Assembly (NCBI GenBank): GCA_051294905.1
Contig: CM119371.1
Span: forward strand, 3,784,001-3,848,000
Direction of reading: 5' to 3'
From: Botryllus schlosseri
Taxonomy: Eukaryota
Length of the DNA stretch: 64,000 nucleotides
In this document: piece after piece, positions 1 to 64,000 of the stretch
Position numbering within the stretch: the first letter of the stretch is position 1
Layout of the letters: every line of letters begins with the position of its first letter
Notes under the pieces: generated by a model
The model's input: the letters and a program-made list of their open reading frames with translations, nothing else
Told to the model about the DNA's origin: nothing
Database searches by the model: none
Made by a program: the position numbers and the translations under genes

Positions 1-337
1 TACATGATACCATGCCATAGACTGCAGGTCTGTCAGATGTAATACAATTTTATATATATCAATACGCTAGTGCATTGCTTTTCAACCTTTTTGAACACCA
101 TCAGCACTTTTTTCTGCAAGATGAATTTCATGGCAACAAACCAACCGAAAATTGGTATACAAAAAGAAAATGTAGATACTTAACAAGATTTTGTTTATAT
201 GTGCAAGAATTAGTCGACTGGTTCAGGCTATTAAATGTCTCATTAAAAATACCACCCTATTCCGTAGTTTCGATTTCAACTATAGTGCACTAAACCCTTT
301 TCGGCGAAATAAGTGTTCAGTTTTGTACAAGAATTTC

Positions 338-630
338 TAGTCCTTGGATATCCAGGTGTTTATAAGAACCATCCCGCACTCCTATCCAGAATACAGCGTC
401 TTTTCCATGTGCAAAAAAAGGTTTCCGACAAAGGTCTCACAACGTCCAGTTCGTCGAATGGCTGCAAAACCCGCATGTCTGCTTCAATGCTTCTCTCATA
501 GGACTTGGAAAGTAAGCTCCAAAACTAACATGAAGAATAAGCACATATGAGCTGGACACCTTGTGATACGCTGATAAACAGTGACCTTGGATATATAAAA
601 ACAATGTGCAAGAAATTCCACAAATTTTAC
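338..630 (-). pseudogene. Degenerate C-type-lectin-like exon
   Basis: tatgcag acceptor. Frameshifted pieces RCPAH / YSSC*FWSLLSKSYERSIE / HAGFAAI / GKDAVFWIGVRDGSYK follow CTLD motif order (CP..SCY..KSW..A..LA.I..WIG). Confidence 0.45.
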
Positions 631-729
631 CTGCATATTATCAGCACACTTAGGTGGCGTGCAGACTCAAAATTATACCATTTGCAACCCATACTTTGAG
701 GAGCCGTGACGGGGACAGAATTTAAATAG

Positions 730-810
730 TATATTCATATTGAAATGAACCCGAATATTTTCGGCTGACACTCGTCAGGGGTAATCGTCAGCAACTAGTA
801 GAGAATTGGA
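730..810 (+). repeat. Short ~80-bp dispersed repeat (inverted at 9730-9805; both arms at 54640-54778)
   Basis: atattgaaatgaacccga.tattttcggctgacactc motif. Confidence 0.75.
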
Positions 811-2134
811 AAGAACATTGTATATCAACAGACAGAATTTGCTTTACAGAAACTTGCAAGTGTGAGTCTGTGAGGATGGTATGTATTACTATCTTCGTGC
901 CTCGTGCTAATCGAACCATTTGTACGAAAATATGATGATTTTCCAGAGAATTAAAGCAGAAATTCATTTTTAAGTCATTAATCCCGCGTGTCGCAAGCTC
1001 AGAGTTAGCTGTGTACTGCAGCCTATACATGCCACTACACTCGGTTTTGTACCACACTTTTTAGTAGGTAATAAATGCAGCGCACAAATAGTAATTCACT
1101 ATGGCTGGCGTGAGACAAAGTTATTGTAAAAGAGACGAATAGGTCAAACACGTTTTTGCATTTACGTTTCAATGACCAAGGTTATGGAGACACTGCACTC
1201 GAATTTCCTATCAGGTTTATTTAAATTATTCCACGCCAGAACAAGTACGGTGACAATTATTCACTATTTTCATCCGCATTCATCTGCATCGATTTATAAA
1301 TTCGTAATGTATTTATCTGCGTCTTGTCATGACAGAGTTCATGCTCTACTTTGGTCTTGGCATACATCACAATTCACAATAATGTAATTGCTGGACCAAG
1401 CTTTTTGAAAGTAACCTACCTTTCAACTACTTGAAGAATATTTATATGTGATTGTGTAACCGAAGAAGACTTGTAAACCAAATCCTTACATATTGACTCT
1501 ATCTTTTGGAGAGATCTGTGAGTATATAATGTAGTCTGGAGTCTAGCCCACACCAAAGTTGTTGCCTTTTGAAAAGAAATCCAAGAATCTAAATCAAGTT
1601 AGTGCTTTTTAATAGAGCCACATACAACGAGTGTGATATCAAAAAGGCACTAGCAACCGTCTAATTAAAATGAGCCTCTGATATTTGCTTTCAAGTTGCA
1701 CACTTGCTTTATATACGATTTAGGTTGATTTTGACTTTTGATGACTGGTGTATAGAGTATGGCGGCACCACAATACTGAAAAGCTTGTGTTGGATATTGG
1801 CCCTCATGTACCAGGTCGAACGAGACATTACCTGCCGCGATACGAATTCCTCTTGTTCTAATTTTCATGATTTCGGTTCTTCTGTTGAGTGGGAATCCTT
1901 TTCATATCAGTACTGCTCACTGCTTGATACGCTTGAATCTCTTTCACGTTCAGGATCTTGCCTGGAATGGCAGCCATAGATTTATTTACAGACAGACTTG
2001 TACAAACTACCAATCTAGTTAGTTGGTGATCAACTGACTACCGATTATTCACTTAGATCTAGTTGCGGATTTTGAAAAGCGATTAGTTCTAGTTCTAGCT
2101 CATGTTACGGATTTCATAAGGTTAGTAGTGATAG

Positions 2135-2629
2135 CAGGGTTTTAATGACTCATCTCGAGTCACGATTTTTGGTGAACCGACTGGACTTCAGTATTTTCTA
2201 CAAATGCATAAAATGACTCCAATCGACTCGAGTTATTTTGTGCATTGACTCAACTTGTACCTGAGTCATTATACATGACTCAAGACTAGGACGACCTAGA
2301 CAGACATTTCATTGTGACTTCAAAAAATAGTTATGTAATCATATTATTGGTATTTCGGTCATCGGTCCTGATACTTGTAAAATGGGGTCAGGAACTGTTA
2401 GAATTGAGGAAAATTAAGATATTATGAATGCGGGCAATTCTATATCACTAGAGCACAGTTGAAAAAGTGGGTTGAATCGGATTGAGATCAAAACTTAACA
2501 GTGAACACAATGACATGGACTCGGAATTGACTCGATGTTGTATTGAAAATGACTCGAATTGACTCGAGTCAAAACTATAAAAGTGAATTGACTTTTGACT
2601 CGGATTCTTGTGACTTGGTCACAATCCTG
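2135..2629. mobile_element. GACTCGAGTC-rich hAT MITE
   Basis: CAGGGTT...AATCCTG; homologous to 44811-45362; TSD AGTGATAG/AGTTCTAG. Confidence 0.75.
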
Positions 2630-4441
2630 AGTTCTAGTTCCACAATTATAAAATAAACAACTAGAAAACACGCGTTTTCTTATGAAGTAAATCAAGATAC
2701 CGTGGTTCTGTCGTGATAGGTTCTTACGGTCATCACTACTGACATGGGCATAGCCTGGGTTTGAGGGTCGAAACCCCTGCCATTCGACGCTCGAAACCCG
2801 GTCTCATTTGCAATGAAAGTTTGTATTATCATCAGAGTTAGTTGTGTTTTATTTAGTTAGTATGGGGTTTCCTAAGGCTGTTAGTTCTAGATGTACTTGT
2901 AGTTGCGAGTTTTGCAATAGCCGCAATAGTCAATTATAAGTAAACACGGACACATCTACTTACATTTGGGTGTCATTTCAGCACGTCGACACATTTTGTC
3001 ACTTCTCCGAGGTCTTGATTTGAACGAGAGCGCATCCCTTGGCCACTTTCGCAATTGAAGTCCCGAAATACCCATCTCTTGTGGATCCTGTCCAAATCTC
3101 GGGAAAGTCGCGGTCTTTTGGTTTTTTTAGACTAAAAAACAGAACAAATTGCCAAAAAGTTGGAAATTGGGCGAAGGGAGGACAGTTTTTGAAAATGAAG
3201 GACAAATTATCCTACATGAGGACTTATAATTGTGAATTCATGCTTTGTATTTGAGAAGCCTTACCGACTACTTTAACCATACTGTCCACTTTTCCAGTTT
3301 CAGTCAAAATTTTACTGCGTCGCACATATATTACTCACAATGTTAGTGATGAAAACAGACATCAGTCTACACCGCACAAGAACCGCGGACTGCAGACAAA
3401 CTATCAATCTAGGTAGTCGACAGTAAACTAACTACTGGCTTTTTTGAGTACCGGCAGTTCTAGCTCTAGCTGCAAGTTTTGAAGACTTAGCAGTTCTAGT
3501 TCTAGTTTCGTGTTCTAAAAATCTAGTGGTTCAATCATGACTGGTGGACTACTGATTAGCAATACAATGAGATACGTAACAAAATAAGCTCTGCCTTGGC
3601 ATAGAAAATCCGAGGAAGCCTTGGTAAACTGTTAGGGGTGAGAAGAATGACTATTATCGTGGTTGTTACTGGTAGTGGTGGGAAAACGCAAATATTTTGC
3701 TATGAAATCATTGGTGTGTCAATAAATATGATTCATAATTTACTTATTTTTTCACCTCATATTTCATTCGGACATTGATGTTTGTCAGATTACGACCGAT
3801 CCGTTTAGATTGTCGTGCAAACGTCTTTTACGACAGAAATTCTGATGCACCAGAGGAACAGCCTTTCAAATGAGGTGTTAAGTATGATGATCTTGTGATT
3901 GTAATCAACTGCAATATAATCAGAAGTGGTTGTATAAAGTAGAACCAGTAAATCTATCAATACATAGAAAGCACAGTACCCGACTATATTGATATATTTC
4001 CTATAGTTTACAGGCACAAATGGTCAAGATGTCCTCGGTGTTACTCAGGTAGAAGTAACGTCATACATTTCTACTAATGCACAATTCAAATTAGAGTATG
4101 TTAGTTAGAAGGTAAATGCCAGTTTTGCTCAGAAACTGAGAGCTGTTCATGTAGTTTAAGGAGACCAAAAGCTATTTAGGATTTTATTACCGTCAAAAAT
4201 TAAAATGACTTCATCACTGACCACCACTGCATGCATAGGACCAGATTCCGTTTTCTAGTTTATTTCACGTCCAAGCTTAGCAGTGGTTGTGTGTGCTTGA
4301 AACGAGATGAAATATATTTTGAATGTCGGATGCAGCATTGGCATTATCAGCGAATGTGTAGTTTGATCGGTAGCTGATGAAATATCCGGTAATGGTCAGG
4401 CTCTATTTCAACACACAATGGCAGGGAGCAGACTTGTACAC

Positions 4442-5060
4442 TAGGGCTGTTCAAAAATAACTTTTTTTCCTGAATCTTGCTGGTTACTTGATTAAATCGT
4501 TAGGTTGCCTTAAAAAACGACGCATACCAAATTTGAATTCATTCCGACAAATATTCGCGGGTTACGTAGAGTTTGAAAATTTTGGATTTGCCCAAAAACG
4601 CAAAAAAAAAATTTTCTCAAATTTTTTTGCCAACCCCATGAAATTGTTGGGCTGTCTTCAAAACCTATGCAAAACAAATTTGACTCAATTCCTAGCTGTA
4701 GAACCGGAGTTATTTCAGTTTTTATTCGAAAATTCTGGGATTATCCTTGATTGGTGGATAATCCATGAATTATCACCGAAAAACTGGAATAACTCCGCTT
4801 CTACGGCTTGGAATTGAGTCAAATTTGTTTTGCATAGTTTTTGAAGACAGCCCAACAATTTCATGGGGTTGGCAAAAAAATTTGAGAATTTTTTTTTTTT
4901 GCGTTTTTGGGCAAATCCAAAATTTTCAAACTCTACGTAACCCGCGAATATTTGTCGGAATGAATTCAAATTTGGTATGCGTCGTTTTTTAAGGCAACCT
5001 AACGATTTAATCAAGTAACCAGCAAGATTCAGGAAAAAAAGTTATTTTTGAACAGCCCTA
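4442..5060. mobile_element. Near-perfect 619-bp palindromic hAT-type MITE
   Basis: TAGGGCTGTTC...GAACAGCCCTA termini and perfect 8-bp TSD TTGTACAC. It accounts for the mirror ORFs 4488-4817 and 4715-5014. Confidence 0.95.
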
Positions 5061-6656
5061 TTGTACACCCTACTCATTTTCCAAACTAGCAACTAGAACT
5101 ACTTATTTTTAAAAACTAGAAACTAGAACTACTTAATTTTCAAAACTAGTAACTGGAATTACTCATTTTTTTAAATCCGCCACTAGAAATAGAAATATAA
5201 TTGCTCAATTTTTAAAAAATTAGCTATTTGAGTTAGACTGGAACTACGTTCTTTTCAAAATCTGTAACTAGAACTGGAACTAGAACTACTTAATTTTCAA
5301 AACTAGTAACTAAAATTACTCAATTTTAAAATTTGCCACTAGAAATATGAATGCACATTTCCTTGTAATTCCAGCTTCAACATTTCTTATTACTTTTTTT
5401 CATTATCAGAAAACAGATTGCCACGATTCAAGAATGATGGCAATTACTTCTCAACTCCACATGTCTAGAAGCAGACTTGGACAAAAAGAAAATTTTCAGC
5501 TTTTCCGAATTCGATCAGAATTAGAATTAGAGCTACACAAGGTTCTCCAAATTAGATTAGAATTAGAATAACTGAGTTCGCAAAAACTTGGAAATTGAAT
5601 GAAATTGTGATTAGGAAATGAATACTGCAAATATCAGTCCATATCAAATCACAATGCATTCCCATAACTATGATAATAGTTATCGTCGCTAGCCCTACAC
5701 CAAGCTTGGTTCGTATTTTACTATACCAGGGGTCACCGCAATCGCCGCCGTCGATCTTATTTGAGATTTCGAAAGTACGCTAAATAGAGCATTTCGAAAT
5801 GCTAAAATTGATTTCAGTTTCAAATTTTTGTTGTTGCTTCAAGATAAGCTATCCACCTGTGCCCAACAACACTATTCGACACTAGCTGAAACGGCTTCCG
5901 CGATGGCAACAGCATTCTATCGAGGGATATCTGCTTATATCAATAAGCATATTGCCTTGACATGCAATGGCTCAGACACTGCATAGACAGATACGCATAA
6001 AAAGCGGCCTATGGCGTCACAACAAGATCAATCTTTAGGATGAGATAGTCTTTCGGATTATATTAAAATTCGATTACTGGCATTTCACTCACTACCGCTG
6101 AGAAGTGACATACTGAATGGTGTTGATAGAGAAAACCAACTACAAGTGTTTGGAAAGCAAATTGATCTCTTTACAAACCAGTGATAACCTCTCTTCACGT
6201 TTTTGTGGATGGGATTCGCTCATACCACTTTGCTAACACAACCAACATGACAAATACTATTTCCAATTGCAGGATGTGGCGTAGGTAAAACATTTTTGTA
6301 TCGGGTACAGTTCACAGAAGGTTTAACGTAAAATCACTGGATGGCACATTTCTTATCACCTTGTTAGGTCTTCTGAGATAACTGAAATCAAACAAACCTG
6401 TCAAGCATCGCTCTGGTGGCTTTAATTGGCCACACTCACAGTATTTGGTTTGCCATCTTTTTTCTTGAGTGACCGAATCTTCACAAGATATTCTCTTGAA
6501 ACGAAGTCTGTCGTGATCCGTTTAGTATCCGAATCATTTGAGAAGTCACTTTCGAATTCTTGCTTCCGTTCTGTGAGACATTTCGCTGCAAACTGTTGTT
6601 TGATTTCATCATCCTACAAAAAAAGGAATCAGTTGATATGACCATAGCACCTAGGC

Positions 6657-9122
6657 CAGTGGTTCTCAACCTTTTTGACCTCGCGGCACACTTCGAAAAT
6701 TAAAAATAGTTCGCGGCACACTAGCACAGTGGTTCCGAACTCTTTTGGCTTATGGCACAGGCAAACTACCAGAATGCGTATAGCAGCAACCACCGTTTTA
6801 CAGAGGTGTTCACTGACGATTGACGAAGTACTGCTACCTTTTCGGAGCACTCAAGTAGGCGTTTCTCTGCGTGAGTTTTCTTCTATCTCTGCGGACATCT
6901 CACAAATGCAGGGGTTCTCAACCTGGGGGGCGCGGGAGGCTCTCAGGGAGGCGCGAGAAATTGACAAAGTCTGTGTAAATTGTGACTAGACATGTGTTTC
7001 ACAACCATTCTGAAAAGACGATTGTTGAAGAATAAACTTATTTCGTATTCTAGAAAGCTTGCCAAACTCAAACTGAAGAAGGAATTTGTGCGGACGTCGA
7101 TGCCTAATTCAATTAGTACGTGTTGGCGGGCGTAGACATGCGAATTTCAATTACGAATTCACTCCCGAATTTTCAAGAGATTTTAATGAATCCTAAAATT
7201 TTCTTCGCGCTCCGCGCGATTCAACAAGACTTAATTTTTCTATTTTAATGCAGTAGCCCTCTTCTTAATTTGAGCCGGAATGGGAATCGTCAAGAAGTAA
7301 CAATACATTCGCGGCTCTGAAAAATATGCACTCCCAGTATCTATTCAGAACATTGCCACTCGCGATTTCGATGCGTACAATTGGCCGTTGTGAAAAGTAG
7401 AATAGTCCGGAGTTCACCGGGAATGGATATGGACAGTTTACAATAGGTATTTTGCGTCCCGATAGTTCATTGCGGCTATGCCCTGGAATGCGGCCTTAGG
7501 CTACATAAGTAATAGAAATGCGACCATGATTAGCAGAAATGTTGCCCATCTCTGTATTAAATGATGTGCTCTTTTTGACATGACGATGAATGCAAGGGGG
7601 GTCAAGGGGGTGCGATATTTTTGACCATCGCCAAGGGGGGCGCGTGTCAAAAAAGGTTGAGAACCGCTGCACAAATGCATCTACGAATGGTATCATTTGA
7701 CATGGGAATCGTTTTCAATTCTTCCCAAACATTTTTTTACAATTTTATTGCGGGCCGGAAGAAGAGCTTTCTCCGTTTACGTGTGAGGTTTTGAATTATC
7801 AGCTATTACCTCTGTTACCACATAACTGGCCTGCTGAGATCTCGATTAAACTTCAGGTTCAGCTTAATTTCATAAGATTGACTTGACAATAAAGTCTGCC
7901 CACTACCGCATTGTCGATGTAATTAACCATCGCATCGAAGAGTCCATCACGATCGCCACTAACAAATACAAAGGTGTTTATACAATATACATGGATGCCA
8001 AACGCATTTCCACGCAGATCGTGTAAGAGCACATGTGAGGATAGTATACCTCAATAATCTTACTGGCAGCCACCCGCAGTTCACCTGTAGTTCCAACAAA
8101 TCGGAAAAATAAACCTTAGCAGCGGGGAAATTTGTAACTGATATAATTTGATCAACTTTACTTATCGATTCTCGAATTTGTCGCCTGTAACATAACATTG
8201 CGCACTGAGCCTACATTTTACCTGCAGTGCTGACACGCTACCTAACAATCGTAATGTGAATGGCTATGTTGGCAATTCTAATTTTTAAACGTGAACATCA
8301 CTTTCAAATGAGTTACTTTCTCGATGGTGAGAACGCCTTCCTAGGTGTTGGAGGTTTATGTAGGCTCCTACTCGTCCTCCGATCTGCAAAGTGTCTTACA
8401 AAAAGTGAGCCGTGCTATAAGGTTGGCATCTCAGAAATCAAAATATGTAATATCGGCATGGTGTAAAATGATAATCGATGACGAAGACATGGCAAGAATA
8501 CGACTACAAATAGAAACATAAAACGGTCATCAACCTGCGTCACGGTTCTGACGGGAGTCACTTCGGCCACACCTCAATATCACTATAGATTACTAACCTA
8601 CGTCGTAGGTCGTCTTAGGTTAGTAATCTATATTATCCAATTACCCGAGTTTAGTTATCACCGTCCTTAATGCTACTGATGCTACTTAGCGGGCAAACTA
8701 GCATATCACACCCATTGACGGCGGAGGCCCCAATTTGATTCATGGCATGCAGTGCAGTAGCAATTACAAAGCGTGCAGATTTATTAGATTATCCGCCCCT
8801 ATACGTTGCTGTGCTCAGAGCGTCTTTACAATAAACAGCCCAGAGAAAGACCCAATCGATGACCTAATGGGGATGCCAGATTGAATTACTAGATTGAGAT
8901 ACCGTGACTACGGTCGCCTCGGCATCCTTATATCTGTTTACTGCATCGGATTGTGCATCGCGTGTCTTGATCGGGTAAATTCAATAGAAAAACCAACAAT
9001 GACACACTCAAAATTGGGATTTTTGTTAAACTTCGACATATTTTGCCACATTTGCTCGCGGCACACCTGATCAGTCCAATTGGCACACTAGTGTGCCGCG
9101 GCACACCGGTTGAGAACCACTG
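6657..9122. mobile_element. Non-autonomous hAT (Charlie-like) element
   Basis: CAGTGGTTCTCAACC...GGTTGAGAACCACTG termini; perfect 8-bp TSD ACCTAGGC. Confidence 0.9.
6909..7669. mobile_element. hAT MITE nested inside 6657-9122
   Basis: CAGGGGTTCTCAACC...GGTTGAGAACCGCTG termini; perfect TSD CACAAATG. Confidence 0.9.
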
Positions 9123-10359
9123 ACCTAGGCTATTAAAGACGTCAATAGTTTAGAGCAGTGGTTCTCACAGCTTTTAGAGCGCTTATGTGTTATTTTACAT
9201 CTCGCGACCTGAACGTCGCACATTGTAGAAATGCATTTCTGACACAAGTAAGCCTACGCGACGCTTTACGAGCATGTAGGAAATAGAGAAAGTGCAGACA
9301 AAAGACGATCAATATCAAAGTACCTTTACTTTTCCAGAGTACTCAAGTAGATTTTGCTTACTTCCAATTATGTTTAACCATATTTAGACCGCCCCACTTC
9401 CTTTTTCGACTTTTGATTTTGTAAACTAGAAAGTCGTTTTGTGATAGATTCCAAGCATTTTAGGTATAAATTTACATAATGTTCAAGTACAGCGTCTGTA
9501 TCAAGGTCTTTAAATATATATTTTCAAAAATGGTACCAATTACTAAAAATATTTCTTGACTCATTTTCGATTCAGTAATTTTCGTTATCATGTCTGCCAA
9601 TTAGCGACAAGCCAAAGTACACAGCGACATGCAATTTAGTTAGGACATTGAACGCTCTCGTATTCGGCATTTCGTTCTGGTGACGTTATATTTTGTGCTA
9701 CGATTGTTGATATACGATGTTCTTTTCAATTCTTTACTAGTTGCTGACGATTACCCCTGTTGAGTGGCAGTCGAAAATATTCGGGTTCATTTCAATATGA
9801 ATATACTTTTCAATAGTTAGTTAATTGCACATCTTTAAAGGTCCTACTTCTACTGCAAGTTTGGCATCTCAAAAATCATGTAGTTACACAAGTTTGATCA
9901 TAAGTGGTTATAGTTTCTGCCTCATTGGCTGAATGATGATCAATTGTTGTCAAGGAAGAGGAATGGCGGCAGAAAATTGAACAGATACTGTTGAAAGTTC
10001 ATGTAAAATATAACATCACAAATATCAACATCACTTGAAGTTTTACCTGTTTTCCAGTGACAATTCAACTATTGGCCTGTGATTGATCCCAAAATGTCGG
10101 GATTGATATTGAAACTTCTCAAAGCTTTTGAAGCGTGTTCGACTCTCTGTGCTAGAAGTTAATGAATGCGCATCAGAGCTATCTTCTAACTCCATGTATG
10201 TGAAAATTCTTCAGATCTCGCATCAGTCGAGATTCCGTCATAACTAGACCACGTCGATCTTTGTATTGGAACAAGAGAAACTCCTGAAAACACGGCATCA
10301 GTTTATCGAAACACTCATAGAGTTCACATGTTAGCCAATAGCAAAGAGCAGCTATACAG

Positions 10360-10672
10360 TAGGGCTGTTAAGAAATAACTTTTTTTCCGGATTCCAGCCA
10401 TTCACTGACTAAATTTTCATGTAACTCTGATAAAACGCTGCACACCAAATTTGGTATAAATCTAACAAGTATATGCAATTAAGCATCCGCCGATCCAATT
10501 AAAATTTTTAATTTATTTGGAAAAATTGAAAAAAAAAATCAAATTTTTCTGTCGACCCCATAAAATTGTTGTGCTGTCGTCTAAGACGATGCAAAACAAA
10601 TTTGACTCAATTCCGACTTGCAGAAGCGGAGGTATTTGAGTTTTTCGTTGATAAATCTCAGATTATCCTTGA
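10360..10672 (+). mobile_element. Truncated single arm of the TAGGGCTGTT MITE family
   Basis: Diverged homology to 4442-4750. Confidence 0.75.
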
Positions 10673-11855
10673 ATTGTGTAGCTTTAACTCCAATCTTAAT
10701 TTAAAAAAAAATCTAGTTATAATTCTAAATCAAGCGTAATTTGTAAAGCAATATGTAGCTTTCGGCTATCATTCTAATTCCAATCTAATTTGGATAAGTT
10801 GAAAATGATCTAATTGTCCAAATCTGGCTGAGAGAACCCCTGGACTGACCGTGTGAACCCCGGTTGGGAACCACTGTTTCAAGATAGCCTAATTAGAAAG
10901 CATGCTAATAGCTGTGATTCGGACATACCTTCAACTTTTTTTACACTTCTAGGAAGATTGTCATTTCAAAGGCGAGTTGTACGTGTGCATTTATTGGTTT
11001 GACCCGTTTCACATTATCAATCGTCGCACGTTTCTTCCATTCTATTGCGTTGAGTCGTTCAGTGGCTTGCGTTTCTACACAAAATCACAGCGTGTCAAGC
11101 GGTCAGCATCGCAATTCTCTACAAGTGTTAACCATAGGCGGCGACTTTCAAAATCACTTCACGCAGGGTTGTTATGACTCCATTTTCTGGTGACTCGACA
11201 TGACTCAAGTCATATTTTCAAATGACTCGACTTGAGTCAATTTTTGTAAGACTCGAATGACTTCAACCAAGTCACATGAATCAAGACTGGGACGGCCAAG
11301 ACAGAAATTTCATTGTAACCTCGAAGAATAGTAAAGTCACCACATTCACCACAAAACTGAACAGTGAACACAACTACTGTGTCTCCGCGCAGCGCTGATG
11401 GACGACCAAAAGGTCATGACGCATGCATTGTACATGTCAGCCGTGTTTCCATGACCACACCTAATCCAACCGTGTCTTAGTCGAACAAGGCTGACATGTG
11501 CGTTTTTATCGTACTTCTTCACTATAAATTTCACCACATCACAAGACTGCGATAAAATGACTCGGTAGGAAGGAGCCGATACGAATTGAATCGACCATTC
11601 AATCAAACAACCCACTTTGACCCGGAACATGTAGGTAGGCCGAAATTGGACATATAAAGATAGCCCTGGGAATGAGTTTTGGAAGTTGCAACACCTTGCA
11701 TTTAAAGCTCGATAGCCCGTCTTTTCGAAATGCCGATTCTATCTCCTATCTCCTCATTTGCAATTCAGTAGTTCGTAACACAGTATTATCAGTTGTTAGT
11801 TCATTGTGTTTGAGTTAGTGAGGTATCTGATTTTCACAAGTCGTTAGTTCCAAAT

Positions 11856-12801
11856 CAGTGATTCTGAAACGAGGGGGACGTGAAAGCATCTGAAGGGGGC
11901 GCGAAGCTGCAGTCAAATGAAAAAAAATGGTCGCACTCTGCGCGGTTTACCTCCAATTCATAATTATTGCTCTGTGTATAGGTCCGAATTTCATAGTAGA
12001 GGATTCTCACATCAACAGTCATGATTAGGGCCAACATTTTTTGACATGTCAAAAAACTCAAAATTAGGTCAAAATTGTCGCGTTAGGTCAAAAATTTCAC
12101 AATTTGTTTACAAAGTTTTAACTTTTTGCAACCAGCATTTCGTTCATATTGTAGATTTCGCACTGTCAGTAAACAGGTCTACCGTTGTAGACGGCCCATT
12201 GTCTAGTCATTGTGAATAATAAACATTCAATTGAAACAAATAGGCCGACATGATGTCATGCTCAACGCACCGCAATACCCCAGCTGAAGCAACACTGCAT
12301 GGGCATTGCATTGTTCTTATATCAAGTCATGTCAAGAAGGGTTGTACTTCTACACATTTTAATTATTTCTAACATAATACGTAATGTAACTACTGCAATT
12401 CTTGATAGGGCCAGATTTCGGTCAAATGATTTTTTTCAAGTAAAAATTTGTGAGTTATTGAGGCGGAAAAGTATTGTCAGGCTAAACTACTCGGTCAGGA
12501 CAGACAGTTCCAACCAGAAGTGAAGATAAGTAGTAGCCCATAGTTCTAACGTTATGTGGAAAAACACCTAATTTGCATATGTTACGTCGAATTTGATTAG
12601 AATTAGATTTTTTAGGTCAAAATCTTTCATTTTTTTAGGTACAAAAAATCAACCTAGTCAAAACCATCCATGTCATCAAACTCTCCGTTGGGATTGCCAG
12701 CATTCTGATTGCACTAGTGATATGACGATAAGGGGGGGGGGGGGTAGTAAAATTTTTCACTCTCAAAAGGGGGGCGTGTCAAAAAACTTTAAGAACAGCC
12801 G
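11856..12801. mobile_element. Older hAT MITE inserted in one copy of a local duplication
   Basis: Decayed CAGTG termini, TSD TTCCAAAT/TTCTAGAT; the empty site is present in the paralog at ~15990. Confidence 0.75.
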
Positions 12802-13669
12802 TTCTAGATCTAATTGAAGTTGCAAATTTTGCGAAACGAGTACAGATTTTGGAAATCCAGTAGTTTGTTAAAGTCTGGTTACGGCGCCGGAATAGTGATT
12901 TGAAATTACGTTAGATATGAACGAGTCTACCAACGTTTTCCTTACCATTCAGTGAGTCGATATAATTGGCTACTTTGTCGAAGGTGAGGTCTTGGATTGG
13001 ACGAGGGCATGTCCAATGCCGATGGTGGAATCGATGGCGATCTGAATAGAAGATGTCGAAAATGTGATAGCAACGTATTGAAATATATGAATATGTGTCG
13101 GAAAATCATGTACAATTGTCGATGTATCTGAGATCTGATGACCGTACGTACCACACACTTGATATCAAGAAAGAAGCATCGATTTTCTCATTAAATTCAA
13201 CTTTTTGATATTTGCTGTCGACTTCCCCACACTTGCAACAAACAAATTTTGAGTTCAGTTTGATGTTTGGATGACTGTTATAGAGCAGTGGTCGCAACCT
13301 GTTGGGCCATAATCCCAAGCAGGGTCGTCGTAAATTTCTCTGGCGTCGCCATGACTCAACATGTCTATCACTGTATCAATTCAATGATGAAAATCGGCTA
13401 ATAGTTTAATGTTCTTATTCTATACTTAGTTTAGTTACAGCAAGTAGGCGTGCGGTACTAGCTCTCAACGGATGATGTTCAGCCAGGTGGATTTCTGTCT
13501 GAAGCAATCTTAAAATGGCCTTCACTTTATCATATTTGTCAGTTGGTCGGACCGATTCTGAGATGCCAACCGTTGAATATTGAGGCAAATCTATCCATAG
13601 CGGCAAGTCTTAAGCTGTGATATACAAGCGTGTTTGTGAAAGCACAGCCTGTTGTAGTGGCATGTCGGA

Positions 13670-14569
13670 CAATGTTGAGATGACTCTAGTCATGACTTGA
13701 GTCGAGTCAGACTCGAGTCACCTTTTTCGTATGACTTGACTCACTTTGCAAAAATGACTTGACTTGACTCGGCGTTTCAGAAATGCGGATTGACTCGTGA
13801 CTCGAAGCAAAATGGACGGGTCAATTTCAAGTCATCGAGAAATCGATGTCGCTAAAAATCACTGTGTACTAAAAAATGTTTCTGGTTGTTCTCGCTACGC
13901 TTCATTCAATGATTTTGCGTCTTATTGAACGTCCATTATTCTATTACAAATACATTGACCGCTTACCGCCTTACAGCGTACGTTGTCGGGTCGCAGTAGT
14001 AAAGTAATATAATAACAAGGTATCTATCTCTGTTCTATAGACTGTTCATTGGTGCTAGGTAATCACCTTAACCAAATCTCTTGTATGATCTAATATTCAG
14101 AATTGAATTCGAATATAGTTCACAAGTTTATATCAATAGTCAAGCATTGGCGTAGGCTAACTTTGTATTTCATGGCTATGTATTATGTCAAGTATCATAT
14201 CAATTCGTTTCCGCTACCTTAGATTTTGTGTTGTATTTTCTATTTTGGTTGATAAATTGAAGACAGCATTTAAACAACGGTTACATAGTTTAATAGTACT
14301 ATGCATTCGGGAGCTACGCAATGCATTTTTGAATGTGTATTTATCTCTATATTTATCCTTCTATTTAAAATAAATGAATCTGAATTTCGAACAGCTAGCG
14401 AAATGCAATGTGATGCCTTGTACTCAGAAAAAACAATTTGACTCTAATTGTGACTTGATTTGACTCGATTTACCTCGAAAAATGGAGTGACCTGACTTGA
14501 CTCGAGTCAAAATGTGCAATGAATCCAGATGACTATTGACTTGAAAGTAGTGACTTGATCCCAACACTG
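13670..14569. mobile_element. GACTT/GACTC-rich hAT MITE (inverted relative to 17536-18362)
   Basis: CAATGTTGAGATGAC...GATCCCAACACTG, internal homology to 17536-18362. Confidence 0.75.
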
Positions 14570-15285
14570 CCATCAGAAGAGTGAGACATGACATATTTTG
14601 CATCATTCACCAATGGCTCAGCAACTACATTATACTACAATAGAGTAGTGCAAGACACAGATGGATAGCTTCTCGCAGCATAGAGGCAACTAGAGTGGAA
14701 CATGGCGGTATTGAATAATCCTTTATTTGCAGTCCCATTATGGTAGTTTTCTGAAGAAAATGGCTTCAACCTAAAATTTTATCACAATTTTATGTTTAAT
14801 TTGATACAACATCATTTTAGAGCGCATTACCCTTGGAAAGAATTTTTGGAATATTTTTGTACGACAACATTTCTCAATAACTGTTGCTTCAGCAATACTT
14901 GAAAAACATTTTTTGCGTATTGGAAAACAAAATGAGGTCGCATGTAAATGCTGATTTTATTTTCGTTTTAATTGGGGTCGCCTATTAAGAAGCTGCCGAC
15001 TGATGGTCTAGAGTAGGCCAGCCCCACAATACTGACGATTTTTTTGCGGAAAAACTGCTAATAAACCAATGATATTGGACCGCACATATCTGGTCGTAAG
15101 AGATCTTCCCTGCCGAGGTAAAATTCCTCTTGCCATCTTCCTCCTTGTTTTACTTCTTCTGTTGATTTATCATCCTTTCACGTCTGTCCACAGCTTAATC
15201 AACTCGAATCTCATTCCCGTCCAAGTTGTTACCCTGCAATGGTAGCCACAAAGTCACAAATACATTTACAGACATACTTGTACAA

Positions 15286-15780
15286 TGGGGGTGTTAAAAA
15301 AACGAATATTTTTCAAATTTCGTCGGCTTAATTGTCAAATCGTCAGGTTATATTTAAAAAAACGTTGCACACCAAATTTGACTCAATTCCAACCACCAGA
15401 TGCCGAGGTCATTCAAATTGAAATTATGCTCATCTTTTCATAATAGTAGTCACGGACACGAATTTCGTCACACCGACATGACCAAAAATCGTGTTCCAGG
15501 TATGTCTGAAGAGGCAGGCATGTCTTTTTCACTTGTTTTGATCTTGACAAGGGCCTATGGTGGAGTGTGGATGAAGACATCGCCAGTAAACGAATAAAAG
15601 ATATGACACGGATTAGCTGGAAGTTAGTCCAACTTCATTGAAATAGACACGTTTAAACGATGGTGAGATAATTTTCAAATAGAGTAGGCCTACTTTGTGC
15701 ACTGAAATTAAATGACCTGACGATTTGACAACCAAGTCGATTAAATTTGTGTAAAAAAAAAAATTTTTAGAACACCCCTA
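15286..15780. mobile_element. Internally deleted member of the TAGGGGTGTT subfamily
   Basis: Homologous to the left arm of 35137-36750; ends GAACACCCCTA. Confidence 0.75.
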
Positions 15781-17535
15781 TCTTGCAGCCAATGCTAGCT
15801 CAGAATTATGACTACTGACAGCCTGAGGATGCCTTTTGAGCGTCAGAACTCCTTCTATTTCAAGCTCGAAACCGATTCTATCTCCAGTACTTCTTAGTTA
15901 ATTTGTGATTCAGTAGTTTGTATTATCATCAGTTTATTAGTTAGTTGTGTTTTAGTTGGTACGGCATCGTTTTTTCAAACGTTGTTATTTCTAGATCTGA
16001 TTAAAGTTGCAAGTTTTGTAAAGTGAGTGCAAATCCAGTAGTCTGTACAAGTCTGGTTACGGCGCCGGAATAGTGGTTTAAAAGTAAGCATGGGCGTATC
16101 TACACACGTTTTTCTAACCATTCAGCGAGTCGATACAATTTGTCACTTCTTCAAAAGTGAAGTCTTGAATTGGACGAGAGTACATCCCTTGCACATGCCA
16201 ATGGTGGAATTGATGGAGACCTGAACACCAGATGTCAAAGTGACAGCAACATATTAAAATATACGAAAACGTGCTAGAAAACAATGAACATGCATCTGAT
16301 CACCATACGTACAATGCATTTAATATCAAAAAGGTAGCATCAAGTTTCTCATTAAATTCGACTTTTTATATTTGCTTTCGACTTCCACGCACTTGCCGTT
16401 TACACACATTGATTTCATTTTAATTTTTGGATGACGATTTTGATTCACATAATTGGAATTTTTCGTCAACTTGACTTAAGTCGAGCAATTATCTTGAAAA
16501 ATGGAAATGGAAAATGACTCGAGTCAACTTAAAACACTTTATGTGTGGTGTCAACTTGTAGGCCTACTACAGTCATTGCGCAAGTCTCAGTGAAGTCATA
16601 TGACTCAAACATTCTATACAACTTGATTGAAGTCTCGTGTATCAGGATCAATACTTGACTCTGCGACTCGAGTCAAGACGAGTCAAGTCATGACTCGATT
16701 TATTACAAGCCTGAATGTAGCCAACGTATTGTCATAAAAGGATATTGTTACGAAAATCTTGTCTATCCGCGTTTCTGTTGCTCATTATCAGTTACTCAAA
16801 AAGATGATTCTTGCCATTTTAAAAGCTAGTACTGAGAAATTATTACCAAAAGCCTGCGTCTCATTCAGACAATCTATTTAGTAAAACAACTTATACTCAA
16901 GTACTCATCAGAACTTCTACTTTTGAATATTACTTCAAGTAGTTGTAACAAGGCTCAAATCGCTCATAATTGATGAGAAATTAAGGGGTCGATTCCAGAC
17001 TTCCTACCAAGTGTTGAAGATTTATCTAGGCTCCCCCTTGTCATATCATCTGTGTAAGCGGTGTCTCATAAAAGCCCACACGCGGGCCGTGCTACAAGTC
17101 GGCAGCTCAAGGATAGAAATGAAGAAATTTGGCCTGGTTTTGATGATCATGGTAGTCAACAAACACCATGAACACCACAAACACAAACAACATAATTACT
17201 TCTACTTCAACCGCAAGATAGTGTAGGCTAGAGCAAGAGTTGTATTGACTCGACTTGAGTCAGACTCGAATCATTACCTTGAATATAGAAAATGACTCGA
17301 CACGTACTTGAGTCAATGCGCACGGCTCGGCCAGGTCATATTAGGACCAGCAATCAAGTATTAAGACCATGCACACACAGTATGCGCCGGAAACATCGTT
17401 TTACTGGCCTTTTAGGAATGTATCTATTTTTCCAATGTCGCTATAGGCTACAACTAGAGTAGCAATAATCGGCAGCTTTATCAACGTGAGAGACACGACG
17501 ATAATTTTTGTTTGGGTCTTCATATAACGTTGAAC

Positions 17536-18362
17536 CAGTGTTGGGATCAAGTCAAGTGCTACCTTCGAGTCACGAGTCATTACACATTTTGACTCGAGTC
17601 AAGTCAAGTCAATCGATTTTTAGAGTTGACTCGAATCAAGTCGAGTCAAGTCAAGTCAAGTCGCAAGTCAAGTCACAATTCAAGTCCAAATGCCTTTTCG
17701 GAGTATGAGGCATGCTTATGTCTTTGCACTCTGCTAGCTGTCTGAAATACAGATTAAATGGTCATTGATTCCGAACAGATGAACGATTATAGACTGAATA
17801 TACATGAAAGAAGGCGTTGTTTCATTCACATATAGCCTACGTAGAAATCCTAAACTACGTAAGCAATTGCATAGCCTCAGTTTATAGTTACCTGTCAAAA
17901 TAGATCATTGAGAAACGAATTGATAAGATGCAATACATTACCCATTTACAAATTGATATGCTATGATACAAACTCATGCCTGCGCGAATAGTTCGGGACT
18001 ATACGAACTATATTCGTATTCAATTTAAAAAAAAACAAGAGGTGCGGTTATGACAGCGCAAGCTTCACTTCGGTTGTGGTCAATATATTTATGAGAGAAC
18101 AATGGAGGCTCAGTAAGACGCACGATCATTGGATGATTGGCCGTTCTCACGATTTAACGTTTCGTGAACAATCCGACCATATACAAAATACTGTGATTTT
18201 TATCGACGTCTATTGCTTGATGACTTGAAATTGACTCGTGAATTTTGCTCCAAGTCCCGAGTCAATCCGCATTTCTGACACGCCAAGTCAAGTCAAGTCA
18301 TTTCAGCAAAATGACTCCAGTCTGATTCGAGTCAAGTCATGACTCAAGTCATCCCAACACTG
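17536..18362. mobile_element. AAGTC-rich hAT MITE
   Basis: CAGTGTTGGGA...TCCCAACACTG; TSD CGTTGAAC/CGCTGAAT. Confidence 0.85.
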
Positions 18363-18859
18363 CGCTGAATTGCATAAATTCTCGGGGCAGTTCCATGCTA
18401 TCTGTAAGAAAGGGTACCGTATAATAATTGTAAGGGATATATACAATAGACACCCAGGTTGAGATAGATGCCGACATTAATGCCACTCAATTAGAATAAT
18501 TAAATATTTTCAGGTGGAGTCATGGTGGTAGCAAACATTGTTGCTACTCAAGAACAGTACCGTAATAAAGTACTAGCTGGGAGAGTCTAGAGATGGTTCA
18601 TAACATTGATGCTAATCACTGTAGTTGTCGAATTTTTCAATTTTCGGCAAAAATTTCAAAGTGGACAGAAAGGAGAGGGAGAATCCTATAATATTGTCAC
18701 GCTTGACTGATTTCTATAGACAATGACCCATAACACGAGCTACATTCAGGGCCGAGTATCAAAAATAATTAGGGCTAACCTCTTACTTACATGACAGAAT
18801 AGACCAATATTCATACCATAACAGAGTGAACAGGATTGCAACGTCTAAATAGTTCAATT

Positions 18860-21800
18860 ACAGACACAATTTCAGATCTGCCTTGAAAAAGCCTTTCAAT
18901 TTCACAGTTAAATGATCAATGATCATGAAAAGCTTATTTTTCATCATGCTATAACTTGGAAACTATACTCATGGTATGCAGGCTAATTCATTCAAAATAA
19001 ATTGATATTTGCTAAGATATATTCCACTAGGTTATGAGCCAAATTTCTGAAAAATATGAAACTATATGGAGTCCAAATCTATTATCATGGCACAAGCAAT
19101 CCGTTACGCTGGATTGATCACAACTCAAGGTTAAACTTGATCAGACTCGCAGCATTGTTTAATATAAAGGTAGGCTACATATTATCTATAAGATTGTGAC
19201 ACAATGATTTGCATACCAGTACTCAAATCTGAATCAAGTATCATCAACTCTACTGATTCGAGTTAGCAGTGAAATATGATTTTTTGGACTAATGAAGCTT
19301 TACGTCCGGTTCCATCAAAAAGTTATAATTGCATAAATTTTCTGAAACTTCGACTGGTCGTATCGCAACATACGAAATATGTTGTACACAGCTATGAACG
19401 TTAGCGGAAATGACATTTCTGTGTAACTGTGATCGACTTACAACATTGTCACAAAGACAAATAAAGTATTTTCGAAAAATACCAAATCATCATTATGTGG
19501 TGAAGAGCCGGCCTTATGTTACGTAGTTACATGAAAAGTAGGCTACATCCTACATATACTTGATTCAGAATAGAATCACTCAGGTACCGGTATTCGATTT
19601 TGCCCAGATGTAAGCCCAGTACATACCAGCAAACCTTTTTCCTGCATGATTTCGTCTCCAGCATCATCGTCCATCGGTAATTCCATTTCAAGTCAACAAC
19701 ACAGTAACCCACTAGGTCTTAGATTTTCATGTCATTTTAGGAGTGCATCTGGTATCTAGCACTGAGTGTGGAAAACATTATTTTTTCAACATTCAGACAC
19801 TGAATCCAATTTGTGCTCACTCAACGATGTAGTTCAATTAGTTTCCCATTCTCTGTTACAGTACGGTCATAAAATAGCGTAATGAAGTAGATAAGAGCGG
19901 ATGATGTGCTCTAATAACAAAATACAGAAAACTCCTGATACTGAAGGAAAAATATTCATCAATTAAATGGGGTCAAGGGTCAATATCAGTCTTAGTAGCC
20001 TAGCCCTTTCAAAATCGATCATGTGTGACATAAACTTGGAACATTTTTAGGGAATTCTGTCTACACAAAAATTAAAAAGTTACTTGGTATATGAAAGAGC
20101 TGGTTGGGGGGAGAAATATGACTCACATGCTTTGCTCTATAATATTTAATTGGTAGGCTAATAGGCCTAGTCTAATTCAACTTCATACATAGATACTTCT
20201 GAATTCAAGCTGTAATTCAATTTCAGATCTAACAAAAAAGGCACTTCTTCGATGGCAGTCAGAGATCGAAAAGTGTTCACCATGATCACCAATCAATGTT
20301 TCCTATTAACACGAACAAAAATTTATAAACGTCAAAATATATTGTTTTCTTTTCGCGTTTGGAGAGGGTTATGGTCAAAGTTGGGTTTAGGGTATCCCAA
20401 GATTAGGGTTGGGGGGATATTAGGGTTGCGCTATTAGGGCTGGGGTGAGGGGGATATTAGGGTTGCGGGAAGGGGATATTAGGGTTGCAGGAGGGAGGAT
20501 ATAAGGTTTAGGGTAGGGGATATTAGGATTAGGGGAGAGGGAGATTGGAGGTGGGTTGGTATCCAAAGATTAGGGTTGGGGGGTTGGAGGTGGCTTAGGT
20601 TCAAAGTTGGGGTTAGATTACCCCAACCGGGGTTTAACCCACCTCCAATCTCCTTTCCCCCCAACCCTAATATCCCCCCTCCCGCAACCGTAATATCCCC
20701 CTCCCGCAACCCTAATATCCCCCTCCCACAACCCTAATATCCCCCTCCCACAACCCTAATATCCCCCTCCCGCTACCATTATATCCCCCTCCCATAACCC
20801 TAATATCCCTCTCCCGCAACCCTAATATCCCCCTCCCGCAACCCTAATATCCCCGTCCCACAACCCTAATATCCGCCTCCCGCAACCCTAATATCCCCCT
20901 TCCCTAATCTTGAGATACCTAACCCCAACTTTGACCCTAACCCTCTTCCAATCTCCCTTTCCCCCCACCCTAATACCCCCACCCCCACCCTAATATCCGT
21001 CACTCCAAAGGCACAAAAAACAGTTTATTTTGACGTTTATAAATTTTTGTTCGTGTTCATGGAAAACATTGGTTGGTGATCATGGTGAACACTTTTCGAT
21101 CTCTGACTGCCATCGAAGAAGTGCCACAAAAAATAGATTGGGTATCAATAAAGTTTCAGATTTTGCAAATACTTGGATCAAGTCATTATGAAGTATTTCT
21201 GAGTTGATATGATTAAAGAGCAATTTATTTTAACGGAATTACCGGTAGGCCAACATAAGCGGTTATCAGGGTATCACATATAAAAAAAGCTTTTTTTGCT
21301 CATTTAACTTTGAAATGGAATTTTTTCAAGCTGATTTGAAATTGTCTGTAAATGAGATACTTTGGCAATAAATAGTTGTTCTCATTGTTATTTTACATAA
21401 GTTGATTCATTTTAGCATGCAAGAGTTGAGGTTATAATTTGAGGTACACAGCCCCTAATGTCTCCCTCTCATTTCTGTCTATACCGTAGGCCTACTTCAA
21501 AACTTTTGTGAAGGGTGTCATATGAATTCTGTTGCGACATGGAATATATACTTAAGTAATAGGTTAGATGCCAAAATTCTGTAATTAGAATATGGAGCAT
21601 GATTTTCATGTAAATCACCACATTTTTATAATCTGAAATATTCCCTGTAGTCACAAGCTCGTTAGTAAATATTACATAAAATCTCATTTCATAAAGATTC
21701 TATGCTACGGCAGGTATTATACGACTATTTACCAAATAATTCAAGCAGAAACCGAAATGTTAGGGAGAGTTATAAAATATTTTTACACACAACAATTTCC

Positions 21801-22230
21801 ATGGGCTTCACCTTCAGCTACATTCTTGGCAGGGCACCAAAGATGAATATTTTCTCACTGGCTTGCTGAATTTATCAATTTATACAACATGACAACATTC
21901 TCAGGTATAAGTAGCTTATTTATACAGACACAAGTTCAGATCTGCATAAAAACAGCATTTGGATTTCACGGTTAAATGAGCAGAAAGCTTGTTTCCATCA
22001 TGCGATAACTTGAAAACTTCATTCAAAATGGATAATGGTAGCTATCTACTGAGCTATATAGCCTTTCCCAAGGTGATGAGTCAAATTTCTGCAACTTGAT
22101 GTAGACCTAATTTCTCTTTGGTTCATTTGACATGTGATTAACTATATACAGCACTCACAAACAATCCAGTAAGCTGGCTTGATCATGGCTCAAGGTTGAA
22201 CTTAATTAGACTTGCAGCATCATTTTACAT
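18860..22230 (+). repeat. Diverged ~300-bp duplication, 18860-19170 versus 21925-22230
   Basis: Shared blocks acagacacaa..tcagatctgc, catcatgc.ataacttg and ctcaaggtt.aactt.at.agact.gcagcat. Confidence 0.7.
20240..21125. mobile_element. Foldback element with ~110-bp TIRs and an inverted G-rich/C-rich 22-bp minisatellite
   Basis: GGCACTTCTTCGATGGCAG...CTGCCATCGAAGAAGTGCC, flanking direct repeat ACAAAAAA, about 11 copies of CAACCCTAATATCCCCCTCCCR at 20661-20905, and a G-rich mirror arm at 20365-20615. Confidence 0.85.
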
Positions 22231-22241
22231 TCAGTAATTTC

Positions 22242-23166
22242 TAGGGATGGTGTGAACCTCTGAAAGGTTCAGGTTCGTGTGAACACGAACCTTTTTGAAA
22301 GGTTCTGTGTGAACGCGAACGTGAACCTCGTGACGTCATATTACTAATTTCAACCCTGCATTTCAGTGTAGTGATAGCCTAATGTACATCAGTATTCAGT
22401 ACTTGATACCTGGCGAAGACTCGGGTCACATATTTCCAACATCCTTCACTTTGCGAACAATTTCGACGAGGACTTGCAAGGGAATATAAAATTACGCCTT
22501 GGCCTGACCGGACAATGTATTCGGCGTCTGAGTATTGCTACGTTGATATTGAGCAGAGTGTAAAACGGGTTTCTATACTTGCTACCGATATTACCCCATT
22601 ATCAGGTTATACAGCAGTAGCCAACACCCCAATCGCATGAATTTGTTTTTTATGATACAATAAACATATCAAATCAAGATTGAACCGATACGCTAGTTCT
22701 AGTTCGATTTGTTACATCAGACAACGATATCAATTTCATTGATTGGCTGAATAAGCATCATTAGGTGACTACCAGCACCACCTACACGTAGTGTATTTCG
22801 CTCTTGATGTTGTGTGATTGCGGGTCAAGCTCACAGCTGAGAGTCACTAAATATTCACGAAAGGAAAGCTAGATATTTCGAGCAAACTTTTGCAACAAAG
22901 CAAGTAAAATTTTGAGATTGTCAATTGAGATGCATGCTCGTTTAGTGTTGATTTTTTTTTATGGCGCTATGCACAAAGTGGCCCGCAGTTGAAATGCAAT
23001 AAATTTCCACCAAAGATGTTATAATGAAGGGGAAATTGTAATATACTGGTATGTAAAAGGTTCACAGTGCAGAACCTACCAAGGTTCGTTTGCGAACGTG
23101 AACCTCTAAATTTATGAGGTTCACACACGGAACGCGAACGTGAACCTCACGTTCACACCATCCCTA
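22242..23166. mobile_element. hAT MITE with GAAC/GTTC subterminal repeats
   Basis: TAGGGATGGTGTGAAC...GTTCACACCATCCCTA; perfect TSD GTAATTTC. Confidence 0.9.
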
Positions 23167-23671
23167 GTAATTTCATTTTCGAGCGAGGTAGTAACGAACG
23201 ATCGATACTCCATGGAAACTCGAAAATCATGTTTGATAGAAGCTGTAAGCCAATATGGAATCGGTTTCTTGCTGATAACCGTCTTGGCACACCAAACATA
23301 TCAAACTAGATGCAGTAGGATTCACTTTCCGAGCATATTGAATGAATACCGAGGGCGATTTCTAGAATCCGGGGTTACCGGTATCGACTATCAAGCCATG
23401 TCAATATTTCAAAAGATTTCACAGATCAAACCTTTCGTAACACAATGATCCAGCTAGAAACCATCACAATGTCGAGTTGGTAACCTCTATTCCTATCGAT
23501 ATAATAAGACTGTACTATTGTATGTGAGCACCGTAGAAGCGCGAAACGGTATATGCCAATAAAGCACTGGTCTACGATCAATCAACATCAAGTAGCTATA
23601 GGTTAGGTTTGCGCATTCGCCCATTCGGCATCGCGCAGATCCATCTATTCATCCTAAATTCAGGTGTAAAA

Positions 23672-23812
23672 CATCATCATCATCATCATTGGTTTATTAG
23701 CAATTTTATCAGTTCAATACAACACAAAAAATGCGATACAATGAAAAGACAGGAAGATGTCGAAGCGACAAGGAATAGTCTATGGAATCTGACACCCACC
23801 TTGGCCTAGGCG
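23672..23812 (-). mobile_element. 3' end of a retroposon (LINE/SINE) with AATAAA and (ATG)n tail
   Basis: The same ~100-bp sequence and tail recur at 55274-55380 (minus) and 57574-57668 (plus). Confidence 0.6.
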
Positions 23813-24189
23813 ATGTAAAGAGGAGGCATGCACACTGAATGAAAGTAAAGAAGATAGTATAGAAAAAGAATGCGACAAGAAATAGGGCGGCATGTCATGG
23901 GAAGCGAGATCGATAGGTCAGTCGTGTCTCAGGTACGCTAACCTACTGCTTACCATGTCATGCTTTTTCGCTTCATCCAGTAATATACGTGAGTCAGCCT
24001 GTGCTCTGAAACATATTAGCTATATCTCCAACGTCCGCGCGATCGAATTAAAACTGATATTAGAACACTCGATCAGCTGATTTCATCCCATGTTTTGACT
24101 CAGAGCCATTCATGCACGTGAGACATTAGCTCCATCACGCGGAAGAACGAAAGGCGTCAAATCGATAACATCATTCAGTTCGATGTTAT

Positions 24190-24751
24190 CATAGTGCCCT
24201 ATATGGTGTCGACACAAGCAAATCTCACGCCTCAGTGAAATTGTATCACGTCACAATTTCCATTTAGCTACAGGCAATTTGACGGTCATTTTTGACCGGC
24301 TTGCCGAGCATTAAATTTGGTAAAACTGGTATCAGTCGAAAGCTGACTCTGCACTGATTACGAAAATATAAATTTTATTCCGCTCGCGGCCCTGGAACCC
24401 CCACAACCAGCCTCGAATTTTTCATTGTTATGGAGATTGGCATTGAGATGCAACAATGCTGTCTGGCGAAACGAGAGATTGGCATTGTTGCGTCTCAATG
24501 CCAATCTCCATAACAATGAAAAATTCGATGCTGGTTGTGGGGGTTCCAGGGCCGCGAGCGGAATAAAATTTATATTTTCGTAATCAGTGCAGAGTCAGCT
24601 TGCGACTGATACCAGTTTTACCAAATTTAATGCTCGGCAAGCTGGTCAAAAATGACCGTCAACTTGCCTGTAGCCAAATGGAAATTGTGACGTGATAGAA
24701 TTTCACTGAGCCGTGAGATTTGCTTGTGTCGACACCATATAGGACACTATG
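24190..24751. mobile_element. TIR-only MITE derivative of the same CATAG foldback family
   Basis: 562-bp palindrome homologous to the TIRs of 25168-27244; 7-bp TSD ATGTTAT/ATGTTAC. Confidence 0.9.
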
Positions 24752-25167
24752 ATGTTACATTTCCTTCATAATCTATTTGGTTTTGTCATCTCTCCTAATT
24801 TTATTCTCCTGTACATATCGTTGTTATCGGATGGGTCGATAAAGCCCACACTCGATACGGTACGTATTATAAGCATTTAAAAGGGTTGCCCGACATATGA
24901 GCATGCGACACAATGGAAAACGACAGTTCAGCATGGAACACATCAGCATGCGTCACTTCAGCATGTGACTGTATAACCCAAAAACTTACCCTAACCCGAA
25001 ACATAGCTTAACCTAACCTAACCTAGTCTAACCTAACCTAAACCCCAACCCTAACCCAACCATAAATCCAACCCTAACCTACCCCTAACCCGTAATTTAA
25101 CCCACATGCTCATGTGTCACATGCCAAATTGTCGCATGCCGAAGTCTCGCATGCTGTAATGTCGCAT

Positions 25168-27244
25168 CATAGTGTCCTATATGGTGTCGACACAAGCAAA
25201 TCTCACGGTTCAATGAAATTGTATCACGTCACAATTTCCATTTGGCTACGGGCAATTTAACGGTCATTTTTGACCGGCTTGCCGAGCATTATATTTGATG
25301 AGTCGGGTATCAATCGAAAGCTGACTCTGCACTGATTACGAAAATATAAATTTTATTCCACTCATGGCCCTGGAACCCCCACAATCAGCCCCAAATTATT
25401 CATTGTTAAGTAGGTTGGCAGTGTGACGCAACAATGCTATCTGGCGAAACGAGAGACTAGCTCAAGAGCAAGGATGCGGCCGAGCGGCGAGAGTGGGATC
25501 AGCTGACGTCGCGGCAATAGCAATGAGCAATCGCGTCGCAGAGAAACGCTGCGCTGTTGATACTTTTCTATGCGCTTCGGTACAAGCGAGCACGCCTTAT
25601 CAGCCTTTCCTTGACTTGTAAGGGTAGAACTGGGTCCACAGAATGTTTTTGGTCCCTACCAATTTTTGCGCAATATCCTTCAGCTGATACAGATATGTAG
25701 GCTACGTCTAAATAGTCTACATTGGATATGTCACATTATTATGATATCGATTGCCTTAGCCCGCTAGTTGCGTAGGGCTCCAGAGACGCGTGGCGCTGTT
25801 GATACTTTCTATAGGCGCTTCGCTAAAAGCGAGCACACACCAGCCTTTCCTTGACTTTTAAGGGTAGAACTGGGTCCACAGAATGTATTAGGGCCCTACT
25901 AATTTTCGCGCATTATCCTTCAACTGATAGAGATATTTAGGCTACGTCTAAATAGTCTACATCGGATATGTCACATTATTATGATATCGATTGCCTTAAT
26001 TAGCCCGCTAGTTGCGTAGGGCTCCAGATACGCGTGGCGCTGTTGATACTTTCTATATAGGCGTTTCGCTAAAAGCGAGCACACACCAGCCTTTCCTTGA
26101 CTTGTAAGGGTAGAACTGGGTCCACAGAATGTTTTTGGTCCCTACCAATTTTCGCGCAATATCCTTCAGCTGATAGAGATATGTAGGCTACGTTTAAGTA
26201 GTCTACATTGAATATGTCAGATTATTATGATATCGATTACCTTAGCCGCTTGTTGCATAGGGCTCCAGAGATGCGTGGCGCTGTTGATGGCGGGTGTCGA
26301 TACTTTCTATAGTCGCTTTTATGGTTAAGTGTGAGCAATGAGCATTGAGCATGGGCATACATTACAAGCTTTTATTTGATCCGTAAGGGTAGGACTTGGT
26401 CCGCGAATGCAGCAGGTAAAATGTGGATTGTTGAATAAAGTTTAACAGCAGGAGTGTCGAACTAAACTGGGATCGCTGTCCGGATTCAATCCGTTATTGG
26501 AAAGCTTGCGGGCCAGACCTGCCAAATGACTCCAAAATGTTACCACCATATCCATACCTTTGTTTTTCACTGGAATATATCTGATATCACTATAAACGTT
26601 GACGTTGGAATTTGGTTTATCATTTTTCAATCACCAAACAGTTTTTTTGAATGCCGGGGACCTTTTGCGTCAAAAGTAATACAGTGGTATCACAGATATT
26701 TGAATTATATTCATTCTGTAGCCTTTATATATATTCCTAATGTAACTTACGTAAAACGGATTTGCATTATTTTTTTCGCATCTGTGAATAACTGAATGTC
26801 CATTGTCCATTCGGCCCAACAGAGTTTGCATAGAAAGCGCATAGAAAAGTATCAACAGCGCAGCGTTTCTCTGCGACGCGATTGCTCATTGCTATTGCCG
26901 CGACGTCAGCTGATCCCACTCTCGCCGCTCGGCCGCATCCTTGCTCTTGAGCTAGTCTCTCGTTTCGCCAGATAGCATTGTTGCGTCACACTGCCAACCT
27001 ACTTAACAATGAATAATTTGGGGCTGATTGTGGGGGTTCCAGGGCCATGAGTGGAATAAAATTTATATTTTCGTAATCAGTGCAGAGTCAGCTTTCGATT
27101 GATACCCGACTCATCAAATATAATGCTCGGCAAGCCGGTCAAAAATGACCGTTAAATTGCCCGTAGCCAAATGGAAATTGTGACGTGATGCAATTTCATT
27201 GAACCGTGAGATTTGCTTGTGTCGACACCATATAGGACACTATG
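25168..27244. mobile_element. P/Galileo-like foldback element with ~410-bp TIRs and internal ~240-bp tandem repeats
   Basis: CATAGTGTCC...GGACACTATG termini, TIRs 25168-25577 and 26835-27244 almost identical, perfect 7-bp TSD GTCGCAT. Confidence 0.9.
25551..26410 (+). repeat. Tandem array of ~240-bp units (3 full + 1 partial) inside the foldback element
   Basis: Units begin gcgctgttgat at ~25551, 25793, 26038 and 26278; the full units share aagggtagaactgggtccacagaatg. Confidence 0.9.
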
Positions 27245-29205
27245 GTCGCATGCTCATATGTCCACGGACCATTTAAAAGAACTGTACTGCCAGAAAGGTG
27301 AGGAGCCATCGATGCATGACGTCCTTGGAAACCGAGGAGACCGCTTGCCTAGTACCCGCTGTATATATCGTTTTGCACTTGCCCTATGCCAGGGGCCGGC
27401 AACTTCTCCGGTCGGTGAGCCAGATATGGGAAAATTAAGCACTTGGCGGGTCAGATTACAGAATATATACATTATACCCGAATCGCCTATTTATCCACCT
27501 TTACAAGGAATCAATTATGTTAAATGTAAACTTCAAGTTAAAGCATAGAGATAAAAAACAGTATTTAAGGAATTTATTTGCAACAGCTATTGGAGTCAAT
27601 CAGACATCTATGGTCGCTCAATACTATCAACTAGTTTTTTGAACTCTGATTGCATGTCATATTCAATCACCCTAGTGAAGACTGCACGCGAACATAAAGT
27701 TATATTGGAACGCAGCCCTCCTCGTTAATGTCCGTGGCAGTGTTGGGATTAAGTCACTGCCTTCGAATCACAAGTCATCTCGAATCATTGCACATTTTAA
27801 CTCGAGTCAAATCAAGTCACTCGATTTTTGGAGGTGACCCGAGTCACGTCGAGTCAAGTCAAGTCAAGTCACGAGTCAAGTAACTAGTCAAGTCAAGTTG
27901 ACATTTCAAAGTAGGCTACTAGACATGATTCAAAGTCATTACTAGGGCGATTTTTTTGACGGGTCAAAAAAAGTCATATTTTTTTACGTAACGAGTTTGA
28001 TTTATTCAGCTGTTCTTATGTAAATCACACTAACATGTAGCTTAGTTACTCCCGCCATTTACCGGCTTCAAAAATCCAGTGTTTTTCGGCTGTAACTCGT
28101 TTTGTGTTCACAATAGAGAAAACTTGCTTCCTAAGACAGATAGAAACATAATGTTTTGAAAGCTTTCATGACCCTACGACCAGTGATCGTCGAGATGGGC
28201 AATTTCACCCCCTCTCGCGCAGAAATTTTGGGGTTGCAGGCTGGAAAATGGAGGCAATCCCCTAAAATCAATTTTTATTGAAGTTTCAAGTCATTTTCCG
28301 GGACTTAAGAATCCCCTTTTATCGATTTCAAATTAAACTCATTTTCGCTCCACCCTACAATATTTCAACATTTAACGACAAATGACGATATTTATCGTCA
28401 CATCTTCACCAAGTCTACCTACCTCTGATTCGAATTAAGTTCAGACACATGAAACAATTGTCTGGCATTTATCCTGACTGCTACACAACCTTTTGTCACA
28501 TTGTACGCATTCGCGAAAAATACATTGCCTCTCTGTATCCCGAAAACCAAAAGAAAATGCAAGGTTCAAATAACTAATTAATATTTATTTCAAATCAATT
28601 CTATACATTTCATAGCATGAAAACGCAGCCCAATACAACATAAAATCGCGGAAATTCCAGCCACTACTCTCTAAGTCTAATATGAAGATACTAGGAGTCA
28701 TTCTCAATACTCTTGAGTTATGAGTTGTGAATAAAGTCATAATAATTGAAAATTAGTCACAATGGACAGTACGAGTAATTTATGGAATGTCAAGCAGCAA
28801 ATCATGATATCTCAGTAAAAAGGGAATATTGAATCACATTCATGAGATTATCTGAAATTTCGATTGTTATGTATGGACAATTTTCCTCTTTCTCAGTCAA
28901 CTATCGTGCATTAAGTCATCGAGAATCAATCAATCACATATCAATATTAAACGAGCACATCAAGAGGGATAAGCCAATTATATTATGCATGAAGCATTTA
29001 GAAACACCAAGGTAGCAGAAAAATAGTCATTGGTCATAGAAGCAAGACAAATCGTAGGCTTGAAGTACAGCGACAGTCATTCTACAGAATAACATCAAGG
29101 TAATTAAATTTCTTTCTAACGGAAGTTTTAAACTCAGTAAAGTTTACCCCTTTCAACACTCTCCTGAAGTCAACTGTACTAAAGATATAGAGAAAGATCA
29201 CAAGA

Positions 29206-29227
29206 TCATGATGGAACATGGAGAATC
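29206..29227 (-). CDS. Possible terminal coding exon (RILHVPS*)
   Basis: ttacgtag acceptor; phase 2 gives a stop after 7 codons. Speculative. Confidence 0.3.
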
Positions 29228-32200
29228 CTACGTAATTGACATTACAATGGATTTCAAACACTACACTACATTTATTTCCAACTAAGTTATATATTTTTTG
29301 GTATTTAATTTCTATCACAATCCATCACACAAAACGTAAAGACATTACACAGTACACACTGCACACGTAGGATTATAATTTTATTCTTCATTTTTCCATA
29401 TTTATGCTTTTTATGTAACTTGTATTATAATCAATCATTTGCAAGGACGATGGAATGCATTTATTTTATCCCGCTATTCGATTCTACCTTGCGACTCAAT
29501 CATTATGAGAGCGAAAAATCAACATGATGACGGCTTGAACTTTACTGCAGTAAAAGCATTTGCACATTCGAATCAATGTGAACATTTATTTAAGGAAATA
29601 TTTAGGATTTGCGCCGTTTATGGTATTACCATTGTTTTCGTCGAGTTGTGAAATTTTTTTGCAACTGTTTTGGTTACCTAATTGTGAAATGCAATATGTA
29701 CAATATAAATACCATCGCGAAATTGCTCAAATTAAACATGAAATAGCTAGTTTAAATTCCTAAATGAAACGAGGTAATTCTACTCTCCATATTGCAATTT
29801 TGTTGATGAGGAATCGTTGGCTCTTATAAACGATCAACGATGTTGCTGCTGTTACATTCCGGACCGCTGACTGGAAAACAAGTACCTCTGAATATATCAA
29901 TATCCTAGTTCATCAATCATTTTTACAAACTATTCGGACTATGAGCCGGAGATGGACTATTCACGCGCGTACGTCATTACACTGCACAAATTGAATTCGA
30001 CTTTTTGTAGACTACCTGCATGGGCTCATAGTCGGATAGATTTGAGGGATTTAATCTACAGGTGGATTGTGTACTCATATTTTCGCAATACGATTCTCAG
30101 GTATCATGGGCACACACTCCAATATACGGTAACATATTCTTATAAAGTACTCCCATTTCATGAAAATGAACCTGCAGGCAACACATCGTATCCCAGGGAG
30201 CAGCATTGACTGGGATGGTGTACTTGCTATTTAGAGGACATTTTTGACAGTTTACATCTCGATTAGGGAAATATCGGTGCAGTTATTAATGTCAAGTATC
30301 AATGACACTTAAAAAGTAGCTCTACAGGTTTTTTGATGGAAAATTATATTTTTATTGCCACAATGATCATCTGTAAGAGTGAAAAATTCGTCAAAACTAG
30401 GGACTTACGTTTCTTATTCAAGGTAGCCTAAAATAGGTGAAGATAAGCGCACTACTATCATCCTTAGATAATTAGACTAGTTTGAGCAAAATGCCGGTAA
30501 TCTAATTTGAATCTATTTTGTGAAATGATTCTCTGCTCTAATTCTAATCTAATTTGGAAAATTTTTAAATGTTTTCATTCTGATTCAAACCCTATCTCGG
30601 GTTTTCCTTGTCGATTTGCGGTAAAACTCTCGAGCACATTTGGGTACGGAAAAATTGTAAGCTATCACTTAAGATTACCTGATAAAAGGATTCAGCAACC
30701 AGTCCCAGTAATAATATTAAAATTCATGTACTCTGGTGTCTTTCAACCCTTCATTTAATCTATTACTACTTGCCACCCGAGTAAAAAATTGACTGGATCA
30801 CTCCAACTTCTGTTCGAGTTGATTCAATGACTAATTGGACTGTTTATAGCTAAATTATGGACAACATCTTACGACCATTAACTCTATTTATTTCACCTCC
30901 AGCAGCTGAACAATCCAGACCGATTAATTTTCGACCGACGCCGTATTAACATATAAATTTTGCGAGTATCTCATCAAATCTCAGTTTTGTAATATAACAA
31001 ATATTTCTCCCAAGAATATGAGATCTGCTTGGTCCGAACGCAGGAGGTAATCATGCATTGAAGTGACGCATTACTGCCGAAGATCAACTTTACTATTGCA
31101 CCTTAGCGTAGGTGGTCACTATCCGACATCACATAAGGTAATATTGTATATTAATTTATATAATACACAGTTTGCGTCACAATATTTCTAAGCTGTTGTT
31201 TGAGACCGGATGTGCATGAGAATGGATCGACGATGTAATGGAAGGATAAATCTCAACTATCATTTTAGAACGGTCAGACTTTGTAACATCTACTCACCTC
31301 CGATGAAAATCCATGTCGAGTCGCTTCCAGGCATCCGGTTCTCGGTCCACTGAAATAAGAAACAAGTTATATAGCTTAAAATTCTTGTTGGCAAAAGATA
31401 TATGCATCCTAGGAATTGTGCTCTGCTGCTGAGCATATTGCATAATATCTGAAACAGTCATCAGGCTCAAAGAGAGTTGAAATCAAAAAAATATATTAAT
31501 GAATGGTGTCCTACGATACACGGTGGTTTAGTTATGATAAGTAGGCGTACGGACTTGCGCTTATCTACTATTTTAAATCTGAATCCTATTCCAGCTGATA
31601 CATTCAAATTCAAGTACAAATCCATATTTTATTTTGACTCGCGTCCATATCCACGACCAATCCGGTAATGGCTGAAACTTGATTAAAAAGTCGCTTTAAA
31701 ATGAAAGTTACGTGATATTCTAAGTCAAAGTACGGATGAAAATCCATCTTCTAATGAATCATAGACCATTATCTAAAGCAGCCCCAGGGGCGATTTGGCG
31801 GTCTAGATGGGCGAAAATAACGAAGGAAGCGATAGGGGGCGATGGCGCGTTAAAACGGCTATATTGGAGTCAAGTCGGGGAAATGACCTTTTTTTTAGTC
31901 AACTCACGGAAATTTACCCCAGAAAGTGTAAAACTTCGATATCGAACCGTAAGGTTGACTTTTTTTTTATTCAACCCGCCGTTGATTACAGTTTGTATGC
32001 ATATATTTCGGTTCACAAAATTTGGGGGGCGATGATCGGTGTGGTGCTTGAAAAGGGGGCGATAAGTCGAAAAGGTTGAGAACCACTGATCTATAGCCAG
32101 GCAAAAAAGATGACGCGTGACCTCAATACCATAGAGATGCATAGAGGGGAGTCGTAAAATCGTGAAATTATTTGTTCTAGTTTCCGCTCAAAAGCGGTGG

Positions 32201-35200
32201 CTATCAAAGAGAACATTGCTGCGGCCAAAATGTTTTTCACACTCTCCACTTTCATTTCAGACAACATCATATTTAGAGCGCAGTGTCGTTTTAATGTGTT
32301 ATACCGTAGTTATGTCAGTGGGCAGTGAAATGAGAAATCACACACAATATTATGCCTCGGCAGTAGAATGTATATGACGTATATCTAATCCAATTAGATA
32401 TGGGAATGAGTGAAAGTAACTCTAATCCATTTGTAAAACATTCACTGCAAAATGCAGCTAATTATTTACGTATTGCCAATCGATTCAAATCACTAAATTT
32501 ATATTGGATATATATTCGCACAGGCTCCACGTTCTGTGAGATACTTTCACAGAACGAATATGAACTCGCATATTCGTTTTCGTATCAAAGGTAAATCGAA
32601 CAAAGTAATCCCGAATGCTATTTTAGGAATTATAGTACTTGATTAGGTTGGACAAAACGATTTCGGAATTAATGCAATGTTGTTGATTATAATTCAGTTC
32701 TACCTAAAAGAATGCACAATGCACATGAATAAAAAGTGGGATGCTGAATGACATGAAACCACGAATCCTGCAGGGAGGTGGTCAATAACGAAGTAACTCT
32801 ATTTTATCAGTCTACTCAAGTGCTGTCTACTTGCATCGCTTAATCAGGGGGTTGTCATTTTAGACTACTTCTGTTTCTAGCTCTTGTCACAGTTGTTGGT
32901 CAAAACTACTTACTTTACACAATATTGATTTTGAAAAGTATCAAGTTGTTCCTAGCTGCGTATGCGTCATCGTTTTCAGAGAAATTCTAATAGGAGCAGC
33001 CTTAAATAACCCATGTATCACGGTGACTGCATGAACATATTTTCAAAGATTCCACCCACTTGCACTGTCATTAGTCATTTTGCATTAGCCGCGACGATAT
33101 ATCTTGCAATTTCGAAAGTAGATATCTCCTATAAACTGCTAAAAGTATGCGGCCCTTCGACCAAATCTACTTTTTAGAACTACTTATTTCACTACATTTC
33201 AGACTAATACATTTTCTACTTCCACCTCAACTCGATTTGTGATTTCTTGGAAATTGCTACTTCTACTTGTATATCAGCAGCAGCTTACGGCGCTATTTAT
33301 TGTTATACACGAGTCTTAACTCTGACTACTTTGACTACCTCTGATTGTTAGCGCGCGTACGGCTTTGCATTGTCTCGTGAGATCGTGGTGCATTTAATTT
33401 AATTGTCTTGTCTTTTGATCATCATTATCAGTCTGGTTTTCTCTCCCTATATATTCAATTGCTAGACTCGTTTTCGTTGGTTACTTTGCTGAACAGACGG
33501 TTGGGATATTCTTGGAATAAAGCATCGTTGTAAATCCTACATTGCCTACATTACCTTATATTTCTGCGTACTGCGTGCTGCCATCATTTGCGCTGTTTAC
33601 GTTCTACTAAGCGTTAATTTGCATTAAAGGGTTGTTTGATTTACACCGGCCTGACATTCTACCGTTGAGATTAGACAGGCTTCTGCGCCTTAGTCGCCCC
33701 ACGCTCATTTCGTGTGCCGCGCAGAAACACTAATCATTCATGAACCCGTGTTAGCAACTCTCAGAACCAATCGGAGTCCACTTGGTCACCAGATGTCGCA
33801 AATAAGCTACATGAAGTATTAAATGTGTTCCAAAGTTATACAAGTATATGAAAGTGGTTTACAAGTTTCTTTGACTTATCGTCCCCTCATCAAGTTCTAT
33901 ATATCTTTATCACGCCTCATGATGGTAGAAGTACTATCAGTAGCGAAGTAGTCGTGCTTTTCTGTAGTAGTACTTATTATTATATACTTGTTTCGCTTAC
34001 TCAAGTAGCTTTGTTCGTATACTTCCTCTACGTCAACAATTATTTATTGTGGATACTAATTTTTGCATACTTGACATTGTCAAGTAAAAGTAGATTTTGA
34101 CGTACTTCAACGATGTCTTGCTTCGAAATTGATATGCGAGCCCACAATCCGCAATGTGTGAGAGATTATGCCTGAATTTCGTACAATTATTCTTATTAAG
34201 TATGAGATATCGAATGAAACTAAAATTCATGAATACCGTGCGTTATCACATAACCCCGATAACGACACTATGTCATGCATGAAACTAAAGCCTCATGATT
34301 TCTCGCGTTAGTAACGAATTGGACCTGTTACGTGAATTGACCAGTTTATTCAATGTGATCGCGCTTATTTAATAAACCAAATAATAAGCATCTAAGATAC
34401 AATGGAACCTAACAACGACTCACCTTTTAAAACTTCCAACTCAGTATCGAGATCATTTGCAATCTTCTGGACTTTCTGCAATTCGTCTCCTTTCAACATA
34501 TGATATTTATTCCAGTATACCATGGTTACTTTCTTTAAATTGGAGTTGTTGACGAGAGACGAAATGTCATCGAGTGAAGCAGGATACGGCAATATGCATC
34601 GGGTATATTCGATCTGCAGTGAGAAATTAGGACTATCAATATTGTGTATTGAAATGATTCTTACCACTATTGTTCACCATTTCACCAGGGACCATCATGT
34701 ATTGCAATATACTTTGGGTCACCAGTTTGGACGGTTTATTCTGGCCCGCTAGTCGATTCTTAAAACTGGCCGTAATATATAGGCTTGCCATATTTTGGAA
34801 ATCTAAAAAGAGGATTTGAGACTTGCAAAACCGGAGAGAAATTCCCAAAAATCGGTGAATGTTTCCAACTTTGTGATTGGTTGACTAAAAAAATAGCCAT
34901 CTTTTTGCTTAGAGCTCAAATCGCCGTTTTTCACTCCGAAATACCCGCCGGAGCGTCACTTCTGTGCTAATTTATGGCATATCAGTCGCATTTTGCTCTA
35001 AATGTGACCTAAATTTTCAAAAAAGAGGACAAAATCTAAAAAAAGAAGACAAAAGGGCGTCCTCCGAGGACACTTTCAAAAAAGTCAAAATAGAGGACAA
35101 ATCCTCTGAAAAGAGGACGTATGGTAACCCTAGCACTAGGGGTGTTCAAAAAAAGCTTTTATTTTCAAATTTCATCGGTTTAGTTGTCAAATCATCAGGG

Positions 35201-38200
35201 TACCTAAAAAACGTTACACAACAAATTTGACGTAATTCCAACCAGTTCAAGTTGAAGTCAGTCAAATTGAAATATCGGCCATTTTTGGAATAATAGTATT
35301 TACGGTGACCAATTACGTCACACCGGCAAGACCAAAAATCGTGTTCCAGGTACGCTCGAAGTGGCAGGGATATCTTTTTCACTTGTTTTGATCATGATAC
35401 GGGCCTATGGTGGGGTTTGGATGAAGAAATCGCCAGTAAACGAAAAAATATATGACACGGACTACCTGGAAATTGGTTCACGTCATTGAAATAGACATGT
35501 CAAAACGATGGTGAGATAATTTTCAAATAGAGTAGGCCTACTTTACACACTGAAATTAACGACCACGAAAACAAAATGAATTGACAAGGAGGTAAAATCC
35601 AGGTAAATATATTTCTCAAGTGATCTATATCTTTGTCGGCCCAATGTAAATTTTTTCACGATACAATTTGACATTATATGATATTCTATTATTTGCTCTG
35701 CACCACTCCTACAGTACTATCACAGGAAAATTATAAGACTCATGGGCATCATGACAGATCTTCTTCCTATCAAAAGTTATCGTCCTCTATTCATGTCATC
35801 CTCCTCCCCCATATTAGGTTACTATAATCTAATTGCATCCATATATCGTGGTAAAACACCAATGCCTTTTATAACTCTATGACAAGGGGGTCCTGGTGAT
35901 ATTGAAAGACTAGAAAATTACCAATGTGCTTTATAAGCTCATCGGTTTACCATTTGGTTTCCCCGAATATCGCTTATGTGAAGTATCAGAAATGTTTTTT
36001 CAAGTCATAAATACTATTCAGTGGCATAGCCTATTCTGAATTACAATCAGTACTATTTTCAATGCCCTGGATCAGTCAATGTCAAACAGCAAAGAAATAT
36101 TCGAACACGGAGCCGCTGAGGAATGCAACAGATGTCTCTATGAATGAAGTTTTGGGAATGGTGACTTTGCAATCAGTAAAAACTTTGAATCAAGGCAGAG
36201 AGTATGGCCTGTATAACTGGGATAGATTTCGTGAAATCTAAATTTGTCCGACAAAAAATACTTTTAGATATGACTATCACTTGAGAAATATATTTACCTG
36301 TATTTTACCTGCTTGTCAGTTCATTTTATTTTCGTGGTCGTTAATTTTAGTGTGTTAAGTACTATATTTGAAAATTATCTCACCATCGTTTTAACATGTC
36401 TATTTCAATGAGGTGGACCAGTTTCCAGGTAATCCGTGTCATATCTTTTTTTCGTTCACTGGCGATGTCTTCATTCAAACCCTACCCTAGGACCTTGTCA
36501 AGATCAAAATAAGTGGGAAAGACATTCCTGCCACTTCGGGCATACCTGGTACTCGATTTTTGGTCATCTCGATGTGACGAAATTGGTCACCGTAAATACT
36601 ACTATTTCAAAAATGACCGAAATTTCAATTTCAGTTACTTCGGCTTTTACTGGTTTGAATTGAGTCAAATTTGGTGTGCAATGTTTTTTTAGGTAACCTG
36701 ACGATTTGACAATCAAGCGGATGAAATTTGAAAAAAAAATAACACGCCTAAGGAGCACGGTCAAATGACCTCTTTTTTGAAAATTTTGGCAAAATATATG
36801 TGAAAATTCAACTGGGAAATTGGAGATAAGTACTGATGTAACGGTGTGGCAGGTCTTTAGTGAGTTGAGCCAGAAAGGTGACCTTTTTTATTCAACCAAC
36901 TACAAACATGGATTAAATTTACCAATTTTTCCGGATTTTACTCCGGTATTGTAAGTATTAAATTTTTTTAAAAGGTGTCCTTCTCAGATTCCCAAAATAT
37001 CGTAACCCTAATTAACACTCGATTCCGAGATTACGACTAAAAAAAGCAGTCATAGCAATATGCCAACGGATATCGTCGGTAAAGCCGCTGTTTAGCAATT
37101 TATTTTTCGTGTAAAAAGGGGGCATTGATTTTGAAGCAATCTTTGGAATCATTTTACTGGTCCAGCTCGCGAGTGCTCTGAAGGTTTGAATCCGATCCGC
37201 GACACCAGTTCAGTTTGACACCCCTGCTTTAGATAAGCAAATTACCAGGAATCACGAACTCCATAACTGCGGTGTATATCTCGGGCATGGAATATAAGTT
37301 ACCGGTAATTCATGTGAAGGGACTCGTACTGTGCGGCCGAATTTAATGATAAAACGTGCAATGGTGGGAGAAGAACGTCCCATATATCCAATGCAACTAA
37401 TGCTGGATGATAAGTACTACCTTATTTTGCCGACAAGCTTCTGACGCCTTCCTGAATTCATCTGCTTTCGGAACGTAAAACATGGCATGGACATGGACAG
37501 GAACGGAAATTGCTGTACCGCGCTCCAAAATTCGGCTGTAATCCTGGACAGGTATCAGGCCATTCACGGCAATATCCAGGAGATCCAACTAAAATGCGAA
37601 AAACAGTTATTCCCAGACTTTAACATAGCCACCGAAGAGATGATTGGGTTCGAAATCATATAAAATGATAGGTAAATATAAAGGCGTTTAAAAATACTTT
37701 GGCAATAGAATTAGGAATCGTACTTGATACTTTTTCCAGCAAGTCTCAATCAACGACCAATCGATGTTTTCTTCTTTTTTTGTGCAATCGAGCAAGATCT
37801 TGCTTATCTGAGAGAGAGAGAGAGAGTCTTTATTTTCATCGAACCAAAATACATAACAAACGGCAGTGATGGTGGTACCGAAAATATGCGTGCACAGTAT
37901 TCGGTATTAGATAGGAATGATCGATAAGACCGGGAAGGTCATCTAGTCTGATCACACCAGCATCAAACAGGTACACTTGACTCTGAACAGTCTGGCTGCG
38001 TGCACAGTATATGCGTGCACAGTATTCGGTATTAGATAGGAATGATCGATAAGACCGGGAAGGTCATCTAGTCTGATCACACCAGCATCACACAGGTACA
38101 CTTGACTCTGAACAGTCTGGCTGTAAAGGAATGTTTAGTTAAAGGAAAATAGAAAAAAAAAATCAAACAATGGTGGCAAATGATCAATGAAGCAATGTCT

Positions 38201-41200
38201 GGACGAGGTAGGGCAACAGTGCTTTCAATAGGTAATATGACGCAATTGCATCGATGTTTTCCCATTTGAATAATTATTGATATTGGTAAAGTTCAATACT
38301 GATTAGTTAGAATTCTTCGATTCTCCATAATGCATATACTACATCGGTTTTAGTCTCATTCCAGAGTAAAATTTCTTTTTAAAATAAACCTATGAATAGT
38401 CTATCCATTGTACAAACATATGATATAGAAGGGGTGGTAAAACTAGTCACCGTCGATACTCAAGTAGAAGTGAAAGTAGCGATATACAATTAGGTAAAAT
38501 ATAAATATCGTAGGCCTAGTTTTGCGTCGAAATGCAAACTGCCAAATAGAAGTAGTATGAAATCTTAACCACTTGAGTACGTAGGAGAAGTAGGATAAAT
38601 CTACCTGAAGTACTACATCAAGTAGAAGTACTTTGTTACTGACCACCTCTACATATATGTGGAAAGGAACGCTGGATACCCTATGTAACGATGTCGCTTA
38701 TGTTTACGCGAAGCTTGAATTTTACCCGAACAGTAAAACGCATTGCAAGCTGCGTAAAAACTGTCACGGAGAGAAGCATACCCTATTTTTAATTTCATTT
38801 ACCTGCTTTCGAAACGTATATTTGGAGCAGGCATTGTTGCCTTTCACCTCAGACTACGCCATTGCTTGAGCGCACATTACGAGATGATCAGTAACAATCT
38901 GCTTCTACTTCTTAAAAGTATGTGGTTGATATAACGATTTCACTTATGAAATTGAAGCACAATTTTACCTGGAAGGGGCACTGCACTCTAAAAATGATGT
39001 GGTCTCCAATTGAAGGGCAAAACGACAATAAAAATTTGGCCCCAGCCATTTTCTTCAGAACGCCGCCGCAATGAAGCTGCAATTTATTGAACTTTCCGCA
39101 GGACCTTCACGCTCCAGCAGTCATGCAGAGATCGAACTTTATATAGTTGTCAGCCAATGTTATGATGGAAATATGTCTTACACGTCAAGGTGGTTTAGAT
39201 ATCGCGTTCAACGGAAGATGCTCAATCTGGAGATTTATGTCAAAATCAGGCTTAGTGTATTCTATTTCTTCGCGACAGAAATAGATCATGTCTAACAATG
39301 TTTTATATATAAACACTGTTTGATGCATAAGGACAGGACATGATTTTAGATTATTTTCACACAAAATTACTTACTTTTCACGGATTGGCTTTTGAGAAAT
39401 AGAAAGTAGTTTTGTGTTACGTTTGTATCACTGTGATGCGTGAAACCGTCTCAAAAAATCGCAATAAACATCATGGTAACTGTTGCATCTAATATCCAAG
39501 ATAATACGAATTACCAATAATAATAATTTTTAGTTACTCTCAAAGACTCATCTTGTAATTACCAAAGTACCCGCTAGCGATAAATCACCAAACACTTACG
39601 AACGATCGACCAAAACTACTTTTCGAAACTCAAGTACTTACAAAGGTACTTTTCAAACTTGTCACTTTCTACCTCAACTTGAAGTAGTTTTAACACATCG
39701 TGGACACATCTATTTCTACTCTATAATTGCATATAAAATTAAAACGTTTCTTCTACTTCTTCACGATTAGCAAGGCTGACTACTTTCACCACATCTACGT
39801 ACAATCGAGACTCGACTCGCAATACTAGAAATGCAAGTAGAGTAGAAATTGAGATTGGAAGTTTTTGTCGAACAGTGATGAGCGGATTTGAAACTTCAAA
39901 ATACAAATCCTTTCCAAATCCAGTATTAATTTTCTTTAACTCCAAGTCCAAATCCGATAACGGCTGAAATTTTTCCAAAAGTATCATGGAAATTGAACGA
40001 TAACAGGAAATATTTTACAATAATATTATAGGAAATGTATCTAATACCTTGTTTAATTTACACTCAGATAACTTCTGCAAATCATCCTGATTGGCCAACA
40101 GTTGTATTTGTTCTTTAAATTTGATAAATTCAGCATCAAAAAGTATTCCAAGAAATGCAACGTCTGCTGCGGCATAAACCCGGTTCAAAGTCAGATTGGA
40201 ATCCTGCAAAATCAAAATGTCAGTTACGTCACAATCTGCACCAATAAGAAACACTCAGAGGCACGATCATACATGAGCAGATTATTGTTACTACTGAAAA
40301 CTAGTCCGGGTGAAGCGATGGCTATGATGCTTGTCCGTTGGAAAATACGATGTGAAAGAAACACAATCCTTATACTTTTGAAAGATGTAACCTAACATTT
40401 CGAATGGACTTGATAATCAAAGTACAGTGCCGACAATTTTTTCTATAAATTCATCATGTAAAAACTCTTTACTTATAAAATTAGCTCAAGTTGTTAGCTT
40501 ACTATTCTCAACAAAAGCATCTCATCTCCATGACGCTCAAGATTATGTCATAAACTACATCCTGGCTATACTACACCGCAAGGTCATCGTTGTACGTGCC
40601 TAGTGTAGTTGACAGCTTCGTACAGTAAAGTCAGTGAAATGAGCAAAACTTCATTCCAATCATTAGTATGGACTCTTTATCAAAGTTGAATCATCTTGAT
40701 AACCAACCTTGATGGTGAAGTGCCCTAAAACCCCTCGACTTATCATGATGACATCTTCTTCGTTCTTCAATTCAGCAAGCCATATTTCTTCTACAGTCAG
40801 CTTGACAACCTGAATATTATCGAGATGTGAAATTTGAGATTGTGCATTGTATCGATCATCCATCATCTCTCGTGACGTCATTAATTTCATACTGTGACGA
40901 CCGCAGCATCACAGATCATCATGTGCTATACTTCTTTGACACGGGCCACTGATTTTACTGACGTGCTGCCGTTGGTGGCATTTTTCTACTTTAGTGGCTC
41001 GTGGTTTATATGCGGTAAAAAGTATCATGGCGGAATCCGTAGAAAAAGTAGAAGTATTGAGACAAATATATTTTGGGTAATATAGTTGACCTTTAATCAA
41101 ATTGTAAGCACCCACAACCGTATTCCTGCATTGACACGAATTCATGAGCTAATTTCGTCTTTTTAATCGTAGCGCGAAAATGGACAGTTTGCTATTGTGG

Positions 41201-44200
41201 GCATGTAAATCAGAATTACTCCATGGACATCATAGTGAGTCTTATATTACAAGGAAAATAAAACACTACAGTCAAAAACGCTTTTATTATTAGGGCTGGA
41301 CACAGTGATTGGAGTGCTCAAATCTGAAACGAATATCAATTTTTAATGATTCAGGTCGAGTAGTAAAAGTCGATTTTCTCAAGTAACGAAATTATGTAAA
41401 AATTGACAAAAATTGTAGTTTTGACAGTATTTTGCACTTTTGAAGCCTTGAAATCACGATTGGTCGCATGGCTGCAAATCAAACATATCGTACAAAGCTA
41501 CGGACGTTACTGGAATAACATATTTTCAAAGTCATTACAATCGCCCAAAATTGCCACTAACTGCAATGAAATTGGTATGTTCGAAAAAATACCGAAGTAT
41601 CTTTTTTGTGATGCATAACAACAGTCATTATAATATTTAAGGTTACATAAAAGGTACATATTTGAACTTTGGTATATTATATTCCGTTATGACGTCATAA
41701 CATAACGAGTCTCGAATAGTCGACTCGACTCTAAGCTTTATATGAGATTTAGAATTGAATCACTCATATACTCGATTTTTTCCAGCCCTAGTTAATCAGT
41801 GAACAATTTTGCTATGCAATGTCGAAATCATTGAGTTGGCCTGAAAATCAGATGCGCACTTTGTTGATTAGCAGTAGTAATATTCTGTTGCGCACTAATG
41901 CATGTCGACATGCACACTTTTGAATTTTGACGATGCTGACAATGTTACTTTTTATTTACGCAGTGCATTTTGTAAGTGCGCGCGCCGTTTGCTTTCGTGA
42001 ATGTGACAAAATTTTCCAAAATATTGATGAACAATTCGATCATCGCCAGACTGGCTGGTATCGATCACACCAATATCAAATTTTATTACATTACATTCAT
42101 TTCATTCATTGTCAATGTAGTAGAAGATGATTTTTGTTGATGAGGTCGTGACATTAGCTCAGCGCTCTTATTGCTGCCACTACTTTACATAATCCCCCAT
42201 TTCACCAAATTCGATTATATAGCTCGATACTGATGACACAGTGCGGATATTAAAACATCATATCAGTGGGTAAATAGTCTACGGCTTCGGGATGAAAGCA
42301 GAGTAGGACCGTTAAAAAAATTCTTCAAAATTCACTGGCTATGTGATAAAATTGTTAGGTTGGTTGAAACAACGCTGTAAACCAAATTTGCCTTCATGTC
42401 CAACCAGTAGAAGCAAGATTCTTGCTGTAAAAAGTTTTGAATTTATAATTTAAAAAAATCAAAGTTTTTCCTTCAACCCCATAAAATTGTTAGGCATGTG
42501 ATGATGCTTACCAAATTTGGCTCAATTCCAACCGCTAGGAGCGAAGTTATTGCCGCCGTAAAATTTCCAATTCCATGATTGTTTGGGAAATAATTATAGC
42601 TTTCAGTACAACATCCACTGTAGTACAATATTTAAACTCAAATACTTTCGGCACACTAAAGGGATTCAAATGGATTTAGAAGCAAAACCAAATCTGTTTA
42701 ACTCCCTTCAGTCTACCGTTAACTCTTGAAAGAGGCCACAAAAAAGTATTCGAGTTTAATAAATATTCTACTACAATGGATTTTGTATTGAAAGCTATAT
42801 TCAAGATCTGTACCGCGAATCAGCTATTTGAATAAATAATTAAAGAGTTAGTTACCGTAAAATTATTTTATTCGAGTTCAGATTTTTTCTACCACAATAA
42901 CTTCGCTTCTAGTGGTTGGAATTGAGCCACATTTGGTGTGCATCGGCTCTACTGACAGCCCATCAATTTTACGTTGTTGACAGAAAAATTTTAAAATTTT
43001 AATTTTGAATGATAAATCAAAAATTTTCTACTGCAAGAAAATCGCTTCTACTGGTTGCAATTGACCCAAAGTTGGCATGCCACGTTGTTTTCGCCATCGT
43101 AACAATTTTATAAGCATAGCCGAAGAAATCTGAAGGTTCTTTGAACAGCCCTGATGCAGAGAATGTATGTATAATGCTTTCTATCACGAATATGGCGTCA
43201 CCAAACACGTGTGATTGTCACGTCACAAGTCTCCGCATACCCACATAAAATTATAGTGGCTTGTAAGTACACAACTAAATCATAGAATCGATCTCACTTC
43301 CCAATCCAATTTTCCAGATAGCGATTCAATCCGACGATGTCGGAGAAGTGAACGCAGTGCTGTTGCTGACAACTTATTGCCACGCAAATCCACTTTCTTC
43401 ACCTGGAATGATGAATGAAATATGAATTCAATGTCGGCCAATATCATGTCAAATTAACACAGGTTTGCACAGACTTATTCAGGGCATATTTTGGAAGCTG
43501 AGTATGTTCAACATCATTGCGATCCCCATAATAAAGTCAAACGACACTGTGTTTAGAGCCACGGTCTTTTACTAATCCATTCAAATAACTTCAATCAATT
43601 CTAGGAATACACCGCACTCTATAATTGAGATTACGATTTGATTTCAGTGAATGATGGCTAATTTTATTCACTTTCGATTTCATTTTTGCGAGCGAGGCGG
43701 CCACAGTAGGATCAACTGTAATTTGTAATTAGGCTGCATGTAATTAATTATATTTTTCATAATATTTTAATTGTCATTGAAGCATTTCTATTCTGTGTAA
43801 TTGATACAAATTTGATAAAAATTTTACTAAATGCAATTTCAAATGCATTGTTATTGAAACCTGACAATCACAACATAAAATAATTAGTACATTAACATGA
43901 TTGTTCTATGCGTACCTCGTTAACTATTTCAGGCATACTAAACTGTTTTCCATAGGCCAACTTCAGCTCCAACAGAAAACTTGGTGAATTACAATATAGG
44001 CTATCGAACAAAATCTTACTATTTCATAAATGGACGAAAAGCAAATAAACTCTTCTGTAACCTGTGCTGAACCATTTCCTACACTACGGTCGGTGTTTTA
44101 TTATAATCTCTTTCCAGTACTGAGGCTTGCTGCAGGAATTGCAAAAAGAAATTCAAATTTTCAACCAAGACTTCATCACGTTAGATCATTCATTTGTAGA

Positions 44201-47200
44201 GATGTTAGTTATCCCAGTCTTACCTCCTATCTTAGATTAATTTACTGGGGCCAGAACCTTTCCGCACCCTGATGTTCATCAAATGCGGTCGAACAGTTTT
44301 GAGCAAGTGAAAATGTAACTGCGAACCAAAATTTTGTAATTGGTAGTTATCAGGAGCTTCTTTACTTTTTCATTTACTTTAATTTTACACACCTCATCGG
44401 TATCATCCTTATTGCCTTACCAATTACATTTCATTCACCTTACTCAGCTCTGAGTATTCATTTGAGTACATTTAATTGAATGTCTTGTATCCTATTCGTT
44501 ATTAGTCGTTGCCAGTCGCTCGAACTTTTGATTGTTAGTAGTTGCTTATAAAAATTTTATTTTTTAGTATTTTTCAGAGCTTATGATTAGGAATAGTTCG
44601 AATACGTTAAAATTTGTTTTTTCTAATTAAAGGGTAAACTACGTACTGTAGTACGAGTCATGAATGAAACATGAATAGCTTGAGATTGTTGCTAAATACG
44701 TCGCTACAGTTGTCAAAGAGCACTTATCTAGCGAATCAATCAGACTTTTACCAGTAATTGTAATTATAATTGTACTTACTTACATGTTTAACAGTAATTG
44801 TAATTGTAGTCAGGGTTCCAAAGACTCGAGTCACGATTATCTGATGACTCGACTTGACTCGAGTCATTTTCGCAAAATTCCGAAATTAATCGACTTAACT
44901 CGAGTCAATCTGTGTACTGACTCGACTTGGAGTCAATTCATTACGCATGACTCGAACCAAGTCATATGACTCGAGACTCAGACGGCCAATATCGGCATTT
45001 TATTGCAATTTCAAAGAATAGTAGAGTGACCACACTATTGAGATTTCGTCTATGGGTATTGGTACTTGAAAATGCGACCAGAAACTGCTACAAGTGAGGA
45101 AAATTAATATATCATGAATGTGAACTATTGGATATCAACAAACTGGGTTATAACAAGTGGGTTACCAAGACTTTAACTGGAAGCTGAGCGGTTAACACAA
45201 TGATTTGGACTCGAGTCATAATACCATGACACGGACTCCGCCCTCTGATCGCTGACTTGGACTTGGTCGTGACCTGAAAATGACTCGACTTGACTCGAGT
45301 CAAAACTATAAAAATGTAATCAACTTGTAACTCGGATTCTTTGTGACCAGGTTACATCCCTGATTGTAGTTATAATTTTATATTTTTAGCATACAGTAGC
45401 CTAATTGTAGTCATAATGAAATTATAACATGCAATACAGTAATTGTAATTGAAATTGAATTGAATTCATGTAATTGGTGCAACTCTGGAGGTGGCCCTAT
45501 ATTTAAATTAATACAAAGTGTACTGAATCCCACGTAGCGCCAAGAAAAAAATTCAGTAGCATAAATCTGCTATTATTGTTTATGTTTATTTGGAAAAGAT
45601 TTTGAGCGTAATTCAAGCCTTCAAAATTATGTATTTTGATGCATATATAAAAATTTCCTTCCCAACACAACGTGAACAGTGAAATTCCGAACATGTCCCG
45701 GAAAATCCAGACGGATGGCAATCCTAATAAATTGAGAATTTCGGACCATCATTCGTGTGCGCATTTTTCAACAAGAGCAATGTTAATGTGATGCAGCGAT
45801 GCGTTCGGATAACACCCACACAGCACTGCGATGATCTAAATCAGTGGTGGCGGAGGAAAAGAATGTTGTGTAATATTCAGAGGCCAAATTATACTCACTC
45901 TAGTGACAAAATTTACGCACCGAGTTCACAGGTTTGTGTAAAATTGTATCGCGAAGTAGTTCTTCATTGAAGCGAAAACCCAATGCAATATCGTTATATA
46001 CTGGTCACCCGAATATTAAAAAAGTGATAAAATATGGTGTTAATATCTGTTTTCGCAGCACTATGTCAGTTTTGGGTCACACGGTCCCTCGCCCCCACAG
46101 AAACCTGAAACAGGATTCAATATTCATGAACCAAATTACAGCGTCACCGTTTATAGGTAAATCTATCTTATTCCTCACAACGTATAGTCAGGGCTAACGC
46201 CAGATCAGAAATAAAACAATGAGATAGCGTAGAAGCATACCAAGTTATACCGTCATTAGGGCGACTGCTTCAGCGGTTTATAGGCTATATCTATTCAAGT
46301 CACAAATTGTACTTTTCAAGCGATTTCAAGGTTTGAATCCGGCCAGCTACCCAAGTTGAGTTTGACGCTTCTGATCTATATCCTACCCTCATATCGAGAT
46401 AATTTTATTCAGGCGCCAGCATTAAATGGGAAATATGTCTGAAGATGGAAAAACTAGTATTCCATGCACGATGCGATTTTAGTTGACGGATGGGCTACTG
46501 CTTTTTTTCAAGTCACTATTAGTATACTGCTGGAAGTCACGCTAGTTATAATAGACGACCTTGAACTCACACGTTGATTACACGGTCCGTGGACATGGCA
46601 CTCACCCGGGCCGGACATGGGACATACAATATACCTTCCGAGTGACATATGAATTCAGCGGTGTTTTGTGCCTAAACTCACATGTATTCTTTTTTCCAGA
46701 CACCCCGTAATGATCGACAAAAGCTCATCGTTGATGTTGCAGTTACACAAACCCAAGCTCCTCAGACTTTCACTCCTTGCTGCAAGTGATCCAACGATAT
46801 GAGTATAGAAATTAAACATGGAACGGCAACGACCGATTTTGCAGCTTCGTTCCGCTTCGCAGAGGCTGGAGAGGAGAGTGGTTTTGCGTAAGCGACTGTA
46901 GGATTTCTGGCAATCCAAAAGCTATCTTCCCGAGCCCAGAAATTATTGAATCTGGTCTTGATCGAAAGCTACTGTTGCACCGATTCCGAAAATATAAATT
47001 TAAATAATGATCAGGCACTGATCCACCTAGAATCTGTCCTCCAAGTCTGAAATATCGGCATTGTTCAGAACAATCGGGTAACCGCAACACAATGACCGTA
47101 ACAATGACCCGTTGCGACTCTCCGATTGTTCGAACAATGCCGATATTTCGACTTTGAGGACGGATTCTAGGTGGATCAGTGCCTGATCATTATTTTAATT

Positions 47201-50200
47201 TATATTTTCGGAATCAGTGCAACAGTAGCTTTCGATCAAAACCAGATTCAATAATTTCTGGGCTCGGGAAGATAGCTTTTGGATTGCCAGAAATCCTACA
47301 GTCGCTTACGCAAAACCACTCTCCTCTCCAGCCTCTGCGAAGCGGAACGAAGCTGCAAAATCGGTCGTTGCCGTTCCATGTTTAATTTCTATAATATGAG
47401 CCTCATCGCGACTCAATGAAATGTCATATGCATTGATATCGGAAATTTGTTTCATAAGATCGTCGTCTCCTGATTCATAGATTGCTGTATACAGTTCCAT
47501 GCGAACGTGCTTGTTGTCCTCCTTGAGATGCGAACGGATCGATCGGGCGAGAAATCGCTTTTTCAGCGACCGAGTTGAGACTGTCAGACAAATAATGCAC
47601 CTCACTATACGATATTACAATCGAGTAAAGAGGAACAACAGTTTTCACAGAGACACAGCCAAGCGGTAGAGTTGAAGCCATATTCGCCCACAAATGTTTG
47701 ACTCATACGCATGTTTTCACAACGACACAATGAATCCTTGACGTATGTCATTGTATCAGAACCTAAATTCGCATCGTTAAAATTTCCAATTACCCGCCAC
47801 ATATTATTCCGCTGCTTACGCGACTTGATGTACGCAGACTGACTGAATATGAAACAGTTCTGACTGGATTGATCTTTTACTGCATTGTCTTGGGACCATA
47901 GTGCGACAAAGCATGGATTCAATAAACTCATTGGATCCGTGCCCACCATACAGTCATGCGTTCAAGATCGATTTTTCTCACAAGATTCAAAACAGTGGTA
48001 CGAAGGTGCGCACGCTATCAGAAATGACATTTCTGTGAGGTCTTGATAAAACTACAGCATCGTCACTAAATCCAATATGGTTGGTATGAGCAAAAATATT
48101 ATATAATGGGCATGTTATGGACACAGTACTATTTTTGTGACTTTGCGTATTATACAGCCAGTGGTGGTGTCATGGGTAATGCTCGTATGCTCAACTGGTC
48201 TTATAACGAATCTAATGACAGTAGAGGTCGGCCGATATTGATTTTTGCCGGCCGATACCGATGATCGACACACTCACAAGGCCGATAACCGATATCATTG
48301 GCGGATATTAATTTGGCAGGAGCAGAGAACCATTTTGATAAAAATCATATATATATATCAAGCATGATGGCACTTGTACAATGTACATGCCACAGAAAGC
48401 TGGACAACAAACGAGAAAAATGAAATTAGAATGAAATATTGCTCGATTGTGCACATTCATTGAAATTTGGGTCAACCCGACAAGCAAAACATGATACAGA
48501 ATTGCTGATCAGTCGAGCAGAGGTAGCTTGTAATGTAGGGAAGCATACTTTTACTGCATGCTCACCCAGTTAAACTCGTCCTGCGACGTTTAATCTGTCA
48601 CGCATCGCTCTTGGCGTTGCCGATTTAATGAGATTGAAAACACGGAGCATTGAATTTTCAATATTTTTGAATTTGTTTTATAAATAAAATATTGGCCTCG
48701 ATGCCAGCATTTCATGGACTGATATCCATAATCGGGAAGGTTTCAAATATCGGCTTCGATAATCGGTCAGGTTTATAATCGGTCGACCTCTAACTAATAG
48801 ATTCGAAACTCCAGTCGTTACGCTGGAATCCACAATGCTGAGCATGTCAATAATAGCATAATTAATACTAGTGGGGACCAGAGTGTTAAATTCAATAAAA
48901 CTGAATTTAATCGAAAGCAGATTTTGAAAATATCAATTAAAGTTTGATCAGAGTAATGAAACCACCCCTAAATAGCACTGAAGGGTCATGAAATCGGCAT
49001 TGTTCCAACAATCGGACCGCCACAGCACAATGACAACAACAATGGTCAAATGCGTCGCGCGACCGTTTTGAACAACGAGGTATCGCGATTAGTAATCAAA
49101 AATTGGACTCAAAGCCTGACACTCAGTTCAGAATTGAATCACTCCGATACTTGATATATGATCAGACCACACTCGCACCTAGGGAAAAATGTGTGCTTTC
49201 TCACAGATTCATATTTTCAGTCTTGAGAGTAGCGGGAATACGATAACTTTTCGAGAAAATTAGCCAACATCACCGAAAACTATACTCTCCAATGGCCTCA
49301 CCTTCATGAAGGTTATCCTGTGTTTCGTCGTAAATGATGCCGCACACGAATCTGCGGACGACCGACCATCGCTCTTTGTGCAGGTCGCCATAGTTGAAAA
49401 GCATGAAAGCTGGAAGCGACATCTCAGCCACGCAGCCCGCTGCGAGGAATTCCTGAAGACTTTGATGACAGAAGAAGAAAATGAAACTGCCATCCAATAG
49501 ATTGCAACTAAGGAGGTTATTTCCTGGAACCTTCATCATGAGATCTTGAACTTCTTCTGTTGAAAGTCCAAACTTCTTCAAGTCATTTTCAGAGAATGTC
49601 ACTCTCCCTTCTTCCATGCCACGATATGCCATCGCTTTCAATTTATTAACAACTCCAGCGATAACCTTTGCATTTGTAATGTTTTTCACGCTGCTTAAAG
49701 TGGATATAATTTTTTTGTAGAGTCCTGTGACGGTCTTTGGAGGAGGTTCGTTCGGATTCTTGGCCATGATCACTGCGGTTAAGACCAGAAACACGGGAAT
49801 GGAGACTAAATTGACCAGCCTTGGTGACATTTTTTCTATCTTCTCCCATGCTTCATCCCCATGCTGACGTATCAGAAACACAAAGAGCTTCTTTGCGTCA
49901 TCTAGGGTCAGACCAGAAAGTGTGATGATGTTGGCAGGTCGTGCTTCCACAGGTAAATCCGAGACTTGGAATTCTCGGGAAGTGATGACGATCTTTGTAT
50001 CAGCGAGCAGATTACGTGAGAGGATGTTGTACATGATCGTTGCTGCGGTGGCCGAAGTAAAAGGATTTATTTTCTCGTCTCCCTTCTTATTGATTTTCCA
50101 AATGGCTTGATCCAAGCCGTCGAAAATTAAAACTGCTTTTGATTGATTTTGTAGCAACCACTGATATGCACGTTCCTCGTTGATTTCATCCGGAAAGAGG

Positions 50201-53200
50201 CCACCGAAGAGAAATTTAGATGGTTTGATGAATCCTTTATCTTGCATGCCTTTTATTTCTATATACCGTATTAATTCGTACTTGAGCTGAGAGGAGCTTG
50301 CAATGGCGTCTGTATTCGTAAGTGAATGCCCTAAAGTTCTTCTTGCGATTCTGCGCAGAAGAGTGGTTTTTCCAGATCCTGCCGACGCAACTATGGCGGT
50401 GATAGAACTTTCCCCGTAGATAAGCTGTTGCAAAACTTCATCTAGCTCGATGAATTTGTCGTCATCAACTTTTTGTCGAAGGAATCCGAACTCCTTTCTG
50501 AATTGATTTTTCACAACCTCTGTCTTTTTCCAGAAGAATAATTTTCTTTTCATCGCAACTTCCATTCCGTGCACCTCTTCATAATTGCCTTTGAAATATT
50601 CTGACCTCATCAACAGCCTCATCTGGGGATGAACTTGGAAATCTGGTTGGCTGAGATCCTCATCAGCGAAGTCTTCAAGAATTTTATCAGCCGTCGTTCT
50701 TGACGAGTTTTCGTTGATTGATTGGATCAAATCTAAACACGAGTCTGGAAGATAATTTTGGTGTTCTATAGTTATATTTTACTATGGGATATGCTGGTGT
50801 TCCAGTGTTGATTACGTTTCTTCATGCTATCTCATGCAAAGACTTCTATATTCACAACATTCAGTACGAAGCAGTTGTTAATCTTAACCAGAGTTATGTG
50901 TACCACTTGGGGATGCGCAACACCAAAGCGTTCGGAACGGCATGGAATGTGGAATTATAAGACAGTTTCAGATATTTTTAAAATCTTCCTTTGTTGTATA
51001 TCCATAACAATGGCTCTTAAACTAGGAGCCAGTTCTCTTTGGAAAGCATCAAAGACAGCGAAGTGACGGCGCGAAACCACCTCGGAGAAGTAATGTTTCT
51101 TGAACTCAGGGTGAATTTAATTTGTGTTGACACTTGCAAATTTAAACAATGGCAATAATCCCAATTACGGTAGATTACGATTCAATAGTGATCACTGCTA
51201 CATACTATCTATACACCAATGCCACACCTTGCACTGACACTCGAACACATTTTGTAGAATAGCCTACCACTTTGAATAAGCACATTTTATGGCAGCTTCA
51301 AATTACAGCCTCATGTTATCATTTCGCCGTAAAAGTGCGACCAGTAGCGAAAAATCGCTCTGGGCATACCCCCAATGTCACATTTGAGATGGGTCCCAAA
51401 ACAGTTACAACAAGCCCTTGTTGACCTAAAACGAAAAATTTTTAACCTACCAAATTAAAATATCGACATCGTTTATCTCAGAAAACTTAATTTTCACAAC
51501 ATTTTGATCTCATATATGCAAATTGGGTGTTGTTGCATATCATGTTAGAATCTTACAAGTTATCTTCATTTCTGGTCAGAACCGTCTCTCTTTACGAAGT
51601 AGTTGAGCGGAAAAAAAATTCCGACTTCAAAACTGACAAATTTATACATGACAAAAAAAATATTTCAACAAATTCTGGACCTATGAAGAATTCCAGTAGT
51701 TGTATCACACATTATAGTGAAATTACAATTTGTTGCAGTACAACGAAAAGTACTTCTCTATATTTTCGGGTAGAAAGTGTCTAAGTAGCTAACTTACTAA
51801 GTAGCTGGCATAGAGTGAAGAAAGAAGGTTCATCAGCAGCAGTTGTTAGCTGACAACACTGAAGTTGTGCATACACTGCTAGAGACACACCATGTTGCTT
51901 CATTCTGGCAATGTTGTATACATCCCAATTTTTCATCGTGCTCTTCTTGATATATATAAGATCTAATGCCCATGCAGTCTCGCTTCAGTTAGGATATTGC
52001 GGTACGTTGAGTATAACACCATTATTTATTTCATTTCAACGTTTATGATTTACATTGAGCAGACGAGGGGTCGTCTACAGCGGTAGGCATATGAAGTAGG
52101 CTACAAGCTGTAAAATGTCAAATAATAAGTTAACAACACAAAAATCTACGACACAAACGAAATGTGGGTTCCATAAAAAATCCTGACAATTTTTAAACCG
52201 AACACTACAATTTTGACGAAATTTTGACTTGATTTGACACGTAAAAATATATCACCCTAGTAAAAAAATCCATGCCCGGTACCATCATTGATGGTCCATC
52301 AAGCAATGCACTGGGATTGCAAAATACAAAAAATTATCGCACCCGTCATTAATATTCCTTGATCGGTGAAATCGTTCATTATCATTAAAGGCAGCGTATC
52401 TAAAAATTTAAGAATCGGAGGATAGGTATTTATAGAGGTTTTCATAGTAGTCAACAAGGTTTCTCATGAATTAGTAGAAGTATTCACACTGAATGTTACC
52501 CCAGGTGTAAAAGAATTTCTTTTTGAAGCAGCATAAAACTCCTTTGAGTAGATGTAGAATTTGCTGTTTCTGAAATCCGCTCATGTAAGTAAGCGGTTTA
52601 GAACGTTATCACCAATACCCTCCCATGTACAATTAAAATGTCGCAATTCAAATATGTGGACCGTGTAGAACAGAGGCCTCAAACACGCGGCCCGCGGGCC
52701 GCATGCGGCCCCCCAGAGCATTTTGTGCGGCCCGCGCCGACATTTTAGATTTTTATTAATTTGACAATATATAAGTGTCACATGTATCTAGTCAGGTTAT
52801 AAACATAAAATTCCCTCTTAAATTGCTCCAAAAGCCTGAAACTATTCATCAAACTTCACTATCACATCAATTGCAACCGCTACCATATGCAGTGAATAAG
52901 TCACTGTTCCGTAACATTTCCAATTAATGATGACAAAACCTGACCTTTAGACGATTCGTGACTGAAATTTGTGAGTTGGATTGAACGCGACCTTTCTTAG
53001 AATTACTCAGACTCGGGCTAACTCGATGGCTAAATGAAAATGACTCGAGTGGACTCGGAATGCCGTGAATTTGTTAGAACCATGGACGCAGCAAACTAAT
53101 CGCGTATCAGGGCAGTAGTAATAGATCAGAAGGTTGCAGCTCGGTATTTCGCTAACTAACTAACTAAGCAAGCAGTTATGGCAACCATTGGCAGTCTGTT

Positions 53201-56200
53201 GGTAACATATGTGGTCACTAAACCATGTTATTAGGGCCACTTAAAGCTACCGAGTACCGTAGTGGTACGCTACAACGATGTAGCAACAATGGGCCGTTCG
53301 GCATTCCGACATTTCAATCACCATGACACATTCAATAATATATTTATTTGATACATTTATATTTTTTCTGCTCCCATATTTGAAGATATTTGGCCATGAG
53401 ATTATTATTAGCCTACTTATCAGAAGTATACCCAAATCCTGGATTGGAATTACAATGCTCAACCTAAAAGTGTTTTGATATCAGATCAGTCTCTATTATC
53501 AATTTGTTAAATTCAAAATATTCATAGTAGCTACAAAATTATAACCCTATAGCTTTTATGATGGCATCATACATTAGTCCGCCCATATGGTGTCTATATC
53601 TTTTATTTTATATATATCAAGTACAAAAACAATTCAATTCCAATATTGATAGATGTGATGATTCTTTTCGTCCCAGACCTAAATTGATACAAGAGTGAAT
53701 CCGATTTTGACTATGTGTGTTTACTGACAGTCTGCTGGATCGGCTCACTTTCAATAGGACAATTCATTCCCGCCAAATAAGGCCTAATTGGAAAGACATA
53801 GAATACTCCTAAAAATGCTGCGGCCCGCGGCTTCGTCAAAACTGGAAAACTGGCCCGCGAGCACATTTGAGTTTGAGACCTCTGGTGTAGAATGTTGGTT
53901 TCGTGTTTCTACATCTCATGCAAGAGGTAGACATTTCCAATGTGATACAAATCATATCTTAGCGTGGCGTTAGAACAGTGGTTCTAGACGTTAAACCTCC
54001 CAGAACAATCCCCAAAAAGATGCCACTTTAGCGTAAAATTATACTTTCGAGTTCTTCAAAAAGTACTTCATTGCTGACCTCACATGCGTATTCATGAGAG
54101 TGTATTATTACTAGCACCTAAACAATAGAGACAGCTTTTTCAGATGACTCGGCGTTTCAAAACTGTGAATTTACTCGTGACACAGAACAAAATTCACGGC
54201 TATATCACACATAAATTAAACACAAACGAAATATTTAGAGCTTACCGCTTATGTTGACGTATACTACAAAAAATCCAATAGCAATATGCCTCTGATCTGT
54301 ACACTCCTCACATTTCCCCACCAGTGCTCACTTTCAGCAACTTTTGTATGATTTGATTCGATCAGATATAGTTTACATGCACTTATGTTCATATTACTCG
54401 TCGACTCGTCGTCAGAGCATCAAACAAATTCTGATGCCGTCATATAGTTACATGTCTTGTCAGATGCCATGACACATCGAATGACACTGATGGATGTGCT
54501 ACTGTAATCCGGCCGCTAACAGTCATTAATACCATCTTTGATCGGCAACAAATAGTCACCAACCAAACCAAATGCCAAGAACCTATGTGCGAGCCACCAA
54601 TTACAAAGCGCTAAGACACAATTAAATATCGTATATATTGATATTGAAATGAACCTGATTATTTTGGCTGACACTGACACTCGCCAGCCAACTAAACTAG
54701 TAGAGAATTGGTTGCTAGTTGCTGAGGATTACTCTTGAGGAGTTTCATCCGAAAATAATCGGGTTCATTTCAATATGGATCATATACAGTGGCGGCTCGT
54801 GACAATATCGGGTGGTGGGGCAAGGGCTGCGAGCGACTTTTATCAACATGACGTCACAATGGCGTTTTCCAACCTAAAAAAGTAACTTTAATATGATGGT
54901 CACATGAATTTCCCGACAACAGTGATTTTAACGTAGGTGCCGCGAGAGGTTTGCCGGTGAGCCGTGACTTGAAGTGTGGTAACAAATGTTTTATTCATTT
55001 TTTTTAATCAAAGGATTATTTTACATAATGTACGTGAACTAAGAATCGTCCCTATGCCACGAATCAATTATCAGGTCATCCTTAGTAGCATGCGTTATGA
55101 TTTCATGGTAGAGTTAGAGATTACGCAAATCGATAGGCCGTCCGAGAGTGTTTCGTACCCGATCCTGGTGTGTTACGACCACTGAGCTGGTGGTTACGAG
55201 TTACGACCAGGTGATAGGCAACCAAAGCGGAGGTACCCGGCGTACGATTGGATCAATGGACTGGACAATTTCTATCATCATCATCATTGGTTTATTAGCA
55301 ATTTTATCAGTTCAATACACCACAAAAATGCGATACAATGAAAAGACAGGAATATGTCGAAGCGACAAGGAGTAGTCTTCTAGACCTTTAATTTTCGCTC
55401 TAAAGGCAACTGCGTAAACTAGCCTACGTACGGAGCAAAGATTCAATACGATTCATGTTCGCACTTGACTTGACCAGACTAATTCCAATGACTAGAACTC
55501 GAGAGATTGCGTAAGCCTAACTGCAAAGGTCAACGACTTCGGACACATACGCAATTGTTATCTCATAGATTGGGCATGTCATATTGAATCCAGAACATCA
55601 ATTTGAATGGTCTTTGAAGAACTAAGGACAGCAGCCTCGGAACTTCGGTCTCGGAACAACATAGTACATTTTGGCCTTGAAACTGGAGATTGTGACGCAA
55701 CACATACGGCTTACTGTCTGCTGCCAAATCGGCGTTGGAAAATATATTAATCAATAAATACATGAATGAAAGCCGTAAACTTAGCATACTGTTACATGAA
55801 ATCATCGAGAAGTAGCATTCGCAATCTCATAACCCATTCCGGCATGGTACACTGTCAAAATCAATACAAACAGACGAACACCGAACTTTGAGTAAAATAG
55901 ATCGAGGAATAGGCTGATCGAATGATCAGCTGTTAGCCGACATCGAAAATGAAATAGCTATCGCATTTGACAGGGGATTGTAAGCAAATGGTTTGAAGGC
56001 CACAATTTCACAGTGAAATGCACATTGGCGAACATAAAATTATGTGAATATTTGAATGCAAACCGAGAATCTTAGTTAGCTGTGTCATGCGATCATCGAG
56101 ATATACCATTGGAAATATCATCACCGATCTCGTTATGGAACGCAGACTAGATTAGCACAGACAGACACCGGCTTTTCCGTGAGATCCGCAATGATGTAGG

Positions 56201-59200
56201 TAGGCTAAGTATCAGATCAGCGCGCATCTCTACCATACTCGACCTCGAAAACGAAATAACTGCATCAATCATTGAGCGTCAACTTTAAGACTTGGCACCG
56301 CGTTCGATACTAAAATCAAGACATACCGTGCAAAAGCTCATGACAGATCTAGGTATGGAACATCGTTAAAATCAATAGAGACCAATAACGGCTTTTGCGT
56401 AAATCTGTTAGCGATAAATGAAGAGTCAGCTCTCACTCGACTTTGGAAACGAAATTACCACCCACATAGTTCAGTGACAAACTTAAAACTTATTACAGCG
56501 GTCGATACCAACATTAAGACTTACTGTGCCAAATATCATGACCGATCTCGGTATGGAACATCGTCAAAATCAATGGAGACCAATACCGGCTTTTGAGTAA
56601 AATCTGTTTGCTGTACAATGTACATGATAGATCAGCACACACTGAATTTCGGAAACGAAATTACCACCCTTATCTTTGAGTAGCAAGCCTGAAACTTGGA
56701 GCAGTGCTAAATACTACCTTCACGACATATCGTACCAAGTTTCAAGAATTATCATGGTGCGAAACACCGTCAAAATCGACATATACCAGCAAAGGTCGAG
56801 TCAACGCATATCACGGTAACCGAGTTCAGATATAGATACGATTGTTACATCACACCTTAAGGGCGACAGGCATAGTTGCCCCACTTGCTCGGCCATTTTA
56901 CGAATAGGAGAGAGTAAATCACCGTTTCTTTATTGTGCGCGGCTTTGAGAGAATAGATAGTGAAAGCTTGTTATGAGCGCTACCGGGGCAAGCCCCGACT
57001 AGGCATTCACAAAGCGAAAACACAGAAGAGAATTCGATTTTCGCAGAGACTTCGCTATGAATGGGCATTTGTTAGCGAAAGCACAAGAATAATGCGGGTT
57101 TCGCCGTGATCTCGGTATATACTGATTGCTGTGCGTCTATAAATGGTTAAATTGTTATTGAACAGAATTTTAGGTGGGGCAATGCCCCAGTTGCCCTATA
57201 GGACGAGCCGCCACTGATCATATACTATCCAACTGCATATTGAAGTTATGTACCTTCAAAAATTTCTAAAGTTCTGACGACATGAACTTGTTTTGATCTG
57301 CTGTAACGCCTCATTGATTATACCATAGATATCCCAAAGCTTGCACATAATGAATACACTAGGCCTGATGTTATAATAAATCTCCAGACGGGACGGCTTC
57401 CGTTGAACGCGGTATCCAACCCACCTTGGCGTGTACGACATATTTCCTTCATAACATCGGCTGACTACTATATAAAGTTCGATCTCTGCGTGACTGCTGG
57501 AACGTGCTGCAACTCTGGAAATTTCAATACATTACAGCTCCATTACGGTGGCGTTCTGAACAGAACGGCTGCGGCTTCGACATCTTCATGTCCATTCATT
57601 GTATCGCATTTTTTTGTGGTGTATTGAACTGATAAAATTGCCAATAAACCAATTATGATGATGATGACATGGAAAGATTGTTACATTTGATCATGTTTTT
57701 GGGGGGATTCAATTTCAAAAATGAGCATGAAATTGTATATCCAATTTGACGTGCGCAATACGACCGACTCCTCATGGGCCAGATGTCACAATTCCATTGC
57801 CTTTCAAAAAATTTACCAATAGTTGAAGAAGATTCTCTCGGTGGGAGCCATTTTCTGGCGTATGTTCTAAGCATTAGTGTGATGGTGATCAGCAGCTATA
57901 TAGAGTTAAATCTGGCTGAGCTAAATAAATTTGTCATAAATTTGAATTTACCAAAGGAATCTGCACTTATTGTAGATTTCATATAAAAAGCAAGGCGTGT
58001 TCTCGGCACCAATACCACTTCTTCACCTCCGAACCTTCTTTTGTCTATTGTGTCGTTGTTCAAGGTCTTATAGAGACATTCGGAACTGTGAATTGCGCCT
58101 CCTTATGTAGGCATCAAGCCTCAAAGCTGTTTTATCGCACAATACAAATCATTGTTCGTCTATCTCCGTATCTGGTACAACTATGCAAGGGGTCTTACGA
58201 AATTATTAAACATTTGATTTCAAATTTGGAAAATATTGTTCAAACTACTCATTTCCCATGTACGTATTCCCCATGTACTATTGCATCAAGGCATCGACTG
58301 TGTACTTCGTTGTGGTTTTTCTATTTTCGTTTTTTGTACAAACCACCATAACTAGTAAGCAGTAGTGTATGTATCTATTCTATATACTTGTTTCTAAGCT
58401 CCTACATTCCGGTTTGACATGAATGATCGTAAGGATCATATCGCCGGCACCTGTCTATACCGTTATAGAGCCAGTTACACGCTATAATTACTGCGTATGT
58501 GTTGTTATTATTACTGTGTGTTATTTTGTTTTGTTGTGTATATTTTTTTTTTGCATACTCATTCTGTTTATTCCGGTTGACGAAGAAATAAATCTCTGTC
58601 TCTATCTCTTACTCAAACATGTGAAGTTTCCGTAGATTTTGAACTCATAAATATGCTACTGGTTCAACTGTCTAGAACTACGAGGTATCCTTGTTTTATT
58701 TGCGAATGGGACAGTAGAAATCATTCAATTAAACGTAAGTGGCCGATGAGGGAGTATCTTGCACCAGGCTCTACAACGTTTCAGAGCCTGCTCTGGTCGA
58801 CAGATCTAACGTTGTATTTCCCCAATGATAGCCTATATCAAACCATCTCATGAAAAAGTTTTCTAAATGCTCTTTTCAAAGAGATTTCACGTTATTAATG
58901 CATCCACGAAAAGTTTCCTCAGTCGAGTTAATACAATAGACTATGTATATTTGTTGTACCTCGATCAGAACACTCACCAAAACCCCCTATTTCCTGTTAG
59001 GAAAGCGTATTTGGAAAAGCTACATGACTATCTTTAATGGAAGTTGCATCTAAATTTCTTGGAAACACCAAGGATCGTGATTATTTGGAGGGTAGAGCTT
59101 AAGACAATGAAACCTCCAATCCAATAAAGTAAGGATGGGGCTTTGTTGGACGCCAGTGCCTCACCAACTATGAACCTCACCGCACGTCACTCGTGTACCA

Positions 59201-60556
59201 TAATTTTTTAAGGGTGTAGTACTAGGCTCAGGTTTTATTGGTATACTGGGGAGTTCCAGATCCAGATTACAATGGACTCGCCATCACAATCCATATTACA
59301 GTGGATTACCTCGAACCTTTGCGATAAGGTATGTGTGAACAAGTACGTTATCCTTTGACGTCACGTGACGCCATATTGCTGATTACAACCCCACTCCCTA
59401 CACTTCAATATTCACGATACCCAGTTACGACTCAGGCCAGATTATGCCACAATGCTAAAGTACGTGCCGACAGCAATCCCGACAATCTATTCGGCATCTG
59501 ATTCTCTCATCAAGTCACAATTTTTCGCAAAAATCGAATAACATTTTTGCTCAAAAACTGCTATGATAAATATCTTAAGTTACTAATAATAGCATATGGA
59601 TCTCACCGAAATACCATTGAAAAGCCGTAACTTGCAAATGATATATCTAATTGAAGTTTTGCATGCTCAAATAAGGCAAGCAGCATGATTAGTAGGCTAC
59701 AGGTTTTTACGGACCTAATGTGGCGCACACGACGAATCCCATGTATATTGGGTTCGAATTAGTTCTAGCATGACGTCACGACTTTTAATTATGACGTAAC
59801 AGATTATTGACATGTATTACTCTTTGGGAGTTTGAACGAGAAAATAGGGTCAATATGGCTCTGCGCAAAAAAAGAGGTTCCCGACCCCTGCTTTAAATAT
59901 TTGGCCACATGATCGAGCAATCGCGGTGCTTGAATGAAATCCAGGTACATCGTCTCAAAGTTCATCACTAATGGCCTTCATTGCGTTTAATCGAAGTACC
60001 AACATGATGATGCCCCATAACACTAACAAAATTATCATGACTACTTTTTCACACATTTTGCTAGTCCTTGAAAAAGTGCCTCGAGGTGGACCATTCTCCC
60101 CAATTGAGACCCCATATCGGATGAAAAATCATTCAACTTACCATGACTCGATGGAGTAGCTTCTCCTTCAGAACTGGTAAAGTTGAACACATTTTTTACG
60201 TTCGTCTGATTTCCGGCCACAAGGTTAACCGGGCTCTTGGTGAACATCAGATTAACATTTTCACCTTGAGCCAAGGTTGCAGATCCTAAAACACAAGTGA
60301 GTATTGTACTGCGTGCCTGGTTACATACATGTTATTGTCATTAAATAAATTGGGATTATATTATATTCTTCGGTATTTTTCTGTATATTCTTTACACAGC
60401 GAGCGAAATGTGCTGAATTTGAATAACTATACAACTGTTTAATAAGTGGTCTGCGCTAAAAAACAACAGAAATTACTTACCCCTTGCTTGCGGTGATAAT
60501 GACGCAGGCATTTCTTCAGCGACACCAGAATCATGATCTTGACCCCCTTCTGCCAT
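29206..60556 (-). CDS. Multi-exon NLR (RHIM-like motif / NACHT / degenerate LRR), ~919 aa if the exon-4 transposon is removed; this allele is disrupted
   Basis: Manual model: join(60481-60556, 60142-60285, 49302-50744, 46682-47580 minus a 597-bp insertion, 43298-43402, 40708-40809, 40048-40203, 37421-37588, 34424-34613, 31298-31349, 29206-29227). All junctions are GT..AG with intron phases 1,1,1,0,0,0,0,0,1,2, giving 2760 nt in one open frame. The terminal exons are less certain than the NACHT exon. Confidence 0.7.
31298..31349 (-). CDS. Putative small exon (VDREPDAWKRLDMDFHR)
   Basis: ttatttcag acceptor, gtgagt donor, phase 1 to 2, compatible with the upstream exon. Confidence 0.5.
31779..32088. 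mobile_element. Charlie-like hAT MITE
   Basis: Right end GGTTGAGAACCACTG; TSD ATCTAAAG/ATCTATAG. Confidence 0.7.
34424..34613 (-). CDS. Putative NLR C-terminal exon (IEYTRCILPYPASLDDISSLVNNSNLKKVTMVYW...ELEVLK)
   Basis: ctcactgcag acceptor, strong aag|gtgagt donor, open frame, LRR-like NSNLKKVTM. Confidence 0.6.
35137..36750. mobile_element. hAT-type element with ~500-bp diverged TIRs and a ~580-bp unique interior
   Basis: TAGGGGTGTTC...AACACGCCTA; arms ~35137-35660 and ~36240-36750; partial TSD (cctagcac/aggagcac). Confidence 0.8.
37421..37588 (-). CDS. Putative degenerate-LRR exon (LDLLDIAVNGLIPVQDYSRILERG...EACRQNK)
   Basis: cattttag acceptor, gtagta donor, 168 nt, phase 0-0, LxxLDIxxN pattern. 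Confidence 0.6.
37884..38123 (+). repeat. Recent 125-bp-period tandem duplication
   Basis: Two near-identical ~112-bp copies separated by a short partial copy (tgcgtgcacagta). Confidence 0.9.
39080..39320 (+). repeat. Dispersed repeat; inverted copy at ~57320-57560
   Basis: Shared gcagagatcgaactttatatagt.gtcagcc.atgttatga.ggaaatatgtc in opposite orientations. Confidence 0.8.
40048..40203 (-). CDS. Putative NLR C-terminal exon (DSNLTLNRVYAAADVAFLGILFDAEFIKFKEQIQLLANQDDLQKLSECKLNK)
   Basis: ttttgcag acceptor, gtatta donor, 156 nt, phase 0-0. Confidence 0.55.
40708..40809 (-). CDS. Putative NLR C-terminal exon (VVKLTVEEIWLAELKNEEDVIMISRGVLGHFTIK)
   Basis: ttcag acceptor, gttggt donor, 102 nt, phase 0-0, open frame. 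Confidence 0.5.
41291..41790. mobile_element. hAT MITE
   Basis: TAGGGCTGGA...TCCAGCCCTA termini; TSD decayed. Confidence 0.65.
42304..43153. mobile_element. Older diverged member of the TAGGGCTGTT hAT MITE family
   Basis: Inverted arms; TSD AAGCAGAG/ATGCAGAG. Confidence 0.8.
43298..43402 (-). CDS. LRR exon (VKKVDLRGNKLSATALRSLLRHRRIESLSGKLDWE)
   Basis: ttccag acceptor, gtgaga donor, 105 nt, phase 0-0, LRR pattern VxxVxLxxNxL. Confidence 0.8.
44811..45362. mobile_element. GACTCGAGTC-rich hAT MITE nested in a TAATTG-rich element
   Basis: CAGGG...CCCTG termini; perfect TSD ATTGTAGT. Confidence 0.9.
46682..47580 (-). CDS. HD2/first-LRR exon of the NLR, split by a transposon
   Basis: Reads VSTRSLKKRFLARSIRSHLKEDNKHVRMELYTAIYESGDDDLMKQISDINAYDISLSRDEAHI, then the TE, then VGSLAARSESLRSLGLCNCNINDELLSIITGCLEKRIH. 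Contains an LxxLxLxxCxI LRR. Acceptor ctgacag, donor gtgagt. Confidence 0.85.
46804..47393. mobile_element. 590-bp foldback (near-palindromic) non-autonomous DNA transposon, P-superfamily-like, inserted in the NLR exon
   Basis: Termini TATAGAAATTAAACATGG...CCATGTTTAATTTCTATA, near-identical arms, perfect 7-bp TSD ATATGAG (46797-46803 and 47394-47400). Confidence 0.9.
48222..48792. mobile_element. hAT MITE with CCGATA subterminal repeats
   Basis: TAGAGGTCGGCCGAT...ATCGGTCGACCTCTA termini. Confidence 0.8.
49302..50744 (-). CDS. NACHT NTPase exon of the NLR
   Basis: 486-aa ORF with Walker A ASAGSGKTT, Walker B AVLIFDGLDQ, sensor-1 IVITSR, IPVF and winged-helix motif FFFCHQSLQEFLAA. Acceptor ttccag at 50745 and donor gtgagg at 49301. 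Confidence 0.95.
52671..53884. mobile_element. Charlie-like hAT element
   Basis: CAGAGGCCTCAAAC...GTTTGAGACCTCTG termini, GCGGCCC subterminal motifs, perfect TSD GTGTAGAA. Confidence 0.9.
54787..57216. mobile_element. 2.4-kb non-autonomous hAT element with internal ~200-bp tandem repeats
   Basis: CAGTGGCGGCTCGT...ACGAGCCGCCACTG termini, perfect TSD ATCATATA, diverged repeats at ~55840-56790. Confidence 0.9.
58635..59090 (+). pseudogene. Degenerate CMC/Chapaev3-like transposase fragment
   Basis: Frameshifted translation gives LLVQLSRTTRYPCFICEWDSR..IKRKWPMREYLAPG and EKATWLSL..ASKFLGNTKDRDY. These match the GYTKYxCFLCxWDSR and AWxSFxxVVxNFLGN motifs I recall for this family. Confidence 0.7.
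60142..60285 (-). CDS. Second coding exon with RHIM-like motif (GSATLAQGENVNLMFTKSPVNLVAGNQTNVKNVFNFTSSEGEATPSSH)
   Basis: Acceptor gtgttttag, donor gtaagt, 144 nt, phase 1-1, open frame that joins in phase to the NACHT exon. Confidence 0.65.
60481..60556 (-). CDS. First coding exon of the NLR (MAEGGQDHDSGVAEEMPASLSPQAR)
   Basis: ATG in ACCATGG Kozak context, consensus donor gtaagt, phase 1 matching the next exon. Confidence 0.65.
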
Positions 60557-60902
60557 GGTATTAATAGCGTGGTACTAATCAGCTAGCGTATATGACAATA
60601 CTGGAAATATATATATCAATTACATTTCGTAAAGGATTATGTACATCATGTCGTGACTATCAGTTCCAACTGATATGATGCATCTGATAAATATGTTATA
60701 TATCAGCAATTCTCAGCCGCCAAAATTGAACCGGTGTCGGTCGGTTTCAAGTTTATCGCCGGTCGGTCAAATATATTACAATATCACATATCAATTGAAA
60801 ACGCACGAGGATGGTCCCTTGTCTAGAGAAATGGAACGTCAAATTTGCAAATGATCTAGGATTTAGGAATACGGAATCCGTTATGTTGTAATAATGTGCA
60901 TG

Positions 60903-60985
60903 GCAGTGGCGGCTCGTGACAATATCGGGTGGTGGGGCAAGGGGTGTATATGCGATTTTTGTTGTCCAAATGACGTCACACTGGC
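60903..60985 (+). mobile_element. Left end of a second CAGTGGCGGCTCGT-family element
   Basis: First ~38 bp identical to 54787; the right end was not found in the window. Confidence 0.7.
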
Positions 60986-61981
60986 TTATTCCGGTGTGAA
61001 AATGTGACTTCATGGTGGTCGCACACATTTTGTATGGGGTATAGAGTATAGACATTAGGCATGGTTAACTAGCCTTACGTATTTCAAATTATTGGGAAGA
61101 AAACATGAATTACAGTAGTTATTGCCTGCATATTTTAACGTTTGTATCAGTAGCCTAATGCGCGCGGCGTGATTTCATAGTTGCAAAATGTTCCGTGATG
61201 AATTAATCTCGAATAACTAGAATGACACCGCTGAGAAGATATCTTTTCACATCCCGATTCTAAGGAAGGCCCCGGTGCGCGTTAATGTGCTAAAATCACG
61301 CTCGGATTGTGCAGATAAAATCGGGGTGGACAATATGGTAATGAAAAAGATAGTTGCTGCTGCAAAGTTGATAGGAAGCGATTTTTTGACTATAGGAATT
61401 TTGAAAGTTCACTAGTGGTTAGTCCTGGGTACTGCTTCGGAAAAATGTATTGGAATATAAACTCGAGCCGAGCAATGCCGACCATCGGGTAATATTGATC
61501 GAGACACTGTTTGCAGCAGACTACATGCTTCAGATCACGATATCTTATTTCGTTTCAACTAGAGGCACTGCCTCTGGTACCAGCACTGTAAACGTGTATA
61601 ATAAGGCGTCATTATCCTCGCTCATACGTCAGTCATTCATTTTTATCGAAATAAGATAATAGTCCCCTTTCCTCCTGCGTACGATTATATCAATGGCATC
61701 AATGATATGATAGCCATCGAAGTTAGGGAATTTTTAGATTCTTACTGCACTAACTCAATGACTATATTCACGATATTGCAGATCGATTTGCAAGAGAAGC
61801 CGCAAACATCGCAAATGAAACCACGACCTACGATTTACCGCTAACAGACGCGACAACGTTACCCAGCAAACACTCGATTTCCAGTTGACTTCCTGCGGAA
61901 TAGCCGCAGGGCGCCCAGTGTTACTTCCCTGGAGTGGATTTGTCGACTACTAGAAGCGTCCTAAACACTTCCTGAGTTGGT

Positions 61982-62100
61982 CTACTATGGACGTGAAGCT
62001 ACTCCATATGGACTCTTTGGATCTGCTGTGAACGTGACTTGACTCCCTATGGATGCGTCAGACCTACTGTGGACGTGACGTGACTCCCTATGGATATGTC
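61982..62100 (+). repeat. ~41-bp tandem repeat, 3 copies
   Basis: ctac/gtrtgracgtga..tgactcc.tatgga units. Confidence 0.7.
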
Positions 62101-64000
62101 ATTTACCACCTGTTCTATTCCTCGGGATTACCATATCAGGACTCCCCTCCACACCTGGTGCAATTACATGGAATTCAACATCATATAAACTAACGAACTG
62201 TTTATATTGGGTTACTGGAAAACGACAATTGCAAAATACAAGTACAACATTAACTAATGAACTATTACTTGTTAACAAAGTTCAGGCTTACGTGAAAAAT
62301 CGATCAGGAAATCACTACGAATAAATGTGTCAGTGGGATTTTGTATATAACAGCAAGTTCTAAGTCAATTTTATATTACCATTACAAACATTTCAATTGA
62401 AGTGCATCATGAAATTAGAAATAAACGTGTCACATGACTTTGAAAAAGTACAACTGCTAATACAACTAAAACAGGGAAAAGCATGAAGCAATCATAAGTA
62501 ATAATTTACATTGCATATGATAAAACGATGCATCATTTGCACTGCATCATGTTAAGAGCGCGAGCGCGTATTCGCAATAAACTTGGTTGCAAAAACAGTT
62601 TTCTTCTTGGTCTTTGTTTTGCCTGAAACATATACAACAATGTCAGCAGATCATTTGGAATTTGTGTCAGGGCTTCAATTTCTATTTCCTCGTGCATTAA
62701 TTGTGATATGTCTTGTTATCCGCTACCGCTACTTCTACTTGTGCTGAGTGATAATTTATGACGATACTACCATGTCTACTCGAGTGCGGGAAGCTTCTGA
62801 CGTAGTGATACGGAGTATGCAACCCGTCAATCAAATTAAATTGTGGAAACACTTCAAGTACATACTTCAGTACTTTCCAGAACTTCTACTTTACCTAAAA
62901 TAGTTTTGATAAGCCGTGTATATCGCTGCTTGAGTGCTTGAACCCGAGTAGAAATACATTGCGTTACTCTTACTTGTACTAGACTACTGACGCTACAAAT
63001 ATTTCTAATTGAGTGCTGAAAATGGTTACTTTCCTTATCTCTGTTTAAAAGCATACAACTACGAAATTCCTCAGGTCTCCATATTTTGACCGTGTCAACA
63101 CTTGGAAGTAGTTTGATGTCTTGTAAATCGCTATTTATACTATTTAGTACGGTACTAACGATGAACACTTTGACCACCTTCATTTCGAACTTACCACCTA
63201 CTACAACTAGGGCTTGCCACGGATCTGAATAGAGTAACGATAAGTCGAAACAGATGATCTTTTAGGGTACATAAATTGTACTCAACAAGAATTAGAATTC
63301 CGATTCTATGTACCACTGCGAGGCCTAAAAACATCGATTGGTCATATCGCAGAACACGGAACATGTAGGACGTAGCTACGCACGATCGTGTCAATGACAA
63401 ATGTATTGTCTCAAAGTACAATGAAATAGGAATTATCTTAAATCTGAAAAACTTTCTTCGATGTAATGTAGAGCCGGTATTCATTTTCTTTGAAGTCGCA
63501 TAGGAGATAGATATTTCAACTTTTCCTTGTTCTTAATGTTGTCACATCATATAGAGCAGAGGCTTCAAATTCAAATGTGGTCGCAGCTCGCAGGTCATTT
63601 TCCAGAATTTTGACGACGCAGCAAGATAAGGATATTCAATGTATAATTTCCATGTAGGCCTTATTTGACGGGAGCTTGCAGACAAGCATTCCACAAACAT
63701 CTCGAGAATGTAATTTACTATTGTATCATTCACGTTTGACACGAAAAAAAAGTTTTGAATATTTCAATAAAATTATTTTTGTGCTGGGCATAATTTGTTA
63801 AAATAATGAGTTATAGAGATAATGCAATATGATGCATCATGACATCGTCAAACTCTGGGTTATAATATTGCAGTTGGTGGACCTTTGACGTGTCACAGTT
63901 TTTTGTAGGGTATTTTAAAATCTACTGAAATTTGATCTGGTATTTGAGCATTTGAGCGATGTAGCCTAATCCGGGTTTTGATATAGTCGTGATAAGTAGG

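What the first reader, a model, noticed from the sequence alone, without database searches (positions are those of the whole stretch)
46682..47580. Young foldback transposon sits inside the first LRR exon; precise excision restores the NLR
Seen: a 590-bp palindrome flanked by a perfect ATATGAG TSD splits DEAHI|VGSLAARSESLRSLGLCNC. Deleting the element plus one TSD (597 nt) gives an intact 302-nt exon, and I see no other lesion in the gene model. Read-through gives ...EAHIIEIKHGTATTDFAASFRFAEAGEESGFA* (stop at 47306), a protein lacking all LRRs. The ends have no GT/AG, so it is not an obvious introner. Inference: a recent, probably polymorphic null or LRR-less allele. LRR loss de-represses many NLRs (established), although NMD is likely. 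Excision leaving both TSDs (+7 nt) would frameshift.
Basis: partly seen in the sequence, partly recalled or inferred. Interest (0 to 1): 0.75.

Follow-up and report, generated by a model that had tools for sequence, protein, structure and literature searches.

The report
Young hairpin transposon splits immune-receptor exon
A recently active 590-base hairpin-shaped jumping element has landed cleanly inside a coding exon of one of many sea-squirt NLR immune-receptor genes and truncates it, which is an ordinary kind of gene knock-out, although the element family itself looks active.

Summary
A 590-bp near-perfect palindrome (46804-47393) sits between two perfect ATATGAG copies. It splits a 302-nt minus-strand exon (46682-47580) of a NACHT-domain (NLR-type) gene and brings a stop codon into frame at 47306-47308.

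It is one copy of a young family of non-coding DNA transposons. Its 30-nt terminus occurs 883 times in the genome. Of 40 scored copies, 39 are full length and 97-100% identical. Of 29 copies examined, 28 have exact 7-bp (25) or 8-bp (3) target-site duplications. The window copy differs at 2 of 590 positions from its subfamily consensus.

Paralogous NLR loci serve as empty sites. Ten of 10 aligned paralogues break exactly at 46803/47394 with a 7-nt overlap, and 26 of 26 paralogous sites are unfilled.

Duplication length and the palindromic target motif match the P superfamily (Galileo/1360 type). No autonomous partner was found, so that assignment is inferred.

Three points are not shown:
- whether the insertion is polymorphic (the read data were uninformative);
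- whether the gene is expressed;
- whether the rest of the gene, including its LRR part, is intact.

"Precise excision" holds as arithmetic, but it is not the usual outcome of cut-and-paste excision. Verdict: real, well supported, biologically ordinary.

The parts
46804..47393 (.). 590-bp non-coding foldback (hairpin) DNA transposon. Outer arms are 244 nt at 98% complementarity, with inner arms of 18 and 21 nt and a 22-nt centre. It has no tandem subrepeats.
46797..46803. Left copy of the 7-bp target-site duplication, ATATGAG.
   Evidence: Each of 10 paralogues has this 7-mer once.
47394..47400 (.). Right copy of the 7-bp target-site duplication, ATATGAG.
47401..47580 (-). 5' part of the split exon (acceptor AG at 47582-47581). 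It encodes ...STRSLKKRFLARSIRSHLKEDNKHVRMELYTAIYESGDDDLMKQISDINAYDISLSRDEAH.
   Evidence: It aligns to the post-NACHT segment of Styela NLR proteins.
46682..46796 (-). 3' part of the split exon (donor GTGAGT at 46681-46676). It encodes VGSLAARSESLRSLGLCNCNINDELLSIITGCLEKRIH, which holds one LRR-like motif.
   Evidence: Pfam LRR_1 scores E = 0.15, below the cut-off.
47306..47308 (-). Premature stop codon inside the element, reached 28 codons after the insertion point.
49302..50778 (-). NACHT exon (the open frame runs 49270-50778). It carries the Walker A motif GSGKTTLL. The donor AAG|GTGAGG at 49301 is in phase 1, which matches the acceptor phase of the split exon.
   Evidence: Pfam NACHT 6.2e-15 and NOD2_WH 3.2e-6. 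The translation is and the donor phase.
43300..43404 (-). Candidate next exon, not verified. It reads VKKVDLRGNKLSATALRSLLRHRRIESLSGKLDWE, is LRR-like, runs from phase 0 to phase 0, and lies between an AG and GTGAGA.
   Evidence: (weak match to Styela, E = 0.16). There is no Pfam hit.

Best explanation
A non-autonomous cut-and-paste DNA transposon has recently inserted into a conserved coding exon of one member of a very large sea-squirt (ascidian) NLR gene family. The element is built as a 590-bp hairpin and belongs to a young family with several hundred copies.

Insertion duplicated the 7-bp target ATATGAG and lost no host sequence. The transcript now meets a stop codon 28 codons into the element. 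The allele therefore either encodes a protein that ends just after the NACHT/winged-helix module or, more likely, is degraded by nonsense-mediated decay.

The element probably moves by means of a P-superfamily (Galileo/1360-type) transposase supplied in trans. This step is inferred from TSD length and target motif only.

Whether the insertion is polymorphic or fixed is unknown.
For: **Structure and TSD.**

**Family.**
- Of 40 scored places (1691 first-look candidates), 39 are full-length copies at 97-100% identity.
- The terminal 30-mer with up to 2 mismatches occurs 433 + 450 times; the reversed control occurs 0 times.
- Of 29 full copies, 25 have an exact 7-bp TSD, 3 have an exact 8-bp TSD and 1 has a single mismatch.
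- Two longer elements with the same ends also have 7-bp TSDs.

**Youth.** The window copy differs at 2 of 590 positions from the consensus of its 11-copy subfamily and at 8 of 590 from the 29-copy consensus.

**Clean insertion.**
- Ten of 12 fetched paralogue loci contain the exon, and all 10 are uninterrupted and open.
- All 10 alignments break at 46803/47394 with 7 nt shared.
- In 26 of 26 paralogous places where both flanks were scored, the flanks abut.
- Styela clava NLR proteins align across the junction.

**Host gene.**
- NACHT and NOD2_WH are found by Pfam.
- The NACHT frame is open for 502 aa.
- The donor and acceptor phases fit.
- The nearest named proteins are Styela clava NLR-like proteins at 34% identity.

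**P-type target.**
- Pooled over both orientations (n = 58), the counts are T at TSD position 2 in 48, A at position 6 in 48, G at position 1 in 33, C at position 7 in 33, and A three bases before the TSD in 36. Base frequencies of T and A are about 0.30.
- This gives ANNGT...ACNNT. P and 1360 show ANAGT/ACTNT, and Galileo shows AANGT/ACNTT with 7-bp, rarely 8-bp, TSDs and consensus GTANTAC (PMC4168063 passages; PMC3698922 passages).
- The genome holds at least 150 matches to the P-transposase domain PF21787. Several lie in open frames of 792-813 aa.
Against: **Superfamily.** No autonomous element sharing these termini was found. The one P family examined (799-aa ORF, at least 5 copies at 98%) shows no similarity to the element. 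Both longer elements with the same ends look like nested insertions and carry no transposase. The T2/A(n-1) target rule is also typical of hAT elements, which target NTNNNNAN (PMC3878927), so the superfamily is not settled.

**Arms.** They lack the tandem subrepeats described for Galileo and FB.

**Gene status.** I could not verify the gene outside two exons. Of 85 long paralogue NACHT matches, 21 carry in-frame stops, so this family decays often. The paralogue may already have been dying.
Confidence: 0.85

Rival explanations
1. The element belongs to hAT or another superfamily, not to P. The knock-out is the same but the transposition machinery differs.
For: T at TSD position 2 and A at the second-to-last position is the hAT rule, NTNNNNAN (PMC3878927 passage). 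Three of 29 TSDs are 8 bp. No P-type partner with matching ends was found.
Against: Twenty-five of 29 TSDs are 7 bp, as in 1360 and Galileo, whereas hAT elements make 8 bp. The flanking A...T at -3/+3 matches the P, 1360 and Galileo target motifs. P transposases are abundant and intact in this genome.
Confidence: 0.3
2. The paralogue was already a decaying pseudogene, or the insertion is old enough to be fixed, so the event is neutral debris and not a recent segregating null allele.
For: Twenty-one of 85 long NACHT-exon matches in the family carry stops. I found no LRR array downstream.
Against: The NACHT exon is fully open with an intact Walker A motif. The restored exon is open and highly conserved. 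The splice phases fit. The element is 0.34% from its subfamily consensus and its TSD is perfect.
Confidence: 0.2
3. The palindrome at this locus is an assembly artefact or a somatic artefact.
For: Palindromes can be created by library or assembly errors. The reads laid here did not span the junctions.
Against: The same 590-bp sequence with its own TSD occurs at 28 other examined loci, and its termini occur 883 times. This copy has a perfect 7-bp TSD that fits the family's target rule (T2, A6). The host sequence is otherwise exactly colinear with its paralogues.
Confidence: 0.03
4. The element is removed from the transcript by cryptic splicing or hairpin skipping, and the gene still makes a near-normal protein.
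For: The insert folds into one very stable hairpin. Twenty-six GT...AG pairs would remove it in frame without a stop.
Against: No GT/AG lies at the element ends. The best in-frame donors match at most 5 of 9 consensus positions in a crude score. Skipping the whole 302-nt exon would shift the frame.
Confidence: 0.03

Closest known systems
Galileo (Drosophila), the foldback-like member of the P superfamily
   Same: It has very long inverted arms that give a foldback shape. Its TSDs are 7 bp with occasional 8 bp. Its palindromic target centres on GTnnnAC, with A and T a few bases outside (PMC4168063 passages). Many of its copies are non-coding.
   Different: The element here has no tandem subrepeats in its arms. 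It is only 590 bp, almost all of it arm. No transposase-bearing relative was found. The host is a tunicate. Sequence homology to Galileo was not tested.
BuT5, a MITE mobilised by a divergent P element in the Drosophila repleta group
   Same: Both are non-coding, high-copy elements thought to depend on a P-type transposase supplied in trans (PMC3698922 abstract and passages).
   Different: BuT5 has 3-bp terminal repeats and 8-9-bp TSDs, and its ends match a known P element. Here the arms are about 290 bp, the TSD is 7 bp and the partner is unknown.
1360 (Hoppel/ProtoP), P superfamily
   Same: It makes a 7-bp TSD and has the ANAGT...ACTNT target motif, as quoted in PMC4168063 and PMC3698922.
   Different: 1360 is not a near-perfect palindrome. 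No homology was tested here.
Drosophila FB and Mutator-type foldback elements (for example Tm1 of root-knot nematodes, PMC3169594, seen in the search listing only)
   Same: They share the foldback architecture.
   Different: FB-type elements have 9-bp TSDs and arms made of tandem repeats (recalled). Here the TSD is 7 bp and no tandem repeats are present.
Transposon-insertion null alleles of NLR genes in plants and animals (general phenomenon, recalled)
   Same: A mobile element interrupts one member of a large, fast-turnover NLR family and truncates it.
   Different: This case is in a tunicate NLR and involves a hairpin MITE. No phenotype or population data exist.

Membership tests
Non-autonomous cut-and-paste DNA transposon (MITE-like, foldback-shaped) | Terminal inverted repeats | tested here: met
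   The arms are 244 nt at 98% complementarity, plus inner arms.
Non-autonomous cut-and-paste DNA transposon (MITE-like, foldback-shaped) | Many dispersed copies, each flanked by its own target-site duplication | tested here: met
   There are 39 full-length copies among 40 scored places and 883 termini in the genome. Exact TSDs flank 28 of 29 copies.
Non-autonomous cut-and-paste DNA transposon (MITE-like, foldback-shaped) | No transposase gene of its own | tested here: met
   The element is 590 bp in total. The longest open frame inside it is 124 aa and is mirrored by the palindrome. No family search was run on it.
P superfamily (P element, 1360, Galileo) | TSD of 7 or 8 bp | tested here: met
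   Of 29 copies, 25 have 7 bp, 3 have 8 bp and 1 has 7 bp with one mismatch.
P superfamily (P element, 1360, Galileo) | Palindromic target motif ANNGT...ACNNT that extends beyond the TSD | tested here: met
   One search gives A(-3) 36/58, G1 33/58, T2 48/58, A6 48/58 and C7 33/58. supplies the comparison.
P superfamily (P element, 1360, Galileo) | Termini shared with an element that encodes a THAP/P-type transposase | tested here: inconclusive
   P transposase domains are abundant (at least 150 matches). The one family examined shares nothing with the element. The other P families were not examined. Two longer elements with these ends carry no transposase.
Galileo proper | Long arms with internal tandem repeats | tested here: not met
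   Tandem Repeats Finder returned 0 rows for 46700-47500.
Drosophila FB / Mutator-type foldback elements | 9-bp TSD (recalled) and arms built from tandem repeats | tested here: not met
   The TSD is 7 bp and there are no tandem repeats.
hAT superfamily | 8-bp TSD with NTNNNNAN | tested here: not met
   Only 3 of 29 TSDs are 8 bp. The rule of T at position 2 and A at the second-to-last position does hold, so a hAT-like mechanism is not excluded.
NLR (NACHT-LRR) immune receptor, for the host gene | NACHT NTPase domain with a P-loop | tested here: met
   Pfam NACHT scores 6.2e-15, 55.9 bits against a cut-off of 26.7. GSGKTTLL is present in the translation.
NLR (NACHT-LRR) immune receptor, for the host gene | Winged-helix/helical module after the NACHT domain | tested here: met
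   NOD2_WH scores 3.2e-6, 27.6 bits against a cut-off of 23.1.
NLR (NACHT-LRR) immune receptor, for the host gene | C-terminal leucine-rich repeats | tested here: inconclusive
   There is only LRR_1 at E = 0.15 in the split exon and one LRR-like candidate exon. An HMM of Styela LRR units found nothing with E below 1.

The most novel reading that the evidence does not exclude
The family may be a currently transposing, P-type hairpin MITE in a chordate that creates presence/absence null alleles in the NLR repertoire. Transcripts of the filled allele would contain a roughly 285-bp near-perfect double-stranded RNA hairpin. That hairpin could feed small-RNA pathways, so that an immune-gene transcript becomes a source of silencing RNAs against the element family. 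A further possibility is that a stable LRR-less NACHT protein acts as a constitutively active or dominant-negative variant.
Probability: 0.06. Interest if true: 0.6.

Novelty: new member of a known kind. Interest (0 to 1): 0.3.

Why it matters
The event shows, with a clean internal control from paralogous empty sites, that a hairpin-shaped DNA transposon family has been moving very recently in a tunicate genome and can knock out members of the expanded NLR family. That is a plausible source of individual differences in immune repertoire.

The family's 7-bp duplications and its target motif also give a testable lead: P-type transposases, which are abundant and intact in this genome, may still be active in a chordate.

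In itself, a transposon insertion in one of at least 85 NLR paralogues is expected biology. It is not a surprise to specialists.

Tried and rejected
**Reads.**
- No listed holder of the stretch is on record as RNA.
- I laid three contig sets (X1, X5, X6) and one raw RNA run (X23).
- The contigs were short, with listed pieces of 100-430 nt. None of the 24 listed pieces spans 46803/46804 or 47393/47394.
- No joint from 46803 to 47401 is among the 15 joints listed; 160 more were not shown.
- All 243 RNA reads that were laid fit only partly.
- This gives no verdict on polymorphism or on expression.

**Alternative haplotig.** The flanks have one 100% place in the assembly. The next best place is a paralogue at 92% and 97%.

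**Downstream gene model.**
- A Pfam scan of 126 minus-strand open frames found no LRR family above threshold.
- tblastn with the C-terminal parts of Styela proteins gave only weak hits.
- A home-made HMM of 18 Styela LRR units found nothing with E below 1.
- Conservation among paralogues does not separate exons from introns, because whole loci are 80-92% alike.
- A protein search at 'near' lengths returned only single-exon-sized relatives at 51% identity or less.

**Autonomous partner.**
- The P family of L055 shows no similarity to the element and no detectable terminal repeats or TSD within the 6.5 kb fetched.
- Two longer elements with the family's ends (3.7 kb and 2.9 kb) look like nested insertions.

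**Earlier notes of this scan.** A look-up by sequence found nothing, and so did one by words.

**Cryptic splicing.** No convincing in-frame donor/acceptor pair turned up.
Full report
**1. The observation**

- Window 46804-47393 is a 590-bp near-perfect palindrome. The outer arms are 244 nt and 98% complementary. Inner arms of 18 and 21 nt surround a 22-nt centre.
- The palindrome is flanked directly by ATATGAG on both sides, at 46797-46803 and 47394-47400.
- On the minus strand, 47580..46682 is bounded by an AG acceptor and a GTGAGT donor.
- Deleting 46804-47400 (597 nt) leaves 302 nt open in one frame, reading ...SLSRDEAHIVGSLAARSESLRSLGLCNCNINDELLSIITGCLEKRIH.
- With the insert the frame runs ...DEAHIIEIKHGTATTDFAASFRFAEAGEESGFA and stops at 47306-47308.

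**2. It is a transposon of a young, abundant family**

The window lies in a 495.5-Mb assembly of 219 contigs.
- A DNA search of that genome with the 590 bp scored 40 of 1691 first-look candidates. Of the 40, 39 are full length (1-590) at 97-100% identity and one covers 19-590.
- The terminal 30-mer, allowing two mismatches, occurs 433 times forward and 450 times reverse. The reversed control occurs 0 times.
- I could delimit 29 copies out of the first 30 loci. Of these, 25 have an exact 7-bp TSD, 3 have an exact 8-bp TSD and 1 has a 7-bp TSD with one mismatch. Every copy has different flanks.
- The window copy differs at 8 of 590 positions from the majority consensus of those 29 copies. Six of the eight are shared by 11-14 copies. 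Against the consensus of its own 11-copy subfamily it differs at 2 positions.
- The sample was chosen by similarity to the window copy, so the divergence of the other copies is biased low.
- The arms contain no tandem subrepeats.

An assembly artefact cannot explain a structure that recurs with individual TSDs throughout the genome.

**3. Paralogues give the empty site**

The host gene belongs to a huge family. The 502-aa NACHT exon finds 85 long matches in the genome, many of them on the same contig, and 21 of those contain stops.
- I fetched 12 of the closest loci. Ten contain the homologue of the split exon. In all ten it is uninterrupted, open, and has the 7-mer once.
- Whole-locus alignments to all ten break exactly at 46803 and resume at 47393/47394, with 7 nt of the paralogue used twice (8 nt for L049 and L051).
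- Searching the two flanks separately gave 26 paralogous places where both flanks were scored. In all 26 the flanks abut.
- Styela clava NLR proteins, at 34% identity in the NACHT exon, align across the junction.

The insertion therefore added 597 nt and removed nothing.

**4. The host gene**

- The exon at 49270-50778 carries NACHT (6.2e-15) and NOD2_WH (3.2e-6) and a Walker A motif.
- Its consensus donor AAG|GTGAGG at 49301 leaves one nucleotide over. That fits the two nucleotides that open the split exon, so the two exons join in frame.
Open frames with a start codon exist there. Only one NACHT exon lies in the window, so I take this to be the same gene. I did not test the join.
- Downstream of 46682 I could not establish the model. 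Pfam finds only a sub-threshold LRR_1 match in the 3' half of the split exon.
- One LRR-like candidate exon lies at 43404-43300.
- An HMM of Styela LRR units finds nothing.

**5. Consequence**

- The premature stop lies more than 600 nt upstream of the exon's donor. Nonsense-mediated decay is therefore the expected fate. This is inferred from the general rule, not shown here.
- Any protein made would end shortly after the NACHT/winged-helix module.
- Skipping the 302-nt exon would shift the frame.
- A crude scan found 26 in-frame, stop-free GT...AG pairs around the insert, but their donors match at most 5 of 9 consensus positions.
- The insert would fold into a hairpin of roughly 285 bp in the pre-mRNA (-523 kcal/mol, z = -50.7). 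Whether that has any effect is speculation.

**6. How the element moves**

- TSD length (7 bp, sometimes 8 bp) and the target motif point to the P superfamily.
- Pooled over both orientations (n = 58), T is at TSD position 2 in 48 and A at position 6 in 48. G is at position 1 and C at position 7 in 33 each. An A lies three bases before the TSD, and a T three bases after it, in 36. This gives ANNGT...ACNNT.
- Passages read in PMC4168063 give 7-bp, rarely 8-bp, TSDs for Galileo, with consensus GTANTAC and half-motifs AANGT/ACNTT. They give ANAGT/ACTNT for P and 1360.
- Passages read in PMC3698922 state that 1360 and Galileo make 7-bp TSDs, and that P-like elements occur in Ciona.
- The window's own target, ATATGAG, obeys the T2/A6 rule.
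- The genome holds at least 150 matches to the P-transposase domain PF21787, several within open frames of 792-813 aa.

The direct link is missing, however.
- The one P family I examined (799-aa frame, at least 5 copies at 98%) shares nothing with the element.
- Two longer elements with the family's termini and 7-bp TSDs look like 590-bp copies with something inserted into them.
- One of them holds a SWIM finger and a YqaJ-like nuclease frame, not a transposase.
- hAT elements share the T...A rule (PMC3878927 passage), so a hAT-like enzyme remains a rival.

I put the odds at roughly 65% for P-type.

**7. Polymorphism and excision**

- The single run search listed 20 holders, none on record as RNA.
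- Laying X1, X5, X6 and X23 gave short contigs and repeat-dominated tables. No listed piece or joint bears on the junctions, and all 243 RNA reads fit only partly. This is no verdict.
- No second haplotype copy of the locus is in the assembly.
- The low divergence of the copy makes a segregating insertion plausible, but that is inference.
- 'Precise excision restores the NLR' is true as arithmetic. According to the review passages read (PMC3878927), excision sites are mostly repaired by end joining, which leaves footprints, or by homologue-dependent gap repair. Exact restoration would therefore be expected mainly in a heterozygote with an empty homologue.

**8. Verdict**

This is a real and cleanly documented recent insertion of a foldback-shaped non-autonomous DNA transposon into a coding exon of one NLR paralogue. 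It is a new member of known kinds, both as a mobile element and as a mutation. The activity of the family and its P-like target signature in a chordate are of modest interest. The knock-out itself is ordinary for a family of this size and turnover.

My two literature searches were not aimed at this element family and turned up no description of it. That is not a claim that it is unpublished.

Noticed in passing
window 48920-49044; also 24300-24641, 25299-25353, 27059-27113: These are old, diverged fragments (72-84% identity) related to the arms of the 590-bp element. The one at 48920-49044 lies in the intron between the NACHT exon and the split exon. It is shared with several paralogues (L045, L047, L049, L053, L054), so it predates the gene duplications.
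   Followed up: partly
L057 (G000:C1:7534239-7537224): A 2.9-kb element has the same termini and a 7-bp TSD (ATGATAC). About 2.3 kb is inserted at arm position 139/140. The insert carries open frames with a YqaJ-like nuclease domain (1.3e-11) and a SWIM zinc finger (6.2e-5). I did not determine whether this is cargo or a nested element.
   Followed up: partly
L056 (G000:C1:39593575-39597357): A 3.7-kb element has both arms of the family and a 7-bp TSD (GTGTGAT). About 3.1 kb of non-coding DNA sits in place of the loop. Arm positions 298-306 are present on both sides, which suggests a nested insertion with a 9-bp duplication.
   Followed up: partly
L055 (G000:C2:28704500-28711000) and the places listed: A P-type transposon family more than 5.9 kb long has an intact 799-aa frame. 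At least 5 near-full copies are 98% identical, and there is a related family at about 83%. Inverted copies of its left subterminal part lie beyond the right end of some copies, so the elements are probably about 7 kb long.
   Followed up: partly
G000 contig C1, 0.18-3.8 Mb and elsewhere: The NLR family is very large. There are 85 long NACHT-exon matches among 218 first-look candidates, many in clusters on the window's contig, and 21 contain in-frame stops. The closest paralogues are 80-92% identical over whole loci, introns included.
   Followed up: partly
L044 (G000:C1:2716900-2726800), about 4324-4647: A 324-bp partial copy of the same element (about 94% identity) lies in the corresponding intron of a paralogous NLR locus.
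   Followed up: no
window 44708-45509 and 51525-53500: These stretches have very high summed contig depth in all three DNA contig sets and carry most of the RNA reads that were laid. They are high-copy repeats inside and upstream of the gene.
   Followed up: no
L018 (G000:C4:28019618-28023189): One and a half copies of the element lie head to tail, giving a three-armed variant.
   Followed up: no

Follow-up and report, generated by a model that had tools for sequence, protein, structure and literature searches.

A tunicate NLR gene of Botryllus schlosseri with a short N-terminal tail lacking a recognized death fold or RHIM

Organization of the locus and its gene model

The stretch of Botryllus schlosseri DNA analyzed here (the window; 64 kb of contig CM119371.1, positions 3,784,001 to 3,848,000) contained on its minus strand an NLR gene whose parts are ordered as a short N-terminal tail, a pre-NACHT segment, a NACHT domain, a winged helix/HD2 region, and LRR-like sequence. 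The following features were identified, in the direction of transcription:

60608..60615, minus strand: putative TATA box TATATATA, 52-59 nt 5' of the ATG, proposed by inference only
60481..60556, minus strand: coding part of exon 1, encoding MAEGGQDHDSGVAEEMPASLSPQAR and the first base of a Gly codon
60286..60480, minus strand: intron 1, 195 nt, GT..AG
60142..60285, minus strand: exon 2, 144 nt, encoding (G)SATLAQGENVNLMFTKSPVNLVAGNQTNVKNVFNFTSSEGEATPSSH(D)
60179..60274, minus strand: N/V-rich core LAQGENVNLMFTKSPVNLVAGNQTNVKNVFNF, a single 'NV.h...S.VNh.[AG]G[NS][QE]' unit
50745..60141, minus strand: intron 2, 9397 nt, with many high-copy repeats and no domain-coding ORF
49302..50744, minus strand: NACHT exon, 1443 nt, both ends in phase 1
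47581..49301, minus strand: intron 3, 1721 nt, GT..AG, with its joint in the X11 contig
47394..47580, minus strand: first part of exon 4, ..STRSLKKRFLARSIRSHLKEDNKHVRMELYTAIYESGDDDLMKQISDINAYDISLSRDEAHI, collinear with Styela NLRs
46797..47393, no strand assigned: foldback (palindromic) element within exon 4, 597 nt, with one copy of the 7-bp duplication (CTCATAT) counted in
46682..46796, minus strand: second part of exon 4, VGSLAARSESLRSLGLCNCNINDELLSIITGCLEKRIH, LRR-like, with the donor GT at 46681-46680

The start codon (ATG, 60556-60554, minus strand) is found in the context ACCATGG, with an in-frame TAG located 21 nt upstream. Exon 1 is followed by the donor GTAAGT at 60480, exon 2 is bounded by the acceptor TTGTGTTTTAG and a second GTAAGT donor, and TTATCTTCCAG directly precedes the start of the NACHT exon at 50744. 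Exons 1 and 2 sum to 220 nt (76 + 144), so that the NACHT exon follows them in phase 1, the reading frame being carried across the junction by the split codon G|AC. The 3' end of the NACHT exon was placed at 49302 (donor GT, 49301-49300), which is a small correction to an earlier reading, and the 47580/49302 joint was present in the X11 contig (side 81). The initial annotation had described two short exons with a Kozak ATG and consensus splice sites, linked in phase to a NACHT exon 9.4 kb away; all of these sequence statements were verified, including the distance, which corresponds to the length of intron 2.

Both proposed junctions, 60481/60285 and 60142/50744, were recovered in one assembled contig, similar but not identical in sequence to the window, of the public run X1; the RNA label of this run is a guess. 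The contig (record 1; 411 nt, depth 7.7) maps to 50563-50739, then contains 8 letters, and continues at 60145-60284 and from 60480 onward (sides of 140 and 86 letters), extending to about 60566, i.e., ~10 nt upstream of the ATG. Its 60284/60480 joint skips 195 letters and ends in CT..AC on the plus strand. The joint across intron 2 skips 9405 letters with the 8 letters in between, four of which differ from the window at equal length and frame. In the two aligned parts, 9 of 177 letters and 4 of 140 letters are mismatches to the window (~95-97% identity), so that the contig represents either an allele or a close paralog. For X23, the sole run recorded as RNA, the ~6% that was read contained no reads mapping to exon 1 or exon 2.

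A recognized effector-domain exon is absent from the locus. Pfam returned nothing in 135 of the 136 window ORFs of at least 70 aa (the ORF left out being that of the NACHT domain), and, for all 81 minus-strand ORFs of 30-69 aa within the 9.4-kb intron, it gave nothing but chance matches below the cutoff. The window yielded no exon for a death fold, a TIR, or any other domain, the tail itself had no Pfam match to a death-fold domain, and in the X1 contig the NACHT exon follows exon 2 with no exon in between; the claimed absence of a CARD, PYD, DD, or DED exon thus held. A search of Rfam detected no family in the window. In a published survey (PMC11508797), ascidian NLRs are listed as having no N-terminal domain.

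The NACHT exon and downstream coding sequence

The identity of the gene as an animal NLR was supported with respect to both the NACHT domain and its tunicate origin. The NACHT exon encodes, in order, the pre-NACHT segment, a Walker A motif (GSGKTT), the NACHT domain, a winged helix, and the start of HD2, with Pfam matches to NACHT (56 bits, cutoff 26.7, E 5.5e-15) and NOD2_WH (27.6 bits, cutoff 23.1, E 3.1e-6) and a match to NLRC4_HD2 that was under its cutoff (15.5 bits). A search against representative sequences returned 687 proteins at E<=0.001. Of 30 representatives whose names were looked up, 17 carried one; a single one of these is a fish protein, and the other 16 come from the ascidians Styela clava, Clavelina lepadiformis, and Phallusia mammillata. 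The best named relatives were S. clava proteins with 35-38% identity in the NACHT region over nearly the whole exon, led by an 'NLRC5-like' protein (E 1.9e-71, 35% identity, 97% coverage). The S. clava paralogs, e.g., P0004 ('protein NLRC5-like', 908 aa), P0136, P0139, P0141, P0146, and P0277, share with the window gene the pre-NACHT segment (..EP.FEVNP..), the post-NACHT exon, and the lack of a death fold. The gene belongs to a tunicate-specific NLR clade whose N-terminal regions have no recognized death fold and no RHIM. In the database, the Styela paralogs are annotated as 'uncharacterized' or as NLRP/NLRC-like.

Exon 4 is interrupted by the foldback element, a transposon whose inverted arms (46804-47047 and 47150-47393) are each 244 nt in length and 98% complementary, and which introduces a premature in-frame TAA at 47308-47306. 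Joints that skip 597 letters were present in both the X1 and X11 contigs, with a shorter side of just 21 letters. The second part of exon 4 is collinear with Styela ISSVMRRSGNLNLLRFSECNLTTELFDIMMSNLK, and the LRR-like stretch after the insert had a weak LRR_1 match (E 0.098) that was below the cutoff. No further LRR exon was found downstream by tblastn, or by Pfam in 31 of the 73 downstream ORFs. As assembled, the window copy would yield a 645-residue protein without LRRs, and the window haplotype may be non-functional.

The N-terminal tail and its likeness to other ascidian N-termini

The tail that precedes the NACHT exon consists of 73 residues and contains one unit. The 27-mer quoted in the initial annotation sits exactly at 60259-60179 within the exon 2 translation and is composed of 26% Asn, 19% Val, and 11% Phe. 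The core (27-32 aa, 26% Asn, one Gly) begins at residue 29 of the protein and is surrounded by flanks that are rich in S/E/P/G. No second copy of the tail motif was found within the 64-kb window. The exon-2 peptide matched none of 14 longer candidate database proteins at E<=10, in a collection seemingly without the B. schlosseri proteome, and PDB sequence searches at E<=10 returned chance matches only (PsbO, E 0.28; alpha-glucosidase and avidin, E>1). In the ESM Atlas, the best score for the window peptide was 0.86, below the 0.9 level, with recognition also below the stated mark, and residues 1-185 of Styela P0139 had no usable match.

The N-termini of the relatives likewise have no death fold and contain short-strand units rich in N/V/I/T/Q/E/H. 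Those of Styela are multi-unit, with strings such as NVNL..., ...LVAG, and ...AGNETNV, and their module occurs in one to several copies and also in tail-only isoforms. The window tail resembles them in its N/V/I/T/Q/E-rich strings (e.g., Styela ENVSVLTEKANIAAGNETNVQ and SATYLQAEQDANVEIASSNIHMTAGEAT). On the other hand, the N-termini in Styela span 120-500 residues and combine multiple modules with linkers rich in P/Q/A, as opposed to the 73 residues and single unit of the window, and the likeness of the tail to them was only marginally above chance. N/V/I/T/Q-rich N-terminal stretches were found in NLRs from three other ascidian genera. Strings centered on GN[QE]T include VAGNQTNV in the window, AAGNETNV in Styela P0004, IGNQTSVNF in Clavelina P0196, and NIGNQTIY in Phallusia P0201, and strict GN[QE]TN-type patterns matched P0004 as the sole one of 151 proteins. 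The regular expression for the unit was written after the alignments had been viewed and therefore carries no statistical weight.

Smith-Waterman comparison of the core with 63 pre-NACHT regions gave z>3 in four and z>2 in seven, against one and one for C-terminal controls. When the whole 47-residue peptide was shuffled, the real score was reached in 14 (P0004), 21 (P0136), and 43 (P0271) of 20000 shuffles, and correction for the 63 comparisons gave a best p of ~0.04-0.07. Shuffling of the 32-residue core reached the real score in 2 (P0004), 7 (P0136), 29 (P0288), and 175 (P0139) of 20000 shuffles, for four targets that were picked after the results of the first test. A score of 5.1 bits was obtained for the peptide with an HMM built from six Styela module-B segments and was equaled by 17 of 2000 shuffles, and with the profile of a second module type 82 of 2000 shuffles reached the score of the peptide. 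The two best alignments of the tail matched different Styela strings, 6 of the 13 Styela N-termini tested first had no excess similarity to the window core, and conservation of the module among Styela paralogs was no higher than that of the linkers by a crude count in which repeats disturb the alignment. Taken by residue order, the tail core weakly resembles one unit of the S. clava NLR N-termini beyond shared composition.

AlphaFold2 models of P0281, a tail-only isoform from Styela (alignment of 20 paralogs; mean pLDDT 30.4, no strands), and of Styela P0131 (mean pLDDT 37.3, with a poor NACHT domain and low-confidence N-terminal helices) were both of low confidence, and beta structure is therefore neither supported nor excluded. 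The P0281 model weakly suggests that the Styela tail region is not globular.

Possible roles of the tail

The evidence leans toward a genuine ascidian NLR with a tail that is typical of its family and is neither a RHIM nor a death fold. If so, the 'missing' N-terminal domain of an ascidian NLR would be a spliced, coding, family-typical tail, with a concrete peptide at hand. No description of such a tail in tunicate NLRs was found among the titles and abstract beginnings of the papers listed by full-text searches, which is not proof of absence.

Alternatively, the tail may be a disordered low-complexity leader without a signaling role, the first two exons having been kept for the promoter and start codon, which is possible but falls short of probable. 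The same can be said of the corollary that the receptor works via its NACHT and LRR parts, or via unknown adaptors bound elsewhere. Such a leader would agree with the survey that lists ascidian NLRs without an N-terminal domain, with the lack of a fold in the AlphaFold2 model of the Styela P0281 N-terminal region, with the weak similarity between genera, and with the lack of a family, PDB, or Atlas match. However, the order-dependent similarity of the tail to Styela N-termini exceeded composition-matched shuffles and C-terminal controls, the N-termini of NLRs in three further ascidian genera are N/V/I/T/Q-rich, and Styela proteins retain between one and several copies of the module, which is present in tail-only isoforms as well, all of which argue against a mere leader.

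For the family-typical tail, a role as an effector-side interaction element is tentatively put forward and remains rather doubtful. NACHT oligomerization would bring the tails into proximity, and the tails would then pair by means of short beta-strands, with turns of Asn, Gly, or Ser between them. The pairing partners would be like tails of family members or tail-only isoforms rather than a non-NLR protein. A more specific version, in which the death fold of ascidian NLRs was replaced by one to several Asn/Val-rich, non-RHIM beta-arch units of ~20 residues that nucleate a cross-beta (amyloid-like) assembly, appears unlikely; the assembly would form among family members and tail-only isoforms, and the window gene would be a single-unit, NWD2-like 'nucleator'. 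If true, cross-beta tail units would constitute a second, RHIM-independent amyloid signaling motif in animals. Self-templating by ascidian tail units would provide a positive case in a chordate, whereas tail units that do not self-template would reduce the case to a low-complexity leader on an otherwise ordinary, lineage-specific NLR.

The initial annotation had proposed that the tail may be a RHIM/cRHIM-type amyloid motif that, once the NACHT domains have oligomerized, would template amyloid onto a non-NLR partner (kinase, adaptor, or pore-former) with a matching motif, which is now very unlikely. The RHIM signature is absent from the tail. The RHIM profile (Pfam PF12721) matched neither the exon-2 peptide nor 14 N-terminal pieces of related NLRs at E<=10, in a scan that had no positive control and in which HMMER filters discard most matches above E 0.1. 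The RHIM of mammalian RIPK1/RIPK3 and the cRHIM of Drosophila Imd/PGRP-LC share with the tail a composition of hydrophobic residues around Gly with Asn nearby, whereas their I/V-Q-I/V-G core is absent from it. A candidate core was sought in ...PVNLVAGNQTNVKN... and ...TLAQGENV..., neither of which contains hydrophobic-Q-hydrophobic-G; L-V-A-G-N-Q-T is present instead. No RIPK1, RIPK3, or HET-s chain was returned by the PDB sequence searches at E<=10. According to a paper on amyloid motifs, the core of the RHIM and PP motifs is G-(I,V)-Q-(I,V)-G, which the tail does not contain, although its Asn-rich composition, Gly turn, and short hydrophobic strands are as in amyloid signaling motifs (PMC7885112), and its position at the NLR N-terminus and its S/E/P/G-rich flanks also favor such a motif.

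The partner that had been predicted to share the motif did not emerge, either as a second copy in the window or among the 17 database proteins that matched a Styela-module profile. All 17 derive from NLRs (a NACHT Pfam domain is present in 13, and the other four are truncated or NACHT-skipping forms), and none was a kinase, caspase, or pore-former; the profile is of limited sensitivity, the window row contributes little to it, and the database was without the proteome of the window species. The tail, a short N-terminal stretch before a NACHT domain, may be comparable to the fungal NWD2/HET-S, HRAM, PP, and sigma motifs and the bacterial BASS, motifs of ~20-40 aa at the extreme N-terminus that are Asn/Gln/Gly-rich and non-globular; for the tail, a non-globular state is suggested by the low-confidence model of its Styela relative P0281. 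In contrast, those motifs are shared with an effector that is usually encoded next door, none of which was found for the window tail, and the tail has no sequence relation to them.

The general concept of an NLR-amyloid pathway is not new for animals: in amphioxus, Kajava et al. (2014) reported proteins that carry a RHIM before the NACHT domain (PMC4262963). The window gene is similar to these RHIM-NACHT proteins (e.g., BF82280) in being an NLR-type protein of an invertebrate chordate with a short, apparently non-globular motif in place of the death-fold domain, and their existence lends the RHIM interpretation some support. However, the amphioxus proteins have a recognizable RHIM, whereas the window tail has neither a RHIM match nor the core tetrad, and, according to the same paper, RHIMs seem to be missing from tunicates (PMC4262963).

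It is highly improbable that the N-termini of the clade are helical (coiled-coil-like) oligomerization segments of which the window tail is a degenerate remnant. AlphaFold2 placed long helices at residues 87-134 and 188-223 of the Styela P0131 N-terminus, and some Styela segments were periodic in hydrophobicity at 140-150 degrees (e.g., module A, p 0.008). However, these helices had a pLDDT of 24-33 in a model that was poor as a whole, the 100-degree helical period was found in no segment (z -1.0 to 0.7), hydrophobic-moment spectra gave no periodicity for the window 27-mer (p 0.93), and its 27 residues hold Pro, Gly, and eight Asn/Gln.

It is scarcely credible that exons 1 and 2 are foreign to the gene, as a chance ORF, an assembly artifact, or exons of another gene, as might be argued from the imperfect identity of the spliced contig and the lack of reads in the sampled RNA-seq run, because that one contig links exon 1, exon 2, and the NACHT exon in frame at exactly the predicted sites, the splice sites are consensus, and the start of exon 2, (G)SAT..., aligns with the identical string in Styela NLRs.

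Gene structure and splicing

The gene most likely encodes a lineage-specific ascidian NLR whose tail, the N/V-rich peptide from exons 1 and 2 ahead of NACHT, is short, non-globular, and typical of the family.

Features of the gene model
60556, minus strand: start codon ATG, context ACCATGG, with an in-frame TAG 21 nt upstream
60556-60481, minus strand: coding part of exon 1, directly followed by GTAAGT
60285-60142, minus strand: exon 2, acceptor TTGTGTTTTAG, donor GTAAGT
50744-49302, minus strand: large (NACHT) exon, preceded by TTATCTTCCAG, donor GT at 49301-49300

Exons 1 and 2 contribute 76 + 144 = 220 coding nt, so that a GAC codon arises from the final G of exon 2 and two bases at the start of the large exon, and the open frame is kept. 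Exon 1 is translated as MAEGGQDHDSGVAEEMPASLSPQAR, exon 2 as SATLAQGENVNLMFTKSPVNLVAGNQTNVKNVFNFTSSEGEATPSSH, and the large exon as a 480-residue NACHT-region piece. The initial annotation had joined two short exons in phase to the NACHT exon, which was borne out by the splice sites, the frame, and a contig with both joints; its quoted 27-mer lies exactly at 60259-60179.

Four public runs were compared with window positions 45000-62000. In run X1, whose RNA label is a guess, a 411-nt contig (depth 7.7) consisted of 50563-50739, 8 letters, 60145-60284, a 195-nt jump, and 60480 and beyond, with shorter sides of 140 and 86 letters at its joints. Both the 60481/60285 and 60142/50744 junctions were therefore present in one contig, which is not identical to the window. 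In length the 8 junction letters agree with 50740-50744 plus 60142-60144, leaving the frame intact, but four of them differ from the window. Further mismatches number 9 in 177 and 4 in 140 aligned letters, indicating that the source is an allele or close paralog with identical exon structure. The contig is thus the splice pattern of the gene type, not strictly of the window haplotype; since both introns are missing from it, mRNA is its likeliest origin. The bounds of intron 3 follow from an X11 contig that joins 47580 to 49302 (side 81). X23, the sole run recorded as RNA, gave zero reads for exons 1 and 2 and hardly any for the NACHT exon in the approximately 6% of the run that was read.

Exon 4 is interrupted at 46797-47393 by a 597-nt foldback element (palindromic, MITE-like). 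Its inverted arms are 244 nt long and show 98% complementarity, and a 7-bp target duplication, CTCATAT, flanks it. In the interrupted exon the frame meets a premature TAA at 47308-47306 (220 + 1443 + 275 nt, or 645 codons plus stop); with the element removed, the frame runs on into VGSLAARSESLRSLGLCNCNINDELLSIITGCLEKRIH and then a GT donor, collinear with Styela. Contigs of X1 and X11 omit exactly the 597 nt, which is weak evidence of an empty site because the shorter side has only 21 letters.

Intron 2 consists mostly of high-copy repeats, as seen from the run depth profile and inverted repeats. An element of about 2.4 kb (55274-57665) ends in terminal inverted repeats of about 90 nt (55274-55363 and 57574-57665, 88-96% complementary), and is probably a high-copy DNA transposon because very high depth coincides over it in all four runs. 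It contains a 198-nt tandem duplication (56300-56669). Upstream of the gene, a 41-nt tandem repeat (2.8 copies, 76% matches) occupies 61982-62095.

NACHT family and death-fold search

The large exon matched Pfam NACHT (56 bits) and NOD2_WH (27.6 bits), both exceeding the curated cutoffs. Its top relative among longer database proteins was P0004, a Styela clava 'NLRC5-like' protein (E 1.9e-71, 35% identity, 97% coverage), and fish NLRs started only at E 1.9e-17. An exhaustive representative search yielded 687 proteins with E<=0.001, headed by unnamed contig ORFs with up to 50% identity; the named relatives belonged to Styela clava, Clavelina lepadiformis, and Phallusia mammillata, plus one fish protein. 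On this evidence the window belongs to a tunicate, and to none of those three species. The post-NACHT exon (from 47580) was collinear with Styela proteins.

The absence of a death-fold domain, as first proposed, was upheld by Pfam scans of the window and intron. Zero families were found in 135 of 136 window ORFs of at least 70 residues (the NACHT ORF excluded). Among minus-strand ORFs of 30-69 residues, neither the full set of 81 within the 9.4-kb intron nor 31 of the 73 downstream gave an above-cutoff family, and nine of these short ORFs matched unrelated families below cutoff. Likewise, no death fold was found in the Styela relatives (Pfam on P0004; precomputed domains). In a 2024 survey, ascidian NLRs were NACHT-LRR or NACHT only (PMC11508797), and a full-text literature search, covering part of the full texts, found no description of ascidian NLR tails.

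N-termini of ascidian relatives and the window tail

The N-termini of Styela relatives comprised 120-500 residues, with short N/V/I/T/Q/E/H-rich strings (e.g., QEGANVNILGAHIDELHAGHVNQIV; RNVNLKISNEDVLVAG/SATYLQAEQDANVEIASSNIHMTAGEATITKGKGATTHFHGPVNINI; ENVSVLTEKANIAAGNETNVQAAEVSV in P0004) separated by P/Q/A-rich linkers. Similar short near-N-terminal stretches occurred in more distant ascidian NLRs, such as IGNQTSVNF (Clavelina P0196) and NIGNQTIYQQNNY (Phallusia P0201). Compared with the remainder of their proteins, 63 pooled N-terminal regions were enriched 1.3-1.6x in Gln, Pro, Ala, Asn, and Thr, and depleted in Leu, Cys, and Phe.

The window tail appears to resemble Styela N-termini in residue order; the similarity is real but faint, at the limit for a 30-residue low-complexity string. 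MAFFT set window SATLAQGE-NVNLMFTKSPVNLVAGNQT beneath Styela SATYLQAEQDANVEIASSNIHMTAGEAT. For the window peptide, an HMM built from the six Styela segments gave 5.1 bits, a score reached by 17 of 2000 shuffles with composition preserved; a profile built from the second Styela module type gave 3.8 bits (82 of 2000). In local alignments to 13 Styela N-termini, at most 23 of 500 shuffles reached the real score for seven, and the other six had no excess. Against all 63 available N-terminal regions, z exceeded 3 in four and 2 in seven, versus one and one for equal-length C-terminal control stretches. Whole-peptide shuffles matched the real score in 14 (P0004), 21 (P0136), and 43 (P0271) of 20000 trials; shuffles of the 32-residue core, against four targets picked after the first test, did so in 2 (P0004), 7 (P0136), 29 (P0288), and 175 (P0139) of 20000. 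The top two alignments fell on different Styela strings, which is compatible with repetition of a unit some 20 residues long. Its approximate pattern, NV.h....S.VNh.[AG]G[NS][QE], was devised after the fact and has no weight of its own.

Among Styela clava paralogs, P0277 (1140 aa) carries three copies of an N-terminal module of about 70 residues plus one truncated copy before NACHT, and module copy number therefore varies. Other annotated products have N-terminal modules without NACHT: P0278 (661 aa; N-terminus plus LRRs), P0281 and P0282 (302 and 306 aa; N-terminus plus pre-NACHT segment), and P0287 (195 aa; truncated). These could be decoys or adaptors, or else annotation or pseudogene artefacts.

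RHIM and amyloid readings

The initial annotation had read the tail as a RHIM-like amyloid motif that may template amyloid onto a partner. Pfam, scanned without a RHIM positive control, returned no RHIM at E<=10 in the window peptide or in 14 N-terminal pieces of relatives. The G-(I,V)-Q-(I,V)-G core common to RHIM and the fungal PP motif (PMC7885112) was absent from the tail, PDB sequence searches, queried with the peptide and the alignment, turned up nothing beyond chance matches to beta-rich proteins, and the hydrophobic moment of the 27-mer had no periodicity. RHIM-family membership of the tail found no support.

A combined profile built from the Styela module and the window peptide, dominated by the former with little contribution from the window core, matched 17 of 8000 scored candidates at E<=1, all from Styela clava. 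Pfam NACHT was present in 13, and the other four (P0278, P0281, P0282, P0287) were clearly NLR-derived; no non-NLR partner sharing the motif thus emerged from this Styela-dominated search, and no second copy was found in the 64-kb window. AlphaFold2 predicted zero strands for P0281 with 20 paralogs (mean pLDDT 30.4) and, for P0131 with eight sequences (mean pLDDT 37.3; NACHT poor too), only low-confidence N-terminal helices; at most, no globular domain was recognised in either model. Taken together, the searches and models weighed neither for nor against amyloid formation by the tail.

Kajava et al. (2014, PMC4262963) describe amphioxus proteins with a RHIM in the death-fold position, compare one of their architectures, RHIM-NACHT-repeat, to fungal NWD2, and state that RHIMs seem to be missing from tunicates. 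The idea of an amyloid motif on animal NLRs had therefore been raised before. Overall, the gene and its missing death fold stood, but the RHIM was wrong or unsupported. It is possible, though rather unlikely, that the tail would act as a homotypic beta-pairing element; an amyloid-like cross-beta assembly of such tails would be a less probable, though testable, novel reading.

The N-terminus of P0239, a fish NLR relative (Betta splendens, 2186 aa), YLNNVHVGNNLIISVNQTV, looks RHIM-like by eye (V-H-V-G-N-N-L) and had no Pfam RHIM match at E<=10. Another, better conserved N-terminal string, G.V.I..AP.[FY][YH]..[HY]D.R.Y.D.RE[YF].Q.[DE][IV].[DN]S, was present in P0171 (Clavelina lepadiformis), P0187, P0200, and P0208. 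The first 200 residues of P0171, string included, had no Pfam match; in P0171 and P0200 the string lies upstream of a stretch that, judged by eye, resembles TIR plus NACHT.
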